From: Octopus vulgaris
Taxonomy: Eukaryota
NCBI GenBank assembly: GCA_951406725.2
Contig: OX597821.1
Coordinates: 77,748,001 to 77,812,000 of the forward strand
Reading direction: 5' to 3'
DNA: 64,000 nucleotides
Below the pieces are notes generated by a model that had not been told where the DNA came from, did not search any database, and worked only from the letters and a program-made list of their open reading frames with translations. Both the position numbers and the translations under genes were made by a program. Shown one piece after another: positions 1 through 64,000 of this stretch (positions within the stretch are counted from its first letter, which is position 1; each line of letters starts with the position of its first letter).

Positions 1-221
1 TGGGGCAACGCCTTGAGTGCTTTAGGTGAACAAATCAACCTGAGTACTTATTTATATTTTAAGTCTGGTTCTTATTCTATTTGTTGTCTTTTGGTGAACC
101 ACTAAGTTACAGGGGTGTAAAGAAACCAACACTGGTTGTCAAGTGGTGGTGGGGGACAAACACAACACAAGCACACACACATACATAGACACATACATAT
201 ATTCATTTGTATTTGTGCGTA

Positions 222-461
222 TCTATCTGTCTGTCTGTCTAGCTATCTCTCTGTCTATCTATCTATCTGTCTATCTCTGTGTCTGTCTATCTCTCTCTGT
301 GTCTATCTGTGTCTGTCTGTCTCTCTATGTCTATCTATCTGTCTATTTATCTCTCTGTCTTGCTATCTCTTTGTCTATCTCTCTCTATGTCTATCTCTCT
401 CTGTGTCTATCTCTCTCTCTCAGTGTCTGTCTACCTCTCTCTGTCTATCTGTCTGTCTGTC

Positions 462-492
<31 letters not shown>

Positions 493-552
493 CTCTGTCT
501 GTCTCTCTCTGTCTCTCTCTCTCTCTCTCTCTGTCTGTTTGTCTCTCTCTGT
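222..552. repeat. Compound (TC)/(TATC)/(TGTC) microsatellite
   Basis: Direct inspection; explains the spurious Leu/Ser ORFs. Confidence 0.95.
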
Positions 553-803
553 ATTTTTTAGAATAATAGATAAGGAAAACAGAGTAGACGGGTAAGCTTT
601 ATTTAGTTTGCAGCACATTCTGTCTTCCCTATCAATTACAACATACTAAATGTGCACCGAAGAATTCCTTACCTAAATCCTGCGGATGACACTTGGCAGC
701 CGTAAGTGGTAAACGTACTCTCAAGGCACACTCCCCGGGACATACCCAAAACAAAGTTGGGATATAACGTTTTAAAATCTCCTATCTAAATTTTAATTTA
801 AAC

Positions 804-1185
804 AGGTGCAGGAGTGGCTGTGTGGTAGCTTGCTTTCCAACCACATGGTTCCGGGTTCAGTCCCACTGCATGGCACCTTGGGCCGACCAAAGCCTTGTGA
901 GTGGATTTGGTAGACGGAAATTGAAAGAAACCCGTCGTATATATAGATATGTATATGTATTTGCATGTATGTGTTTGTGTGTCTGTGTTTGTCCCACTAA
1001 CATCCCTTGACAACTGATGCTGATGTGTTTATGTCCCTGTAAGTTAGTAGTTCAGCAAAAAGAGACCGGTAGAATAAGTACTAGGCTTACAAAGACTAAG
1101 TCCTGGGGGTCGATTTGCTCGACTAAAGGTGGTGCTCCAGCATGGCCACAGTCAAATGACTGAAACAAGTAAAAGAATAAAAGAA
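804..1185 (+). mobile_element. tRNA-derived SINE, family A (CORE-like head)
   Basis: GGTGCAGGAGTGGCTGTGTGGTA...GGTTCAGTCCCAC head (A/B-box-like), internal (TA/TG)n, A-rich tail; many copies in window. Confidence 0.85.
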
Positions 1186-1686
1186 TATATATACACACAC
1201 ACACTCACATGAACATACATGTATCAGGTTGTTCATGAATACTACTCATAACATGTAGCAACCAAACCATGTGACATGTCTGCTGCCCAACAACCTAACT
1301 ACATTCTTTTGTGAAGATGGCACACCTAATTACAAAACTCAACATGCATGATTAAACTCTAACAATTAGTACTTTAATCAAATTTAATGAACGAAAATCC
1401 TTCATACCATTTCCCCGCCATAACCTACCATACAGTATAATTACCATTCAACAGAACTCTAGTTACCATTGAAAATTTTAAACTTAACCAGGGACTATAT
1501 AACATCAAAAGCCCAATGATGGCTCAGCTGACCACAACTTCAAAGTCACTGTCAAAACTATTCTTCTTGTTAAAGATTAATAAACATTATATATATATAT
1601 ATACTTCATTAAAAAGTAGTACAAATATCACAAAAACTGTTACTCAGAGTTTCACGTTCTCTTTTGTCAACAGTTTTGTTCTAAAC

Positions 1687-1731
1687 AAAACTTTCTGATG
1701 AATAGGAACGTGAAACTCTGAGTAACAGTTT
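1687..1731 (+). ncRNA. Degenerate minimal (Penelope-type) hammerhead ribozyme motif in a foldback repeat
   Basis: aaacttt CTGATGA ataggaacgt GAAA ctctgag TA acagttt; mirror copy on - strand at ~1634-1678; stem II eroded. Confidence 0.5.
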
Positions 1732-1789
1732 CTGTGGTATTTTTGCTGCTTTTTAATAAAGCATATTATTCTACCTTTGGTATTTGAGT

Positions 1790-2765
1790 ACTATTTTTTT
1801 TGCCACCTTGTTCCACATTTATGTGCTTAGAGCTCCTACTTCTGCTGGTGACAAAGGGCATCTCGCTCAGAGTAAAAGTTAGACTGTATGATGCATGTGT
1901 ACAAACTGCCATGCTACATGGCAGTGAAACATGGGCCGTAACTGCTGAGGACATGCATAAGCTTGCAAGGAATGAAGCCAGTATGCTCTGCTGGATGTCT
2001 AATGTGAGTGTGCATACATGACAGAGTTTAAGCACCCTGAGAGAAAAGTTGGATTTAAGAAGCATCAGATATGGTGTGCAAGAGAGACGACTGCTGGTAT
2101 GGTCATGTGTTGTGAATGAATGAGGACAGCTGTGTGAAAAAGTGTCACGCTCTAGCAGTTGAGGGAATCTGTGGAAGAGGTAGACCCAGGAAAACTTGGG
2201 ATGAGGTGGTGAAGCACGACCTTCAAACATTGGGCCTTACCGAGGCAATGACTTGTGACCGGGACCTTTGGAGATATGCTGTGCTTGAGAAGACCTGACA
2301 ATCCAAGTGAGACCATAGCCCATGGCCTATGCCAGTGGGTGTAACCAGCCCATTTATGAATATCCCTCATTCATTGGACAATAAACCTTGATTGTGAAGA
2401 CCTATTGAGGCAAGTGAAATCAAAATTGCTGACGTGACCAAAGACAGTACCGCCTGATTGGTACACATCCGAATGTGGGGTGTAACCGGGCCACTTATGA
2501 GTATCCTTCATTCATTGGACAATGAACTTTGCTTGCAAAGACCTGTTGAGACAAGTGTAAACAAACCAAAATCGCTGATGTGGCTGATGACAGTACCACC
2601 TGATTGGTACTCATGCCAGTGGAACGTTAAAAGCACATCCATGTGTGATCGCTGCCAGGGCCACGAATTGGCTCCCGTACTGGTGACACGGGAAAAGCAC
2701 CATTCAAGCATGATCGTTACCAGTGTCAGCTTACCAGCACATGTGCCAGTGGTACATGTAAATAT
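1790..2765 (+). mobile_element. 5'-truncated RTE-clade LINE (RT C-terminal remnant + 3'UTR)
   Basis: Frameshifted ORF ...LRVKVRLYDACVQTAMLHGSETW...GRGRPRKTWDEVVKHDL, followed by the 3'UTR with ~65-bp repeat units seen throughout the window. Confidence 0.85.
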
Positions 2766-2945
2766 AAGTAGAAAAAAAAAAGAAAGTATTTTTGTATTCT
2801 TTAATGAAGGAGAAATCTCGTTCGTCTCTCAACCGCATAACCAATATTTTTAACTAAACTGTTCAATGTCTTTTCGTTTTATGTCGATTTTTTTTTTTTT
2901 TTGTCTTTAAAAAATTGTTTTTTGTTCTTTTTTTAAAATCTCCAG

Positions 2946-3113
2946 GAGGAAATTATTTATATGACCTGTCCTGAATTGCTGGCCTCTACTCTCTTCATGG
3001 AAGCTATGGACGACAATGAAGCCATAACCATTAAAGGCTTTGAGAAGTTCTCTGAGTTTTCTGGTTATGGAGAGAATTTGAAGTTCTCTGGAAACTACTG
3101 TGATAAGGCTTCT
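2946..3113 (+). CDS. Split-PARG/AKAP-like gene, first exon visible in window (PARG catalytic-domain segment beginning at the EE of the QEE motif); upstream exons lie outside the window
   Basis: Polypyrimidine tract + tccAG acceptor, GTGAGT donor at 3114, phase 0/0. Translates EEIIYMTCPELLASTLFMEAMDDNEAITIKGFEKFSEFSGYGENLKFSGNYCDKAS, matching the PARG pattern QEEIRF..PEL..S.LF.E.L..NE...I.G.E.YS.Y.GY. Confidence 0.9.
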
Positions 3114-3254
3114 GTGAGTAACTCTGAATGCTGCATGTTTTCCTTAAATAGTCAGAATGTTTGGCGGTGCTTTGTTATCACCTATGGCAACAAGGAATAC
3201 ATTTAACTTTCATTGTTGTCGTCATTATCATTGTTATCACCACCACCACCACCA

Positions 3255-4400
3255 CCACCACCACCATCATCATCATCATTTAATGTCCATTTTCCCTGCT
3301 GGTGTTGGGGTTGAACAGTTTGACAGGAGCTGGTATGGTCAGGGGCCATACCAGGTTCAATAGTCTGTTTGGGCTTGGTTTCTATGGCTTGATGCCTTTC
3401 CTAATGCCAACCACTACTGGTTGGGTGCTTTTTATGTGGTACCAGCACCAGTACTTTTATGTGGCACTAGTGCCTTTTACATGACACCAGCACAGGTGCT
3501 TTTTGTGTGGCATCAGCCCTGGTGCTTTTATGTGGCACAAGTGCTTTTTATGTGACACCAGTACTTTTTATGTGGTACCAGTGTTTTTTATATGGCACCA
3601 GCGCCCTCACCAATGCTTTTTTTGTGGTATCTTGGTTTTAGGACCTCTATTATGTTGTGGTGGCAGGTCTTCTCGAGTACAGCACTGCACCACATATTTC
3701 CGCCCTCTGTCATCTCCTTTGTAAGGTTCAGCATTTTGAGATTGGCCTTCTGTACTTTGTTCCATGTCTTCCTGGGTTTCCTTCTTCTATAACTTCTTTC
3801 CACTTTAAGTGATCATCTCTTCTTTATGCCACTGTCCTCATCCATCTGCATCACAAGACCAAACTGGTGCCGTCTCCTCTCTTGCACACTGCCTGTAATT
3901 CCTCTTATGCCCAACTTCTCTCAATATGCCAATGCTCTGTCGCACATGGACACAATGGATTTTTATACGTAAAAAGCACCATTCGAGCGTGGTCGATGCC
4001 AGTCCCTCCGGACTGGCTCTCATGCTGGTGGCATATAAAATACACCATATGAATGTGGTTGATGCCAGTGCTGCCTGACTGGCTCCTGTGTTGGTGGAAA
4101 AAAAAGCACCATTCGAGCATGGTTGTTGCCAGTGTCACCTGACTGGCCTCCGTGCCAGTGGCATGTAAAAAGCACCATTCAAGCGTGGTCAATGCCAGTA
4201 CGCACACACACACACACACACACACACCACTATATCATCATCATCATCATTTAACATCTGTGTTCCATGCTGGCATGGGTTGGACTGTTTGATGGTATTT
4301 GATGGGCCCAAGGACTGCATTGTGCTCCACTGTCTACTTAGGCATGGTTTCTATTGCAGGATGCCCATCCTAACGCCAACCATTTTACAGCATTGTACTG
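3255..4400. mobile_element. Cluster of RTE LINE 3' fragments in both orientations
   Basis: - strand RRKPRKTWNKV..NLKMLNLTKEMT remnant at ~3670-3900; GGCACGTAAAAAGCACC units; (CAT)n tails. Confidence 0.7.
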
Positions 4401-4489
4401 TGGAGATACATTCATTTTCTCTTAGAAGTGAACTGTTGTTTATTTGCTTTGCATTTAAATGTTTATATTTTTGTTTTCTTTTCCTCCAG

Positions 4490-4844
4490 CGGAAATCTGA
4501 TGGCAATCTGGAGACAATGCTAAGTGCCATCAATACACTTCCGTACAAGTTTAACAATCAACAAAGGCAATACATGGACCGATACCTGTTGCGAGATCTC
4601 AATAAATGTCTGGTTGGCTTTCAGCCAGCAATAAGCTCACTAAATCACACATCTGCAGATGAGGATTCCCTTCTCAATCAGGTTTGTGTCAACTCTGAGA
4701 CACAAACTGTTACTACTGGAATTGTAGAAGACCCCATTCTTGTAACTAATGTTGAACCCAGCAGTCTGACGCCTCCCCATAAAAGCAATGTTGCATCTAA
4801 CACAGATGAGATTCTCATTGCCAATGAAGCAACAGATGTTGAAG
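4490..4844 (+). CDS. Split-PARG/AKAP-like gene, exon 2 in window (PARG AID/RELNKAY-equivalent region, then start of low-complexity insert)
   Basis: ttcctccAG acceptor, G|GTTGGT donor (phase 1). RKSDGNLETMLSAINTLPYKFNNQQRQYMDRYLLRDLNKCLVGF matches PARG ...IVAIDAL.F....QF.....RELNKAY.GF. Confidence 0.88.
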
Positions 4845-4919
4845 GTTGGTTTTTTTGTTTATTTGTTAAAATATAAGCAATAATAAATCTTAGAGCAAGT
4901 TATAAACTGTAGCTGCAAC

Positions 4920-5147
4920 ACAACGTGAAGTATATTTGCCATTTAGATATGGCTAACCCCTAAGGGTGGATGCTACTGTAGCTTGTAGCCCCAGGAGGAC
5001 ACCTCTTCCAGCTGGCTATTGACACACTTTCTGTGCTCAAGTGTGTCAATAGCCAGCTGGAGGAGGTGTTCTCCTGGGGCTACAAGCTACAGTAGCATCC
5101 ACCCTTAGGGGCTAGCCATATTTAAATGGCAAATATACTTCATGTTG
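4920..5147. repeat. Near-perfect palindrome (~110-bp arms, ~9-nt loop)
   Basis: ...GCTGGCTATTGACACACTT tctgtgctc AAGTGTGTCAATAGCCAGC...; arms complementary out to ATATTTGCCATTTA / TAAATGGCAAATAT. Confidence 0.92.
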
Positions 5148-5701
5148 TTAAAATATAGTTTACTTAGTAATTGATCTGGATGAGTAATTATTGTCAAATA
5201 CCTGTATGTTGTTATTTGTTCCTTCTCAAGCCATGCTTGGCTCATAAGTGCTGGTTTCCCGGTTTCATTGGCATATACGTTCCCCACCTAGGCAGGATGC
5301 CGGTCTGTTGCAGGTGAGCTTCAAGATGCAGGAGGAAAGAGTGAGAGAAAGTTGTGGCGAAAGAGTCAGCAGAAGATCACTCTTACCTTCTGCTGGAGCC
5401 ACGTGGATCTTAGGTGTTTTGCTCATAAACACACACATCACCCAGTCTGAGATTCGAACCCAGAGTCCTTTGACCGTGAGTCAACTGCTCTAACCACTAT
5501 GCCGTGTGTCTCCACTAAATACCTGTGTGGGAACATTATATTCAACATGTTTTTGATATGTCATTTGTGTGTCGTTTTATATGTCTTTCTCTTTCTCAGC
5601 TCTGAACATAGACACACATACACCACATATTTACATCTTATTTCGAAATGTTTTCCATTCATATTGATTTCTGTTAATTTAAAAAATGTTTATATTTGTA
5701 G

Positions 5702-8016
5702 GGGAAAGAAAGGAAGTGAAATTTGTCGAAGATATTGATAGTTTTGCCAAGCGTTTAACAAAAGAAATTCTCACCGAATCTCTATGTGAATTGAACCCTC
5801 AGTGTACTTGTAATAACTCTGATGATGTGGCTCCTCGTTTTGATAAAGAATTCAAGTCTATAGCAAAGTTTATACCAGAACATTGTTCCCTGTATGGCAG
5901 CGGGCTGTTGGCGTCTACCTTTGGTCATACAGCATCGATGGATTACTTGGATGTTGATTACCATGACTGGATCTCAAACTTTCGACGTCGAAGTTCAAAC
6001 CTGAGCGATTTGACATCCCGTCGAAGTAGCTGCAGTACACGTTACAGCTCCTACAGCGACATCAGTTCAGACTTTGAGGAATTGTACGAATCTTTCATGA
6101 AACGAGAACTCACGACTCGTCCTGGTACGATTCATGAAGAAATCGGCACATACAATGTTCAGGATTTTGCTGCCAACTTTATAGAAAACCTACTCCAAGA
6201 GAGTGCTGCTATTGTTTATAATACAACCGGTATGCAGAACTTCCAAAATATTCACCTTCCATCTAATCTGCACAAACCTGTGCCAATTAAACTCGGCCCT
6301 GAACCAAACATCGATCGTAATGCCAATGTCTCTTTTATATCAGAGGACACTGTCCAAGGTTATGTGGATCATTTATTTGAAGACATCAAGGTGACTGTTG
6401 TTGATTCAGAAGAAATTTGTTTACAGTGTGAAAATAAAGAACAACAAAGACAATGTTCATTTTTCAGCAATTTAAGCACACTGAATGATCTTTCTGATGC
6501 TAGCATCATGTCTGTTGAGCCAGCTTGCAACATTTTCCGGCCAGCCATACCACAGGCCATCTACAGTTATTCAGATTACCTCTCAAATGAAATTTTATGT
6601 GATTCTCTAAACGAAATAAGTACTCTAAATATTTCCTTTCTTGTCAGTTCGGTTTTAGCATCCAACTGTGAACAGAAAACCTCTCCATCGTCTACAGAGC
6701 TAGACTTAACTGCAGTTGCAGATAAATTAGTCAACCAAATCTTTCGGGAAGCCAAAGCTATAGTTAACTGCACTAACCCTTCCTCAGCTTCTTCCAGTCG
6801 ACGACAATCACTATGGAGCAACTCTTCTTCATTGTCTGGTTGGATGAATAATAGCTTATCGTTTGGATGTTGGATTAATGATTTAAGTTCAAACATTCTC
6901 GATAGCAGCCTGAAAACAGCTCACAAAATTAGTATGTTTATTGATAGTATTGAATGCCATGGTGTAAAAGCTGCCTATACCTCAAGTAGTTGCCAAGGAG
7001 TTTATCTCCCTGATTACGACAAATATGCCTTGACTATTACGAAGGAACTATTTACAAATGCTTTGTTAGAACTGCACGAAAACTACCTTATTAACCCCTA
7101 TTACCGACAGCTGCTACGGTACCAATATGGGCCCAGCTTGCAGAATATGACTAGTGTTGAAGACATGGACTGTTGTGGAGTTGGTTTTGACCACAAACTT
7201 GTTCCTCAGGAAGATCTTGCCAATTTCTATATGGAACTTGAGAGGCAAAGTTCTTTGAGTGAGCAGAATAAAACAATTGAACCAAGCATGAGTGGATTCC
7301 GCGATATTACACTTTCACAGTTTGCCGAGGAACTGATGCGCGCTGATGCAACGAGCCAGTCTTTGTTGAGCTTGCGCAATAATTGGCACCAGGAAAGTTT
7401 CCACAGCGGTAGTCTGAGTGGATTTAAAGACAACACTTTGGCAAGTTTTGAGGACGAGTTGCTTAGGAGTCGTGTTGATTCTCCAGATTCCTTACTATAT
7501 TTTGATATTAGGGACAATTTCCAACATCAAGAATCAGTGATCTCTCGAACTGATATTTCCGATGACCCGACATCTAAAGATTTCAGTGAAATCCATTCTA
7601 TGTCTTTGGACAGTGACGATAATCTATCAACATTTGCTGATCAGGTGTCAGAGGAAATAATGTACGAGTCTTTTGTAGATATTTTTGGAGTCATTCCATG
7701 TAACGTTCAGTTTAAATCTAATATATGCTTGCTATGTCTTGAAATGATTGCCGATGAAATTGCCAAAAATGTGATCCATGTTGCCATTCTGACGTTGCAA
7801 AACCCTTCTTGCGACTACAGCGAAGATTTAACTCTGAACTTTTCACAATTTACTCATCCATGCTTGCATAGAAAATTTCCTGTAATGTCTGTCATCGATT
7901 CCGAACCACAAAACATTCCACCACCTCTAACTCTAAATGACTTTTATGAAAATACTTCCAAAGAAATCATAGAATCTGCTATTTTAACCGTTTCTTCATG
8001 CAGAGACATTTACAAA
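5702..8016 (+). CDS. Split-PARG/AKAP-like gene, 2.3-kb exon 3 in window (acidic, Ser-rich, repeated AKAP-like amphipathic helices)
   Basis: 783-aa ORF. tttgtAG acceptor in phase 1 fits the previous exon; AAA|GTAAGT donor at 8017 (phase 0). Motifs include FAKRLTKEILTESL, VADKLVNQIFREA, FADQVSEEIMYESF, IADEIAKNVIHVAI. Confidence 0.9.
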
Positions 8017-8189
8017 GTAAGTCGAAATATTTTTTAAAAATTATTTTTCTCTTTTTTCTGTAATCCTTTCTTTTTCCACTGGTAAAGCAAAAACATAAAC
8101 TCCTCATTTCACTACTAGTGAACTGAATTAACTTCACTTTTGTATTTGTTCTGCAAGGTTCTTGATGTGAATTCATGAGTTGAAATAAA

Positions 8190-8625
8190 TCTTGTCTTGG
8201 GAGGGTCATCATACCAATAACAACAGCACATGCACTGGTGCACTACCACTTCTTTATTGTTTGTCAGTTGGTTGAATATTTACCCAACTAAGTAATTGAT
8301 CATTTGTTTAATGTGCTGATTAAACAGGTAATCAGGTGTTTGCTAGTGAAAGTCCTTTTGTTTCTTTATTGCCCACAGGGGGCTACACACAGAGGGGACA
8401 AACAAGGACAGACAAACAGATTAAGTCGATTATATTGACCCCAGTGTGTAACTGGTACTTATTTAATCAACTCCGAAAGGATGAAAGGCAAAATCAACCT
8501 CAGTGGAGTTTGAATTCAGTTGGTTAAATATTGGGTAAATATTTAACAATCTGACAAATAATAAAGAAGTGATATTGCACCAGTGCATGTGCTGTTGTTA
8601 TTGGTGTGATGGCCCTCCCAAGACA
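8190..8625. repeat. Inverted repeat (~95-bp arms) with a SINE fragment in the loop
   Basis: TCTTGGGAGGGTCATCATACCAATAACAACAGCACATGCACTGGTGCA vs TGCACCAGTGCATGTGCTGTTGTTATTGGTGTGATGGCCCTCCCAAGA. Confidence 0.85.
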
Positions 8626-9279
8626 CAAAAGAGAGGAAGTCACTGACCTTCTCAGTGGTTTCCTCTCTCCACAAGGTCTACTCTGATGAATTTAGTTTTT
8701 CGTTTTACTGGAGAAAAACAGCAATAACATCAACAATAAACTGAAAGATGAATCATTGGGTGAATTTTGTCAAAATGGTGTTTTCTTGGTTAGTTGAAAC
8801 AAATATTGGTTTCAGATTTTGTCTCAAGGCCAGCAGTTTTAGGGGTGGGGTAGGAAAATCGATTACACCAACCCCATTGTATGACCAGTACTTTTTTTAT
8901 TGACCTCTGAAAAGGGTGAAAGGCAGAGTCAACTTTGGTGGAATTGGAACTCAGAACGTTAAGACAGATGACATGCCACTAAGTGCTTTGCTCAATATGC
9001 TACCGATTCTGTCAGTTTGTTGCCTTTGCATGTTTTTTTTTACCAAAATCTTAACGTCTGCCTACTTCTCTCTTACTGCTGTAAATCATTGTTCTATGGC
9101 CATACTGGGGCACTGCCCTCAAGTATTTTAATTAACTGTGTAGATAGTTGTATTGCTTTTAGCTTTAGTTATTATTTATTACTCTCATAAGAAATGAAGG
9201 GCAATTTGAGGCTATGGTAAGAGAGACTTGCTCAAGGTGCCCTACAATGAGATCAAGCTTGGAAATAAATATTAAATAT

Positions 9280-9875
9280 TCTTTTCTGCTCTAGGCACAA
9301 GGCCCGAAATTTGGGGGGAGTCGGCCAGTTGATTAGGTTGATCCTCAGTACGCAACTGGTACTTAATTTATTGACCCTGAAAGGATGAAAAGCAAAGTCG
9401 ACCTTGGTGGAATTTGAATTCAGAATGTAAAGACAGACGAAATACCTCTAGGTATTTCATTTGGCATGCTAACGTTTCTGCCAGCTCACCGCCTGAATTA
9501 AATATTAAATATTTATTTCTTTATTGCCCACAAGGGGACAAACAAGGACCGACAAAGGGATTAAGTTGATTACATCGGCCCCAGTACGCAACTGGTACTT
9601 AATTTATCAATCCCGAAAGGATGAAAGGCAAAGTCGACCTTATTTCTTTACTGCCCACAAGGAGCTACACACAGAGGGGACAAACAAGGACAGACAAACA
9701 GATTAAGTCGATTATATCGACCCCAGTCCGTAACTGGTACTTATTTAATCAACCCCGAAAGGATGAAAGGCAAAGTCGACCTGGGCGCAATTTGAACTCA
9801 AAACGTAAAGATAGACAAAATACCGCTAAGCATTTCGCCTTGTGTGCTAACGATTCTGCCAGCTTGCCGCCCGAA
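9280..9875 (-). mobile_element. Tandem copies of tRNA-derived SINE family B
   Basis: Reverse complement of GGCGAGCTGGCAGAATCGTTAGCA...GAGTTCAAATTCC...GCCTTTCATCCTTTCGGGGTCGATAAA; also at 22515-22745(-), 31572-31775, 52300-52525, 52812-53030, 59046-59240, 60930-61320 (+). Confidence 0.85.
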
Positions 9876-11258
9876 ATAAATATTAAATCCCATTTAGAAT
9901 AGGTGTGGTTGTGTGGTTAATAAGGTTGCTTCTTGACCATGTGGTCTTGGGTTCAGTCTCATGGTGCAGCACCTTGAGCAAGTGTCTTCTACTGTAGCTC
10001 TGTGGGTGGATTTGGTTAATGGAAACTGAAAGGAGCCTGTTGTGTGTGTATTTCTGTGTACCCTGGTCTAGACATAATGTGAGTGTTGTAAATGAGCTTC
10101 ACTGTTGTACAAGCGTGGGGAAATGTTACTTTGCTTGGAAACAGGCAGGGAGTTGGCAGTAGGAAGGCGTGCAGCTGTTGAGAATCTGCCTCAGCGAATT
10201 GTTTGATCCATGCAATGTTAGAAGAGTTGCACGTTAAATGGTGATGGTGATGAGGATGATGATGGTGATGATGATAAGGATTTAGGATATGTCTTCTCTA
10301 TCAATAAACCACATTAATTTTTTTATTGTTATGTATAGCAATTCTTTAGGTAAATTGTGAGCAAAGCATGAAATATGAGAACACCGTAGAGAAAACAGGA
10401 CTGATTGTATGTATTACTTGTTTAGAAACTGGTTGGCATTAGGAAGGGCATCCAGACGTAGAAAACCATGCCAAATTAGACTGGCGCCTGGTGCAGCCTT
10501 CCAGCATGCCAGCCCAGTCAAACTGTCCAACTCATGCCAGCATGGACAACGGACGCTTGTTGTTGTTGATGATGATGTAGTAGTAGTAGTGATTTAGAAA
10601 GTTCTAAGGTTGCTCTTGCAATGGTTTTTATCATTGAATGAATATTCATTACATATAGCACACACATCAAACATTTTTTTTATTAAATTTTTTGTTTATG
10701 ATGATGACAACGACCATCATCATCATCACCGTCATCATCATTTAACATCTGTTTTCTATGCTGGTATGGGTTGTATGGTTTGAGAGGATCCATCAAGCTG
10801 CAAAGCTGCATTGAGCGTCAGTCTCAGCTTTGGTAGGCTTTCCATAGCTGGATACCCTTCCTAACACTTGCCCTCCTTAATGCCATTTAAAATATCAAAT
10901 ATGCCCTTTCTAATGCCATCCATAATGTTAAATCACTGTAAGACATCCAAAATATTGTTGGTGGCAGGCTGAAATTCACCTGCCTCAATGTTATACAATT
11001 TTGAGAATGCAGATTTTTACCAGCACCATTTGTCTTGATCTCGTTCACACATCTTATGTCTTCTGAGATCAAAGTTCCAAAATAGTTAAAGGATGATCCC
11101 TGCTTCATAATATTCTAATAAAATGAAACTTTACCAAGAACCTTAACATCTTCATCATACCTTTCTTTACAGAAATATTTCTCGCTTGAATTTACTATCT
11201 TTTACCCTTAAATTCAACTCCTATTTATTCACATTGTTTTGAGTTAATCCTGCATTAT

Positions 11259-11734
11259 ACAGTTCTGTATTTAAGAGATGAGAAATTATGTACATTATTT
11301 ACCTTGTTTACATTTGATGGATATTTGTCCTCATCTTGTTTGTTGTTAACACAACGTTTCGGCTGATATACCCTCCAGCCTTCATCAGGTGTCTTGGGGA
11401 AATTTTGAAACTGGGTTCTTATTCCTAAGGTATTTTTCAATGTTGTTGTTGTTTGTTATTATTATTATTATTAAGGTCACTGCCTGGAATCGAACTTGGA
11501 ATCTTGGGTTTACTAGCCAGACCACTACGGCATATGCCTGTGGGCATCTGGCATAGTGGTGACCTGAATGATAATAATAATAATAACAACAACAACATCG
11601 AAAAATACCTTAGGAATGAGAACCCAGGTTTGAAATTTCCTCAAGACACATGATGAAGGCTGGAGAGTATATCAGCCGAAACGTGTTAACAACAAATAAG
11701 ATGAGGACAAATATCCATCAAATGTAAATAATGT
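11259..11734. mobile_element. Head-to-head (foldback) pair of a tRNA-headed, hammerhead-containing SINE-like element with ~13-bp target-site duplication
   Basis: Left copy on - (11259-~11540), right copy on + (~11541-11734); flanks AATCCTGCATTAT (11246-11258) and AATCTTGCATTAT (11735-11747). Confidence 0.8.
11348..11393 (-). ncRNA. Minimal type I hammerhead ribozyme motif (Penelope-like), intact core
   Basis: - strand GACAC CUGAUGA A GGCUG gaggguauau CAGCC GAAA CG UU GUGUU: stem I GACAC/GUGUU, stem II GGCUG/CAGCC, palindromic AACGUU at stem III. Confidence 0.78.
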
Positions 11735-11916
11735 AATCTTGCATTATCTCAGCAACAAGATTTTGATGATCTGTATGTTTGTCTTTAGAATGACATTGTA
11801 GGGTAGGTGTGAGAGGCAGGATCTAATCAGTTTGAACAAAAAACATGAATATTTGGGCCAGACATGGTCGGTTTAAATACTGAAAGGGTTAACCTTTCTT
11901 CCTTCTTGATTTGCAG

Positions 11917-12060
11917 AGTAATTGTCGAGCGTTAGTCAGTTCATGTGGAATCCCTGGATCAAATCCCCAGCTTGAAGTTTTGCTCCAATGGATTGTTGCT
12001 TCATACATCCAAACTCCAGTTTTTATATGTTACACAAAGCAAAGTGAAAAACTTGTCAGG
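11917..12060 (+). CDS. Split-PARG/AKAP-like gene, exon 4 in window (C-terminal domain, first part)
   Basis: ttgcAG acceptor, AGG|GTGAGT donor, phase 0/0. SNCRALVSSCGIPGSNPQLEVLLQWIVASYIQTPVFICYTKQSEKLVR; P.L..LLQW..AS motif. Confidence 0.88.
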
Positions 12061-12997
12061 GTGAGTAAAGAACACTCGTTTATTCTGTAATGCTTCTTTT
12101 TTTTTATAATCTTTGGTGGGCGTGGCCGTTGCCAGTACCACCAAACTGGCCCTCGTGCCGGTGGCACGTAAAAGCACCCACTACATTCTTGGAGTGGTTG
12201 GCGTTAGGAAGGGCATCCAGCTGTAGAAACTCTGCCAGATCAGATTGAAGTCTGGTTCGCCAGACCTCAGTCGAATCGTCCAACCCATGCTAGCATGGAA
12301 AGCAGACGTCAAATGATGATGATGATGATGATGTCACATGATCATGAGCAGACTATTGGATGTTGTGAAACATCGCTGATCACTCTGCACTTTGCATTGT
12401 TTTAGCTTTTGAATGATGTCACCGCATTGGCTAGGTGAGCAGGCCAACACCTTCCCCTGATCAGGAGGCTAGTCCATTGCGGGTGTGACCCATTTACAGC
12501 TGAATGGACTGGAGCAATGCTAAATGAAGCATTTTGCTCAAGAACATAACACATTGCCCAGTCCAGGAATCGAACTCGGCATGTAAAAAGCATCATCCAA
12601 ACATGGCCGATGCCAGTACCCACTGACTGGCTCCTGTGCCAGTGGCACATAAAAAGCACTATCCGAACGTGATCAATGCTAGGCCTACCTGACCGGCTCC
12701 TGTGCCAGTGGCACGTAAAATCCTCTCTCCAAATGTGATCAATGCCAGGGCCGCCTGACTGGCTCCTGTGCTGGTGGCAGGTAAAATGTACCCACTACAC
12801 TCTTGAAGTGGTTGATGTTAGGAAGGGCATCCAGCTGTAGAAACATTGCCAGATCAGATTGGAGCCTGGTGCGGCCTTCTGGCTCGCCAGTCCTCAGTCA
12901 AACCTTCCAGTCAGTCAGGCGGCACAGACATCAACCACACTCGAATGGTGCTTTTTATATGCCACCTTGTATTAATTGTTTGTTGGGACACCACCTG

Positions 12998-13028
<31 letters not shown>

Positions 13029-13424
13029 GTGAGTGTATACATGCATACATACATACAGGTGTGTGTGTGTGTGTGTGTGTGTGTAGAGGCATGTGTCTTA
13101 GTGGTTAAAGGTGTTGCACTCATGGTCGTAAGATTGTGGTTTCAGTTCCTGGACTGGGTGATGCATTGTGTTCTTAAGCAAAACACTTCATTTCACTTTG
13201 CTCCAGTCCACTCAGCTGGCAAAAGCGAGTAGTTTGAGACTGACCAGTGTCCTGTTTGGGGGAATAATATATATGCGCCACAGAATCTGAGAAACCAGCC
13301 TCGTGAATGTGTAACTTGCGAAAGACTTTTGATCCTTTGATATATTTACACACACACACACACATGCACACAAACAATATGTTTCCACAGTGGGATTGAA
13401 TTAAGAACCATGAAGAGAAGCTAT

Positions 13425-13822
13425 TCTTTTATTCCTCTATTTGCTTCAGTCATTTGTCTGTGGCCATACTGGAGCACCGCCTTTAGTTGAACAGGTAGAC
13501 ATCCCCTCCAGACTTATTCTTTGTAAGCCTAGTACTTATTCTATTGGTATCTTTTGCTGAAGCGCTAAGTTACGGAGACATAAACACTCCAACATATGTT
13601 GTGGTGGTGATGGGGTGGGGTCAAACACACACACAAACATATACATATATATATATACACGACAGGCTTCTTTCAGTTTCCCTCTACCAAATCCACTCAC
13701 AAGGCTTTGGTTGGCCTGAGGCTGCAGTAGAAGACACTTGCCCAAGGTGCCACACAGTGGGACTGAACCTGGAACCATGTGGCTGGTAAGCAAGCTACTT
13801 ACCACACAGCCACTCCTGCGCC
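13425..13822 (-). mobile_element. tRNA-derived SINE family A copy
   Basis: Reverse complement of the 804-1185 and 45557-45960 copies; others at 23490-23920, 37700-38422, 38860-39230. Confidence 0.85.
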
Positions 13823-13908
13823 TCTGTTTGCATATTATTTATAATTTCCCAGTTTCTGTATGAAAACGATATTCCCTGTCTCAATGTTGTTTCTCTTTCA
13901 TGTTTCAG

Positions 13909-14304
13909 TTTCCCGATGTGGTCAGCATTGTCCAAGCAAAGTGCTGGACTGTTGGTGATCTGATGTGTACTGTACATAAGTTCTGTAACCAGGCTCTTGA
14001 GCAGTTGGACTCTGAAGGAATAATTACATTAGATTTATTCGAAGAAGTCCTCATATCTGCCCATCGTTGTCGTCCTGTTCTTGAAATGTCTCCAGATGAC
14101 GCCACTGTTATTGCTGAAGTGCCTACAAGCGATTCCACTGTTGTCGACCTGCCACTTGAATATGTCACCTCTAGCAACAACAACAACAACAATGATGATG
14201 ATAATGGCAATGTTGTTCCGGCTGTATCCGAAAATGACCAAATCCTTCCTACCACTCTCCTCCCTTCTGAGAGTGATACAGTAATTGATGACGATCCTGA
14301 CTGA
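13909..14304 (+). CDS. Split-PARG/AKAP-like gene, terminal coding exon
   Basis: tttcAG acceptor, phase 0. FPDVVSIVQAKCWTVGDLMCTVHKFC...LDLFEEVL then acidic tail, TGA at 14302-14304; an AT-rich 3'UTR-like tract follows. Confidence 0.88.
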   Translation, partial: FPDVVSIVQAKCWTVGDLMCTVHKFCNQALEQLDSEGIITLDLFEEVLISAHRCRPVLEMSPDDATVIAEVPTSDSTVVDLPLEYVTSSNNNNNNDDDNGNVVPAVSENDQILPTTLLPSESDTVIDDDPD

Positions 14305-15650
14305 ATTCTTGCAGGAATGGATTGGGAATTTTTAAAAAATTGTCACTGATAGTCAGAGGTTAACTTTTTTTTCTCAGTTTTTTTTTTTTTTTTTTTTTTT
14401 CACCTTCCCACTGGCTCTGTTATGGTTGCTGCTTCTCAACTTCTTCTTTCTGAAAGTACCAAGATGCTATAAAGAAAGAAAGAAGATATAGAACCAAAAC
14501 AAATATGAAAGCGAAGAATCACTTTGTATGTTCATCTTTGTTATGGATGTCCATTTTTTAGAGTAGGAGAGATAGACTGGAGTTGTTGCAATAAGGATGG
14601 GCGTATACTGTTTACCCCGTCCTTGATGTGTTGCTTAAGATTATTCTGTTACCTTTTGGGCGAAGGTACGTTGCTGCTGTTGCCACAGAATGTATTGTTT
14701 TTTCTTTTACTGTTGAAAAACCCTGCCGAGTCATTGTTTCCTGAATCCAGTTGCCAGTATGGTTGCATTTCAAGATAAAGATCCTGTAAATGTTTGAAAA
14801 AGAAGTGTTTAAGTTTGCGAACCAAATTTGTATGAAATCTTACTCTTGTCAGTAATGGAATGCTTTCAACTGAAAGTTCAAAAAGGGAAAAAAAAATGGT
14901 TGGTACCAACAACCAGAATGTCTACTTAAATGTTTGTTTACCAAAAGCCTGTGTATAGTAAAACAAAATACAAAAAAAAAAAAATCTGAAGAATTAACTT
15001 TCTATTTTCTTAATATGTTTATTTATTATTTTGTTATCTTTTATTATTTGAGTTTAGTGAACGAGAATATAGTTTTGTTGATCTTGTTTGTGTCTTGGAC
15101 TAATTCTTGCTGCCAAAAATGGTTGTTTTGAATAAACACCTCTTCTCCCATTCCAAAAATAGATGAAAAAAAAATGTAAAAAAATTGCAAAATTTGCTAT
15201 TCATAAAATATTTTGGATTATTATCACCTGACTAATTAATGCAAGTGATAATGATGATAATAATTGTGGGGAACTATCATAGAATTAAAAAACAAAAAAT
15301 ATACATATATTTTGCCTGTTTTTTTTTTTAATTTGTATGTTTTATGATGTGTTTTCATGAGTCAGAACATGTCTATCACTTCTTAAAAGGCTACATTTAA
15401 AACTAGGCAGTGAAATAATTTAAGCTGTTTTGTGTCATCTCAACTTGAAAAAAACTTTTTTTTAAAATCAACCCTTCCCACAAAAAAAATTGAACTAAAT
15501 TAAACTAAAATAAAAAGAAAAACAATAAAAATTCTTACCAAAAACGAAACAGCTGATCAGAGGGAAATATTAGCTGCTAGCTGAAACTATTTTATTTCAT
15601 CTTCTCTCTCTAGTGTCTCGTTTAAAACCCAGTTGTATTAATAAATGTTT
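14305..15650 (+). other. Probable 3'UTR of the PARG/AKAP-like gene
   Basis: Transposon-free AT/U-rich tract after the stop; AATAAA at 15131 and near 15523 and 15640; true end unknown. Confidence 0.45.
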
Positions 15651-15995
15651 GTAATTGTAAAAGAAAAAAAAAGAAAAAACTGAACAACAAAAAATCTCTA
15701 ATCAGTTTTAAATGTAATGAGAAGGTAAAACAGAATATATTATATTTTATGTTAAAGTTTTAAAACTTAGGCATTGTGTATGGAACTCCATAAATGAATA
15801 ATTAAAACATTATTATTATTATGATTATTATTATTATTATTATTTGTGTTTTGAAGGAGTGGACACTTGTTTGTGGCTTGTAAGTTTTCTTTAGCATTTG
15901 TTTTATTAGTGTTCCAAATTTTGTTGGACTGCTCACTAAATAACCCAGCTCACTGCAAGCAAATTGAGCTGATTTGGTGGGAATTCTCCCTTTAA

Positions 15996-17075
15996 CCCTT
16001 TCGTTACGAAACTGCCCGAAAAAAGTTTTGGTTAATGTGACCAAACCGCCCAAAGCCGCCCGAATTTACCTATTCATATTTAAATGAGAATATCAGAGCA
16101 AATCTCTTTAGTACTTTCGTGAAAATACGTATTATACTTCGTAAAGAGTTCAACTACAGTTTTGTACAAAAATCGAAGTGTAATTTTAATTCCGTGAATT
16201 TTGGGAGATTTTTTTCCGAAATTTGTTCCTATTGTGTTTTCAAAATTTGTAATTCTGACAAAAAATGGATATGAATTTCATTATATCAAGCAGTGAGTCA
16301 GAATTCAAAGGATTTTCTACTGAAGACCTTCATAAATCTAACTCTATGACTGAAAAAAAAAAGCATGTGGTATTTGATAATGAATCTGATGTTTTTTCAT
16401 TTTCCGAAAGTGAAAACAGTGAATCCGAGATCTCCGACAGCGATAAAGAAAATGAATTGGCACCTGAATAGAGTGAAAATTGAAAAACTGTTTCTTTTCG
16501 GTGATTTTTCTGAAGAAACTGGACCAAGTCACAGACTTTCCCAGGAGAGTAAAGCCTTAGACTATTTCTTTTTACTTTTTCGAATGAGCCTATTTGAAAT
16601 CATTACGGCGAAAACGAACCGTTACGCTAAACGTAAACAAAGCGAAAGAAAGGATACTTTGTGGTTTCCCATAACCTTAAATGAAATTAAGACTATTTTG
16701 CCATAAATATTATTATAGGTATCAGAAAGTTACCCAGAATAACAAATTCTATCGTAAAATTTTGTTGTATACCCAATTGAATATTAGCTAATAACCCATT
16801 TTCTATAGCGATGTTTGAACAAAATTTTAATAATTTTATATTTTGTTGAATTTACCTGTATCTACCTGCAATTAGAGTCACTTTGTGACAAAAATTATAG
16901 TATAGAATTGGTTGAGAACATTTCATTAAATTATCTTCCAAAATTCACGTTAATATATTGATAAATAAAAAAGTTATAGTTGTTTAATGAAACCAGACTA
17001 AATTTATGATTACGTTAGAAATTAATTGAAACACATAAGGGGTGTATTTTGATCAGAAATATAGTAACGAAAGGG
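15996..17075 (+). mobile_element. Internally deleted piggyBac-like DNA transposon
   Basis: TTAA on both sides; TIRs CCCTTTCGTTAC / GTAACGAAAGGG; decayed transposase N-terminus (acidic Ser-rich head, DYFFLLF..SLFEII...TNRYA...W.PIT.NEIK). Confidence 0.9.
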
Positions 17076-17407
17076 TTAAGAGCGAATTTTAAGTTTTAGA
17101 ATTGGAAATTTAATATTACAAAACAAAAATAAAATATCAGTATGGTTTCTTAAATCGAGTGATGGCTGTTGGAACAGCCATTATGACATTGTTTTCCTAC
17201 CACTAGTTGATGTGGTCGAGAGATGAAGCACTGATAACAGCAGCAACAAAAACAAGAGTAGCAACAACAATAGAAGCAGAAGCACGGATTCCACCACCAA
17301 TGTGGAGGGCATATCAGCCGAAACATTGGGTTAACAAACAAGATGAGGACAAATATCCGTCAAATGTAAATAATGTAAATAATGTAGCGTCATATATATA
17401 TAAACAA

Positions 17408-17630
17408 TTTATAAACAAGGGCAAAAGAAAATTATTCCTATGCCAATATGCTGATAACAGACTTTTAAATTGTCAATTTGTACATATTATAATATACCCA
17501 CTACAGAAATATATTGTGCTGAAATCAAGTGCAACGTAGTGGGTATATAATATGTGGAAATTGACAATTTAAAAGTCTGTTATCAGCATATTGGCATAGA
17601 AATAATTTTCTTTTGTCCTTGTTTATAATT
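17408..17630. repeat. Inverted repeat (~70-bp arms)
   Basis: ATAAACAAGGGCAAAAGAAAATTATT...TTTTAAATTGTCAATTT vs AAATTGACAATTTAAAA...AATAATTTTCTTTTGTCCTTGTTTAT. Confidence 0.85.
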
Positions 17631-17699
17631 TTAACCTTTGAAGATATTTTAATATGCTGCCACTTTTTTGGTGAAATTTTTTCTGTAAAAAAACTTCAT

Positions 17700-17734
<35 letters not shown>

Positions 17735-17738
<4 letters not shown>

Positions 17739-19697
17739 ATGGCCATCCACTCGTGACTGAGGAAGACCATTGCTGACCTTAGGGACATTGTGCGCTCTAG
17801 GACTAACTTATATTTTGCATTTGCGGCTCCATTGGTGGCTAATGAGCCCTGCTCTTGACAAGCATACATGACTGCAAACATTGCAGACCAAGCTTTCCCC
17901 ATTCACTATACAAGCCGTGCGCTTTTGCGGAGCTTGCTTAAGTTCTTCATGCTGGATACGTGCTTTCTCAAAAGTGGCGGTTCCCTCCTTAACCTACTTC
18001 CTCTATCTGTGGTGATGACAGGCATTGTTCTCCCAGTCAGTGTCCTGTATATCACAGGCCTTTAATGAGGACTTCCTTAAATCGCAGCTTTGGTTTCTGC
18101 CAAAGTCTCCTTCCATTCACAAGTTCATAGAGCATCTGCTTAGGAATCCTTCTATCCTTCATTCTAATAAGGTGTCCGGTCCAACGTAACTGGTGCTTGT
18201 GCACTATCGCCTCAATACTCAAGATATCAGCTGTCCTCAGGATCTGTGTGTCTGGAATTTTTGAGGTCCAGCCAACATTGAGAATGTGTCTGAGACATTT
18301 CTGATGAAAGCGTTCAAGGATCCTTACCGGATATTTGTACAGAGTCCATGTCTCACATGAGTAGAGGAGTGATGTCAGTACACAGCAACTTTTGTTCTCC
18401 TTGCGATGCCATGTTGGGACCAGACATGAGACTGAAGAGACCGGAAGGAATTAGTTGCTTTCTGCAAGCTTGTCTACTACCTTCAGAATTGTTCCTTCAA
18501 CCAAGATAGCTGGTTCTATATATGGATTTCCTGGTGCAGGCTGGAACATTACAACAGTCTTGTCCAGGCTAATGCTGAGTCCAAATGCCCTGCAAGAAGC
18601 AGAAATGCAATTCATGAGTATTTGCATGTCATCCACTGCATGAGTGACTAAGTCACAGTCATCTGCATAAAGGAGGTCATGAATAATAGACTGGGAAACC
18701 TTTGAATTGGCAGCAAATTGGTGAAGATTAAAGAGGTGGCCAGAGGATCGATATCTGACATATATTCCCAGAGAGCTAACCTTAGCAAAAGCATGAGTAA
18801 AAGCAGCAGCAAAGTACAAAGAAAAGAGAGTTGGGGCAAGGATGTCACGCTGCTTGACACCATTCTCTACAGGAATGGGCCCACCATGGCACCACCAACA
18901 TTGACCCAAGCCTCCATCCCATCATGAAATGATTTAATTATAGCTACAAAGTGATCCAGACATCCAAGTTTGCCAAGTATTTTCCACAGAAAGGCCCTAT
19001 TTACAGTATCAAAGGCCTTTGTTAAATCAATGAATACCTGGACAAGATCCATATTCTGCTCATAGCACTTCTCCTGCATCTGTCTTGCTGTGAAAATCAT
19101 ATCCATTGTCCCTCTACCAGATTGGAAGCCACATTGAGATTCAGACAGGACATCATTTACGAGACACCCATTCAGACAGGTAAGAATATTTGCCAGCAGC
19201 TGATAGTAGAGCAATACCGCTGTAGTTACCACACATTGTTCTGGCTCCTTTTCCTTTATATAGAGAAGAATAATTGCATCCTTCCAGTCCTTAGGGATTG
19301 CACCATCCCTCCAGACTGCACTAATAAGTTCATGAAGGGACTGTGTGATGCAATTACCACCAAATCGCAAGACCTCAGCACAAATTCCATCCTTTCCAGG
19401 TGCCCTACCAAGATTCAATTTACTTATTGATGTCATCACTTCATCTATTGAGAGCGAGGAGTCTAAGGAGCCAATGATAGGTCTTTGTTGCATAGTATCA
19501 ATCACTGTTTCATCCACAACTGACTCATGGTTTAGGAGTTCAGAGAAGTGTTCGATCCAGCGACCTGTGATTTCTGTTGATTTAGTAAACAGAGTGGAAG
19601 ACTCCTTGGGAAGCAAAGGAGCTGATGTGGAGCTCTTAGGTCCATAAGCTCGCTTCATAAGATGGTAAAGCTTCTTGCTGTCATTTGCATATGACAC
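17735..19697 (-). mobile_element. 5'-truncated RTE-clade LINE with frameshifted reverse transcriptase
   Basis: RT motifs: GRAPGKDGI, ESQCGF..GRGTMDMIF..RQMQEKC.EQN, FIDLTKAFDTV, GVKQ.DILAPTLF, LLYADD; 3' end abuts (TA)n. Confidence 0.93.
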
Positions 19698-21951
19698 ATT
19701 CTACCAGTATCCGAAGTTTGACAGTGTTTAGTTATAAAAAATTAATTTCTCGATCTGCCGTTCAAAGGAAAAAGATCCCTTTCTATGTTCATTTAGCTAA
19801 ACTGTAGAAATTGTAGTTTTGATATTGTTAAAATCCCCGTATTTTGCCATGTTAATTGAAAAAAAAAAAAAAAAAAATTCGAAAAAGTTTGAAATTTAAA
19901 AGTGGAGTTGGGGTGGGTGGGTTACATTTTGAAAAAAAATTACTTTTTCACTTATCGTAAACTCCAACATCTAAAATGTACGAATTTAAAGAAATTTCTT
20001 CAAAAAGAAATGCATTTTTGAAGGTGAGGTGCCGCACCGCATTCGTCGCCGAATATTATTAATGCTTCATCTGTCGATCTCAGACGAATGAAATAGCTGC
20101 TAAATCTCCCTCAAATCACATCCAACATCCCCCCCACAAAAAAAAGGGAAGAAGGGCAAACTTGGGATAATGTCGTCCTTCTTTCAGAGATGTAAGGGAT
20201 GGTCAGGGCTGGAACGTCTTTGATCCTAAATTTGCTCAAGCAGGGTTAAGCAGCAGCAGCAGATTAGCGTATGGCCTAACAAGGGAAACTACGCGGTCAT
20301 TCAACATGCTAGAAATAGCAACCACAAGCTCACTCAATTCATATCCCACGGTCCTAAAAAGGGATATTTTTCATAATATTGTTTTAAATATACAAAAGGA
20401 CGAGGTGGTCATGGCTAGAATTCCTTTCGTTATACGTCTATTTGGTCAGGACTGAGTAAAATCTAAGCAGCAACAACAACTACTGAAATCGGTGTCACTG
20501 ACATGCTAGTTATAGCAGTCAAATGTCCTTCACAGTAACTTTTACCCTTCAGAAAAAAAAGAGACGAATATATTGTGAAAGTCAATTCTGCTATATACTG
20601 GGACCTCACGTATTTAATATAGTGAGTTGACAAAAACCAAGATTAAATGAACATATCCATACAATTGTAGACAGAATCCTTCGAAGGCGGGGGTTAAATT
20701 TTTGAAAAAGTGGGGGAAAAAAACCCATGTAAGGAAGATAACTCCAATAAACTTAATGAAGTTTCAAAAAATAACGAAAAAGGCTGACTTTGGTGGAACT
20801 GAAGAGAATTAAATAGAACCATGCAGATCTAGAAGGAAGCATTAACGAGGTTGATTGACATGCTAGAAATAGCAGTTCAATTTCCCCCTACCGTCTTAAA
20901 AAGGGGCTCATTAGGTTATGTAGTGCGAGATATACTATTCTAGGAAAACACGAAGAAAAGAACGAAGATGTGTTGGTCGGCATGGCAAGGAGTTGGTGTA
21001 TTTGAGGGTCATAAACAGACATTCGATCAGTTACTTTGGTGCTATGGATGTTCTTGAGCAGAACTCACTCAACAAAAATAACATCGATTAAACTCGTTGG
21101 TGGACAAAAGGCTTCAGGCTCTTTACATTCAGAGTTCAAACCTTGTCGAGATCGATAAAATAAGTACGAATCTTGTTAAAATTATTCCAGCCATTTTAAA
21201 GTATTTCAAATTTTCACCAGCTTTTAGTTTTTTCAAACTTTCTACACTGATGCAATTTCTTTATTATTAAGTTTTAGAAAAAATAAGTACCTTATTTTCG
21301 TCATTAACATTCAAAAACTACATTTGTTTGAAAATAATTTGGTAAGATTTGAAATACTTCAAATCGTTGGAAAAAATTTAGCAAGATCCCTAAGTACTAG
21401 TTGAGCACTGGGTTCGATGCAGGCGACTAACCCTTCCCACCACAGAATTACAGGCCTAACGCTTATATTTAACTCGCAGCTAAGCCCAGTTTCACCCGGT
21501 CTGTTTGGATGATGTGGCTGTGATCGTTTTCGGTTAGGCATAATCTTTAACAGCGTTTCTCAACCTTATCATTTCGGGTCCCCTGTTTCGATTGGAGCCT
21601 CCAGCTGTATGAAAATTTCCTGACCCCACTCCATCAGAAAACAGCTCCTAAGCACCTGGTTGTTTTAATGGCAGAAGAAAGAGGGAAATTCAATTAGAAA
21701 AAGTTTTAATCGATTTTCTCGGTAAGTATGTGGGTTAGGAAAAAATACAAATTGTATTCCAATCTATGCACTTGTCTCCACATGTGTGCCATTTTTCACG
21801 TGAATCCACTCTGCCGTTTGGCTGTGAACCTCAAGACAAGAAAGTATACAACGATCGCCCCTGTCCAATTTATATTATGGATTAGGAGTTTTATTACAAG
21901 GGGGACTGTTCTTTAGTAAACACCGGGTACCAAATGACCTCCCCAACAACC

Positions 21952-22035
21952 ATGCGGATGGTTTATGGTGTAAATATTTTATGTCGCCGTGTCTTCACGC
22001 CCAGCAGTCAACAATGGACCCTTCATTCTGTAAAG
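21952..22035 (+). CDS. MRPS9: MRPS9 exon 1 (putative mitochondrial targeting peptide)
   Basis: accATG context; MRMVYGVNILCRRVFTPSSQQWTLHSVK (Arg-containing, no acidic residues); AAG|GTATAT phase-0 donor fits exon 2; alternative in-frame ATG at 21934. Confidence 0.65.
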
Positions 22036-23730
22036 GTATATTTCATTAATGCTTTCTACTGTATGATCCCGAATCAATTTGTGGTTTACATATTTCTGAC
22101 AATGATGCTATTTACAGTTTTAGCGACGTTGGGGGAAGTTAAGTTCCCCGACTAAGGTCTTGGAGATCATAATTAGGCGACTTTGCTTCGATGCCCGGTT
22201 GTAGTTAATTAGCATTAGCATTAATTAAGCCGTTGATGGCACGAGAAAGGTATGAACGTCACACCTTCACATCTATAATTCCATGCCGCATGTCTGTGAA
22301 TATACGAAGATTCATTCTCTTCCCCCCTCTGTCCCAATCCAGAAGGTTAAACAAGAGTCTTTTATTTATTTTAATGAAAGTTAATTCCTCTGAATGATTG
22401 TGTCAAACACAAGTATCGAAGAATATTTAGTATGATTACAAAATGCATTTATTTATATGTCTCTAAATAGAAGTTGTTGTTAAATCGCATAATGTTCTGT
22501 TGTCCTTAAATATATATTTCTTTACTACCCACAAGGGGTTAAACACAGAGAGGACAAACAAGGACAGACAAACGGATTAAGTCGATTATATCGACCCCAG
22601 TGCGTAACTGGTACTTATTTAATCGACCCCGAAAGGATGAAAGGCAAAGTCGGCCCCGGCGGAATTTGAACTCAGAACGTAACGGCAGACGAAATCCGGC
22701 TACGCATTTCGCCCGGCGTGCTAACGTTTCTGCCAGCTCACCGCCACTGTTGTCCTTAAATATAGAATTCAGTTTCCTTTAAACGCTAATGGGCAACCTG
22801 CGGCCCGCGAGATTTTCTGACTGACACAGTTAACGAAATATTACCTCTTCTTAGTTGCGCGACCCTCTTCTTTAAAAAGATTGCCCATGTCTTCTCTAAT
22901 CTATCATTGAAACATCACCGAAGCCAATCAGTTTTGCGTGGATTATCCCTGCCGAGGCTAATCCGGAATCGCTGATTAGAGGGACGATTAGGTCATATGA
23001 TGAAAGTATTGAACATGTATTGCTGACGGATCTTTTGGTTATTAATAGACATTCTCTCGAACCCTCTATATTCCGTACAGAGGCGCAGGTATAGCCGTGT
23101 GGTTAAGAAGCTTTTCAATCGCGTGGTTTCGGGTTCAGTCCCACTGCACGGCACCTTGGGCACCTGTCTTCGGGGTTGTCCAGTGCCTTCTAAGTGAATT
23201 TGGTAAGAGAGAAACTGGAAACTCGTCGTGTATACATCTGTCTTTGTGATTCTCCCCATCACTACCACCACCACCACTTCACAACCAGTGTTGTTTTGTT
23301 TGTCTCCTTAACTCAGTGGTTCGGCAAAAAGAGACCAAAACAATAAGTACTAAACTTATTAAGTACTGGGGTCAAAATTGCTAGCCTTGTGCTTATAGTA
23401 GAAAATCATCATCATCATCATCATTATTATTATTATTATTATATCGAAAAGTGGCGAATTGGCTGATGAAAAATGCTTTATTCTTTTGCTCTTTTACACG
23501 GTTCAGTCATTTGACTGTGGCCACGCTGGGGCACTGTCTTTAATCGAACAAATTGACCTCAGGATTTATTCTTTGTAAGCCTAGTACTTATTCTACCGTT
23601 CGCTTTTTGATGAACCACTAAGTTACAGGACGTAAACACACCAACATCAGTTGCCAAGCGATGGTGGAGGTACAAACACAGATACACAAATACATACATA
23701 CACACACACATTTATGTGTGTGTGTGTGTG

Positions 23731-23767
<37 letters not shown>

Positions 23768-25109
23768 AGGCTTCTTTCAGTTTCTGTCTACCAAATCCAC
23801 TCACAAGGCTTTGGTTGGTTTGAGGCTCTACTAGAAGATACTTGCCCAAGGTGCCATGCAGTGGGACTGAACTCGGAACCATGAGGCTGAGAAGCAAGCT
23901 TCTTATCACACGGCCACACTTATGGCATTTTTTTTCTAAATTTATGCTCTGAGTTCAAATGCTACCAGAGTTAACTTTTCCTTCCATTCAGGGTCAATAA
24001 AATAAGTACAAGTTGAGGACTGGTCAGTGCTATGAACTTACGCTCGCTTCCCAAAATTTCAAGCCTTGTGCTTGTAATACAATGGATTATTATTATTTCT
24101 TGTCTATCATACTGCTGCCAACTTGGATGGCTGGTCCCTCTGTTAGGATCACAGTAAGAAGATCTCCTCTCAGGTGTACTCCACATCTAACAACCTGTAA
24201 TGGTGGCACTTTTATGCCCCATTCCAGGCTTAGTTTTTGGCTTTTATGACTGTTTAATTCACTGTTCCACCACCATGTCAACCTTGGTCTGGCTAAAACT
24301 TTGCTCCAGCTACAGATTTGGTTTTTAACCCACAGTAAATCTGTGCAAACATCATTTTGTTCTGTTATATTTTTTATTATTATTATTATTGAAAAAGGAG
24401 GAGCTGGCAGAATCGCTAGCGTGATGAACGAAATGCTTAGCAGTATTTCGCTCATCACTACGTTCTGAGTTCAAATTCTGCCGGGGTCGACTTTGCCTTA
24501 CACTGGGGTTGATGTAATCAACTCATCCCCACCCTTGTGGCAAAATTTGAAACCATTATTATTATTATTGAAACTTGCAAGAAAAGTCCCATCCTGTATT
24601 TTGCGAGGGTCCTAAGTAAAATTCTTGAGATTTGGGGAGACTTGTTATCACCAATTCTCAAGATAACATTCCTGTTATGTAATATAGCGTGGAATAGTTA
24701 TATAATAATAAATGTCTCCAATATAGTCTCAGGGCCTGAAATTTAGAGGGGAGAGTAGTTGATGCCATCAACCCAGTACCTGAGTTTAACTTCATTTTAT
24801 TGAATCCAGTTGGAAGAATAGCATAGTTGGCTTTGGCAGGACTTGAACTCAGAATAAGTCAGAAGTAATACCACAAGGCATTTTGTCCAGTGCTCTAATA
24901 ATTCCTCCAAGCCACCACCCAACAATGATGATGATAATAATCCTTTCCAATAAAAGGAACAAGGTTTGAAATTTGATGGGGTTGGGGCTGCTTGATTGTT
25001 GACCCTGGTGCTCAACTGGTATTTATTTTATTATCACTAAAAAGATAAAGTTAACTTCAGTGGGATAATAATAATAATAATGGTAATAATAATAACAATA
25101 AAAATTAAA

Positions 25110-25930
25110 AATGGCCTGATGAAGCAGCAGGCAATGGCTCTCATGGTTTCTAAATTGAGTGATCAGAAGTGTTATGCACATTGTTTGGTCTTGGTATAAA
25201 AGATGGGCTACAACAAATATTCTGCTCAATACCACAGATTTGCTTGTCAGTTGCTGGACCATAACCATTTGAACATGTCTCTTACTGGCTGACGATATGT
25301 GCATCTCTGATCATCATCATCATCATCGTTTAATGTCTGCTTTCCATGCTGGCATGGGTTGGACGGTTTGACTGGGGACTGGCAAGCCATGACGCTGCAC
25401 CAGGTGCCAGTCTGATCTGGTAAGGTTTCTACAGCTGGATGCCCTTCCTAACACCAACCACTGAGAGTGTAGTGGGTGCTTTTTATGTGCCACCAGTAGG
25501 GGAGACAGTTGGGGTAGGGGGGCTGCCATCGACCTCATTCGGATGGTGCTGTTTATGTGCCACTGGCATGGGGAGCCAGTCAGTCAGGAGCAGAAATAGT
25601 GGGGGAGCATCATAGCCATATGTTGAGAGGAATTCTTTGGAGTTTTGAATAATTCACTTTTGGAAACATGGGTGCATCATCCTTAACCAATCTTTATTCA
25701 GGAACCTTTTGAGGAGGATGGGCTGCTCAACATGAACAAAATTCTAACTGGGCCCCACCTGCAAAGTCATGTGCTCTTCATCTTGATATGAGGTCACCAT
25801 ATTGCACACATATGTTTGTGATGCATGTGCCTGGTGTACCCTTATCAGATGGGTAGTCATGATGGGTGTGTATTGGGTTTTGTATATTTGTACCCAGGCA
25901 TCAATTTGGTGGCATATGCTAATCTCTCAT
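25110..25930 (-). mobile_element. ~530-bp microsatellite-associated repeat, interrupted by an RTE 3' fragment
   Basis: Reverse complement of the 60030-60567 unit, split by a LINE tail at ~25310-25585. Confidence 0.75.
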
Positions 25931-26159
25931 TCACTTATTTTATTGACCCCCAAAATGAAAGGCACAGTTGACCTTGGCAGAATTTGAACTCAGACCATGA
26001 AGATGGATGAAATACTGATAAACATTTTGCCCAACATGGAAATGACTCTGCCAGCTTGCCACCTTAGGAATAATAATAATAATTTCCTAATGCCAACCAT
26101 TCCGAGAGTGTAGTGGGTGCTTTTTATGTACCACTGGCACGGGAGCCAATCAGATGGCA

Positions 26160-26580
26160 CTGGCAACGTGCTGCCTGACTGGCTCCTGTGCTGGTATCAC
26201 GTAAAAAAACACCATCCGAACATGGCTGATGCCAGTGCCACCACCCTGACGGCTGCTGTGCCAGTAGCACATAAAAAACACCATCCGAATATGGCCAATG
26301 CCAGTGTCACCACCCTGACTGGCTCCTGTGCTGGTGGCACGTAAAAAGCACCATCCGAACGTGGCCGATGCCAGTGCCGCCTGACTGGCTCTCGTGCTGG
26401 TGGCATGTAAAAAGCACCCACTACACTCTTGGAGTGGCTGGCGTTACGAAGGGCATCCAGCTGTAGGAACATTGCCAGATCAGATTGAAGCCTGGTGCGG
26501 CCTCCTGGCTTGCCAGTCCCCAGTCAAACCGTCCAACCCATGCCAGCATCGAAAACGGATGTTAAACGATGATGATGATT
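26160..26580 (+). mobile_element. RTE LINE 3'UTR with tandem ~65-bp units and (GAT)n tail
   Basis: Repeated GGCACGTAAAAAGCACCATCCGAACGTGGCCGATGCCAGT...ACTGGCTCCTGTGC then GGAAGGGCATCCAGCTGTAG...GTTAAACGATGATG; similar at 12120-12335, 12580-12910, 28880-29225, 42400-42930, 46240-46895, 51797-52047. Confidence 0.85.
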
Positions 26581-27075
26581 ATCAAAAGCAGTTGTGCATC
26601 AGAGTAGATTTCTTAGTGTAATTAATTTCGTCTTTACAAATTCTAGGTTCAAATCCCCACAAGGTCAACCTCCTGGGGTCGATAAAATGCATCAATCATC
26701 TCTAAGGGTTAATATAATTGATTACATCTCTTCTACAAATTTGTTCCATTGTCATCATCATCATCATCATCATCTTTTAACATCCATTGTCCATGCTGGC
26801 ATGGGTTGGACAGTTTGACAAGGGCTGGTAAGCTGAAAGGCTGCACAAGACTTCAGTCTGATTTGGCATGGTTTCTATGGCTGGTTGTCCTCTCTAATGC
26901 CAACCATTCCAAGAGTGTAATGGGTGTATGAAATGATAATTACATAATAATTATAATTAGTAAATTATTACCGTAACACATACTAATGATGTTGATGGTT
27001 AATGAGATGTAAGCTAGTGTAACTTCTAATTCTTATTTCTTTTTTGTTTTCTTCTTTTATTTTTTATATTTTCAG

Positions 27076-27208
27076 TTGCGGTTTATATCTCCTGAAGCGA
27101 CTTCATCTTTGATAAAGCTTTCAGAGCATAGACAGAGGAGACCCATAAAAAAAGCAGAGAAGATTAGCCGAGCCATGCTTGCCTATATCGAACGAGCAAA
27201 AGCACATG
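27076..27208 (+). CDS. MRPS9: MRPS9 exon 2
   Basis: ttttcAG acceptor; LRFISPE...KISRAMLAYIERAKAH, phase 1 donor. Confidence 0.88.
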
Positions 27209-28707
27209 GTATCTCTCGCTTTCTCTTTATAACCGAAATATTATTGGGTTGGGGAATAATTATTGTGGCTTTTTCCAACAAATTTTATTCAACAAAAATA
27301 ATAACATGTAATGGAAACATCTTTAAATGATTATTCTGGAGCATATTCACCATCTACTTCAATTACTGCTTCCCATTTGCTTGGCAGACGGTCAGACCGT
27401 CATTTAAAGATGTTTTTGTTAAATATTGTTATTGTTTTTGAAAAAAAGCCGCAATAATTATGCACCAACCCAATAATTGAATCACAAATTTTTGATTGTG
27501 TTAAGCTGGGAAAAAGTGTGTGTGTGTGTATGTGTGTGGAGTAGTGAAGGCTGATACAGATGGTAGAGTGTTGGACAAAATACACTCAAGTATATTATTT
27601 TGAGTTCAAATCCTGCCAGAGTTAACTAACTACACTTCCATTAATTTTGGGGTTCATGAAACTTGCTTCCTTACCGTATGGTGTCAGGTTCAATCTTAGT
27701 GTAGCACCTTGGGCAAATGTCTTCTACCATAACCCCAGGTTGACCAAAGCCTTGGGAATGGATTTGATACATGGAAACTTAAAGAAGCCTATTTCACATA
27801 TATATTATCATCATCACTGTCATTTGTTTGTTTTCCATGCTGGTATGGGTTGGACGGTTTGACCCAGACTGGCCAGCCAGAGAGCTGCACCAGGCGCCCT
27901 TGGTTTCTTTTGATGTGGTTTTCTATGTTTGGATGCCTTCCTAATGCCAACCACTTTCCAGTGTGTACCAGGTGCTATTTATATGGCACCTGCACCAGTG
28001 CTTTATACGTGGCACCAGCACAAATGGTTCTTTATGTGGCGCCATGCCCTTGTCTTGATTTCTTGTGATGGTTATAAACAAACATCACCATCATACAAGT
28101 GATGTTGTTCATTTTCGGTCTTCTTTGAAAAACGTGTCAGGCCTTGGGGAAAATATTACTTTATTTCAAAACTGGTGAGGTTTGGCAACAGGAAGGGATT
28201 CCATCTTTTGAAAATTGATCCCAACATATTCTGTCTGACTTATTCATGCATGGAAAGTGGATGCGCAGGAGTGGCTGTGGTAAGTAGCTTGCTTCCCAAT
28301 CACATAGTTCCGGGTTCATTCCAACTGCGTGGTACCTTCAGCAAGTGTCTTCTACATTGCAATGAGATGTCTTCTCCTTTGTACCTTACATCTCACCCCT
28401 CTCGTATTCATCCACATAAATGTGTAAATTTTATGGATTTGTTTTAAAGTAATTACCCATCCATCCATCCATCCATTTCCTCTACCCATTATTCCTTCTA
28501 TAGAGTTCCTCTTGGAACCAACAGCCAATACACTTCCCTGCTGGATTCCCAAGCATGATCATTTTCCACCCATCTCATTCTTGGTCTACCCCTAGGTCTC
28601 CTGCTGGTTAGTCTGGCTTGAAGAATTTGTCTTGTGATCCTTTCCTATGGCATTCTAACCCCACATGCTAAGATGACAAATATTCATCAAATTTTCTTTC
28701 TTGACAG

Positions 28708-28811
28708 ATGCACAGATGAAAGAAGAAATTGCACAGTATGAAATTGGTAAAAGACATTTGGCCAACATAATGGGTAAAAATGCAGAGACTTTCACTCAAG
28801 AAGACATAGAC
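28708..28811 (+). CDS. MRPS9: MRPS9 exon 3
   Basis: (D)[34 protein letters not shown]; the GKRHLAN.MG...FTQEDID motif is typical of mitochondrial uS9m; GTAAGG donor. Confidence 0.95.
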
Positions 28812-30621
28812 GTAAGGGGTTTTCTCTTTTATCTTTGACAGTTTGCAAAAATAGTCTTCTGGAATTCAGATTTAGATAATCAATTGCCAGGGCCACGGAT
28901 TGGCTCTCATGCTGGTGGCACGTCAAAAGCACCATTCGAGTGTGATCGTTGCCAGTGCCACTGGACTGGCTCCCATGCAGGTAGCATGTAATAAACACCT
29001 TTTGAGCATCATCGTTGCGAGAACCGCCTGACCAGCCCTCATGCCGGTGGCACGTAAAAGCACCCACTACACTCTCAGTGTGGTTGGTGTTAAGAAGGGC
29101 ATCCAGCTGTAGAAACTTTGCCAGATCAGATTGGAGCCTGGTGCAGCCTTCTGGCTCACCAGTTCTCAGTCAAACCGTCCAACCCATGCCAGCATGGAAA
29201 GCGGACGTTAAACGCCAATGATGTAGTTTTATAACCTGACAGTAAGGCTGCATATAACGATCTTGTAGATTATAGTGCATTGGAGATGGTTGGTTTATTT
29301 GTTCATTTTGTGCCTGTTTTTCCATGCTTATATGGAGTGAAAGAATGTCATTCACAGTAGTTAGTTAGTTAAGTTTTTGGCTCAAAAAGCAAAAAGCAAG
29401 GCCATGTAGGGGGACATGGAGTTATGTACAGGGTGGTGTTCATGTAAAGCGTTCAGGCCACTTGTGGTCAAGGGAGACTTTGAACCGAACGGTCGTCGGT
29501 TTTTTTCTATAGTAATTTCTATAGCCAGCTGTCCTTCCTGATGCTGTTCCTTACCTGATTTTCATGTGAAGGATCACTTATTCCATATAATTTCGTAGGT
29601 GCCAAGACAATTTGTTGATAGGAGAGACTGATAGATCACTGCTTGCTGCGCTCTCATACGAATGATTGCATATGTAAACACACACACAAGCAAACTGAGG
29701 CAATCAAGAGTTGTTATGTGTTTTGCACAAAGATAACAGTGGCTGCAGTTAAGATCGAACTGAGGATCATGTGGTTAGTGGCTCAGCTCTTTCACATCCT
29801 AGTCACATTAGTCTAATCTCCAGTTTTAATGTTTCTTCTATGTACAACAGTTTGTCAGATTTTGTTTCAGTATTTCCAAGTCTAAACAGCTTGCCAGTGC
29901 ACAACACCTGATCAATAGCCAAATTGATTGGAAATCACTTGGATAAAACTATTTTGATCTTTTAAAGTAAAATTCATATCATTCTGTTCACTTTAATGTG
30001 TTGACAACAGAAATTGTAGCTAAAAGATTTCTAAATAACAGATATTCTTGGAAACGGTTGTAGTGTAGATTCTAAATTCTCAGGAAAACTGAGTTTGCAA
30101 CCCAGATTTAATTCATTTATTCTGTTAATGTCTGCTTAGAGTCAGCCTTGGTGAAACACCTCCTATTCTTTGACCTCATCAATGAGATCTATAATGCTGA
30201 TCATTTGGTGATAGGAACCTCGAAGTAGGAAAAGCAAAGCAGTTGTCTCTATTTATCTTACTATTTGTACGACACACAGAAGAACTTGTTCTTATTTTTT
30301 AATTTTGTTATGGTGGCAAGTTGGCAGAACTGTTACTGCACCAGACACAATGCTTAACGGCATTTCTTCTGGCCATTTATGCTCTGAGTTCAAACTCCAC
30401 CCAGGTTAATTTTGTCTTTCATCCTTTTGGAGTCATTTAAAGATGAACCCCAGTTGAGCACTGGGGTGTTGATGTAATCAACTTCAACCTCCCTCAAAAT
30501 TGCTGGCCTTGTGCTAAAACTAGAAAGGCTTATTTAATAGTCTTATGAGTAATACGAGTGATGACTTATGGTTTGAAACAGTTTACTAAAATGCTTTTGT
30601 TTCTTTGTATCATTTTCCCAG

Positions 30622-30684
30622 AAAGCTATTGAATATCTGCTGCCATCTGGTTTATATGCCAAAAAAGCCAGGCCATTGATGAAG
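30622..30684 (+). CDS. MRPS9: MRPS9 exon 4
   Basis: KAIEYLLPSGLYAKKARPLMK; cAG/GTGAGT. Confidence 0.95.
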
Positions 30685-31863
30685 GTGAGTCAGTTTGCTT
30701 TGAGTGTCTCTATACTAACATACATGTGTCCTGTGATTCATTGGGTTGTCAGGTCCTTACTGAAGACTGCTGGGGATGATAGAGGGTCTGCCTCTAAGCC
30801 ATAAAAAATATTTTCAGTTTAGTACTGCAAGCAGTGGAGCTTGTTACCTATAATCCCTCCACTTACATCATTGATCCGCATCTTTTTGTTTCATAGGAAG
30901 AAATAGCAACATGATAATCCCTTTCGAGGGTTTTGAAGGAGGTGGAAGGGAGGAAAAAACTATCAGTTATGGGTTATCTGAAAATCAGAGATCTGGGACT
31001 AGTGCCTGCAACAGAGTGGACCTTGTTCGAAAGTACCTGCTGACTAGAAGTGAGTGTTAAAATAGGTGTTGAATTAGATTACTCAGGTACAAGTGAATTG
31101 ATTGACTTCTGTGTAGTTACTTTGTATCAGATTTCATTCTGAGCACTTGAGTTTAACTTTGTACTGAAGGTGCAGTGTTGTGGAATAGAATCTTGATCCA
31201 CATGACCATGAAGCAAATTTCTTTAACAAAATACAGTAATTCCTTGCCACATTGCCGTTTATTATTTAAGCTTACGTTGATTCCTGTGTGGCATTGTTTT
31301 GCATTTATAATAAAATAAATATATACAGATTATGAAAATTTAAAAAATATATATACACTACAATACAGTTTTTACTTCATGGATTTTTCACCTATTGCAG
31401 GGGTTTTTGGAACATAACACCTGCGATAGTCATGAAATTTAATGACTAATTAAGCAGTGGCTGTGGTGATGATGCTAATGCTGTTATTGATGAAAATGAT
31501 GAAAGACAAACAGAAGTAGTAACAGCAGTGATGATAGTCAATTGTTTTTTCTTCAATAAACATTTTGTGTAAGGTGGCAAGTCTGCAGAAACGTTAGCAC
31601 GCTGCTTAGCAGAAATGTTTAGCAGTATTTTGTCTGTCTTTATGTTCTGAGTTCAAATTCCACCGAGGTCGACTTTGCCTGTCATCCATTCGTACCAGTT
31701 GCATACTGAGGTTAATTTAATTGACTAACCCCCTCCTCCCAAAATTGCGGGCCTTGTGCCTAGAGTAGAAAAGAACAAACATTTTGTGTATTCTTTTGAT
31801 GTTTTAAACTTGTTTAAATTAAAATTTTGACTTTCCTCATTAGTTTTTTGTTTTATTCTTCAG

Positions 31864-31894
31864 CATCCTTATGAAATTTTCCCACCACAGAAAA
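31864..31894 (+). CDS. MRPS9: MRPS9 exon 5 (31 nt)
   Basis: HPYEIFPPQK; cAG/GTAAGT, phase 0/1. Confidence 0.92.
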
Positions 31895-33350
31895 GTAAGT
31901 CTTCAGATATTACAATATTTCTGCTTACCATCTTTATACTTTGTACTCTAATCTCTCATCCCCTGGTGTAAAGCCACTGTCCTTAATATTACAAACCCTC
32001 ATTCGAGGGTTCTTGTCTAATGAGTTTCTGGGTGACTTCACTGGTGCTGGTGCTATGTCAAAAAAAATCCAGTACGATCTTTAAAGCGATCGGCATGAGG
32101 AGGGCATCCTGCTGTAGAAACCCTGCCAAAACAGATAGCAGTAGGACTTGGCACAGTTCTCTGGCTCACCAGTTCCTGTCAAAGCAGCCAACCCATGCCA
32201 GATGTTAAATGATGGTGATGCAGCTGCTACTGATGATGATGTTCACCACCACCACCACCACTACCACCATCATCATCATCAGGTCAAATACTGTTGTTTT
32301 CTGAATCACTTTTTACAGTTTGAAGGGAAACTTTTGGTATGAACCAACAAAGATACTTCTTTATGGTTCCTCGATCTGTCAGAGCCAGCCAAATAACCCT
32401 CAAATATCACCCTACCATCTTAAGAAGAAAATGTGAAGACATGGTAGTCATGTAGATCTAGATACAGCCATCATCATCATCATCATCTGACAAAGAAAAG
32501 ATGTGAAGATCATGGCTGGAAGAGCTTTTATCATAAGTCAGTTTGGGGGCCGTTATCCCTGACTGGCTCCCGTGCCAGTCGATGTAAAAAGCACCATCCG
32601 AATGTGATTGATGCCAGGTCTGCCTGACTGGCTCCTGTGCTGGTGGCATGTAATAAGCACCATCTGAACATGATCATTGCCAGGTCCACCTGACTGGCTC
32701 CTTTGCTGGTGGCACATAAAAAGCTCCAACTACACTCTTGTCAGAGTGGTTGGCATTAGGAAGGGCATTCAACTGTAGGAACCTTGCCAGACCAGAATGG
32801 AGCCTGGTGCAGCCAGGAAGGGGGGGGGGCTGGCTGGCATTGAGCATGTTCAGATGGTGCTTTTCACATGCCCCTGGCACAGGGAGCCAGTTAGGCTGCA
32901 CTGGCAATGACCCTTGCATGTATGGTGCTTATTGCATGCCACCAGCATGGGAGCCAGTCAGGCGGCACTGGCATCAGCTACAACTACAATTTCCATTTGA
33001 TTGTGATTTTTATTTTAATTTTTATTTTACTTGACTCAAGGTCTCCTCAAGCACGGAGTGTCGTCCAACAATTCAAAGGTACTTTTTAAATGGGCTGGCT
33101 ATGCGACACTGGTGTAGGCTATGGCTGTGATGTCACTTTACTGGCCAGGTCTTTTCAATCACAGTATATCTCCAAAGGTCTTGGTCTTTCGGCATTGCCT
33201 CTGTGAGGCCCAACGTTCAACAGTTGGCACCTGGAAGAACATTCAGCCTTGAGAAGTCTTGTCCAACCCATGCCAGCATAGAAGAAACAGACATAAAACC
33301 TATGATAATGAATAACAATGTTTTTATTGTTTTTTATCATTTTACAACAG

Positions 33351-33430
33351 GTGCTCAGTTCGGAATGGATGGACGCCCTTTTCACTGGTTATTTTATACG
33401 GCAAAGCCCAACTATTACAACTTAATGTAT
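33351..33430 (+). CDS. MRPS9: MRPS9 exon 6
   Basis: (S)AQFGMDGRPFHWLFYTAKPNYYNLMY; GRPFH.LFYT motif; cAG/GTAAGT. Confidence 0.95.
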
Positions 33431-33698
33431 GTAAGTACTTTATTCAGATTTGGTTATTTTGGCTTCTTCCCTTGCACCATATTTTCATCCTCCATATCAG
33501 GCACAAGCGTAGCTGTGTGGTTAAAAAAGTTTGCTTCCCAATCACCTGGTTCCAGGTTCAGTCCCACTGTGTGACACCTTGGGCGTGTATCTTCTGTCAT
33601 AACCTTGGTCCAACCAAAGTCTTGTGGGTGGATCTGATAGGCAGAAATTGAAAGAAGCACATTGCGTGTATACATATATATGTATATGTATATATATA

Positions 33699-33732
<34 letters not shown>

Positions 33733-35274
33733 CACGTGTATGTGTGTATATATATATATATGTGTGTATGTATATATATATATATATATATATATAATTC
33801 ATTAAAAAAAATGAAGAAAAAAGCCACAACGTGGGGCTGTGGTACATGCAAAGTATTAAAAGATGCTCTGGGAAGGAAAGAAAGGGGTTTTTATCTTTTG
33901 AACAAAGCTCTTCTTCAGAAACAGGAGATAGAGGAAAGTCTAAGAGAAAAGGAAGATGGAGGAAAAAAATCTCCAACAATTCACATGTAGTTTCATCATC
34001 ATCATCATCACCATCCTCTACTGTCCATTTTCCATGCTGGCATGGGGTGGGGGTGTGTGTTTCTCTCATTGTCTTCACATTGTGTGAGTTGTAAATGAGT
34101 TTCACTGTTATACAAGCGGTCATGTCCTTCATTTCTAATGTCTTGCAAAAGCACGTCTGGCCATGGGGGAAATATTGCCTTTGCTTGGAAACAGGTGAGG
34201 GTTGGTGACAGGAAGGGCATCAGGCTATAGAAAAAACCTGCCTCAGTTGAATCTGCCCGACCCATGCAAGCTCAGGAAGATGGCTGTTAAAATGATGATG
34301 GTGATGGGATCAGCCAAAGAAGATTCTACACAACCTGCAACGTTCCCAGTTTACAAGTAAAGCCAGTCTGTATCTCATTTTAATTTGCAAACCACCCTTC
34401 TATCCTATAAAGCCCACACACCATAGGCACATACATGGCTGTGTGCTAAGAAGCCTGCTTCCTAACCACATGGTTCTGGGTTCAGTCCCACTGTATGGCA
34501 CCATGGGCAAGTGATTTCTGTTATAACCTTTGACTGACAAAAGCCTTTTGAGTGGACAATGGATTCAGTAGACACAAACTGAAAGAAACCTGTTGTGTGT
34601 GTGTGTATGTATATATATATATCATCATTTGAGATCTATTTTCCATGCTGGCATGGGTTGGACGTTTTGACAGGTTCTGACCAGCTGAATTGCTGTTCAG
34701 GCTCCGTATCTGTTTTGGCATGGGGTCTATGGCTGGATGCCCTTCCTAATGCCAACCACTTTGCAGACTCTACTGGAGTGCTTTTATGTAGCACCAGCAC
34801 CCATGAGCCTGTATTAAGGATGCTCAGCTGGAGAGGGTTGCATGAGATGACCCTGTACGTAAGGGCAACCACACTTTTACATAGCTTGATGTTGTCTTTT
34901 CAAGCACAACAAATCGCCATGCGTCTCGGTCCCGTGTTATCCCCTCTGTAAGTCCCAACGTCTTTAGATCCTTTCTCACCACTTCGTCCATGGGGTGGTG
35001 TCTTTGTGTCTGTTTGTCCTCCACTACCACTTGGTAGCCGGTGTTGGTGTGTTTATGTCCCTGTAACTGAGTGGTTTGGCAGTAGAGACTGATAGAATAA
35101 TTACCAGGCTTAACAAAAGAAAAATTAGTACTGAAGTCTCTTCAAGGTGGTGCTCTAGCATGGCCACAAAAACCATCAGGCTGTACTGACCAATTTAGTA
35201 CCACACCAACACATTGTATGCATGAAATGTATTAAAACAGAGAATTCTTTAGAGTCTTTAAAATTCCATTTCAG

Positions 35275-35360
35275 GACATTGTGTGGAAAATTGAGGCTTT
35301 GAAGAAAAAAGAAGATGAATCGTACGCACAGACAACATTATTTACGAAACCTAAAGAAAT
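35275..35360 (+). CDS. MRPS9: MRPS9 exon 7
   Basis: DIVWKIEALKKKEDESYAQTTLFTKPKE; tcAG/GTAAGT, phase 0/2. Confidence 0.85.
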
Positions 35361-35684
35361 GTAAGTCAACTTTTGAAATTCATTGCAAAGATTGTTATTG
35401 GTGAAACGGGTGGATGCAGTAGAATGCTTGCTTTCTTCACTAAATGTTCTGCTGTATTGAAGTATGTCTCTTTGCTTTCTCACTTCAAATTTCATGGAGT
35501 TTGACGTCATGAAATAAAAAAAAAAATAATGGACATAGCTGTGGGGTTCAGAAGCTTGATTCCCAACTATTTAGTTTTAGGATCAGTCCCAGTGTGTGGC
35601 ACCTTGGCAGGTGTCTTCTACTGTAACCTCTGGGCCAAATAAAGCTTTGTGAAAGAATTTGGTGGGCAGAAATTGAACGAACCC

Positions 35685-35741
<57 letters not shown>

Positions 35742-35967
35742 GGATAAGATCGTTATTTAAATAACAATCTTATCAGGTGGCCAGGATGGGAATAAAAACC
35801 TTCAAAGGTAATAATTATTATTAAAATTTTAATTTGGGGTATCTAAGAGATACCACCACGTTGGAAATAGCAGTCAAAACTTGACTCTAAAACCACATTA
35901 AATGTTCATACAGCACCAGGAGAGAAAACAAAGAGACAAAATAAACTAGCAAAAAAATTACTGGATA

Positions 35968-36026
35968 ATTCCAGATCCCAGATTTCTGGCTCTGCATAAG
36001 AAATGCTCTGCCTTCATCAGTGGAAT
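35968..36026 (-). ncRNA. Type I hammerhead ribozyme motif in MRPS9 intron 7 (antisense)
   Basis: - strand AUUCCA CUGAUGA aGGCagaGCAUuucuuAUGCagaGCCa GAAA UC ugg GA UC UGGAAU: 6-bp stem I, stem II, short stem III, AUC cleavage triplet; A.A mismatch at the base of stem II. Confidence 0.62.
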
Positions 36027-36313
36027 ATACTCAGATAGCACATAAATACAAGACTATTGGGTTGATTTGCTTGACTAAAGGCGGTGCTGCAGCATGGCCG
36101 CAGTCAAATGACTGACACAAATAAAAGAATATCAGTCCAAGAAGATTCTTTACCACCTGTGCAACATTTCCCGTTTATAAATTTTATCATGACAACAACC
36201 GCAGCAACAACAACAATTATGATGGTTAATCCTATAATCTGTTTGATTTCCTTTGCTGCTCTCTGGAAGCTGTTATTTTCATTTTAGTTGCAAAGTGAAC
36301 TTCATTGGCATAA

Positions 36314-37375
36314 CCCTTCCGTTACTGTATTTATTTTGAGATGGTCTGTGTTTCTTTCAATTACTTTAAATATAACAAAGAATTTAGTAAAATAACTTAG
36401 TTATCATTCAACTAGTGTTGGGAACATAAATTGTGACTAAGGTTTGGTGGAAGCTTTTAATTCAAAACTTATGAAAGCAAGTCATTTGTACTCAGAGCCA
36501 GAGCCAGTTTCAGCTGGGTTTGTAATGAAAGGGTTAATCCTTTCGTTACTGTATTTATTTTGAGAGGCTTTGTGTATCTTTCAGTTACTTTAAATATAAC
36601 AAAGAATTTAGTAAAATAACTTAGTTATCATTCAGTTAGTGTTAGGAACATAAATTGTGACTAAGGAAGATTTTAATTCAAAACTTATGGAAACAAGACA
36701 TTTATACTCAGAACCAGGAAAACCTGGGACGAGGTGGTGAAGCACGACCTTCGAACTTTAGGCCTCACTGAGGAAATGACCAGCGACCGAGACCTTTGGA
36801 AATATGCTGTACATGAGAAGACCAGGCAGGACAAGTGAGCCCAGCCCACTTATGCATGCCTTTCCTCCCTTGGACACAAAGACCTGTTGAGGCAAGCGAA
36901 GTCGATATAGAACCTCATCCGACGACAGGCACCCATGCCAACCCCCTTTGCTTGCGAAGACATGTTGGGGCAAGTGAAATCGAAATCGAATTGAACCAGC
37001 CAGGACCCCTAGACTGGTGGTACGTAAAAAGTACTATCCGACTCGTGGCTGATGCCAGTGCCGCCTCGACTGGCTTCCGTGCTGGTGGCACGTAAAATGC
37101 GCCAATCCGACCGTGGCCATTGCCAGCCTCGCCTGGCACCTGTGCAGGTGGCACGTAAAAAGCACCCACTACACTCATGGAGTGGTTGGCGTTAGGAAGG
37201 GCATCCAGCTGTAGAAACATTGCCAGATAAGACTGGAGCCTGGGGCTGCCTTCTGGCTTCCCAGATCCCCGGTCGAACCGTCCAACCCATGCTAGCATGG
37301 AGAACGGACGTTAAACGATGATGATGATGATGATGAACCAGAGCCGGTTTCAGCTGGGTTGGTAACGAAAGGGCT
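36314..37375. mobile_element. Two tandem piggyBac-type MITEs sharing a TTAA; the second is interrupted by an RTE 3' fragment (~36715-37335)
   Basis: CCCTT(T/C)CGTTAC...GTAA(T/C)GAAAGGG termini match the 15996 element; an inverted third copy lies at ~50983-51184. Confidence 0.8.
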
Positions 37376-37451
37376 AAGTCTTTCAGTGAAAGTTTTACTA
37401 AAATCTAATGTTTAATCTTGTTTTTATTTTAAAATTCATATTTTTATCTAG

Positions 37452-37527
37452 AAATTTAAAAAGTAGCGAATGGATCGACTTGGATCGTTTGAAGCAAATA
37501 GTTTTAGAAAAAATCACTGAAGAAGAT
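37452..37527 (+). CDS. MRPS9: MRPS9 exon 8
   Basis: (I)NLKSSEWIDLDRLKQIVLEKITEED; ctAG/GTAAGT, phase 2/0. Confidence 0.88.
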
Positions 37528-37899
37528 GTAAGTATATGTTTTAGCTTCATTTTATTTTTCATACCTGTTTTTGCCATGGGGATATAGGTTGGGCAAAGCT
37601 TCTTCTAACACTACTGCCTGGATGGAACCCTGCCCAGGTGCCAACCCTGCAATGTTTTTAGTTAAGGTATTCAATTCTAATGGTCTTCATATTCTTGTAT
37701 TCTTGTATTTATTTCAGTCATTTGACTGCGGCCATGCTGAAGCACCACCTTTAGTCGAGCAAATCGACCTCATGACTTATTCTTTGTAAGCCTAATACTT
37801 ATTCTATTGGTCTCTTTTGCTGAACTGCTAAGTTACAGGGACGTGAACACACCAACATCAGTTGTCAAGCGATGTTGTGGGGAACAGACACAGACACAG

Positions 37900-37930
<31 letters not shown>

Positions 37931-37934
<4 letters not shown>

Positions 37935-38166
37935 GGGTGTTGAAAAGGGCTCTCTGCAGTAAGTATTTAATGGTTTTTGGGCAGTTCTTGTACACTGATC
38001 CTTTACTTGCTCCCCAGAAAAAAGTCTGGTGGTGTTAAATCAGGTGATCTTGGTGGCCAAAGTCCCTTTGAAATAATCCGTTCACCAAAAAACTCTTGAA
38101 GTAGTGCCATGGTGATGCGCAGGATGAAAAAAATTCACTGTGGTGAGACTTTTTGAACACCCTGTG
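37931..38166. mobile_element. Tc1/mariner-type MITE nested in a SINE
   Basis: TA flanks; TIRs CACAGGGTGTT(G)AAAAG / CTTTTTGAACACCCTGTG. Confidence 0.75.
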
Positions 38167-38192
38167 TATGTATGTATGTATGTATGTATGTA

Positions 38193-38259
<67 letters not shown>

Positions 38260-39050
38260 CCAACCGGCCTCTTTCAGTTTCCGTCTACCAAATCCACTTA
38301 CAATGCTTTGGTTGGCCCGGGGCTATAGTAGAAGACACTTGCCAAGGTGCCATGTCATGGGACTGAACCTGGAACCATGTGGTTGGTAAGCAAGCTACTT
38401 ACCACACAGCCACTCCTGCACCTATATATTTAAATACCCAGCAGCACATTTTTGTTTATGGAGGACTTGAACATGAGATAGTATCAAAAGGTTCCAGGAC
38501 TAGTTATGTTTGATAACAAATAACTTATCTCCCTAATTTTTAACATCGTCTCCTTTGAAATAGTCCCCTAGCACAGCAATACCCAAGTCCCAGGGATCCT
38601 GCCACTTTGGGAATGTGACCTGGAAGTCATTTTCTGTTAGCTAGTTGAGGACTTTCTGTGATTCGTTCTGCATCTCAACAGCGGTGTTAAAACAGCAACC
38701 TTTGAGCTGCATTTTCATCTTGGGGGAAGAGACAGAAGTCCACAGGGGCTAAATCTGGTGAATAGAGAAAGGGTCTTTCATGCAGGGTCAATGTAAAGCG
38801 ACATACATTTCATATTCTGCATTTTATGTTAAAAAATGAGGGATCATCGAATACCTACCTTGTTTCAATCATTTGACTGTGGCCATGCTGGAGCACTGCC
38901 TTTAGTCGAGCAAATCGACCCCAGGACTTATTCTTTGTAGGCCTCGTACTTATTCTATCGACCTCTTTTGCCGAACTGCTAAGTTACGGGGACGTAAACA
39001 CACCAGCATCAGTTGTCAAGCGATGTTGGGGGGACAAACATATACACACT

Positions 39051-39087
<37 letters not shown>

Positions 39088-39725
39088 CGTCTACCAAATC
39101 CACTCACAAGGCTTTGGTCGGCTCGAGGCTATAGTAGAAGATAATTGCCCAAGGTGCCATGCAATGGGACTGAACACGGAACCATGTGGTTGGTAAGCAA
39201 GCTATTTACCACACAGCCACTCCTACGCCTATCTAATGCCCACCTTTTCAGTTCATTGGTTGAATAAATGGTTGCCCTAGCTTGAGTTTTGAGTTCTAAA
39301 TCAAAGGTGTTTTGATCAATGAAACCTGGGCTATTTGAAATTTTTTAATATTTTCTATTTAAATTAGAAAAACGTAGATGATGATGATGTGATAAGTTCA
39401 CCAAAGTACTACTTCAAAGTGTGATTATGCAAGGCTGGAATTCATCATACATTTATACACACACGCATACATATGTATGCATGTAAGTATGTAAGTCTCT
39501 GTCACCATCATTTCATGTCTATGTTCCATACGTGTGTGTGTGTGGGGGTGCAGATGTGTGTGTGGGTGCAGGTGTGGCTGTGGGGTTAAGAAATTAGCTT
39601 CCCAGCCCCATGGTTTCAGGCTCAGTTCCACTGAGTGCCACTGTGGACAACTGTCTTCTACTAAAGCTTTCTGACTGGATATGCTAAATGGAAACTGAAA
39701 GAAATCCATCATATACTTAAATATA

Positions 39726-39770
<45 letters not shown>

Positions 39771-40289
39771 CAAAACTGGACAAGAACGCAAGCCATCCGG
39801 ACAGTTAGGTAATACACAAAACATCCAGATAGACGATACAAAGAAAACAAGGACGGGTCATTCAAAGTTTTCTTTCCTCAGTCAAGTACCAGATTATCTT
39901 TGCAATTTTGGCTGATTATACTTGAGATTGCTCCAATTTGGCCAGCCCCTAGGAAAAACTAAGCTAAGAGCATTAGATTCCTTGGAAGAAAACAGCGAAT
40001 GTATACAAAAACAAGGATGGAAAAAAAAAAATGGACATATATATATATGTAGCTCTTATGAAGTTATAAGGTGTTACTCAGGCCCCCAACTATGAGTCCA
40101 TTGCATCTTAGAGCAGAAACAACTGTAAGCTAATGAAGTTCATTAGATAACTATTTCATTATTTATTCCTTTGTCATCTCATTTTCTTTATATGTACGTA
40201 CACACACACATGCATATAAGGTTCATTGTTCTTCCTGTTATTTTTGTTTTGTAGAGGAATTGTCTTGAGTCTTATTCTTGTCGTTGCAG

Positions 40290-40415
40290 CATAACAACTT
40301 CATTAATCTAATGGAACGTCTGGTGTCTCAGCAATTTAGCGCCACAGAAGAGGAATTCATTTTAAAATACAGAAAGAAATATGAAAACCAGCTTTCACAA
40401 ATTCAAATTGAAACC
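40290..40415 (+). CDS. MRPS9: MRPS9 exon 9
   Basis: HNNFINLMERLVSQQFSATEEEFILKYRKKYENQLSQIQIET; gcAG/GTAAGT. Confidence 0.9.
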
Positions 40416-41368
40416 GTAAGTTCCATTTAAACATTACACTTATGATCTATGTAAGAAGCTTGCCTCCCAATCACATGGTTCTGAGTTCAATCCCACATAT
40501 GGCACCTCAGGCAAGTGTCTTCTACTATAGCCTCGGCTGACCAAAACCTTGTGAGTGGATTTGGTAGATGGAAGTTCCATCATGTGAAGTGCTTGTGGCT
40601 CCTTTGATAGGTAAAAACAGAGCTGGATTAAGGCTCATAGAGGCCCTAAGCACTTAAAAGGTTTTGGTGCCCTCAAGTATACATAAATGGTTCAAAATGT
40701 AAACAATAATAAACCATTTTTCAAAATGAAACAAAATTCACAGAAAGATGGAGAATAATGTTTATTTTTGTATGCTTCCACTTTATTTATATTTGAAAAG
40801 TTTTCTCCTTCGTTTTTTTTTTAATTACAATGTGTTCAATGTTATCATTAAAATTAATTTTATGCAAAACTTCTGTAAAGACGGTTACTATTCAAAATAT
40901 TTAAATTTTCTTATTCTTTATGGCAAATCAATTCTTACCATTCTTGAACTGTTTTAAAATATGACAGTGATTGAAAGAAAAATATGTTTAAATAGGATTA
41001 AAATTAATTTTATCTGCCATAAAATTGCAGTTGTTTGTTTCACTAATTGGTGATTAAACCAAACATGAGGATTCTCCTCGTGGATAATTAGTACAAGGGA
41101 GATAATCGTTTCTTCATTAGATTAAAGAATAAGTATTAAAGAATAAGGAAGAAGATGCATAGAACATACATATGTAATTTTCTTTTTGCTTACTTATTAG
41201 GAAGGTCTTAAACTTACTGGTCATAGGTAAACATGTATAGCACCATTTCATTCCTTTTAGAAATTGTCAGTATGACTTAACTCAAGGTAAATAAATTAAG
41301 CTTTTGCAGTGATGGAAAATATTTGTTTTGGTCCTCCTCAGAAATATATATGTTTGTTCTTATTTCAG

Positions 41369-41411
41369 CCTCTTATTGATGAAGATGGTCGCCAGTATGT
41401 AAAAACTGTAG
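41369..41411 (+). CDS. MRPS9: MRPS9 exon 10
   Basis: PLIDEDGRQYVKTV(G); tcAG/GTAAGG, phase 0/1. Confidence 0.9.
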
Positions 41412-43804
41412 GTAAGGTCCAACAATGATTTTGTTTTTTCTACTTAAGTTCTGGTCTGTATTTGAAATAATTTCCACTGATTTATCATAATAGATAGAGG
41501 AGTGGCTGTGTGGTTAAGAAGCTTGCTTTCCAACCTCATGGTTATGGGTTCAACTTCCACTGGGTGACACCTTGGCTTGGGCAAATGTCTTCTACTATAG
41601 CCCCAGGTCGACTAAAACTTTTTGAGTGGATGGAAATTGTATGGAAGCTTGTGTGTGTGTGTGTGTGTTCTTGTCTTGACTTGATGTGACAATTGTACAT
41701 GATCGTCACTATCATAGAAGCAGTGTCCTTCATTTCTAGTCTTCTGTGAAAGAAAGTTGGTGACAGGAAGGCCATCCTACCTTAGAAAGTCTACCTCAGT
41801 AAGCTCCATCTGATCCATGCAAGCATGGGGAAAATGTTAAAAGGATGATGATGAAGATCACTCACTCACTCATGAGCCCTTTTTGAGGCTGACAGTCATC
41901 AGTGCCTGGATGAGGTGTATATAGAAATGGAAGGCAGTCAGAGTTGTGGAGGACCTTCAGCAAAAACAGGGAGTGACTCTTCACCCACATGTAGATGTGT
42001 ATTTTATTTGTGTTTTTGTTTTTTTTTAATTATACTGTTTAATTACATTATGGCCATACTAAACAGATGTATCGATGTTGGCCTCCACCTCATGAGACAC
42101 ATCATAGAAAGGAAGGAGTGGTAAAGAACCTGGCAAAGATGGGGCCTTGATCAATTTGGATCAGTCAAAAGCTTTTGGTAGGGTTGATCATCAGTACTTG
42201 GTGGCTGTCCTGGAGGTGGCATTGAGGTCATTGGCAGTACTCTGAGGAAATACAAAGTAGTGACAGGCACAAAAATTAAGCAAGAGTTGATCCTACAATT
42301 TGGCACTTGAGATGCAGTTCGATACTGTTCAATGGTGTTGTTGCACTGGACAAATGGACAGGTCAAGCTGCTTTGGGTTTGGTTTGATCTAGCCCTCCAC
42401 AATCAAATGGAAATTGTAGTTGTGGCTGATACCAGTGCCACCTGACTGGCTCCCATGCTGGTGGCATACAATAAGCACCATTCATGCTGCGGTGTCGCCA
42501 ATGCCACTTGACTGGCTCCCTGTGCTGGTAGCACATCAAAAGCACCATCTGAATGTGGTCAGTGCCATCCCTCTCGCCCTAGCTGGCTCCTGTGCCAGTG
42601 GCATGTAAAAAGCACCATCTGAACGTGGCCAGTGCCAGTGCTGTCTGACTGTCTCTTGTGCTGGTGGCATGTAAAAAGCACAATCCGAACATGGTTGGTG
42701 CCAGCCTCCTCGCCCCATCTGGGTACTGTGTCAGTGGCGCATAAAAAGCACCCACTACACTCTCAGAGTGGTTGGCATTAGGAAGGACATCCAGCTGTAG
42801 AAACATTGCCAGATCAGATTGGAGCCTGGTGTGGCCTCCTGGCTTGCCAGACCCCGGTCAAACCATCCAACTCATGCCAGCATGGAAAACAGACGTTAAA
42901 CGATGATGGTGATGATGATGATGATGATGATGAATATGCTACTGAGAAATAGTAGTATGCTCAGAGAACATTGGCTGTCATGGACAAGATGACAGAAGAG
43001 GAATATAAAGAGAGAGACCGAATGAGATGATTTGGCATGGCTGTTTTGGTGCTGAAGATTTGGCACAGCTGACTGGACATTCAACATGTTTGAGTGACGG
43101 TAATTTTTGGTGCCAGGAAATATACACAAACAGATAGAGACAGCCAAGCATTTTCTCTGTAGTAAGACAGCTATTCCTGTCCCTCTGTCATGCACCAACC
43201 TCTTGCATGATACATGGCCACTTCTCTCACTTCCTCTCCTTCATTGAGCTGAGGGATCCTCCTCTTGCAGACTACTTGGTGACCTTGTGGGTGCTAATGC
43301 CACATTAAAGGCACCCTGTGCTGGCAACACATAAAAGGCACCCTGTACACTGTGTAAAGTTGTTGGCATAAGGAAGGGCATCCAGACATAGAAAGCATGC
43401 CTGGTGCAGCCCTCAGGCTTGCCAGCATGGAAAACAGACATTAAATGACGATAATGATAAACGAAGTAAATGCTCATATACACAAACAAAGAGAGAGAGA
43501 GAGAGAGAGAGATAGAGAAAGAGAGAGAGAAGGAGAGAAACATTTGAAATGTCTGACACCAAATAAATCAGTGTCAGCTCAGCAGTCGCGATTAGGTAGC
43601 ACCAGAATGGCCGTGACAAAACACACCCATGAACAGAATGGTTGTATTGCTGACCTAGCCAAACCACGTCACCATGGTAAAACAAATGTTACTATAATGG
43701 TGAGGATGATGATGATGATGATGATGATGACAATAAAGAGTATTATTTTGTTAAAATATATTCCGAGTTCACATTTTTGTAAGGTCATTTTATTTTCTTC
43801 CCAG

Positions 43805-43910
43805 GAAAAAGAAAATCATGTCTGACTTCTCTTACGCTGTGGATTCAAGGCAGTGGGAAGTTTACAATCAATGGTCAAGACTTACTTTACTTTAGATCGA
43901 AATCATCAAG
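43805..43910 (+). CDS. MRPS9: MRPS9 exon 11 (start of ribosomal S9 domain)
   Basis: (G)KRKSCLTSLTLWIQGSGKFTINGQDLLYFRSKSS(R); G.RK...G.G.F.ING S9 motif. Confidence 0.95.
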
Positions 43911-44201
43911 GTAAGAATAGTTTTTTCCTTGTCTCAAATTGTCCCTTTCTCCATTCTAATAATCCAGCCTTGCAGATCTTCTACAGCCAGACTCCCCCCT
44001 CCCTGTTGCCAACCCTCTTCGGTATCTAAGAAAGATAATGTTTCCCCATGGCCGAACCCTTTCTTTGCAGAATATTGAAAATGAATGACACTGCTTGTGT
44101 GACAGTGACACTCGTTTACAATCATCATGTTATGTCTCAACAAGAGTACACACATGTACACATGCATACATGTGTGTGTGTATGTGTGTGCATGCATATA
44201 G

Positions 44202-44245
<44 letters not shown>

Positions 44246-44310
44246 TAAATGTAACAACAAAAGAGTGAGATGTAGATATTAGAGAAATAGAGGGTTGTTT
44301 ATATATGTTA

Positions 44311-45100
44311 CTAGCAGCATAGCCCAGCGTTGCCCAGGTATGTAAGAACTCCTAGTAGGCAACGACTAATCCCAATCTAGTCCTTTCCCTCTAGGGAACG
44401 AAGGCGCATGTGTAGGTTGCAATGTCTTCTCTTCACTCCCAAATAACTATCAAATAGCTATCGATAATTCAACCCAACCAATTCCTAACAGGAAGAAATT
44501 ACATTCGAGACTTTACCCCCACTTCTGCTAATAGCTGCTGCAGCCTCAAGTTATTCGAATACTTTTTTTGTTTACACTTTCTTTATAACTACCACCCCAA
44601 ACGTTTTACCTTAAATTTTTGATGTACCCTAAGGGTCCTCAGACGCTACTTGCAAACTCTTGGTTTATTATAAACCGCTTTTGTCGTGTGCACCAAAAAA
44701 CCTTTTTCATTTGTTTGTTCAGTTTGGTCACTTTTGACTTTTTCGTTGTTGTCACTCACATTGCTGCCCGCTTTTTTGCCGTTTTTGTACATTTTTATAC
44801 ATTTTGGGATACTTACCCCATGTGTTCCGAGAGTTAAAAAGGTCGAGTTGTGTCCCCTAGATGGTCTGTAGAAAATGTGTTGCATATAAAAAGCTTAGAT
44901 TCTCGACCCATGTCGAATTTATCGATTTTTTTTCAGAACTGGGGGAACTTTTCAAAATTTTTGCTGCGTTAGTTTTAAATTATGACATTGGGCTATGTGT
45001 GTGTCAAGTTTCATCAGAATCGGTTGAAAGCCGTGGTCAGGGTGAGGGTACAACCTGACAGACACACAGACAGACAAACTGCCGTTTATATATATAGAGA
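44311..45100 (-). mobile_element. Non-autonomous Helitron-like element
   Basis: On - strand: 5' TC start, 3' CTAG end preceded by an imperfect GC-rich hairpin (GGGCAACGCTGGGC), inserted between A and T; (GACA)n near the 5' end. Confidence 0.75.
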
Positions 45101-45496
45101 TAATTTAGAACAAACTGTAAAAGGTTATCATTATAGTACTTGGAGTTTCAAATGTTGGAGAGAAGAGCTATGGTACATTCTTGTCAGCTATGAAATCCAT
45201 TAAATATAAGGGGAGTAAAAGAAAAAAACATAAAGAATATTGTAAAAAATATATAAAATATATATATATAAATATACACCCAACTACATTCTCACAATAC
45301 ATAGACATAAACCTTCTAAATTCACGTCTGCATACGCACACACTCACACAAACATGTATTTGTACATGCACACGCACACACACACACACACATATACATA
45401 TATGTATATATGTACACAGCCTCATCCTCATATACACATAGGTGCTTACATGCATACACATAACAATACACATATATTTATACATTTACATATATC

Positions 45497-45544
<48 letters not shown>

Positions 45545-45556
45545 CCAAGTACTATA

Positions 45557-45960
45557 GGTGCAGGAGTGGCTGTGTTGGTAAGTAGCTTACTAACCAACCA
45601 CATGGTTCCGGGTTCAGTCCCACTGCGTGGCATCTTGGGCAAGTGTCTTCTGCTATAGCCCCGGGCCGACCAATGCCTTGTGAGTGGATTTGGTAGACGG
45701 AAACTGAAAGAAGCCTGTCGTATATATGTATATATATATATGTGTGTGTTTGTGTGTCTGTGTTTGTCCCCCTAGCATCGCTTGACAACCGATGCTGGTG
45801 TGTTTACGTCCCCGTCACTTAGCGGTTCGGCAAAAAAGAGACCGATAGAATAAGTACTGGGCTTACAAAGAATAAGTCCCGGGGTCGAGTTGCTCGATTA
45901 AAGGCGGTGCTCCAGCATGGCCGCAGTCAAATGACTGAAACAAGTAAAAGAGAAAAGAGA
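45557..45960 (+). mobile_element. Full-length, little-diverged tRNA-derived SINE family A
   Basis: CpG-retaining copy with head, CCTTGGGCAAGTGTCTTC-like core, internal microsatellite and (AAAGAG)n tail. Confidence 0.9.
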
Positions 45961-45964
45961 AAGA

Positions 45965-46001
<37 letters not shown>

Positions 46002-46021
46002 CACTCACACACACACACATC

Positions 46022-46053
<32 letters not shown>

Positions 46054-47379
46054 TATATAGACATATGTATGTATATGAGTGTAAGACTGTCTGGTGCACA
46101 TGTGCAATTTTCATGCACAGGCCCCACCACTCCATTTATACGGATATGCATGTTTTTATATGTGCGGGTGTAGGTGTGTGATGGGAGCGTATATATATAC
46201 ATGTGTGTGTGTGAGAGTGTAATTGTATGTCTATAAATATAGTGCCGGTGGTACATAAAAAGCACCATCCGAACGTGACCGATGCCAACCCCGCCTCGAA
46301 TGGCTTCTGTGCCGGTGGCACATAAAAAGCAACATCCGAACGTGGGCGATGCCAGCACCGCTCCGACTGGCTTCTGTGCCGGTGGCACATAAAAAGCACC
46401 AACCGATCGTGGGATCCCGGAACATCTCGCTGTGCTTGAGGAGACCTGTTGAGTCAAGTGCATGTACATGAACATCGAACCAAATATCAATGGAAACAGT
46501 AGTAGTTGTGATACCTGTGCCGGTGACACATAAAAAGCACCATCTGAACGTGGCCGTCGCCAGTGCAGCCTCCACTGGCTTCTGTGCCGGTGGCACATAA
46601 AAAGCACCATCCGAACGTGACCGATGCCAACCCCGCCTCAAATGGGTTCTGTGCCGGTGGCACATAAAAAGCAACATCCAAACGTGGCCGATGCCAGACC
46701 CCTCTGGCACCTGTGCAGGTGGCACGTAAAAAGCACCCACTACACTCGCGGAGTGGTTGGCGTTAGGAAGGGCATCCAGCTGTAGAAACACTGCCAGATC
46801 AGACTGGAGCCTGGGGCAGCCCCTGGCTCCCCAGATCCCGGTCGAACCGTCCAACCCGTGCTAGCGCGGAAAACGGACGTTAAACGATGATGATGATATA
46901 TATATATATATATATACGTATATTTATACCTATAAATGTCTAAATATATATGTATTATGTTACATGTAGGCAAGGAAGCGCCTATGTGTATATAAGGATG
47001 AGGCTGCATACATATATATATACATGCATGGGTGCGTGTGTGGATATGTGTAAGTACTTACATATATGTTAGTGTGTTTAGTGTATGTGTGCATGTATGT
47101 ATACATGTTTGTGTGAGTGTGTATGTATGTAGCCGTTGTGAGTGCAGGAGGTTTATGTCTATATATTGTGAGAATGTGGTTGTGTGTATATTTTTAATAA
47201 TATTTTTTATCTTATTTCTTTTTCCACCTATCAGAGTTACTTCCCTTTTACTTGACTGTTTATTTTTTCCGTAGTGTCTGTTGCTATTAATAGACGACAA
47301 GAATGTATCGTAGCTCTCCGTTCTGGCATTCGAAACAACAAATACTATCATGACAACCTCTTACTGTTTATTCTAATTT

Positions 47380-47416
<37 letters not shown>

Positions 47417-47457
47417 GTGTTACGTTGTTTGTTTTCGAAGCATTGAAATGTATTGTA

Positions 47458-47613
47458 GAACAAGCAGAAAGATATATTTTATTCAATATGTACATGCTGA
47501 ACAGTAAATATTTAAAGGATAAAATCCCTTTTTTTTTTAAACGGGATTTTATCCTTTAAATATGTACTGTTCAGTATCCATGCGTTGAATAAAATTTATC
47601 TTTCTACTTGTTC
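47458..47613. repeat. Palindrome (~70-bp arms)
   Basis: TTTAAAGGATAAAATCCC...GGGATTTTATCCTTTAAA and GAACAAG.AGAAAGATA / TATCTTTCT.CTTGTTC. Confidence 0.85.
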
Positions 47614-47623
47614 AATATATGTG

Positions 47624-47671
<48 letters not shown>

Positions 47672-48961
47672 TATATTTAGATGTTTGAAGCAGCAATTAA
47701 GGAGGTGAAGGCAGGGAAGGACTGCTAGGTATAGTTGCTGAGATGCTAAACTATCTGCTGAGGTGGACCATGCATTAGTTATATGCACAACAAGGAGGCA
47801 TAAGAAGCTGTTATGCCCAATGTTATGCTGTAGTATTAATAGTAGTAGTAGTAGTAGTAATAGTGTCAACACCATCTGCTACAAGAGCAAAGGAGCTGTG
47901 CTTGGGAGTGTGAACTACAGTGGCATGAAGTTGGTGGACCTGGTTATAATTAGGAACTGAATTAACTTAGATGTTTGGATTGAAGATGTACAACTGTTGC
48001 TTTTTCCCTCATGAGACAACTGCAGCCATATTTAGCTAGGGCTAAGTTGCTGTGTCTATCTTTTTGTTGATTTAGAGCCCAGTCTGATCTGGCAGTGTTT
48101 CTACAGCTGGATGCCCTTCCTAATGCCAACTCATGGAGTGGTTGGCATTAAGAAGGGCATTCAGCTGTAGAAACAATGCCAGATCAGACTGAAGCCTGGT
48201 GCAGCCTCCTGGCTTCCCAGGCCCCGGTCGAACTGTCCAACCCATGCTAGCAGGGAAAGTGGACATTAAACGATGATGATGATGATGATGAGAGCCCTTA
48301 CAGTGGTGATGACCCTTACACTGACCTTCTCTTATCAATTATGAGACGTTTTGGACACAGCTGGTTTGGCACCACCTATTTGCTGTTGCTGATCCTGTAA
48401 TGACTCATCTGATATCAGATGTTTTAATGCTTCTCTCCCCTCCCCCTCCTTCCCTCTCTCTACCCCTCACTGTTTGTGTGTGTTGGCTTATTTCTCTTTA
48501 TCTGTATGAAGAGAAGAAAGTGTTTGTGTCAGTGATGTTTGATTAATAAATTGTAATCTCTCACTGTATATGTGTGTGCGTGTTTGCGTCTAGTGTCAGA
48601 AATTACTATCTTCAGAACAGGCTCAGTGTCCAGTCAGCCGTACCACATCACCAGTGTCCAGTCAGCCGTACCACATCACCAGTGTCCAAACAGCTGCACC
48701 CAATCATCCCATTCTTCCACTTTTTATTTGTAGTAACTTTGCTTATAATGCTTCACTAAAGTCGATGTTTATTCATACCCTGTTGGATTTCATCCACCCT
48801 CTTATCATTATCATCATCATCATCATTATCGTTTAACGTCTGCTTTCCATGCTAGCATGGGTTGGACGGTTCGACTGGTGTTTGGGAAGCCAGGCGGCTG
48901 CACCAGGCCCAGTCTGATCTGGCAGTGTATCTGACTATAAAAGCTATTTTTATTTATTTAG

Positions 48962-49131
48962 AGCACAGTTGATGTATCCACTTCAGTTTGTGAAGAAAAT
49001 TGGAGAAGTTGATGTGGAAGCTACTGTAGAAGGTGGTGGCCACACCAGTCAGGCTGGTTCCATTCGATTTGCGTTGTCCAAGGCCTTGGCTTCTTTTATG
49101 GACAGTGCAACAGTTGAGAAGATGCGGTTAG
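48962..49131 (+). CDS. MRPS9: MRPS9 exon 12
   Basis: AQLMYPLQFVKKIGEVDVEATVEGGGHTSQAGSIRFALSKALASF...KMRL; S9 signature GGG..SQAG.IR. Confidence 0.96.
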
Positions 49132-49654
49132 GTAAGGGATTTTCGTTTCCAATATTCTTTTAAATTCAGCTGTTCTTTTATTCTTTTACTTGTCTCTGTC
49201 ATTTGACTTGGCTGTGCTGGAGCACTGCTATATTCATCTAGCTGTTATTGTGTAACCCTAGGTCAGTTTTGATCCTGTAGATAAGCATTCTAGCCATGAT
49301 TATCCATCTTTGTTTTCAGGCATAATATATCTAAGATGACATTATCAAATATGTCCTCTGTTTAAAATTGTAAATGACCCCCTTCGGTCATGAATGACTG
49401 TGGGATTGCACCTGGGAAGTTACCTTCCAAGGCACAAATCCAGGCAAAGTTGTTTATGGAAGACCAGCAATCGCCCCTGCACACTAGCCTCTCAACTCCA
49501 TACCACCGATGTTATCAAAGGGAAAGGTAAAGGCCGATACAGCTTGGCACCAGTGATGTTGCAACTCATTTCTACAGCTGAGTGAACAGGAGCAACATGA
49601 AATAAATTGACTTGCTCAAGAAGACAACAGACAGCCTGGGCCAGGAATTGAACA

Positions 49655-49753
49655 CACAGGCATATGGTGTAGTGGTTAAGGGCACGGGCTACTAACCCCA
49701 AGATTCTGAGTTCGATTCCAGGCAGTGACCTGAATAACAATAATAATAACAAT

Positions 49754-49784
<31 letters not shown>

Positions 49785-49955
49785 TCGTCATCGTCATCAT
49801 CATCATCATCATCATCAAAAAATACCTTAGGAATGAGAACCCAGGTTTGAAATTTCCCCAAGACAGCTGATGAAGGCTGGAAGGTATATCAGCCGAAACT
49901 TTGTGTTAACAACAAACAAGATGAGGACAAATATCCGTCAAATGTAAATAATGTA
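49655..49955 (+). mobile_element. tRNA-headed, hammerhead-containing SINE-like element inserted into another SINE
   Basis: A-box-like TGGTGTAGTGG, B-box-like GAGTTCGATTCC, (AAT/AAC/ATC)n, then CTGATGA-aggctg...cagcc-GAAA at 49867-49898; same family as 11259-11734. Confidence 0.8.
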
Positions 49956-51286
49956 AAAAATTTCACTACTTCATAATTGTGAGCCCAACGCTCTAACCAA
50001 TGTGCCACGTGCCTTTTAAAGTTGTAATATTGTGTGATTTACGGGAGCCTGCTAGAAATAGCAAGTGAATTTTATTCCAAACATGTTTTGAATGTCTACA
50101 GAAAATAAAGAATTTTGGTATGGTAAAAACTTGTGTCCCTGAAAGACACCCACAGACTAAGGTACTTTAAAATCAATGTCACATTAACAGCAAATTATGT
50201 TTCTTCATTTCAGGAAAATGAAAATGAAAGTGTCTGCCTCTCAAGTATTCTCATCTCAGTGTATCTGATAAAATTAATAAAACTCGTCTACTCCCATGTA
50301 TCTCCTTTGCAACAAGACATCTATTCCTGTTCCTCTTTCCTACTTAAGCATCTCTACTCTTGGCACGATGCCACCCACCCTCAATACTGCATTCCCACTC
50401 TGTGAAGGAGTTTTTACTTGCATGTTACTTAGCGACCCTACCAGTGCTGGTGCTATGAAAAAAGCACCCAGTACACTCTGGTAAAGTGGTTCCTGGTAGG
50501 AAGAGCAACCAATCATAGAAACCTTGCTGAGGGAGATATTGGAGACCCACATGACCCTCGGGTTAGTTGGATTTTGTCGAACCATGCAAACCTGTGTTCC
50601 TCAACCATCTCCTCTGGAACCCTGTTTCCTCTTTTACCCTACTGGACCTTCATAGTTCTTCGATATTTAAAAAAATCCAATTTTTATAATTAAATATTAT
50701 TAAGTATTGTGTAAAAAAAAAATTGTTAAAATATTCTGTGTATTATAAAAGTATAACCAGTTTATTGCAGATAAATTTTAGCAACAAAATCTTGTATGAA
50801 GGGCCACATGGGCCTCAGTTGAGAACCAAGGGCCACATGAGCCTTAGTTGAGAACCACTGCTCTAAACCATGTCAGCATGAAAGAAGGACAGGATGACTT
50901 AGGCAGACATTAGTTGAATGTCTGCCTGACTGGAATAAGGGATAAGTCTGTGTACTGTAGCATTATTTAAACCAGTTTTTAACCCTTTTGCTACCAACCC
51001 AGCTGAAACTGGCTCTGAGTACAAATGTCTTGTTTTCTTAAAATCTTCCACCAAACCTTAGTCACAATTAATGTTCCTAACACTAGCTTAATGATAACGA
51101 AGTTGTTTTACTAAATTCTTTGTTATATTTAAAGTAATTGAAAGAAACACAGTGCATTTCAAAATAAATACAGTAATGAAAGGGTTAAACAGACAATGTA
51201 GCTTATTGAAGAATGCTTAAGTTAGCCGTGTTGCTGAAAGAAAAGAACCAGAAGAAGAAAAGTAATTTCCTGTTTCTATATTGCAG

Positions 51287-51365
51287 CTGGACTTTTGATG
51301 AGAGATTTGCGCCGCAAAGAACGTAAAAAGCCTGGTCAACCAAAAGCTAGGAAAAAGAGTACTTG
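51287..51365 (+). CDS. MRPS9: MRPS9 exon 13
   Basis: (A)[25 protein letters not shown]; S9 C-terminal ERKKPG..KAR motif. Confidence 0.96.
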
Positions 51366-52603
51366 GTAAGTTGTGTATCTGTTGGTTTTAGAAAGGTCCC
51401 CCATGTTCCTTCCTGCTTGTTGTAAGACATGAGTAAAAAGGTCAGTTAAGGTAGGAGAATCATTTGCATGTTGAGCAAAGCACTTAATGGCATGTCTTTT
51501 GGCTCTCTACATTCTGAGTTCAAATCTTGTTGAGGTCAGCTTTGTCTTTCATCTCTTTGTGGGGTGATGAAGAGAAAGGGCCTGTCAAGAACAGGGATGA
51601 TGTAATCGTCCCCTTCCTTCAGAATTGCTGGCCTTGAACACTGCAACAGACAGGTGTCCCATTCAGTGGTCAATGTTGTGATCTTGGTCACTTATACATC
51701 ATGGGGTCTGGATAAATGATCTTATGAGTCCTGGGGCTCAGGAGAAAAAAATTAAAAAGAAAACAAAAACTTCAATTAATATTGATAGAGTTTTTATGGT
51801 GGCATGTAAAAAGCACCATTTGAGCGTGGTCGATGCCAGTGCCACTTGATTGGCTCTTGTGCCAGTGGCACGTAAAAAGCACTCACTACACTCTTAGAAT
51901 GGTTGGCGTTAGGAAGAGCATCCATTTGTAGAAACCTTGCCAGATTTGATTGGAACCTAGTGCAACCTCCTGGCTTGCCAATCCTCACTCAAACCATCCA
52001 ACCCATGCCAGCATGGAAAGCAGACGTTAAATGGTGATGATGATGATTATGTGATATCCCGGTTTCAAATTTTAGCACACGGTCAGTCAATTCGAGGGAA
52101 GGGTTAAGTCAATTACATCGACCGCATTGCTCAACTGGTCCTTATTTTATTGACCCTGAAAAGATGGAAGGCACAGTTGGCCCCAGCACCATTTGAATTC
52201 ACAACATAAAGTGGGCAGAAATGCTGCCAAACATGTTTCCTGGTGCCGTAACAATTATGTTAGCTCACCACCTTCATAGCCGCAATATATTGACATCGTT
52301 AAGGTGGCAAGCTGGCTGAATTGTTAGCATACCTGGCAAAATGCTTAGTGATATTTCATCTGTCTTTACGTTCTGAGATCAAATTCCACTGACGTCAACT
52401 TTGACTTTCATCCTTTCGGGGTCGATAAATTAAGTACCAGTTGCATACTGAGGTCAATCTAATCAACTGCCCTCCCCCTCCCCCCAAATTTTGGGCCTTG
52501 TGCCTTGCCTAGAGTAGAAAAGAATATATTGACTTCATTGTTCTATGAATGTGTAGAGTTTTATTCTTATTGTTTACTGTATCTTTTTTCTTTGTTTTTT
52601 TAG

Positions 52604-52616
52604 GAAAAAGCGTTGA
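52604..52616 (+). CDS. MRPS9: MRPS9 exon 14 (W-K-K-R-stop)
   Basis: Long pyrimidine tract + tAG; completes the TGG codon, then AAA AAG CGT TGA. Joined CDS is 1194 nt, 397 aa. Confidence 0.93.
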
Positions 52617-52692
52617 AGATGGAATGAAAGTCTTCAGATCAATATTGTAACACATCCATGTTTTATTGGTTTCAGAGTGAATGTAGCTGTAA

Positions 52693-52698
52693 AATAAA
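52693..52698 (+). terminator. Polyadenylation signal of MRPS9
   Basis: AATAAA about 77 nt after the stop codon. Confidence 0.6.
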
Positions 52699-53984
52699 AG
52701 GTTTTATATAAAAAAATTAACATATAATAGAAATAAACAAGTTTAACGAAAACGTGTGTTCTTCTGCAGATTTCAACTGTTTAATAGGAATGTTGATATG
52801 TTGTTCCTCTCTAAGGTCGTGAGTTCGCAGAATCGTTAGCACGCCGGGCGAAGTGCTTAGCGTTATTTCGTCTGTCTTTACATTCTGAAATAAAATTCCG
52901 CTGAGGTCAACTTTACCTTTCATCTTTTCGGGGTCGATAAATTAAGTACCAGTTGTGTACTGAGGGTCAATCTAATCTACTGGTCCCTTCTCTGAAAATT
53001 TCAGGCCTTGTGCCCAGAGTAGAAAAGAATATCTTGTTCCTCTGTCTAAAAGGGTTTGCAAAGGTCACAAGGCATAACCCCTTCCTCCACAGTAAAGCGA
53101 TATTAGGAAATTAAAATCAAGATATCTATTATGTTACACTTGTTTCAGTCATTGGACTGTGGTCATGCTGGGGCACCACCTTGAAGGGTTTAGCTAAACA
53201 CATTGACCCCAGTATTAATTTTAGAGATAGGTATTTATTCCTTTGATCTCTTACACCTTAGATCATAACTTCAACACTAAATTTTATGGGCTTTGTCTCT
53301 ATGGTTTCTGGCAGTGGAACCAGAAGTGGGTATCTATTACAACCTCAACTGCAGCTGACTGTGGTCATCCTTCATGAGGGAGGTATGAACTTGTTGGTCA
53401 GAGCAACCTCAGCCTGCCCCAGGCAAATGCCATCGCAAGTACAAGCAAGCATGGATTAAAGCTGGCAGAATCGTTGGCATTTTGGTCAAAATGCTTAGCG
53501 GCAGTGTTTCCATCTCTCTACATTCTGAGTTCAAATCTCGTCCAGGTCAACTTTACCTTTCCATCCCTCCTGGTTGAGAAACAGGTGAAGAAAAACCTTT
53601 GTTGTTCTGAAACCAGGTTTGTGGTCCAAGAGGTTCCAACAGAGGGAATTTGGTTGAAGGCAATTGGTGTTCGAGGAACAGAAGCAAGTGTTTGTGTGTG
53701 TATGCGGTAAGCCATTCTGCAACAATTGCAGACTAGAGTGTATTTTATTGTGATGTCACCTGGAATAAATCATCGTTGATGAATTCATGGATAACATCAA
53801 GAAAACAGTTATTAGCCTGGTAAAAATTTGAATAAGTTCTATCTGACATATTATTTTGGAGTATAATTTGTTTGCGGATCCATTTGGTATGTAGCATATT
53901 TAATGATTCGTAATACAGATGTTAGCAGGGCTTGCTGAAGGCATCTGTAACTCAGTAGTCACCCAGGACATGTAATGCAGTCTC

Positions 53985-55079
53985 CTTGCAGTTGCCTTGC
54001 TTTTCGAAGCAATTCTTCCAGAGGTCTTCAATTTATGCAGCAATTTATGCAGCGCTTTGTGCACGTCTTTGTCCGTAGCAAACCGACGACCTTGTAAAGG
54101 TCCAAAGAGGTGATAGTCGAAAGTGGACTCAGCAACTCAAAGCCCAACTTCTTAATTGTTTCAACAGTGTGGACGGCCATAAGTGCACGTGCATTGTTGA
54201 CAATAGGGCCCAGCATTTGGTGCAAATTGCTGGTTTCAGTTTGTTGGCCAATATTTCACTGTAACCTACACTAGTGACTGTAAACCCCTTTTCCAGGTAA
54301 TGTTCCTGTAGAGGCCCCTTTGCCTCCCTCCCCCACAAAAAAACACGTTTGTCATTGCTTTTCCTGCAAAAGGTCAAGTCTTGAATTTCTTTTTCGCTGG
54401 CGATTCTGTGTTTCCATTCCATATTCTACATTTTGGATTCTGGCTCAAAGTGAGAGACCCATGCCTCATCACCTGTGACTGTTCTCTCCAAAAACTAAGT
54501 TTTGCCTTCACCCTTGTTGCGGTTGAATAAGCGTTGACAGATTTCCACACGATTGCGCTTCGGTAAGCGCACTTGGCACGCATCTCTTTACAGAAGCGAA
54601 GTTTGTGGCGGCTGATTTCCTATGCAGAACCATGACTAATTTGCAGAGAACATGCCATCTCATTGACAGTCACTCGTCAGTTTGCCAGAACCATCTCGCG
54701 AGCTCGTCGAATCTTCACGTCAATGGTGGAAGCTGGTCATCCTGATCCTTCTTCGTGCTTTATGCTTGTCGGGCCATTTTGAAAGTCTTTGATTCACCCA
54801 TACAGACTTCTAAGCTGTAGAGCGCTGTCCCCAAATTGTACTGAAGGCCTGCGATGAATTTGAGCCCTTGACATACCTTCAGAGCAGAGAAATTATATCA
54901 CTGATCTCGGTCCTTTTACGCCCACGGAGCGACCGTGTTTTCTTTGTAACATAAAAAGGAAAACTGGAGCAATCGTAACCACAGGAGTGCCACCAGTAAG
55001 CACGCGAGTGCTGGAGGCAGTGCGGCCAATCTAGTGAATCTTTGGTGAAAGTGCAGATAATTTTTGACTGCCTCTTGTA
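53985..55079 (-). mobile_element. Decayed mariner transposon
   Basis: Frameshifted remnants TGDE.W, MEWKH, SPAKKKFK, YLEKG.TVTS..Y, NNAR...A..T...IKKLGFELL; TIR-like end TACAAGAGGCAGTCAAAAATTATCTGCAC. Confidence 0.85.
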
Positions 55080-55636
55080 TGAATAACCTCACTAACGTAG
55101 TAATCTGAGCAGGTCAAAGTTACTTCGACTTTTCGTTATCAGCGATGACGTCATTGTCTCTTAGCAACAATATTTTCAGTCCCAATACAAACATTTTCCT
55201 GTTTCGTTTGTTATTCAAACTGAATTTAATGCAGTCGACCGAAAACACCACCACCACGACTACTACTACTACTACTACTAGGAATGTATGGCTTTTCTTA
55301 GCAGCAACAGTAGTAGTAGTAGTTCTTTTCATGTCAGTGTCTTCGGTACCAATGTGAATCAGGTCCCGCCAGTGAGGTTGGTTCGAGGCATGCATCTCCC
55401 AGACGTCAATCATAATTTTGCAGTTTTTAAGAGATATTTTAGGCCGTCCGCGAATCTCTGTTAATATCGTGGTTCCCGAGACAGAGTTCGTTACGGAGAA
55501 GTTGCTTTGGAATACAGTGGTCTGGCATGCAGACTATCAGCAACCAAAGGTACACGATTAGAATGTTGGTTTCCTGAAGCATGAGGATGTTAGGGATCTT
55601 GTCCTGCCGACGGAAGTGCAGGATGCTGCCAAGGTA

Positions 55637-55991
55637 CGTGGCACTCCGTCGGTTACGGCGACGAGGGTTCCAGTTGATCCGATCAACGGGACAACCTGCT
55701 CGTGAAATTAACGTGCAAGTGGCTGAGCACTCCACAGACACGTGTACCTTTAACGTAGTTCTCGGGGAGATTCAGCGTGACACAGTGTGACCCTTAGAAA
55801 TACAGGTACAACAGAAACAGGAAGAAAGAGTGAGAGGAAGTTGTGAAAGAGTACAGCAGTGATCGCCACCACCACCCGCCGGAGCTTCGTGGAACTTTAG
55901 GTGTTTTTGCTCAATAAACACTCACAACGCCCGGTCAGGGAATCGAAACTGCGAGTCCGCTGCCCTAACCACTGGGCCATTGCATCTCCAC
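55637..55991 (-). mobile_element. tRNA-derived SINE family C
   Basis: - strand head with TGGCCCAGTGG (A box) and GTTTCGATTCC (B box); degenerate copy at ~5230-5515. Confidence 0.75.
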
Positions 55992-56055
55992 GCCGCCAAG
56001 ATGTCATGTGTGGAAATAATTGAGTTGGTTTGCATATCTACTGATTATTCAGGAT

Positions 56056-56700
56056 CAGTGGCGACTAATTGGGGTGCTGCTTCAGAAAATTTTTAGCCGT
56101 TGTTTTAATATTGTGTAGAAGGAAATAAACATATAAAAAGAATATTTATCCGTAAACTTGATCGGTTCGCGTTTTAGCCATTGCCGGGTAGTGAACACTG
56201 CCGTGAATTCTGCCTTGTTTTTCAAAAGTCCCCACTAAATCACAAAATAAGTGGGGAAAATCTGCCCTACTTTTCAAATCCTGACAGTAACACTATATGG
56301 AAGCAGAATAATAATCTAATTCTACACTTTATCACATTCAAGACACGCGGAATAAAAAAGAAACACTACCTTTCACCAGCGCCCCAGGGTCGGCACTGTG
56401 TGAACCATAGTGCTCTCTCTCTCTCCATAGCGTGCAGCTTTCTATCTCGGAAATGTGAGCATGCGCACAACAGCCAAACACCGCGTCGCTGTAACTGTGA
56501 AGCGCACAGTTCTATACAAAAATTTTTGTATTTTTTTCATAAACTAGGGGATGGCTACTGACATTTAAGGATTATATAATGTACGAGTATAAAGAAAGAA
56601 TTACAGAAAAAAGGACTCGTTATATTGAATGTTACCGATAATATCGAGTGGAAATGGTGGGTGCTGCAGTTCCGCAGTGCCTATACACGAGCCACCACTG
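56056..56700. mobile_element. hAT-like MITE
   Basis: Termini CAGTGGCG / CACCACTG; 8-bp flanks TTCAGGAT / TTCAGGGT. Confidence 0.7.
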
Positions 56701-57049
56701 TTCAGGGTTCACATGTATAGAGAAACTTTAGGACAACAACTGTGCGGTATATTTTCTGTTTGGTTACGAAATTAGTTAGTCTGTGTTTTCGCACATTCAC
56801 CCAGTTTGTCGATGCTACCCTGGCTTTGGAGCAGTGGCATAGCATGGGAGTTGGCCGTTATGTGCTGTATCCAAGCAGGTCACTCTTTCCTTATATGGAA
56901 CATAACTTTGACTTGAGCAAACACACGCATATCAAGTGGCCACCTCGATGGGATCCGCACGCCCCACGTATCTCGCACAGCCGACACCCCTACGACTGTT
57001 AGACTTTGTGGTCTAACAGCCGACCTCTTCTCAATCGATATTTACTGCT

Positions 57050-58130
57050 CTTAACAGTGTGCAACCGAGACACGTGAATCTGTCAACAATATGTATTTTT
57101 TTCTTTTGTCTCTTTACAAAATCTGACAATCATGCTATAGGTTTCCAGGCGAATGACCTTCGTCTTTATGTTTATTATGAGGTCAAAGTTGTCGCAGGTT
57201 GTTCACAACAGGTCCACCACCCTCTCTTTATCCGCTTTGAGAGAATGGTTTTCGACGAAGAGAAAACCCCCCGAGAACAGTCTCACTGAAGACAGTGGGC
57301 GTCTGAAAACTTGCATAACTTGCCATCAATATGGTACCTGAAGCAGATGAACGGGGTGTCACACGGCACCCCGATGGCATTCTATCTTGATGGGCACCTT
57401 TTATTTTACTGGGAAGGTGTCACATATTTGTTCGGCATCAAATACGCAGACCATCATGCTTATGGAAATGTCAGCCTATTCTAATAAATCCGCTGGGGAA
57501 GCGAAACTTCTCTGTGATCTTCCAAGAGACGTCCTCGCTGAATTTGCCAAGAGTCTTTTGTCAAGTCGACAAATGTCATGTAGAGATCGTAGAGTTGTTG
57601 TCAGAATTTTTGTTGGCGTTGATATACTACGAAGAATCTTGTCTATAGCCCCACGATCGGCACGGAAGACACATTGACTTTGTGGAAAGAGATCTTGTTG
57701 TACGTGTTCCAGTTGACACTTGAGCAGGAAACGGGCCAGGATTTTACTCTGCGATGAACAGGAGAGTTGTCGCATAGCTGGTGTTTCCCTTTTCTTGCGC
57801 AATGTCGGAATGTTTGAAGTTCTGGAGACTTTTCTCTTTGCTCCATTGGGGAAGATGTCAGTCAGGTGTGCATGGGCGAACGTCACAACTATTTTGTATA
57901 CACCAGCAGGAATGACGTCAGCATTAGGGATTTTGGCGCTGGATATCAACGAGATAATCTTCATGGCTTCAGGGAGTGTAGGTGGGAAGCCAGGCTTGTG
58001 GTTTACTTCTCCCGTGAAAAGCGACTTACATTATACTCATTGATTAAAGATGGTCGGTTGAGTACATTATCAAGGTTTCTATCTCTCTAGTAACAGCTGC
58101 TTGTCTTTGAGCAATGTTTGGTTTTCATAA
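57050..58130 (-). mobile_element. Old RTE-clade LINE RT fragment
   Basis: KILARFLL..LEHV.QDLFPQSQCVFRADRGAIDKI remnant; related C-terminal remnant at ~55340-55635. Confidence 0.7.
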
Positions 58131-58866
58131 CCGGAAAACAAAAAAGGGTGGGATGATCCCGAGAACTGTAGACCGTAGATGTTAATGAATCATCTCAGAT
58201 CTCGCATGTCTGGGAAAAAAACCCCTCTCAATTTCGTCTACTTTAGCACTAATTCAGAAGTCTTGCATCTCTCGAAGCCTTCTCAGTACAGCATGGGGGA
58301 ATCTAAATTTAAAAAATGCCGTATTACTTGTTACCGACGGATATTTCCAATGGAATCGGTATCGTTGATTCTCGCCAGGAAATCGAACGCGTTTCAACTC
58401 GTCATTCTCAACGAAAGCAATCCTGGTAGTTACGAATAGCTGGTCCAATATGCTTTCGGACAGTTTGATAAATATTGAATCTGAAGGAGACACAGCGTTT
58501 CTTCAGTTACGTAATATAAAAAAATATTGCATTTTTTCATTAATTTCAAACTATAATATTTCTAAAAATATTGCCAAATCAATGGAGGTTTAACATTGCA
58601 TAATATAATAACGGGAAAGTCTCTGAGCAACAAATCAAGTTAAAAGGAATTGCTTAAACGGAATTTAATGTTTCCAGTTTGTCTGGATTCCATGGACATC
58701 GTTGGTACTTCTGAAACGCAATCTATTTATTTGCTTATTTATTCATTCGATAAAGAAAAAAAAAAAAAAGAAAGACTATTCCTGTTCCTCGTCAGCTTAA
58801 CCAAGTAAGCATATCTTGGGTGGGAAATGCCGACGGGGGTATGGATGCAGTGACGTCACTAGAGAA

Positions 58867-59043
58867 TCTTCTTCTTCTTCTTCTTCTTCTTCTTCTTCTT
58901 CTTCTTCTTCTTCTTCTTCTTCTTCCTCCTCCTCCTCCTCCTCCTCCTTCTTCTTCTTCTTCTTCTTCTTCTTCTTCTTCTTCTTCTTCTTCTTCTTCTT
59001 CTTCTTCTTCTTCTTCTTCTTCTTCTTCTTCTTCTTCTTCTTC
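58867..59043. repeat. (TTC)n-(TCC)n-(TTC)n trinucleotide tract
   Basis: Direct inspection. Confidence 0.97.
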
Positions 59044-59242
59044 AAGCTACGAGCTGGCAGAGTCGTTAGCACGCCGGAGAAAATACTTAGTGGTATTTCG
59101 TCCGTCACTACGTTCTGAGCTCAAATTCCGCATAGGCCAACTTTGCCTTTCATCCTTTCGGGGGTTGATAAATTAAGTACCAGTGAAACACTGGAGTCAA
59201 TGTAATCACCAAATTTCAGGCCTTGTGACTTTAGTAGAAAGG

Positions 59243-59307
<65 letters not shown>

Positions 59308-59318
59308 TATTATTATTA

Positions 59319-59339
<21 letters not shown>

Positions 59340-59354
<15 letters not shown>

Positions 59355-59881
59355 CAGTGCATGCTATCAAAGTGACACTGGGGTAAAATATACGAAGCCC
59401 AGTATACCCATCATGACTACCCGTCTGATAAGGGTATACCAGGCACATGCATCATAACCATATGTGCGCGACATGATGATCTCATATCAAGGTAAACAGC
59501 GCATGACCTTGCAGGTGGGACCCAGTTAGAAATTTCTTCTGGTCGAGTAACCCATCCCGCTCAAAAGGTCCTTGAATAAGGATTGTTTAAGGATGTTGAA
59601 CGAAACACCCATGTTTCCAAAGGTCATTTAACCAAACCTCCAAGAATTCCTTTCAACACACTTCTGCTCGTGATCAGCGATGCACATATCGTCAGCCACT
59701 AAGGGACATGGTCATCTGGTTAAGGTCGAACAACTGACAAGCAAATCTGTGGTATTGAGCAGAATATTTGCTGTAGCCCATCTTTTATACCAAGACAAAA
59801 CAATGTACATGATAACACTTCCAATCAGTTAAGATCAGAAGCCATGAGAGCCACTGCCTGGTATTGCATAGGGACAATTAT

Positions 59882-59979
<98 letters not shown>

Positions 59980-60567
59980 ATCATTATTATCATTATTATT
60001 ATTTATTATTATTATTATTATTATTGAGTGAGAGAGCAGTTCATGCCATCAAAGTGACACTGGGGTAAAATATACGAAGCCCAATATACCCATCATGACT
60101 ACCCGTCTGATAAAGGTACACCAGGCACATGCATCACAACCATATTTGCGCGACATGGTGATCTCATATCAAGATAAACAGCACATGACCTTGCAGGTGG
60201 GGCCCAGTTAGAATTTTCTTCAGGTTGAGTAGCCCATCTCACTCAAACGGTCCCTGAATAAGGGTTGTTTAAGGATGTTGAAAGAACCACCCATGTTTCC
60301 AGAGGTGAATTATTCAAACCCCAAAGAATCCCTCTCAACACATGGCTATGATGCTCCCCCACCACTTCTGCTCGTGATCAGAGATGCACATATCGTCAGC
60401 CACTAAGGGACATGCTCAACTGGTTAAGGTCAAACAACTGACAGGCAAATCTGTGGTATTGAGCAGAATATTTGCTGTAGCCCATCTTTTATACCAAGAC
60501 AAAACAATGTACATGATAACACTTCCAATCAGTTAAGATCAGAAGCCATGAGAGCCACTGCCTGGTA
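59340..60567 (+). mobile_element. Two tandem copies of a ~530-bp repeat embedded in (ATT)/(ATC) microsatellite
   Basis: Units at ~59340-59875 and ~60030-60567, both GAGAGAGCAG..CATGC.ATCAAAGTGACAC...GAGAGCCACTGCCTGGTA. Confidence 0.9.
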
Positions 60568-60928
<361 letters not shown>

Positions 60929-61344
60929 AAGGTGATGAACCGGCAGAAACGTTAGCACGCCGAGCGAAATGCTTAGCAGCATTTCGTCTGTCGCTACGTT
61001 CTGAGTTCAAATTCCGCCGAGGTCGACTTTGCTTTTCATCCTTTCGGGGTCGATTAAATAAGTACCAGTTACACACTGGGGTCGATCTAATCGACTTAAT
61101 CCGTTTGTCTGTCCTTGTTTGTCCTCTCTGTGTTTAGCCCCTTGTGGATAGTAAAGAAATAGAAATAGGTATTTCGCCTGTCTTTACGTTCTGAGTTCAA
61201 ATTCCGCTGGGGTCAACTTTGCTTGTCATTATTTCGGGGGCGATGAATTAAGTACCGATGTAATAGACTAGTCCCCTCCCCACCAGATTTGAGGCCTTGT
61301 ACCTCCAGTAGAAATTACCATTATTATCATTATTATTATTACTC

Positions 61345-61855
61345 TTTATCACAGAATTTGTTGGTGCTCCTGGAGTTTCGCATGCATTGCGGACTTACTG
61401 TCTGCAACCTACTGGACTATGAAATCTGTTCCTTTCTTGTTTATTCTGGCCTTGCCAAAGAGGCAAACCTTTTGTAACAGTTCTACTAGGCACTCTATTC
61501 CAATTTCCATATTTTCCTTGATGCTTTCTGATACAGTTCCCAAGGACCCAACAATAATTGGCACTATCTTCACCTTCTTCATTTTCCATAGCCAGGCTAT
61601 TTCGTACTTAACCTTCTTAACTATTAGTGGGTCAAAGGAGCACGCAACATCAACTATATAGCATATGTGGTGCACCTTGTCCACCACCACTTGGTCCGTT
61701 CTGTTAGGCTGTAGCACCTCATCTGTTTGGATTGGGAAACACCCAGAGAATTTTGGTAGTCTCTGACCCCGCCACTCTCTGCGGTTTCTACTCACACCAC
61801 ATCTTGTCTATTTCTAGCCCCCGCTTTTCGCACAGTTTCCAATGTAGCACTTTAG
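61345..61855 (-). mobile_element. 3' fragment of an R4/Dong-like non-LTR retrotransposon (restriction-like endonuclease)
   Basis: QPNRTDQVVVDK...IVDVACSFD...KYEIAWLW...VKIVPIIVGSLG...LLQKVCL resembles the RLE motif RPD...IDV..P.D...EK..KY...W...V.VPI..GALG; 3' end adjoins (TAA)n. Confidence 0.8.
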
Positions 61856-61856
61856 C

Positions 61857-61887
<31 letters not shown>

Positions 61888-62179
61888 GGTGGTAGTAGTA
61901 GATCTTCGCTGATCTGAAGATGTCAAATGAAGAGACAAGCAAGAAAAATTTGCAAAGCATAGATCAGTGCATTTTCCAAATGTGATATTCGGAGTATCAG
62001 CCGGGTGAAGTGTCGCCTTTCATTAAATAAATTAACAGTCCAGAGCAGCAACGTGTATTGTGTACTTAATGTGTTTCGTACATTTGAAGGAGTTCAATGC
62101 AGAGAAATAAGTATATATAAAATACGATGACGTAATAAAAGTAATGTAACCCAAAACAGACAGTAAAACAAACAAAATG

Positions 62180-62210
<31 letters not shown>

Positions 62211-62212
<2 letters not shown>

Positions 62213-62808
62213 TATAAGGTGTGTTATGAGCGTTTATAGGATACAATCCTATATAAACTCAACTAATGATTAAAGATGGAGAAGAGATGTTAAAAGTTTT
62301 ATAAAAATTTAATCTATGCATACGATCGTTTCAAATGATAACACCAACATGTAAGAACTATGGAAAAAATTAAATTAATTATAATTATAATTACATTAAT
62401 TTAATTTAATTACGTATTACCATTCTCCTCAGGCAACCACTTTGAGTCTGTGTCGCAAAACTCAATCGGATATTCATAAATTGATTGTGTAAGATGAAAT
62501 ATAAGACCATGGTTAGGTAGTGTTGAGTCTAGTTGTGGTCTTCTGTAATATTCTTCTCTTACTACTTTTCCTGGTGTTTTCTCTATCTTTTGCACTGAGG
62601 TGAATGGTAATACGTGATTAAATTAATTTAATTATGATTAATTTAATTTTTTCCATGTTTCTTACATGTTGGTGTTATCATTTGAAACGATCGCATGCAT
62701 GGATTACATTTTTATAAAACTTTTAACATCTTCTCTTCTCTGTCTTTAATTGTTAGTTGAGTTCATATAGGATTATATCCTATAAACGCTCATAACACAC
62801 CTTATACT
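62211..62808. repeat. Large inverted repeat (~215-bp arms, ~175-bp spacer)
   Basis: AGTATAAGGTGTGTTATGAGCGTTTATAGGATA ... TATCCTATAAACGCTCATAACACACCTTATACT; inner ends CGTATTACCATTC / GAATGGTAATACG. Confidence 0.92.
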
Positions 62809-62967
62809 TGTTAAATTTTCGTATTTTTAAAATAAATATTTACATTAGTAAGCTACAATTTAAATGTGAAGAATCTTAATTAGAAATCTAACTTTGAACC
62901 CCACCAAAGCAAAAATTTCTACATGAACTCTCTCTCTCTCTCTCTCTCACACACACCCACACACATA

Positions 62968-63188
62968 CAATAATCCCTCGCCATATCGCGGTTCACCTAT
63001 CGCACACTCAGTACATCGCGCTTCACCTAGATCGCGGATTTTTCTGGCTGAAATATGTAAATTTATATCGCGGACTCCTCAGTATATCGCGGGTTTCTGG
63101 AGCCGATAGTTATTTATATTTTTTAGGTCTTCATTATTTCTGTGGCAGGTTTTGGGACGTAACAGCCACGATAGTCGAAGGATTACCG
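62968..63188. mobile_element. pogo/Tigger-like MITE
   Basis: TA flanks; termini CAATAATCCCTCG / CGAAGGATTACCG. Confidence 0.65.
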
Positions 63189-64000
63189 TATGTGCCTAAT
63201 CGCTGGTTGAGCAGAGTGGCGCTGTGGAGGTGTGCTAGATCGACCAGAGGTCACAAAAGATGTTTAAGGACTGAAATAAATAAAAGATAAAAAATGTTAG
63301 TCTAAAAGAAAAGGAAACTTAAATGTCACGAATGGAAAGCCTTTGATTTCAGGTCTTCTTTTTCGGTTTTAACCAGGAGCAAAACAACTATTACACTAGT
63401 TGTTCAACCATAGATTAACCATAAATCTTCAACCATTTACTTCAACCATGGATTAACCATAAATAAATTTAATTTTGCTGTTTAGGGAGGGCCATTACGC
63501 CAATAGTAACAACACACACACTGGTTCAATATCACTTCTTTATTTTTAGTCATTTGGTTAAATATCTATCCAATAATCTAATTTCATTTAATTTTATTGT
63601 GTTGTTTTCAGAAACGAAAATAGGCGGAGTAGAGTGTGGAGGCAAAGGTGGGGGAGATTCTATATATTTTAACCTGAATCTGAAATCGAAATTCAATATG
63701 TGAAAAGAGATTTTTGATTTTATTCTTTGAAATAAATATAAATTTTACTCTGTTTCATCAACATACACTTTTTTAATGGCTCCAGTCTTTTGACTGTGGC
63801 CATGTTTGTGTAGACCCCGAAAAATGTTTTAGTCGAAGATATCGACCCTGTTGCTTCAGCTGATGTCTTATCGATCTCCGTTTATCGACTGGCTAAGACT
63901 ACCTTAGCATAGAGGGACATAAGTCAGACTAAATATCATTATATAACTACACACACATATTTACATATACTTACACATACATGTATACGTACATGCATGC

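Follow-up and report, generated by a model that had tools for sequence, protein, structure and literature searches.

AKAP3, AKAP4, AKAP11 and SPHKAP each terminate in a C-terminal PARG half, the remainder of the domain being supposed lost (Schou et al., PMC11377751). The motifs DFLTASE and DFVTA-E are found near AKAP N-termini, with AKAP220 having two FFAT-like motifs (Mikitova and Levine, PMC3261905). SPHKAP has an FFAT-like motif at F212/T214, and its two RI sites drive stable clusters (Vierra et al., PMC10460453). The AKAP helix possesses hydrophobic residues at positions 5, 6, 9, 10, 13, 14 and 17, the RI determinant being F/Y followed by A at helix positions 1–2, and SKIP (SPHKAP), AKAP220 and the RI-selective AKAPs have been dated to the vertebrate base (Falcone et al., PMC12083921). 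AKAP11 has been reported as a risk gene for bipolar disorder and schizophrenia (bioRxiv 2024.12.30.630813). A split PARG with AKAP helices was not found described in the literature covered (subscription journals lay outside it); the nearest account is that of Schou et al., in which the AKAP passages and the text of Supplementary Fig. 6a name no invertebrate split form (PMC11377751).

The window analyzed here is a 64,000-nucleotide stretch of the Octopus vulgaris genome (contig OX597821.1, positions 77,748,001 to 77,812,000). It was found to possess a giant exon lying in one 784-codon open frame and flanked by AG at 5700–5701 and GT at 8017–8018. Five coding exons of the gene lie within the window and five upstream of it (Table 1). 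The exons were found to be consecutive in single contigs from 4/4 sequencing runs (presumed to be RNA), although in run X12 the exon at 11917 was unlisted among the matches, with a 143-letter gap of matching size at that place. The exon joins in these contigs are intron-free, in agreement with spliced mRNA. The contigs also show two third-position, synonymous differences, A>G at position 11988 in 4/4 runs and T>C at position 4753 in 2/4 runs, each of which may be an allele or RNA editing. A full-length homologue from Octopus bimaculoides (P0002, 1397 aa) is 97% identical to the exon. A chance ORF or a misassembly was ruled out by the spliced contigs and the homologues, and the presence of two adjacent genes by the single contigs and by full-length proteins in several phyla. 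The database names of these proteins are “uncharacterized,” “PARG” or “serine-rich adhesin-like.”

Table 1. Coordinates of the features identified (positions are those of the window unless a contig is given).
Feature	Position	Strand	Description
GGH signature exon with four more 5′ exons	G000:C8:77741300-77747830		Upstream of the window
PARG N-half exon	2946..3113	+	Begins at EE of the QEE catalytic motif
Exon closing the PARG N-half	4490..4844	+	Closes the N-half (RDLNK helix) and opens the insert
Giant exon	5702-8016	+	2,315 nt, 771 whole codons; encodes the helix array of the insert
H1	5734..5784	+	FA-type AKAP-like helix; lies within the stretch matched by SmAKAP (Pfam) in the decapodiform homologue
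RRRSS..SRRSS block	5983..6030	+	Near-invariant; candidate PKA phosphorylation sites
Acidic-aromatic motif	6073..6096	+	Counterpart, by alignment, of the second amphioxus FFAT-like motif; octopus form degenerate, with Leu at position 2
H2	6157..6207	+	FA-type; best conserved; F/Y-A in 12/12 non-cephalopods
H3	6559..6609	+	YS start; weak conservation outside cephalopods
H4	6706..6756	+	VA start; position not conserved outside cephalopods; weakest candidate
H5	7015..7065	+	YA-type helix
GF[RK]D..L..F..EL motif 1	7291..7341	+	Conserved
GF[RK]D..L..F..EL motif 2	7417..7464	+	Conserved
H6	7624..7674	+	FA-type helix
H7	7738..7788	+	IA in octopus; F/Y-A in 9/12 non-cephalopods
H8	7933..7983	+	FY in octopods; FA in decapodiform; F/Y-A in 10/12 non-cephalopods
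Exon opening the PARG C-half	11917..12060	+	GNWGCGAF diphosphate-binding loop 3 residues shorter and altered; QW helix kept
Last coding exon	13909..14304	+	End of the PARG C-half (WTVG), low-complexity tail, stop

In a Pfam search, P0002 gave PARG_cat_N together with a PARG_cat_C match that is broken into two stretches flanking the giant exon. This exon encodes most of an insert of ~850 residues within the PARG macrodomain. The insert takes the place of the loop that joins the RDLNK helix to the GNWGCGAF strand-loop. The insert is 761–1960 aa long in the measured non-insect members and about 500 aa in damselflies, compared with 12–19 aa for the corresponding loop of short-loop PARGs (eight of which were measurable by pattern). 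Another contig (C5) of the same genome carries a canonical PARG whose motifs are intact and whose loop is short, so that the gene of the giant exon represents a second PARG paralog. The split form is predicted, from its damselfly member, to share the fold of canonical PARG (human 4B1G/7KG1, Drosophila 8ADJ), and has both PARG_cat_N and PARG_cat_C. Apart from the insert, the split form differs from canonical PARG in beginning almost directly with the catalytic domain and in the broken active-site motifs of its cephalopod and damselfly copies. PDB searches with P0002 and with a 23-row family profile returned PARGs only. An AlphaFold2 model of a damselfly member (the one complete split PARG found under 1200 aa) aligned to human PARG with a Z of 31.6 and an rmsd of 2.6 over 425 residues (model residues 1–984, VIA-align), and from this model the two PARG halves are predicted to refold into one domain with the insert left as a loop.

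The split PARG is present in cephalopods, bivalves, gastropods, a chiton, the brachiopod Lingula and nemerteans, and also in damselflies, the hemichordate Saccoglossus, Holothuria, Asterias and Branchiostoma (amphioxus), with a degenerate split PARG protein in Owenia. In a tree of the N-half built from 26 chosen rows, 20 insert-bearing rows were split from 6 short-loop rows with a support of 98/97; the outgroup is small (6 rows), and the damselflies sit on a long branch. An earlier tree, lacking 7 of 32 rows through failure of the pattern, gave the same division at 96/95. The damselfly proteins (P0093–P0095) are short split PARGs with one AKAP-like helix, which corresponds to H2, and active-site lesions of their own (QEC). 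Among the other PARGs, an amoebozoan short-loop protein (P0106) was found to be fused to a RabGAP-TBC domain.

The original prediction was of about eight candidate R-subunit-binding helices in the giant exon, and all eight peptides were located in frame at the positions given for them, the last, placed at about 7930, having its exact start at 7933. A profile of 17 positions was trained solely on non-cephalopod sequence, namely 71 gap-free helices taken from 12 homologues; the exon peaks exceeding the 95th percentile of shuffled-exon maxima were exactly these eight helices, and 0 peaks were obtained with the same profile in 7/7 short-loop PARGs. Since six of the eight positions are represented by orthologues in the training set, cross-trained runs are a fairer test. 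When trained on homologues of H6–H8 alone, the profile recovered H1–H4 (p ≤ 0.037 against shuffle maxima) and missed H5 (p = 0.10); when trained on homologues of H1, H2 and H5 alone, it recovered H6 and H8, missed H3 (0.08) and H4 (0.18) and gave no peak for H7. AlphaFold2 (exon with a 31-row alignment) modeled all eight as helical, with pLDDT of about 60–82 in 10-residue blocks, while 391/771 residues of the exon fell below pLDDT 50 and the model (pTM 0.22) has no confident folded bundle. A PDB search with the eight-helix profile returned only designed armadillo repeats, which were judged spurious, and no AKAP. The helix repeat is real and the predicted pattern recurs, but its fit is loose, with YS at the start of H3, FY at that of H8 and Lys at a core position of H4. 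The hydrophobic moments, at the 41st–97th percentile of exon windows, are unremarkable for some helices, and the polar faces range from neutral to acidic, with net charges of +1 to −4. Profile counts gave 4–11 candidate helices per species, with one in damselflies.

It had also been expected that the helices would be more conserved than the linkers. This was borne out against non-core linkers, both by identity to the decapodiform homologue (77% against 57%) and by mean BLOSUM in 12 non-cephalopods (1.10 against −0.31), paralogous helices possibly having been paired by the aligners. It did not hold for the RRSS-rich block and the two GF[RK]D motifs, which exceed the helices in conservation; for this reason the advantage over random windows is modest (p 0.02–0.05 in 4/9 tests), and it was not significant against Argonauta, nor by identity in non-cephalopods. 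Across 15 species, the hydrophobic fraction is 0.75–0.94 at helix core positions against 0.10–0.27 elsewhere, and the helices have the length (14–18 residues) and hydrophobic pairs of amphipathic AKAP helices. In alignments of 15 and 31 rows, the tandem RRxS sites show little or no variation; four occur in the exon against 0.40 expected in shuffles, a number reached by 0/2000 shuffles. The pair of GF[RK]D..L..F..EL motifs surpasses the AKAP-like helices in conservation across lophotrochozoans and is often preceded by RRxS in relatives. A FEEL stretch was considered as an LIR and rejected, since most relatives show F..Y or L..Y.

On the basis of these helices, it is quite likely that some of them bind R subunits. 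Among the 71 homologous helices, the RI-selecting positions are occupied by F/Y in 63/71 and by A in 54/71, whereas in octopus a strict F/Y-A start is found in 4/8 helices (H1, H2, H5, and H6, but not H3, H4, H7, and H8). In Pfam scans, neither the whole octopus exon nor any of 12 segments of it matched an AKAP model at E ≤ 10. Sub-cut-off matches to SmAKAP/RII_binding models were obtained in the insert of 15/47 split relatives against 0/11 short-loop PARGs, the best SmAKAP match among relatives having an E of 1.6e-5 and no relative reaching the curated AKAP cut-off. With smAKAP, whose model (PF15127) gave sub-threshold matches in relatives, and with other RI-selective AKAP helices, the present helices share the F/Y-A start and the hydrophobic pairs at 5/6, 9/10, and 13/14; the likeness is confined to the helix, with no homology beyond. 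A preference of the helices for RI may be predicted as probable. The genome encodes both RI and RII D/D domains, four D/D matches having been found, of which two are RII-like and one is presumably SPA17-like. The second RII-like match (L004, G000:C22:7982961) lies in a 386-aa open frame and is possibly an intronless RII copy; an intron-containing RII is located on C5.

The C-terminal piece following the insert begins where the AKAP alignment of Schou et al. begins, and in that alignment QW is found in 10/10 AKAP rows and WxVG in 7/8 SPHKAP/AKAP11 rows, against 0/5 animal PARG rows for each (PMC11377751). In the split family, QW occurs in 38/38 aligned rows (the search query itself having carried QW) and the second Trp in 16/19 by pattern. 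As these tryptophans are also present in plant, ciliate or fungal PARGs, they are regarded as retained ancestral states and not as shared innovations. An acidic FFAT-like motif follows the PARG N-half in 25/38 split members against 1.5 expected; it resembles the published DFLTASE and DFVTA-E (PMC3261905), and two such motifs are found in the amphioxus split PARG, as in AKAP220. It was found in 0/3 cephalopods. In the order of their parts the split PARGs resemble SPHKAP (SKIP)/AKAP11 (AKAP220): an N-terminal region is followed by the FFAT-like motif(s), carried by most non-cephalopod members, then by a long low-complexity stretch bearing helices of the R-binding type, and last by the C-terminal PARG half (PMC11377751, PMC3261905, PMC10460453). 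F/Y-A helices are common to both. The loss of the GNWGCGAF loop in the vertebrate AKAPs is paralleled in the cephalopod copy. The split PARG differs from SPHKAP/AKAP11 in retaining a full PARG N-half, with intact catalytic motifs in 29/32 non-cephalopod, non-insect rows, and in its 4–11 candidate helices (one in damselflies), against two characterized sites. The octopus copy differs further in being without a good FFAT and in having helices which are predicted binders.

The C-terminal PARG-derived half-domain which characterizes the AKAP11/SPHKAP/AKAP3/AKAP4 clade is present in the split form, and is homologous to that of AKAP3/AKAP4. The AKAP_110 model (PF05716) gave weak matches on the C-half, at profile positions 608–668, in 7/47 split rows against 0/11 short-loop rows, a small contrast from about four lineages. 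The rest of the model was unmatched, and the split PARG is much longer and carries the N-terminal PARG half. The nearest atlas clusters to the octopus C-terminal piece are AKAP3/AKAP4 (0.81–0.83), which is taken as a lead only. A homologue search with the octopus C-piece yielded 3 cephalopod matches from 82 candidates and no vertebrate AKAP; one with the nemertean C-piece, of low sensitivity, yielded 49 matches from 73 with no vertebrate AKAP and no vertebrate split PARG; an atlas search with amphioxus residues 380–560 (the FFAT-to-H2 region) returned nothing usable. As vertebrate AKAP sequences were not returned, orthology is argued from shared part order and complementary distribution, not from a tree. 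On these grounds, we judge orthology to the vertebrate AKAP clade to be likely, with good confidence. A TPPP[ST]P motif was noted in 6/38 rows (P0074:756, P0076:801, P0078:760, P0080:788, P0081:771, and P0083:951), namely five named deuterostome proteins and P0080, and is absent from the other rows. The motif is presumably similar to the site at which GSK3 docks on AKAP220.

Among the 38 aligned rows, Asp737, GGG, QEE, and GNWGCGAF are all kept in 29/32 non-cephalopod, non-insect rows, and these relatives could for the most part be active PARGs judging from their motifs. In cephalopods (3/3), Gly stands in place of the Asp737-equivalent, GGH replaces GGG, and the shortened, changed loop no longer has GAFG, although both catalytic glutamates persist; the three damselfly rows have their catalytic motifs broken in a different manner. 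The GGH exon was read in the O. vulgaris genome itself, and the octopus protein lacks the combination of Asp737, GGG-X6-8-QEE and GAFG loop which marks an active PARG. In other PARGs, where the diphosphate is bound by the GAFG loop, mutation of either the equivalent Asp or the third Gly abolishes activity (PMC3519477, PMC4287526). The active-site lesions, together with the published effects of equivalent mutations, suggest that the cephalopod copy is probably a pseudoenzyme.

The reading which we consider fairly probable is that the gene encodes a PARG split by a long, largely disordered insert whose helices are likely to dock PKA R dimers, with RI likely preferred; the cephalopod PARG would likely be inactive, and the gene would likely be the invertebrate precursor form of AKAP11/SPHKAP/AKAP3/AKAP4. 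The original prediction was of a multivalent, possibly RI-preferring PKA scaffold. The conserved helices, the F/Y-A counts and the weak Pfam matches in relatives favor such a scaffold, while a strict F/Y-A start in only half of the octopus helices speaks for fewer sites, and binding by all eight is unlikely. The prediction had also been made without the context of the array, which lies inside a PARG domain that is likely kin to these AKAPs.

An improbable alternative is that the helices bind D/D domains, mainly those of RII or of non-PKA D/D proteins (SPA17, ropporin-like), with a structural role such as that of AKAP3/AKAP4 in the sperm fibrous sheath. The genomic D/D matches, with two RII-like and one that we take to be SPA17-like, would supply partners for this, the aromatic first residue is absent from H4 and H7, and AKAP3/AKAP4 are the nearest atlas clusters. 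It is also reported that some AKAP helices serve non-PKA D/D proteins as well (PMC12083921). However, the conserved helices are dominated by F/Y-A, the near-invariant RRxS sites suggest PKA itself, and the FFAT-like motifs fit the plan of SPHKAP/AKAP11. The AKAP-like split PARG may, alternatively, be real while a fragment of a canonical PARG gave rise independently to AKAP3/4/11/SPHKAP in vertebrates. Such convergence, which we regard as slightly more improbable still, would agree with the lack of a direct sequence match between insert and vertebrate AKAPs in the searches, with the repeated evolution of short motifs and with the BLAST-based dating of SKIP and AKAP220 to the vertebrate base (PMC12083921). 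It would, however, need one and the same order of FFAT(s), helix array and PARG C-half, with the C-half starting at an identical point, to have arisen twice; moreover, amphioxus has the split form, no vertebrate split PARG was among the 49 matches of the low-sensitivity search, and QW is kept by the AKAPs and absent from animal canonical PARGs.

It is very improbable that the helices are not AKAP sites and instead pack against each other, against membranes or against some unrelated partner with a helical groove. The octopus helices without a Pfam AKAP match, the mixed hydrophobic moments and a helix number varying from 1 to 11 between species would be in keeping with this. Against it, no confident bundle was obtained with AlphaFold2, the polar faces carry little or negative charge, the hydrophobic spacing and small-residue positions fit the AKAP consensus, and SmAKAP matches in relatives reach down to the E-value given above.

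According to the preferred reading of an anchoring array within a PARG, the two PARG halves would clasp both ends of a flexible loop displaying several D/D-binding helices. Several of these (H1, H2, H5, and H6 first) would each take one R-subunit D/D dimer. The scaffold would gather type I PKA into clusters, as does the two-site SPHKAP, and would itself be phosphorylated within the RRxS block. Most relatives would use the acidic FFAT-like motif to tether the scaffold to VAP on the ER, and would hydrolyse poly(ADP-ribose) via the intact active site. As the FFAT-like motif and the active site are both degenerate in cephalopods, the PARG fold there may serve as a structural clasp. A more tentative scenario, possible though somewhat doubtful, is that a second PARG, with a PKA-anchoring array grown inside its macrodomain, already existed in the ancestor of bilaterians. 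In most invertebrates this would have remained both a working poly(ADP-ribose) hydrolase and a type I PKA scaffold tethered to the ER, linking cAMP signalling with ADP-ribosylation; catalysis would have been lost independently in cephalopods, damselflies and vertebrates, and the vertebrate copy would have given rise to AKAP11, SPHKAP, AKAP3, and AKAP4.

If true, this would join the PARG-half ending of AKAP3/4/11/SPHKAP (PMC11377751) with the dating of SPHKAP, AKAP220 and RI-selective anchoring to the vertebrate base (PMC12083921). RI-type anchoring would move back to the bilaterian ancestor, AKAP3/4/11/SPHKAP would have one ancestor, and a dual PARG/PKA scaffold would be predicted. As AKAP11 is a risk gene, invertebrate orthologues would provide simple models and allow the role of its C-terminal domain to be tested directly.

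Elsewhere in the window, frames at 18451–19700 (−) and 57476–58030 (−) are, we assume, like broken LINE reverse-transcriptase fragments. The region 46005–46860 is a tandem repeat with an imperfect unit, and 60428–61137 is a long ATT-type microsatellite; both give rise to spurious ORFs.
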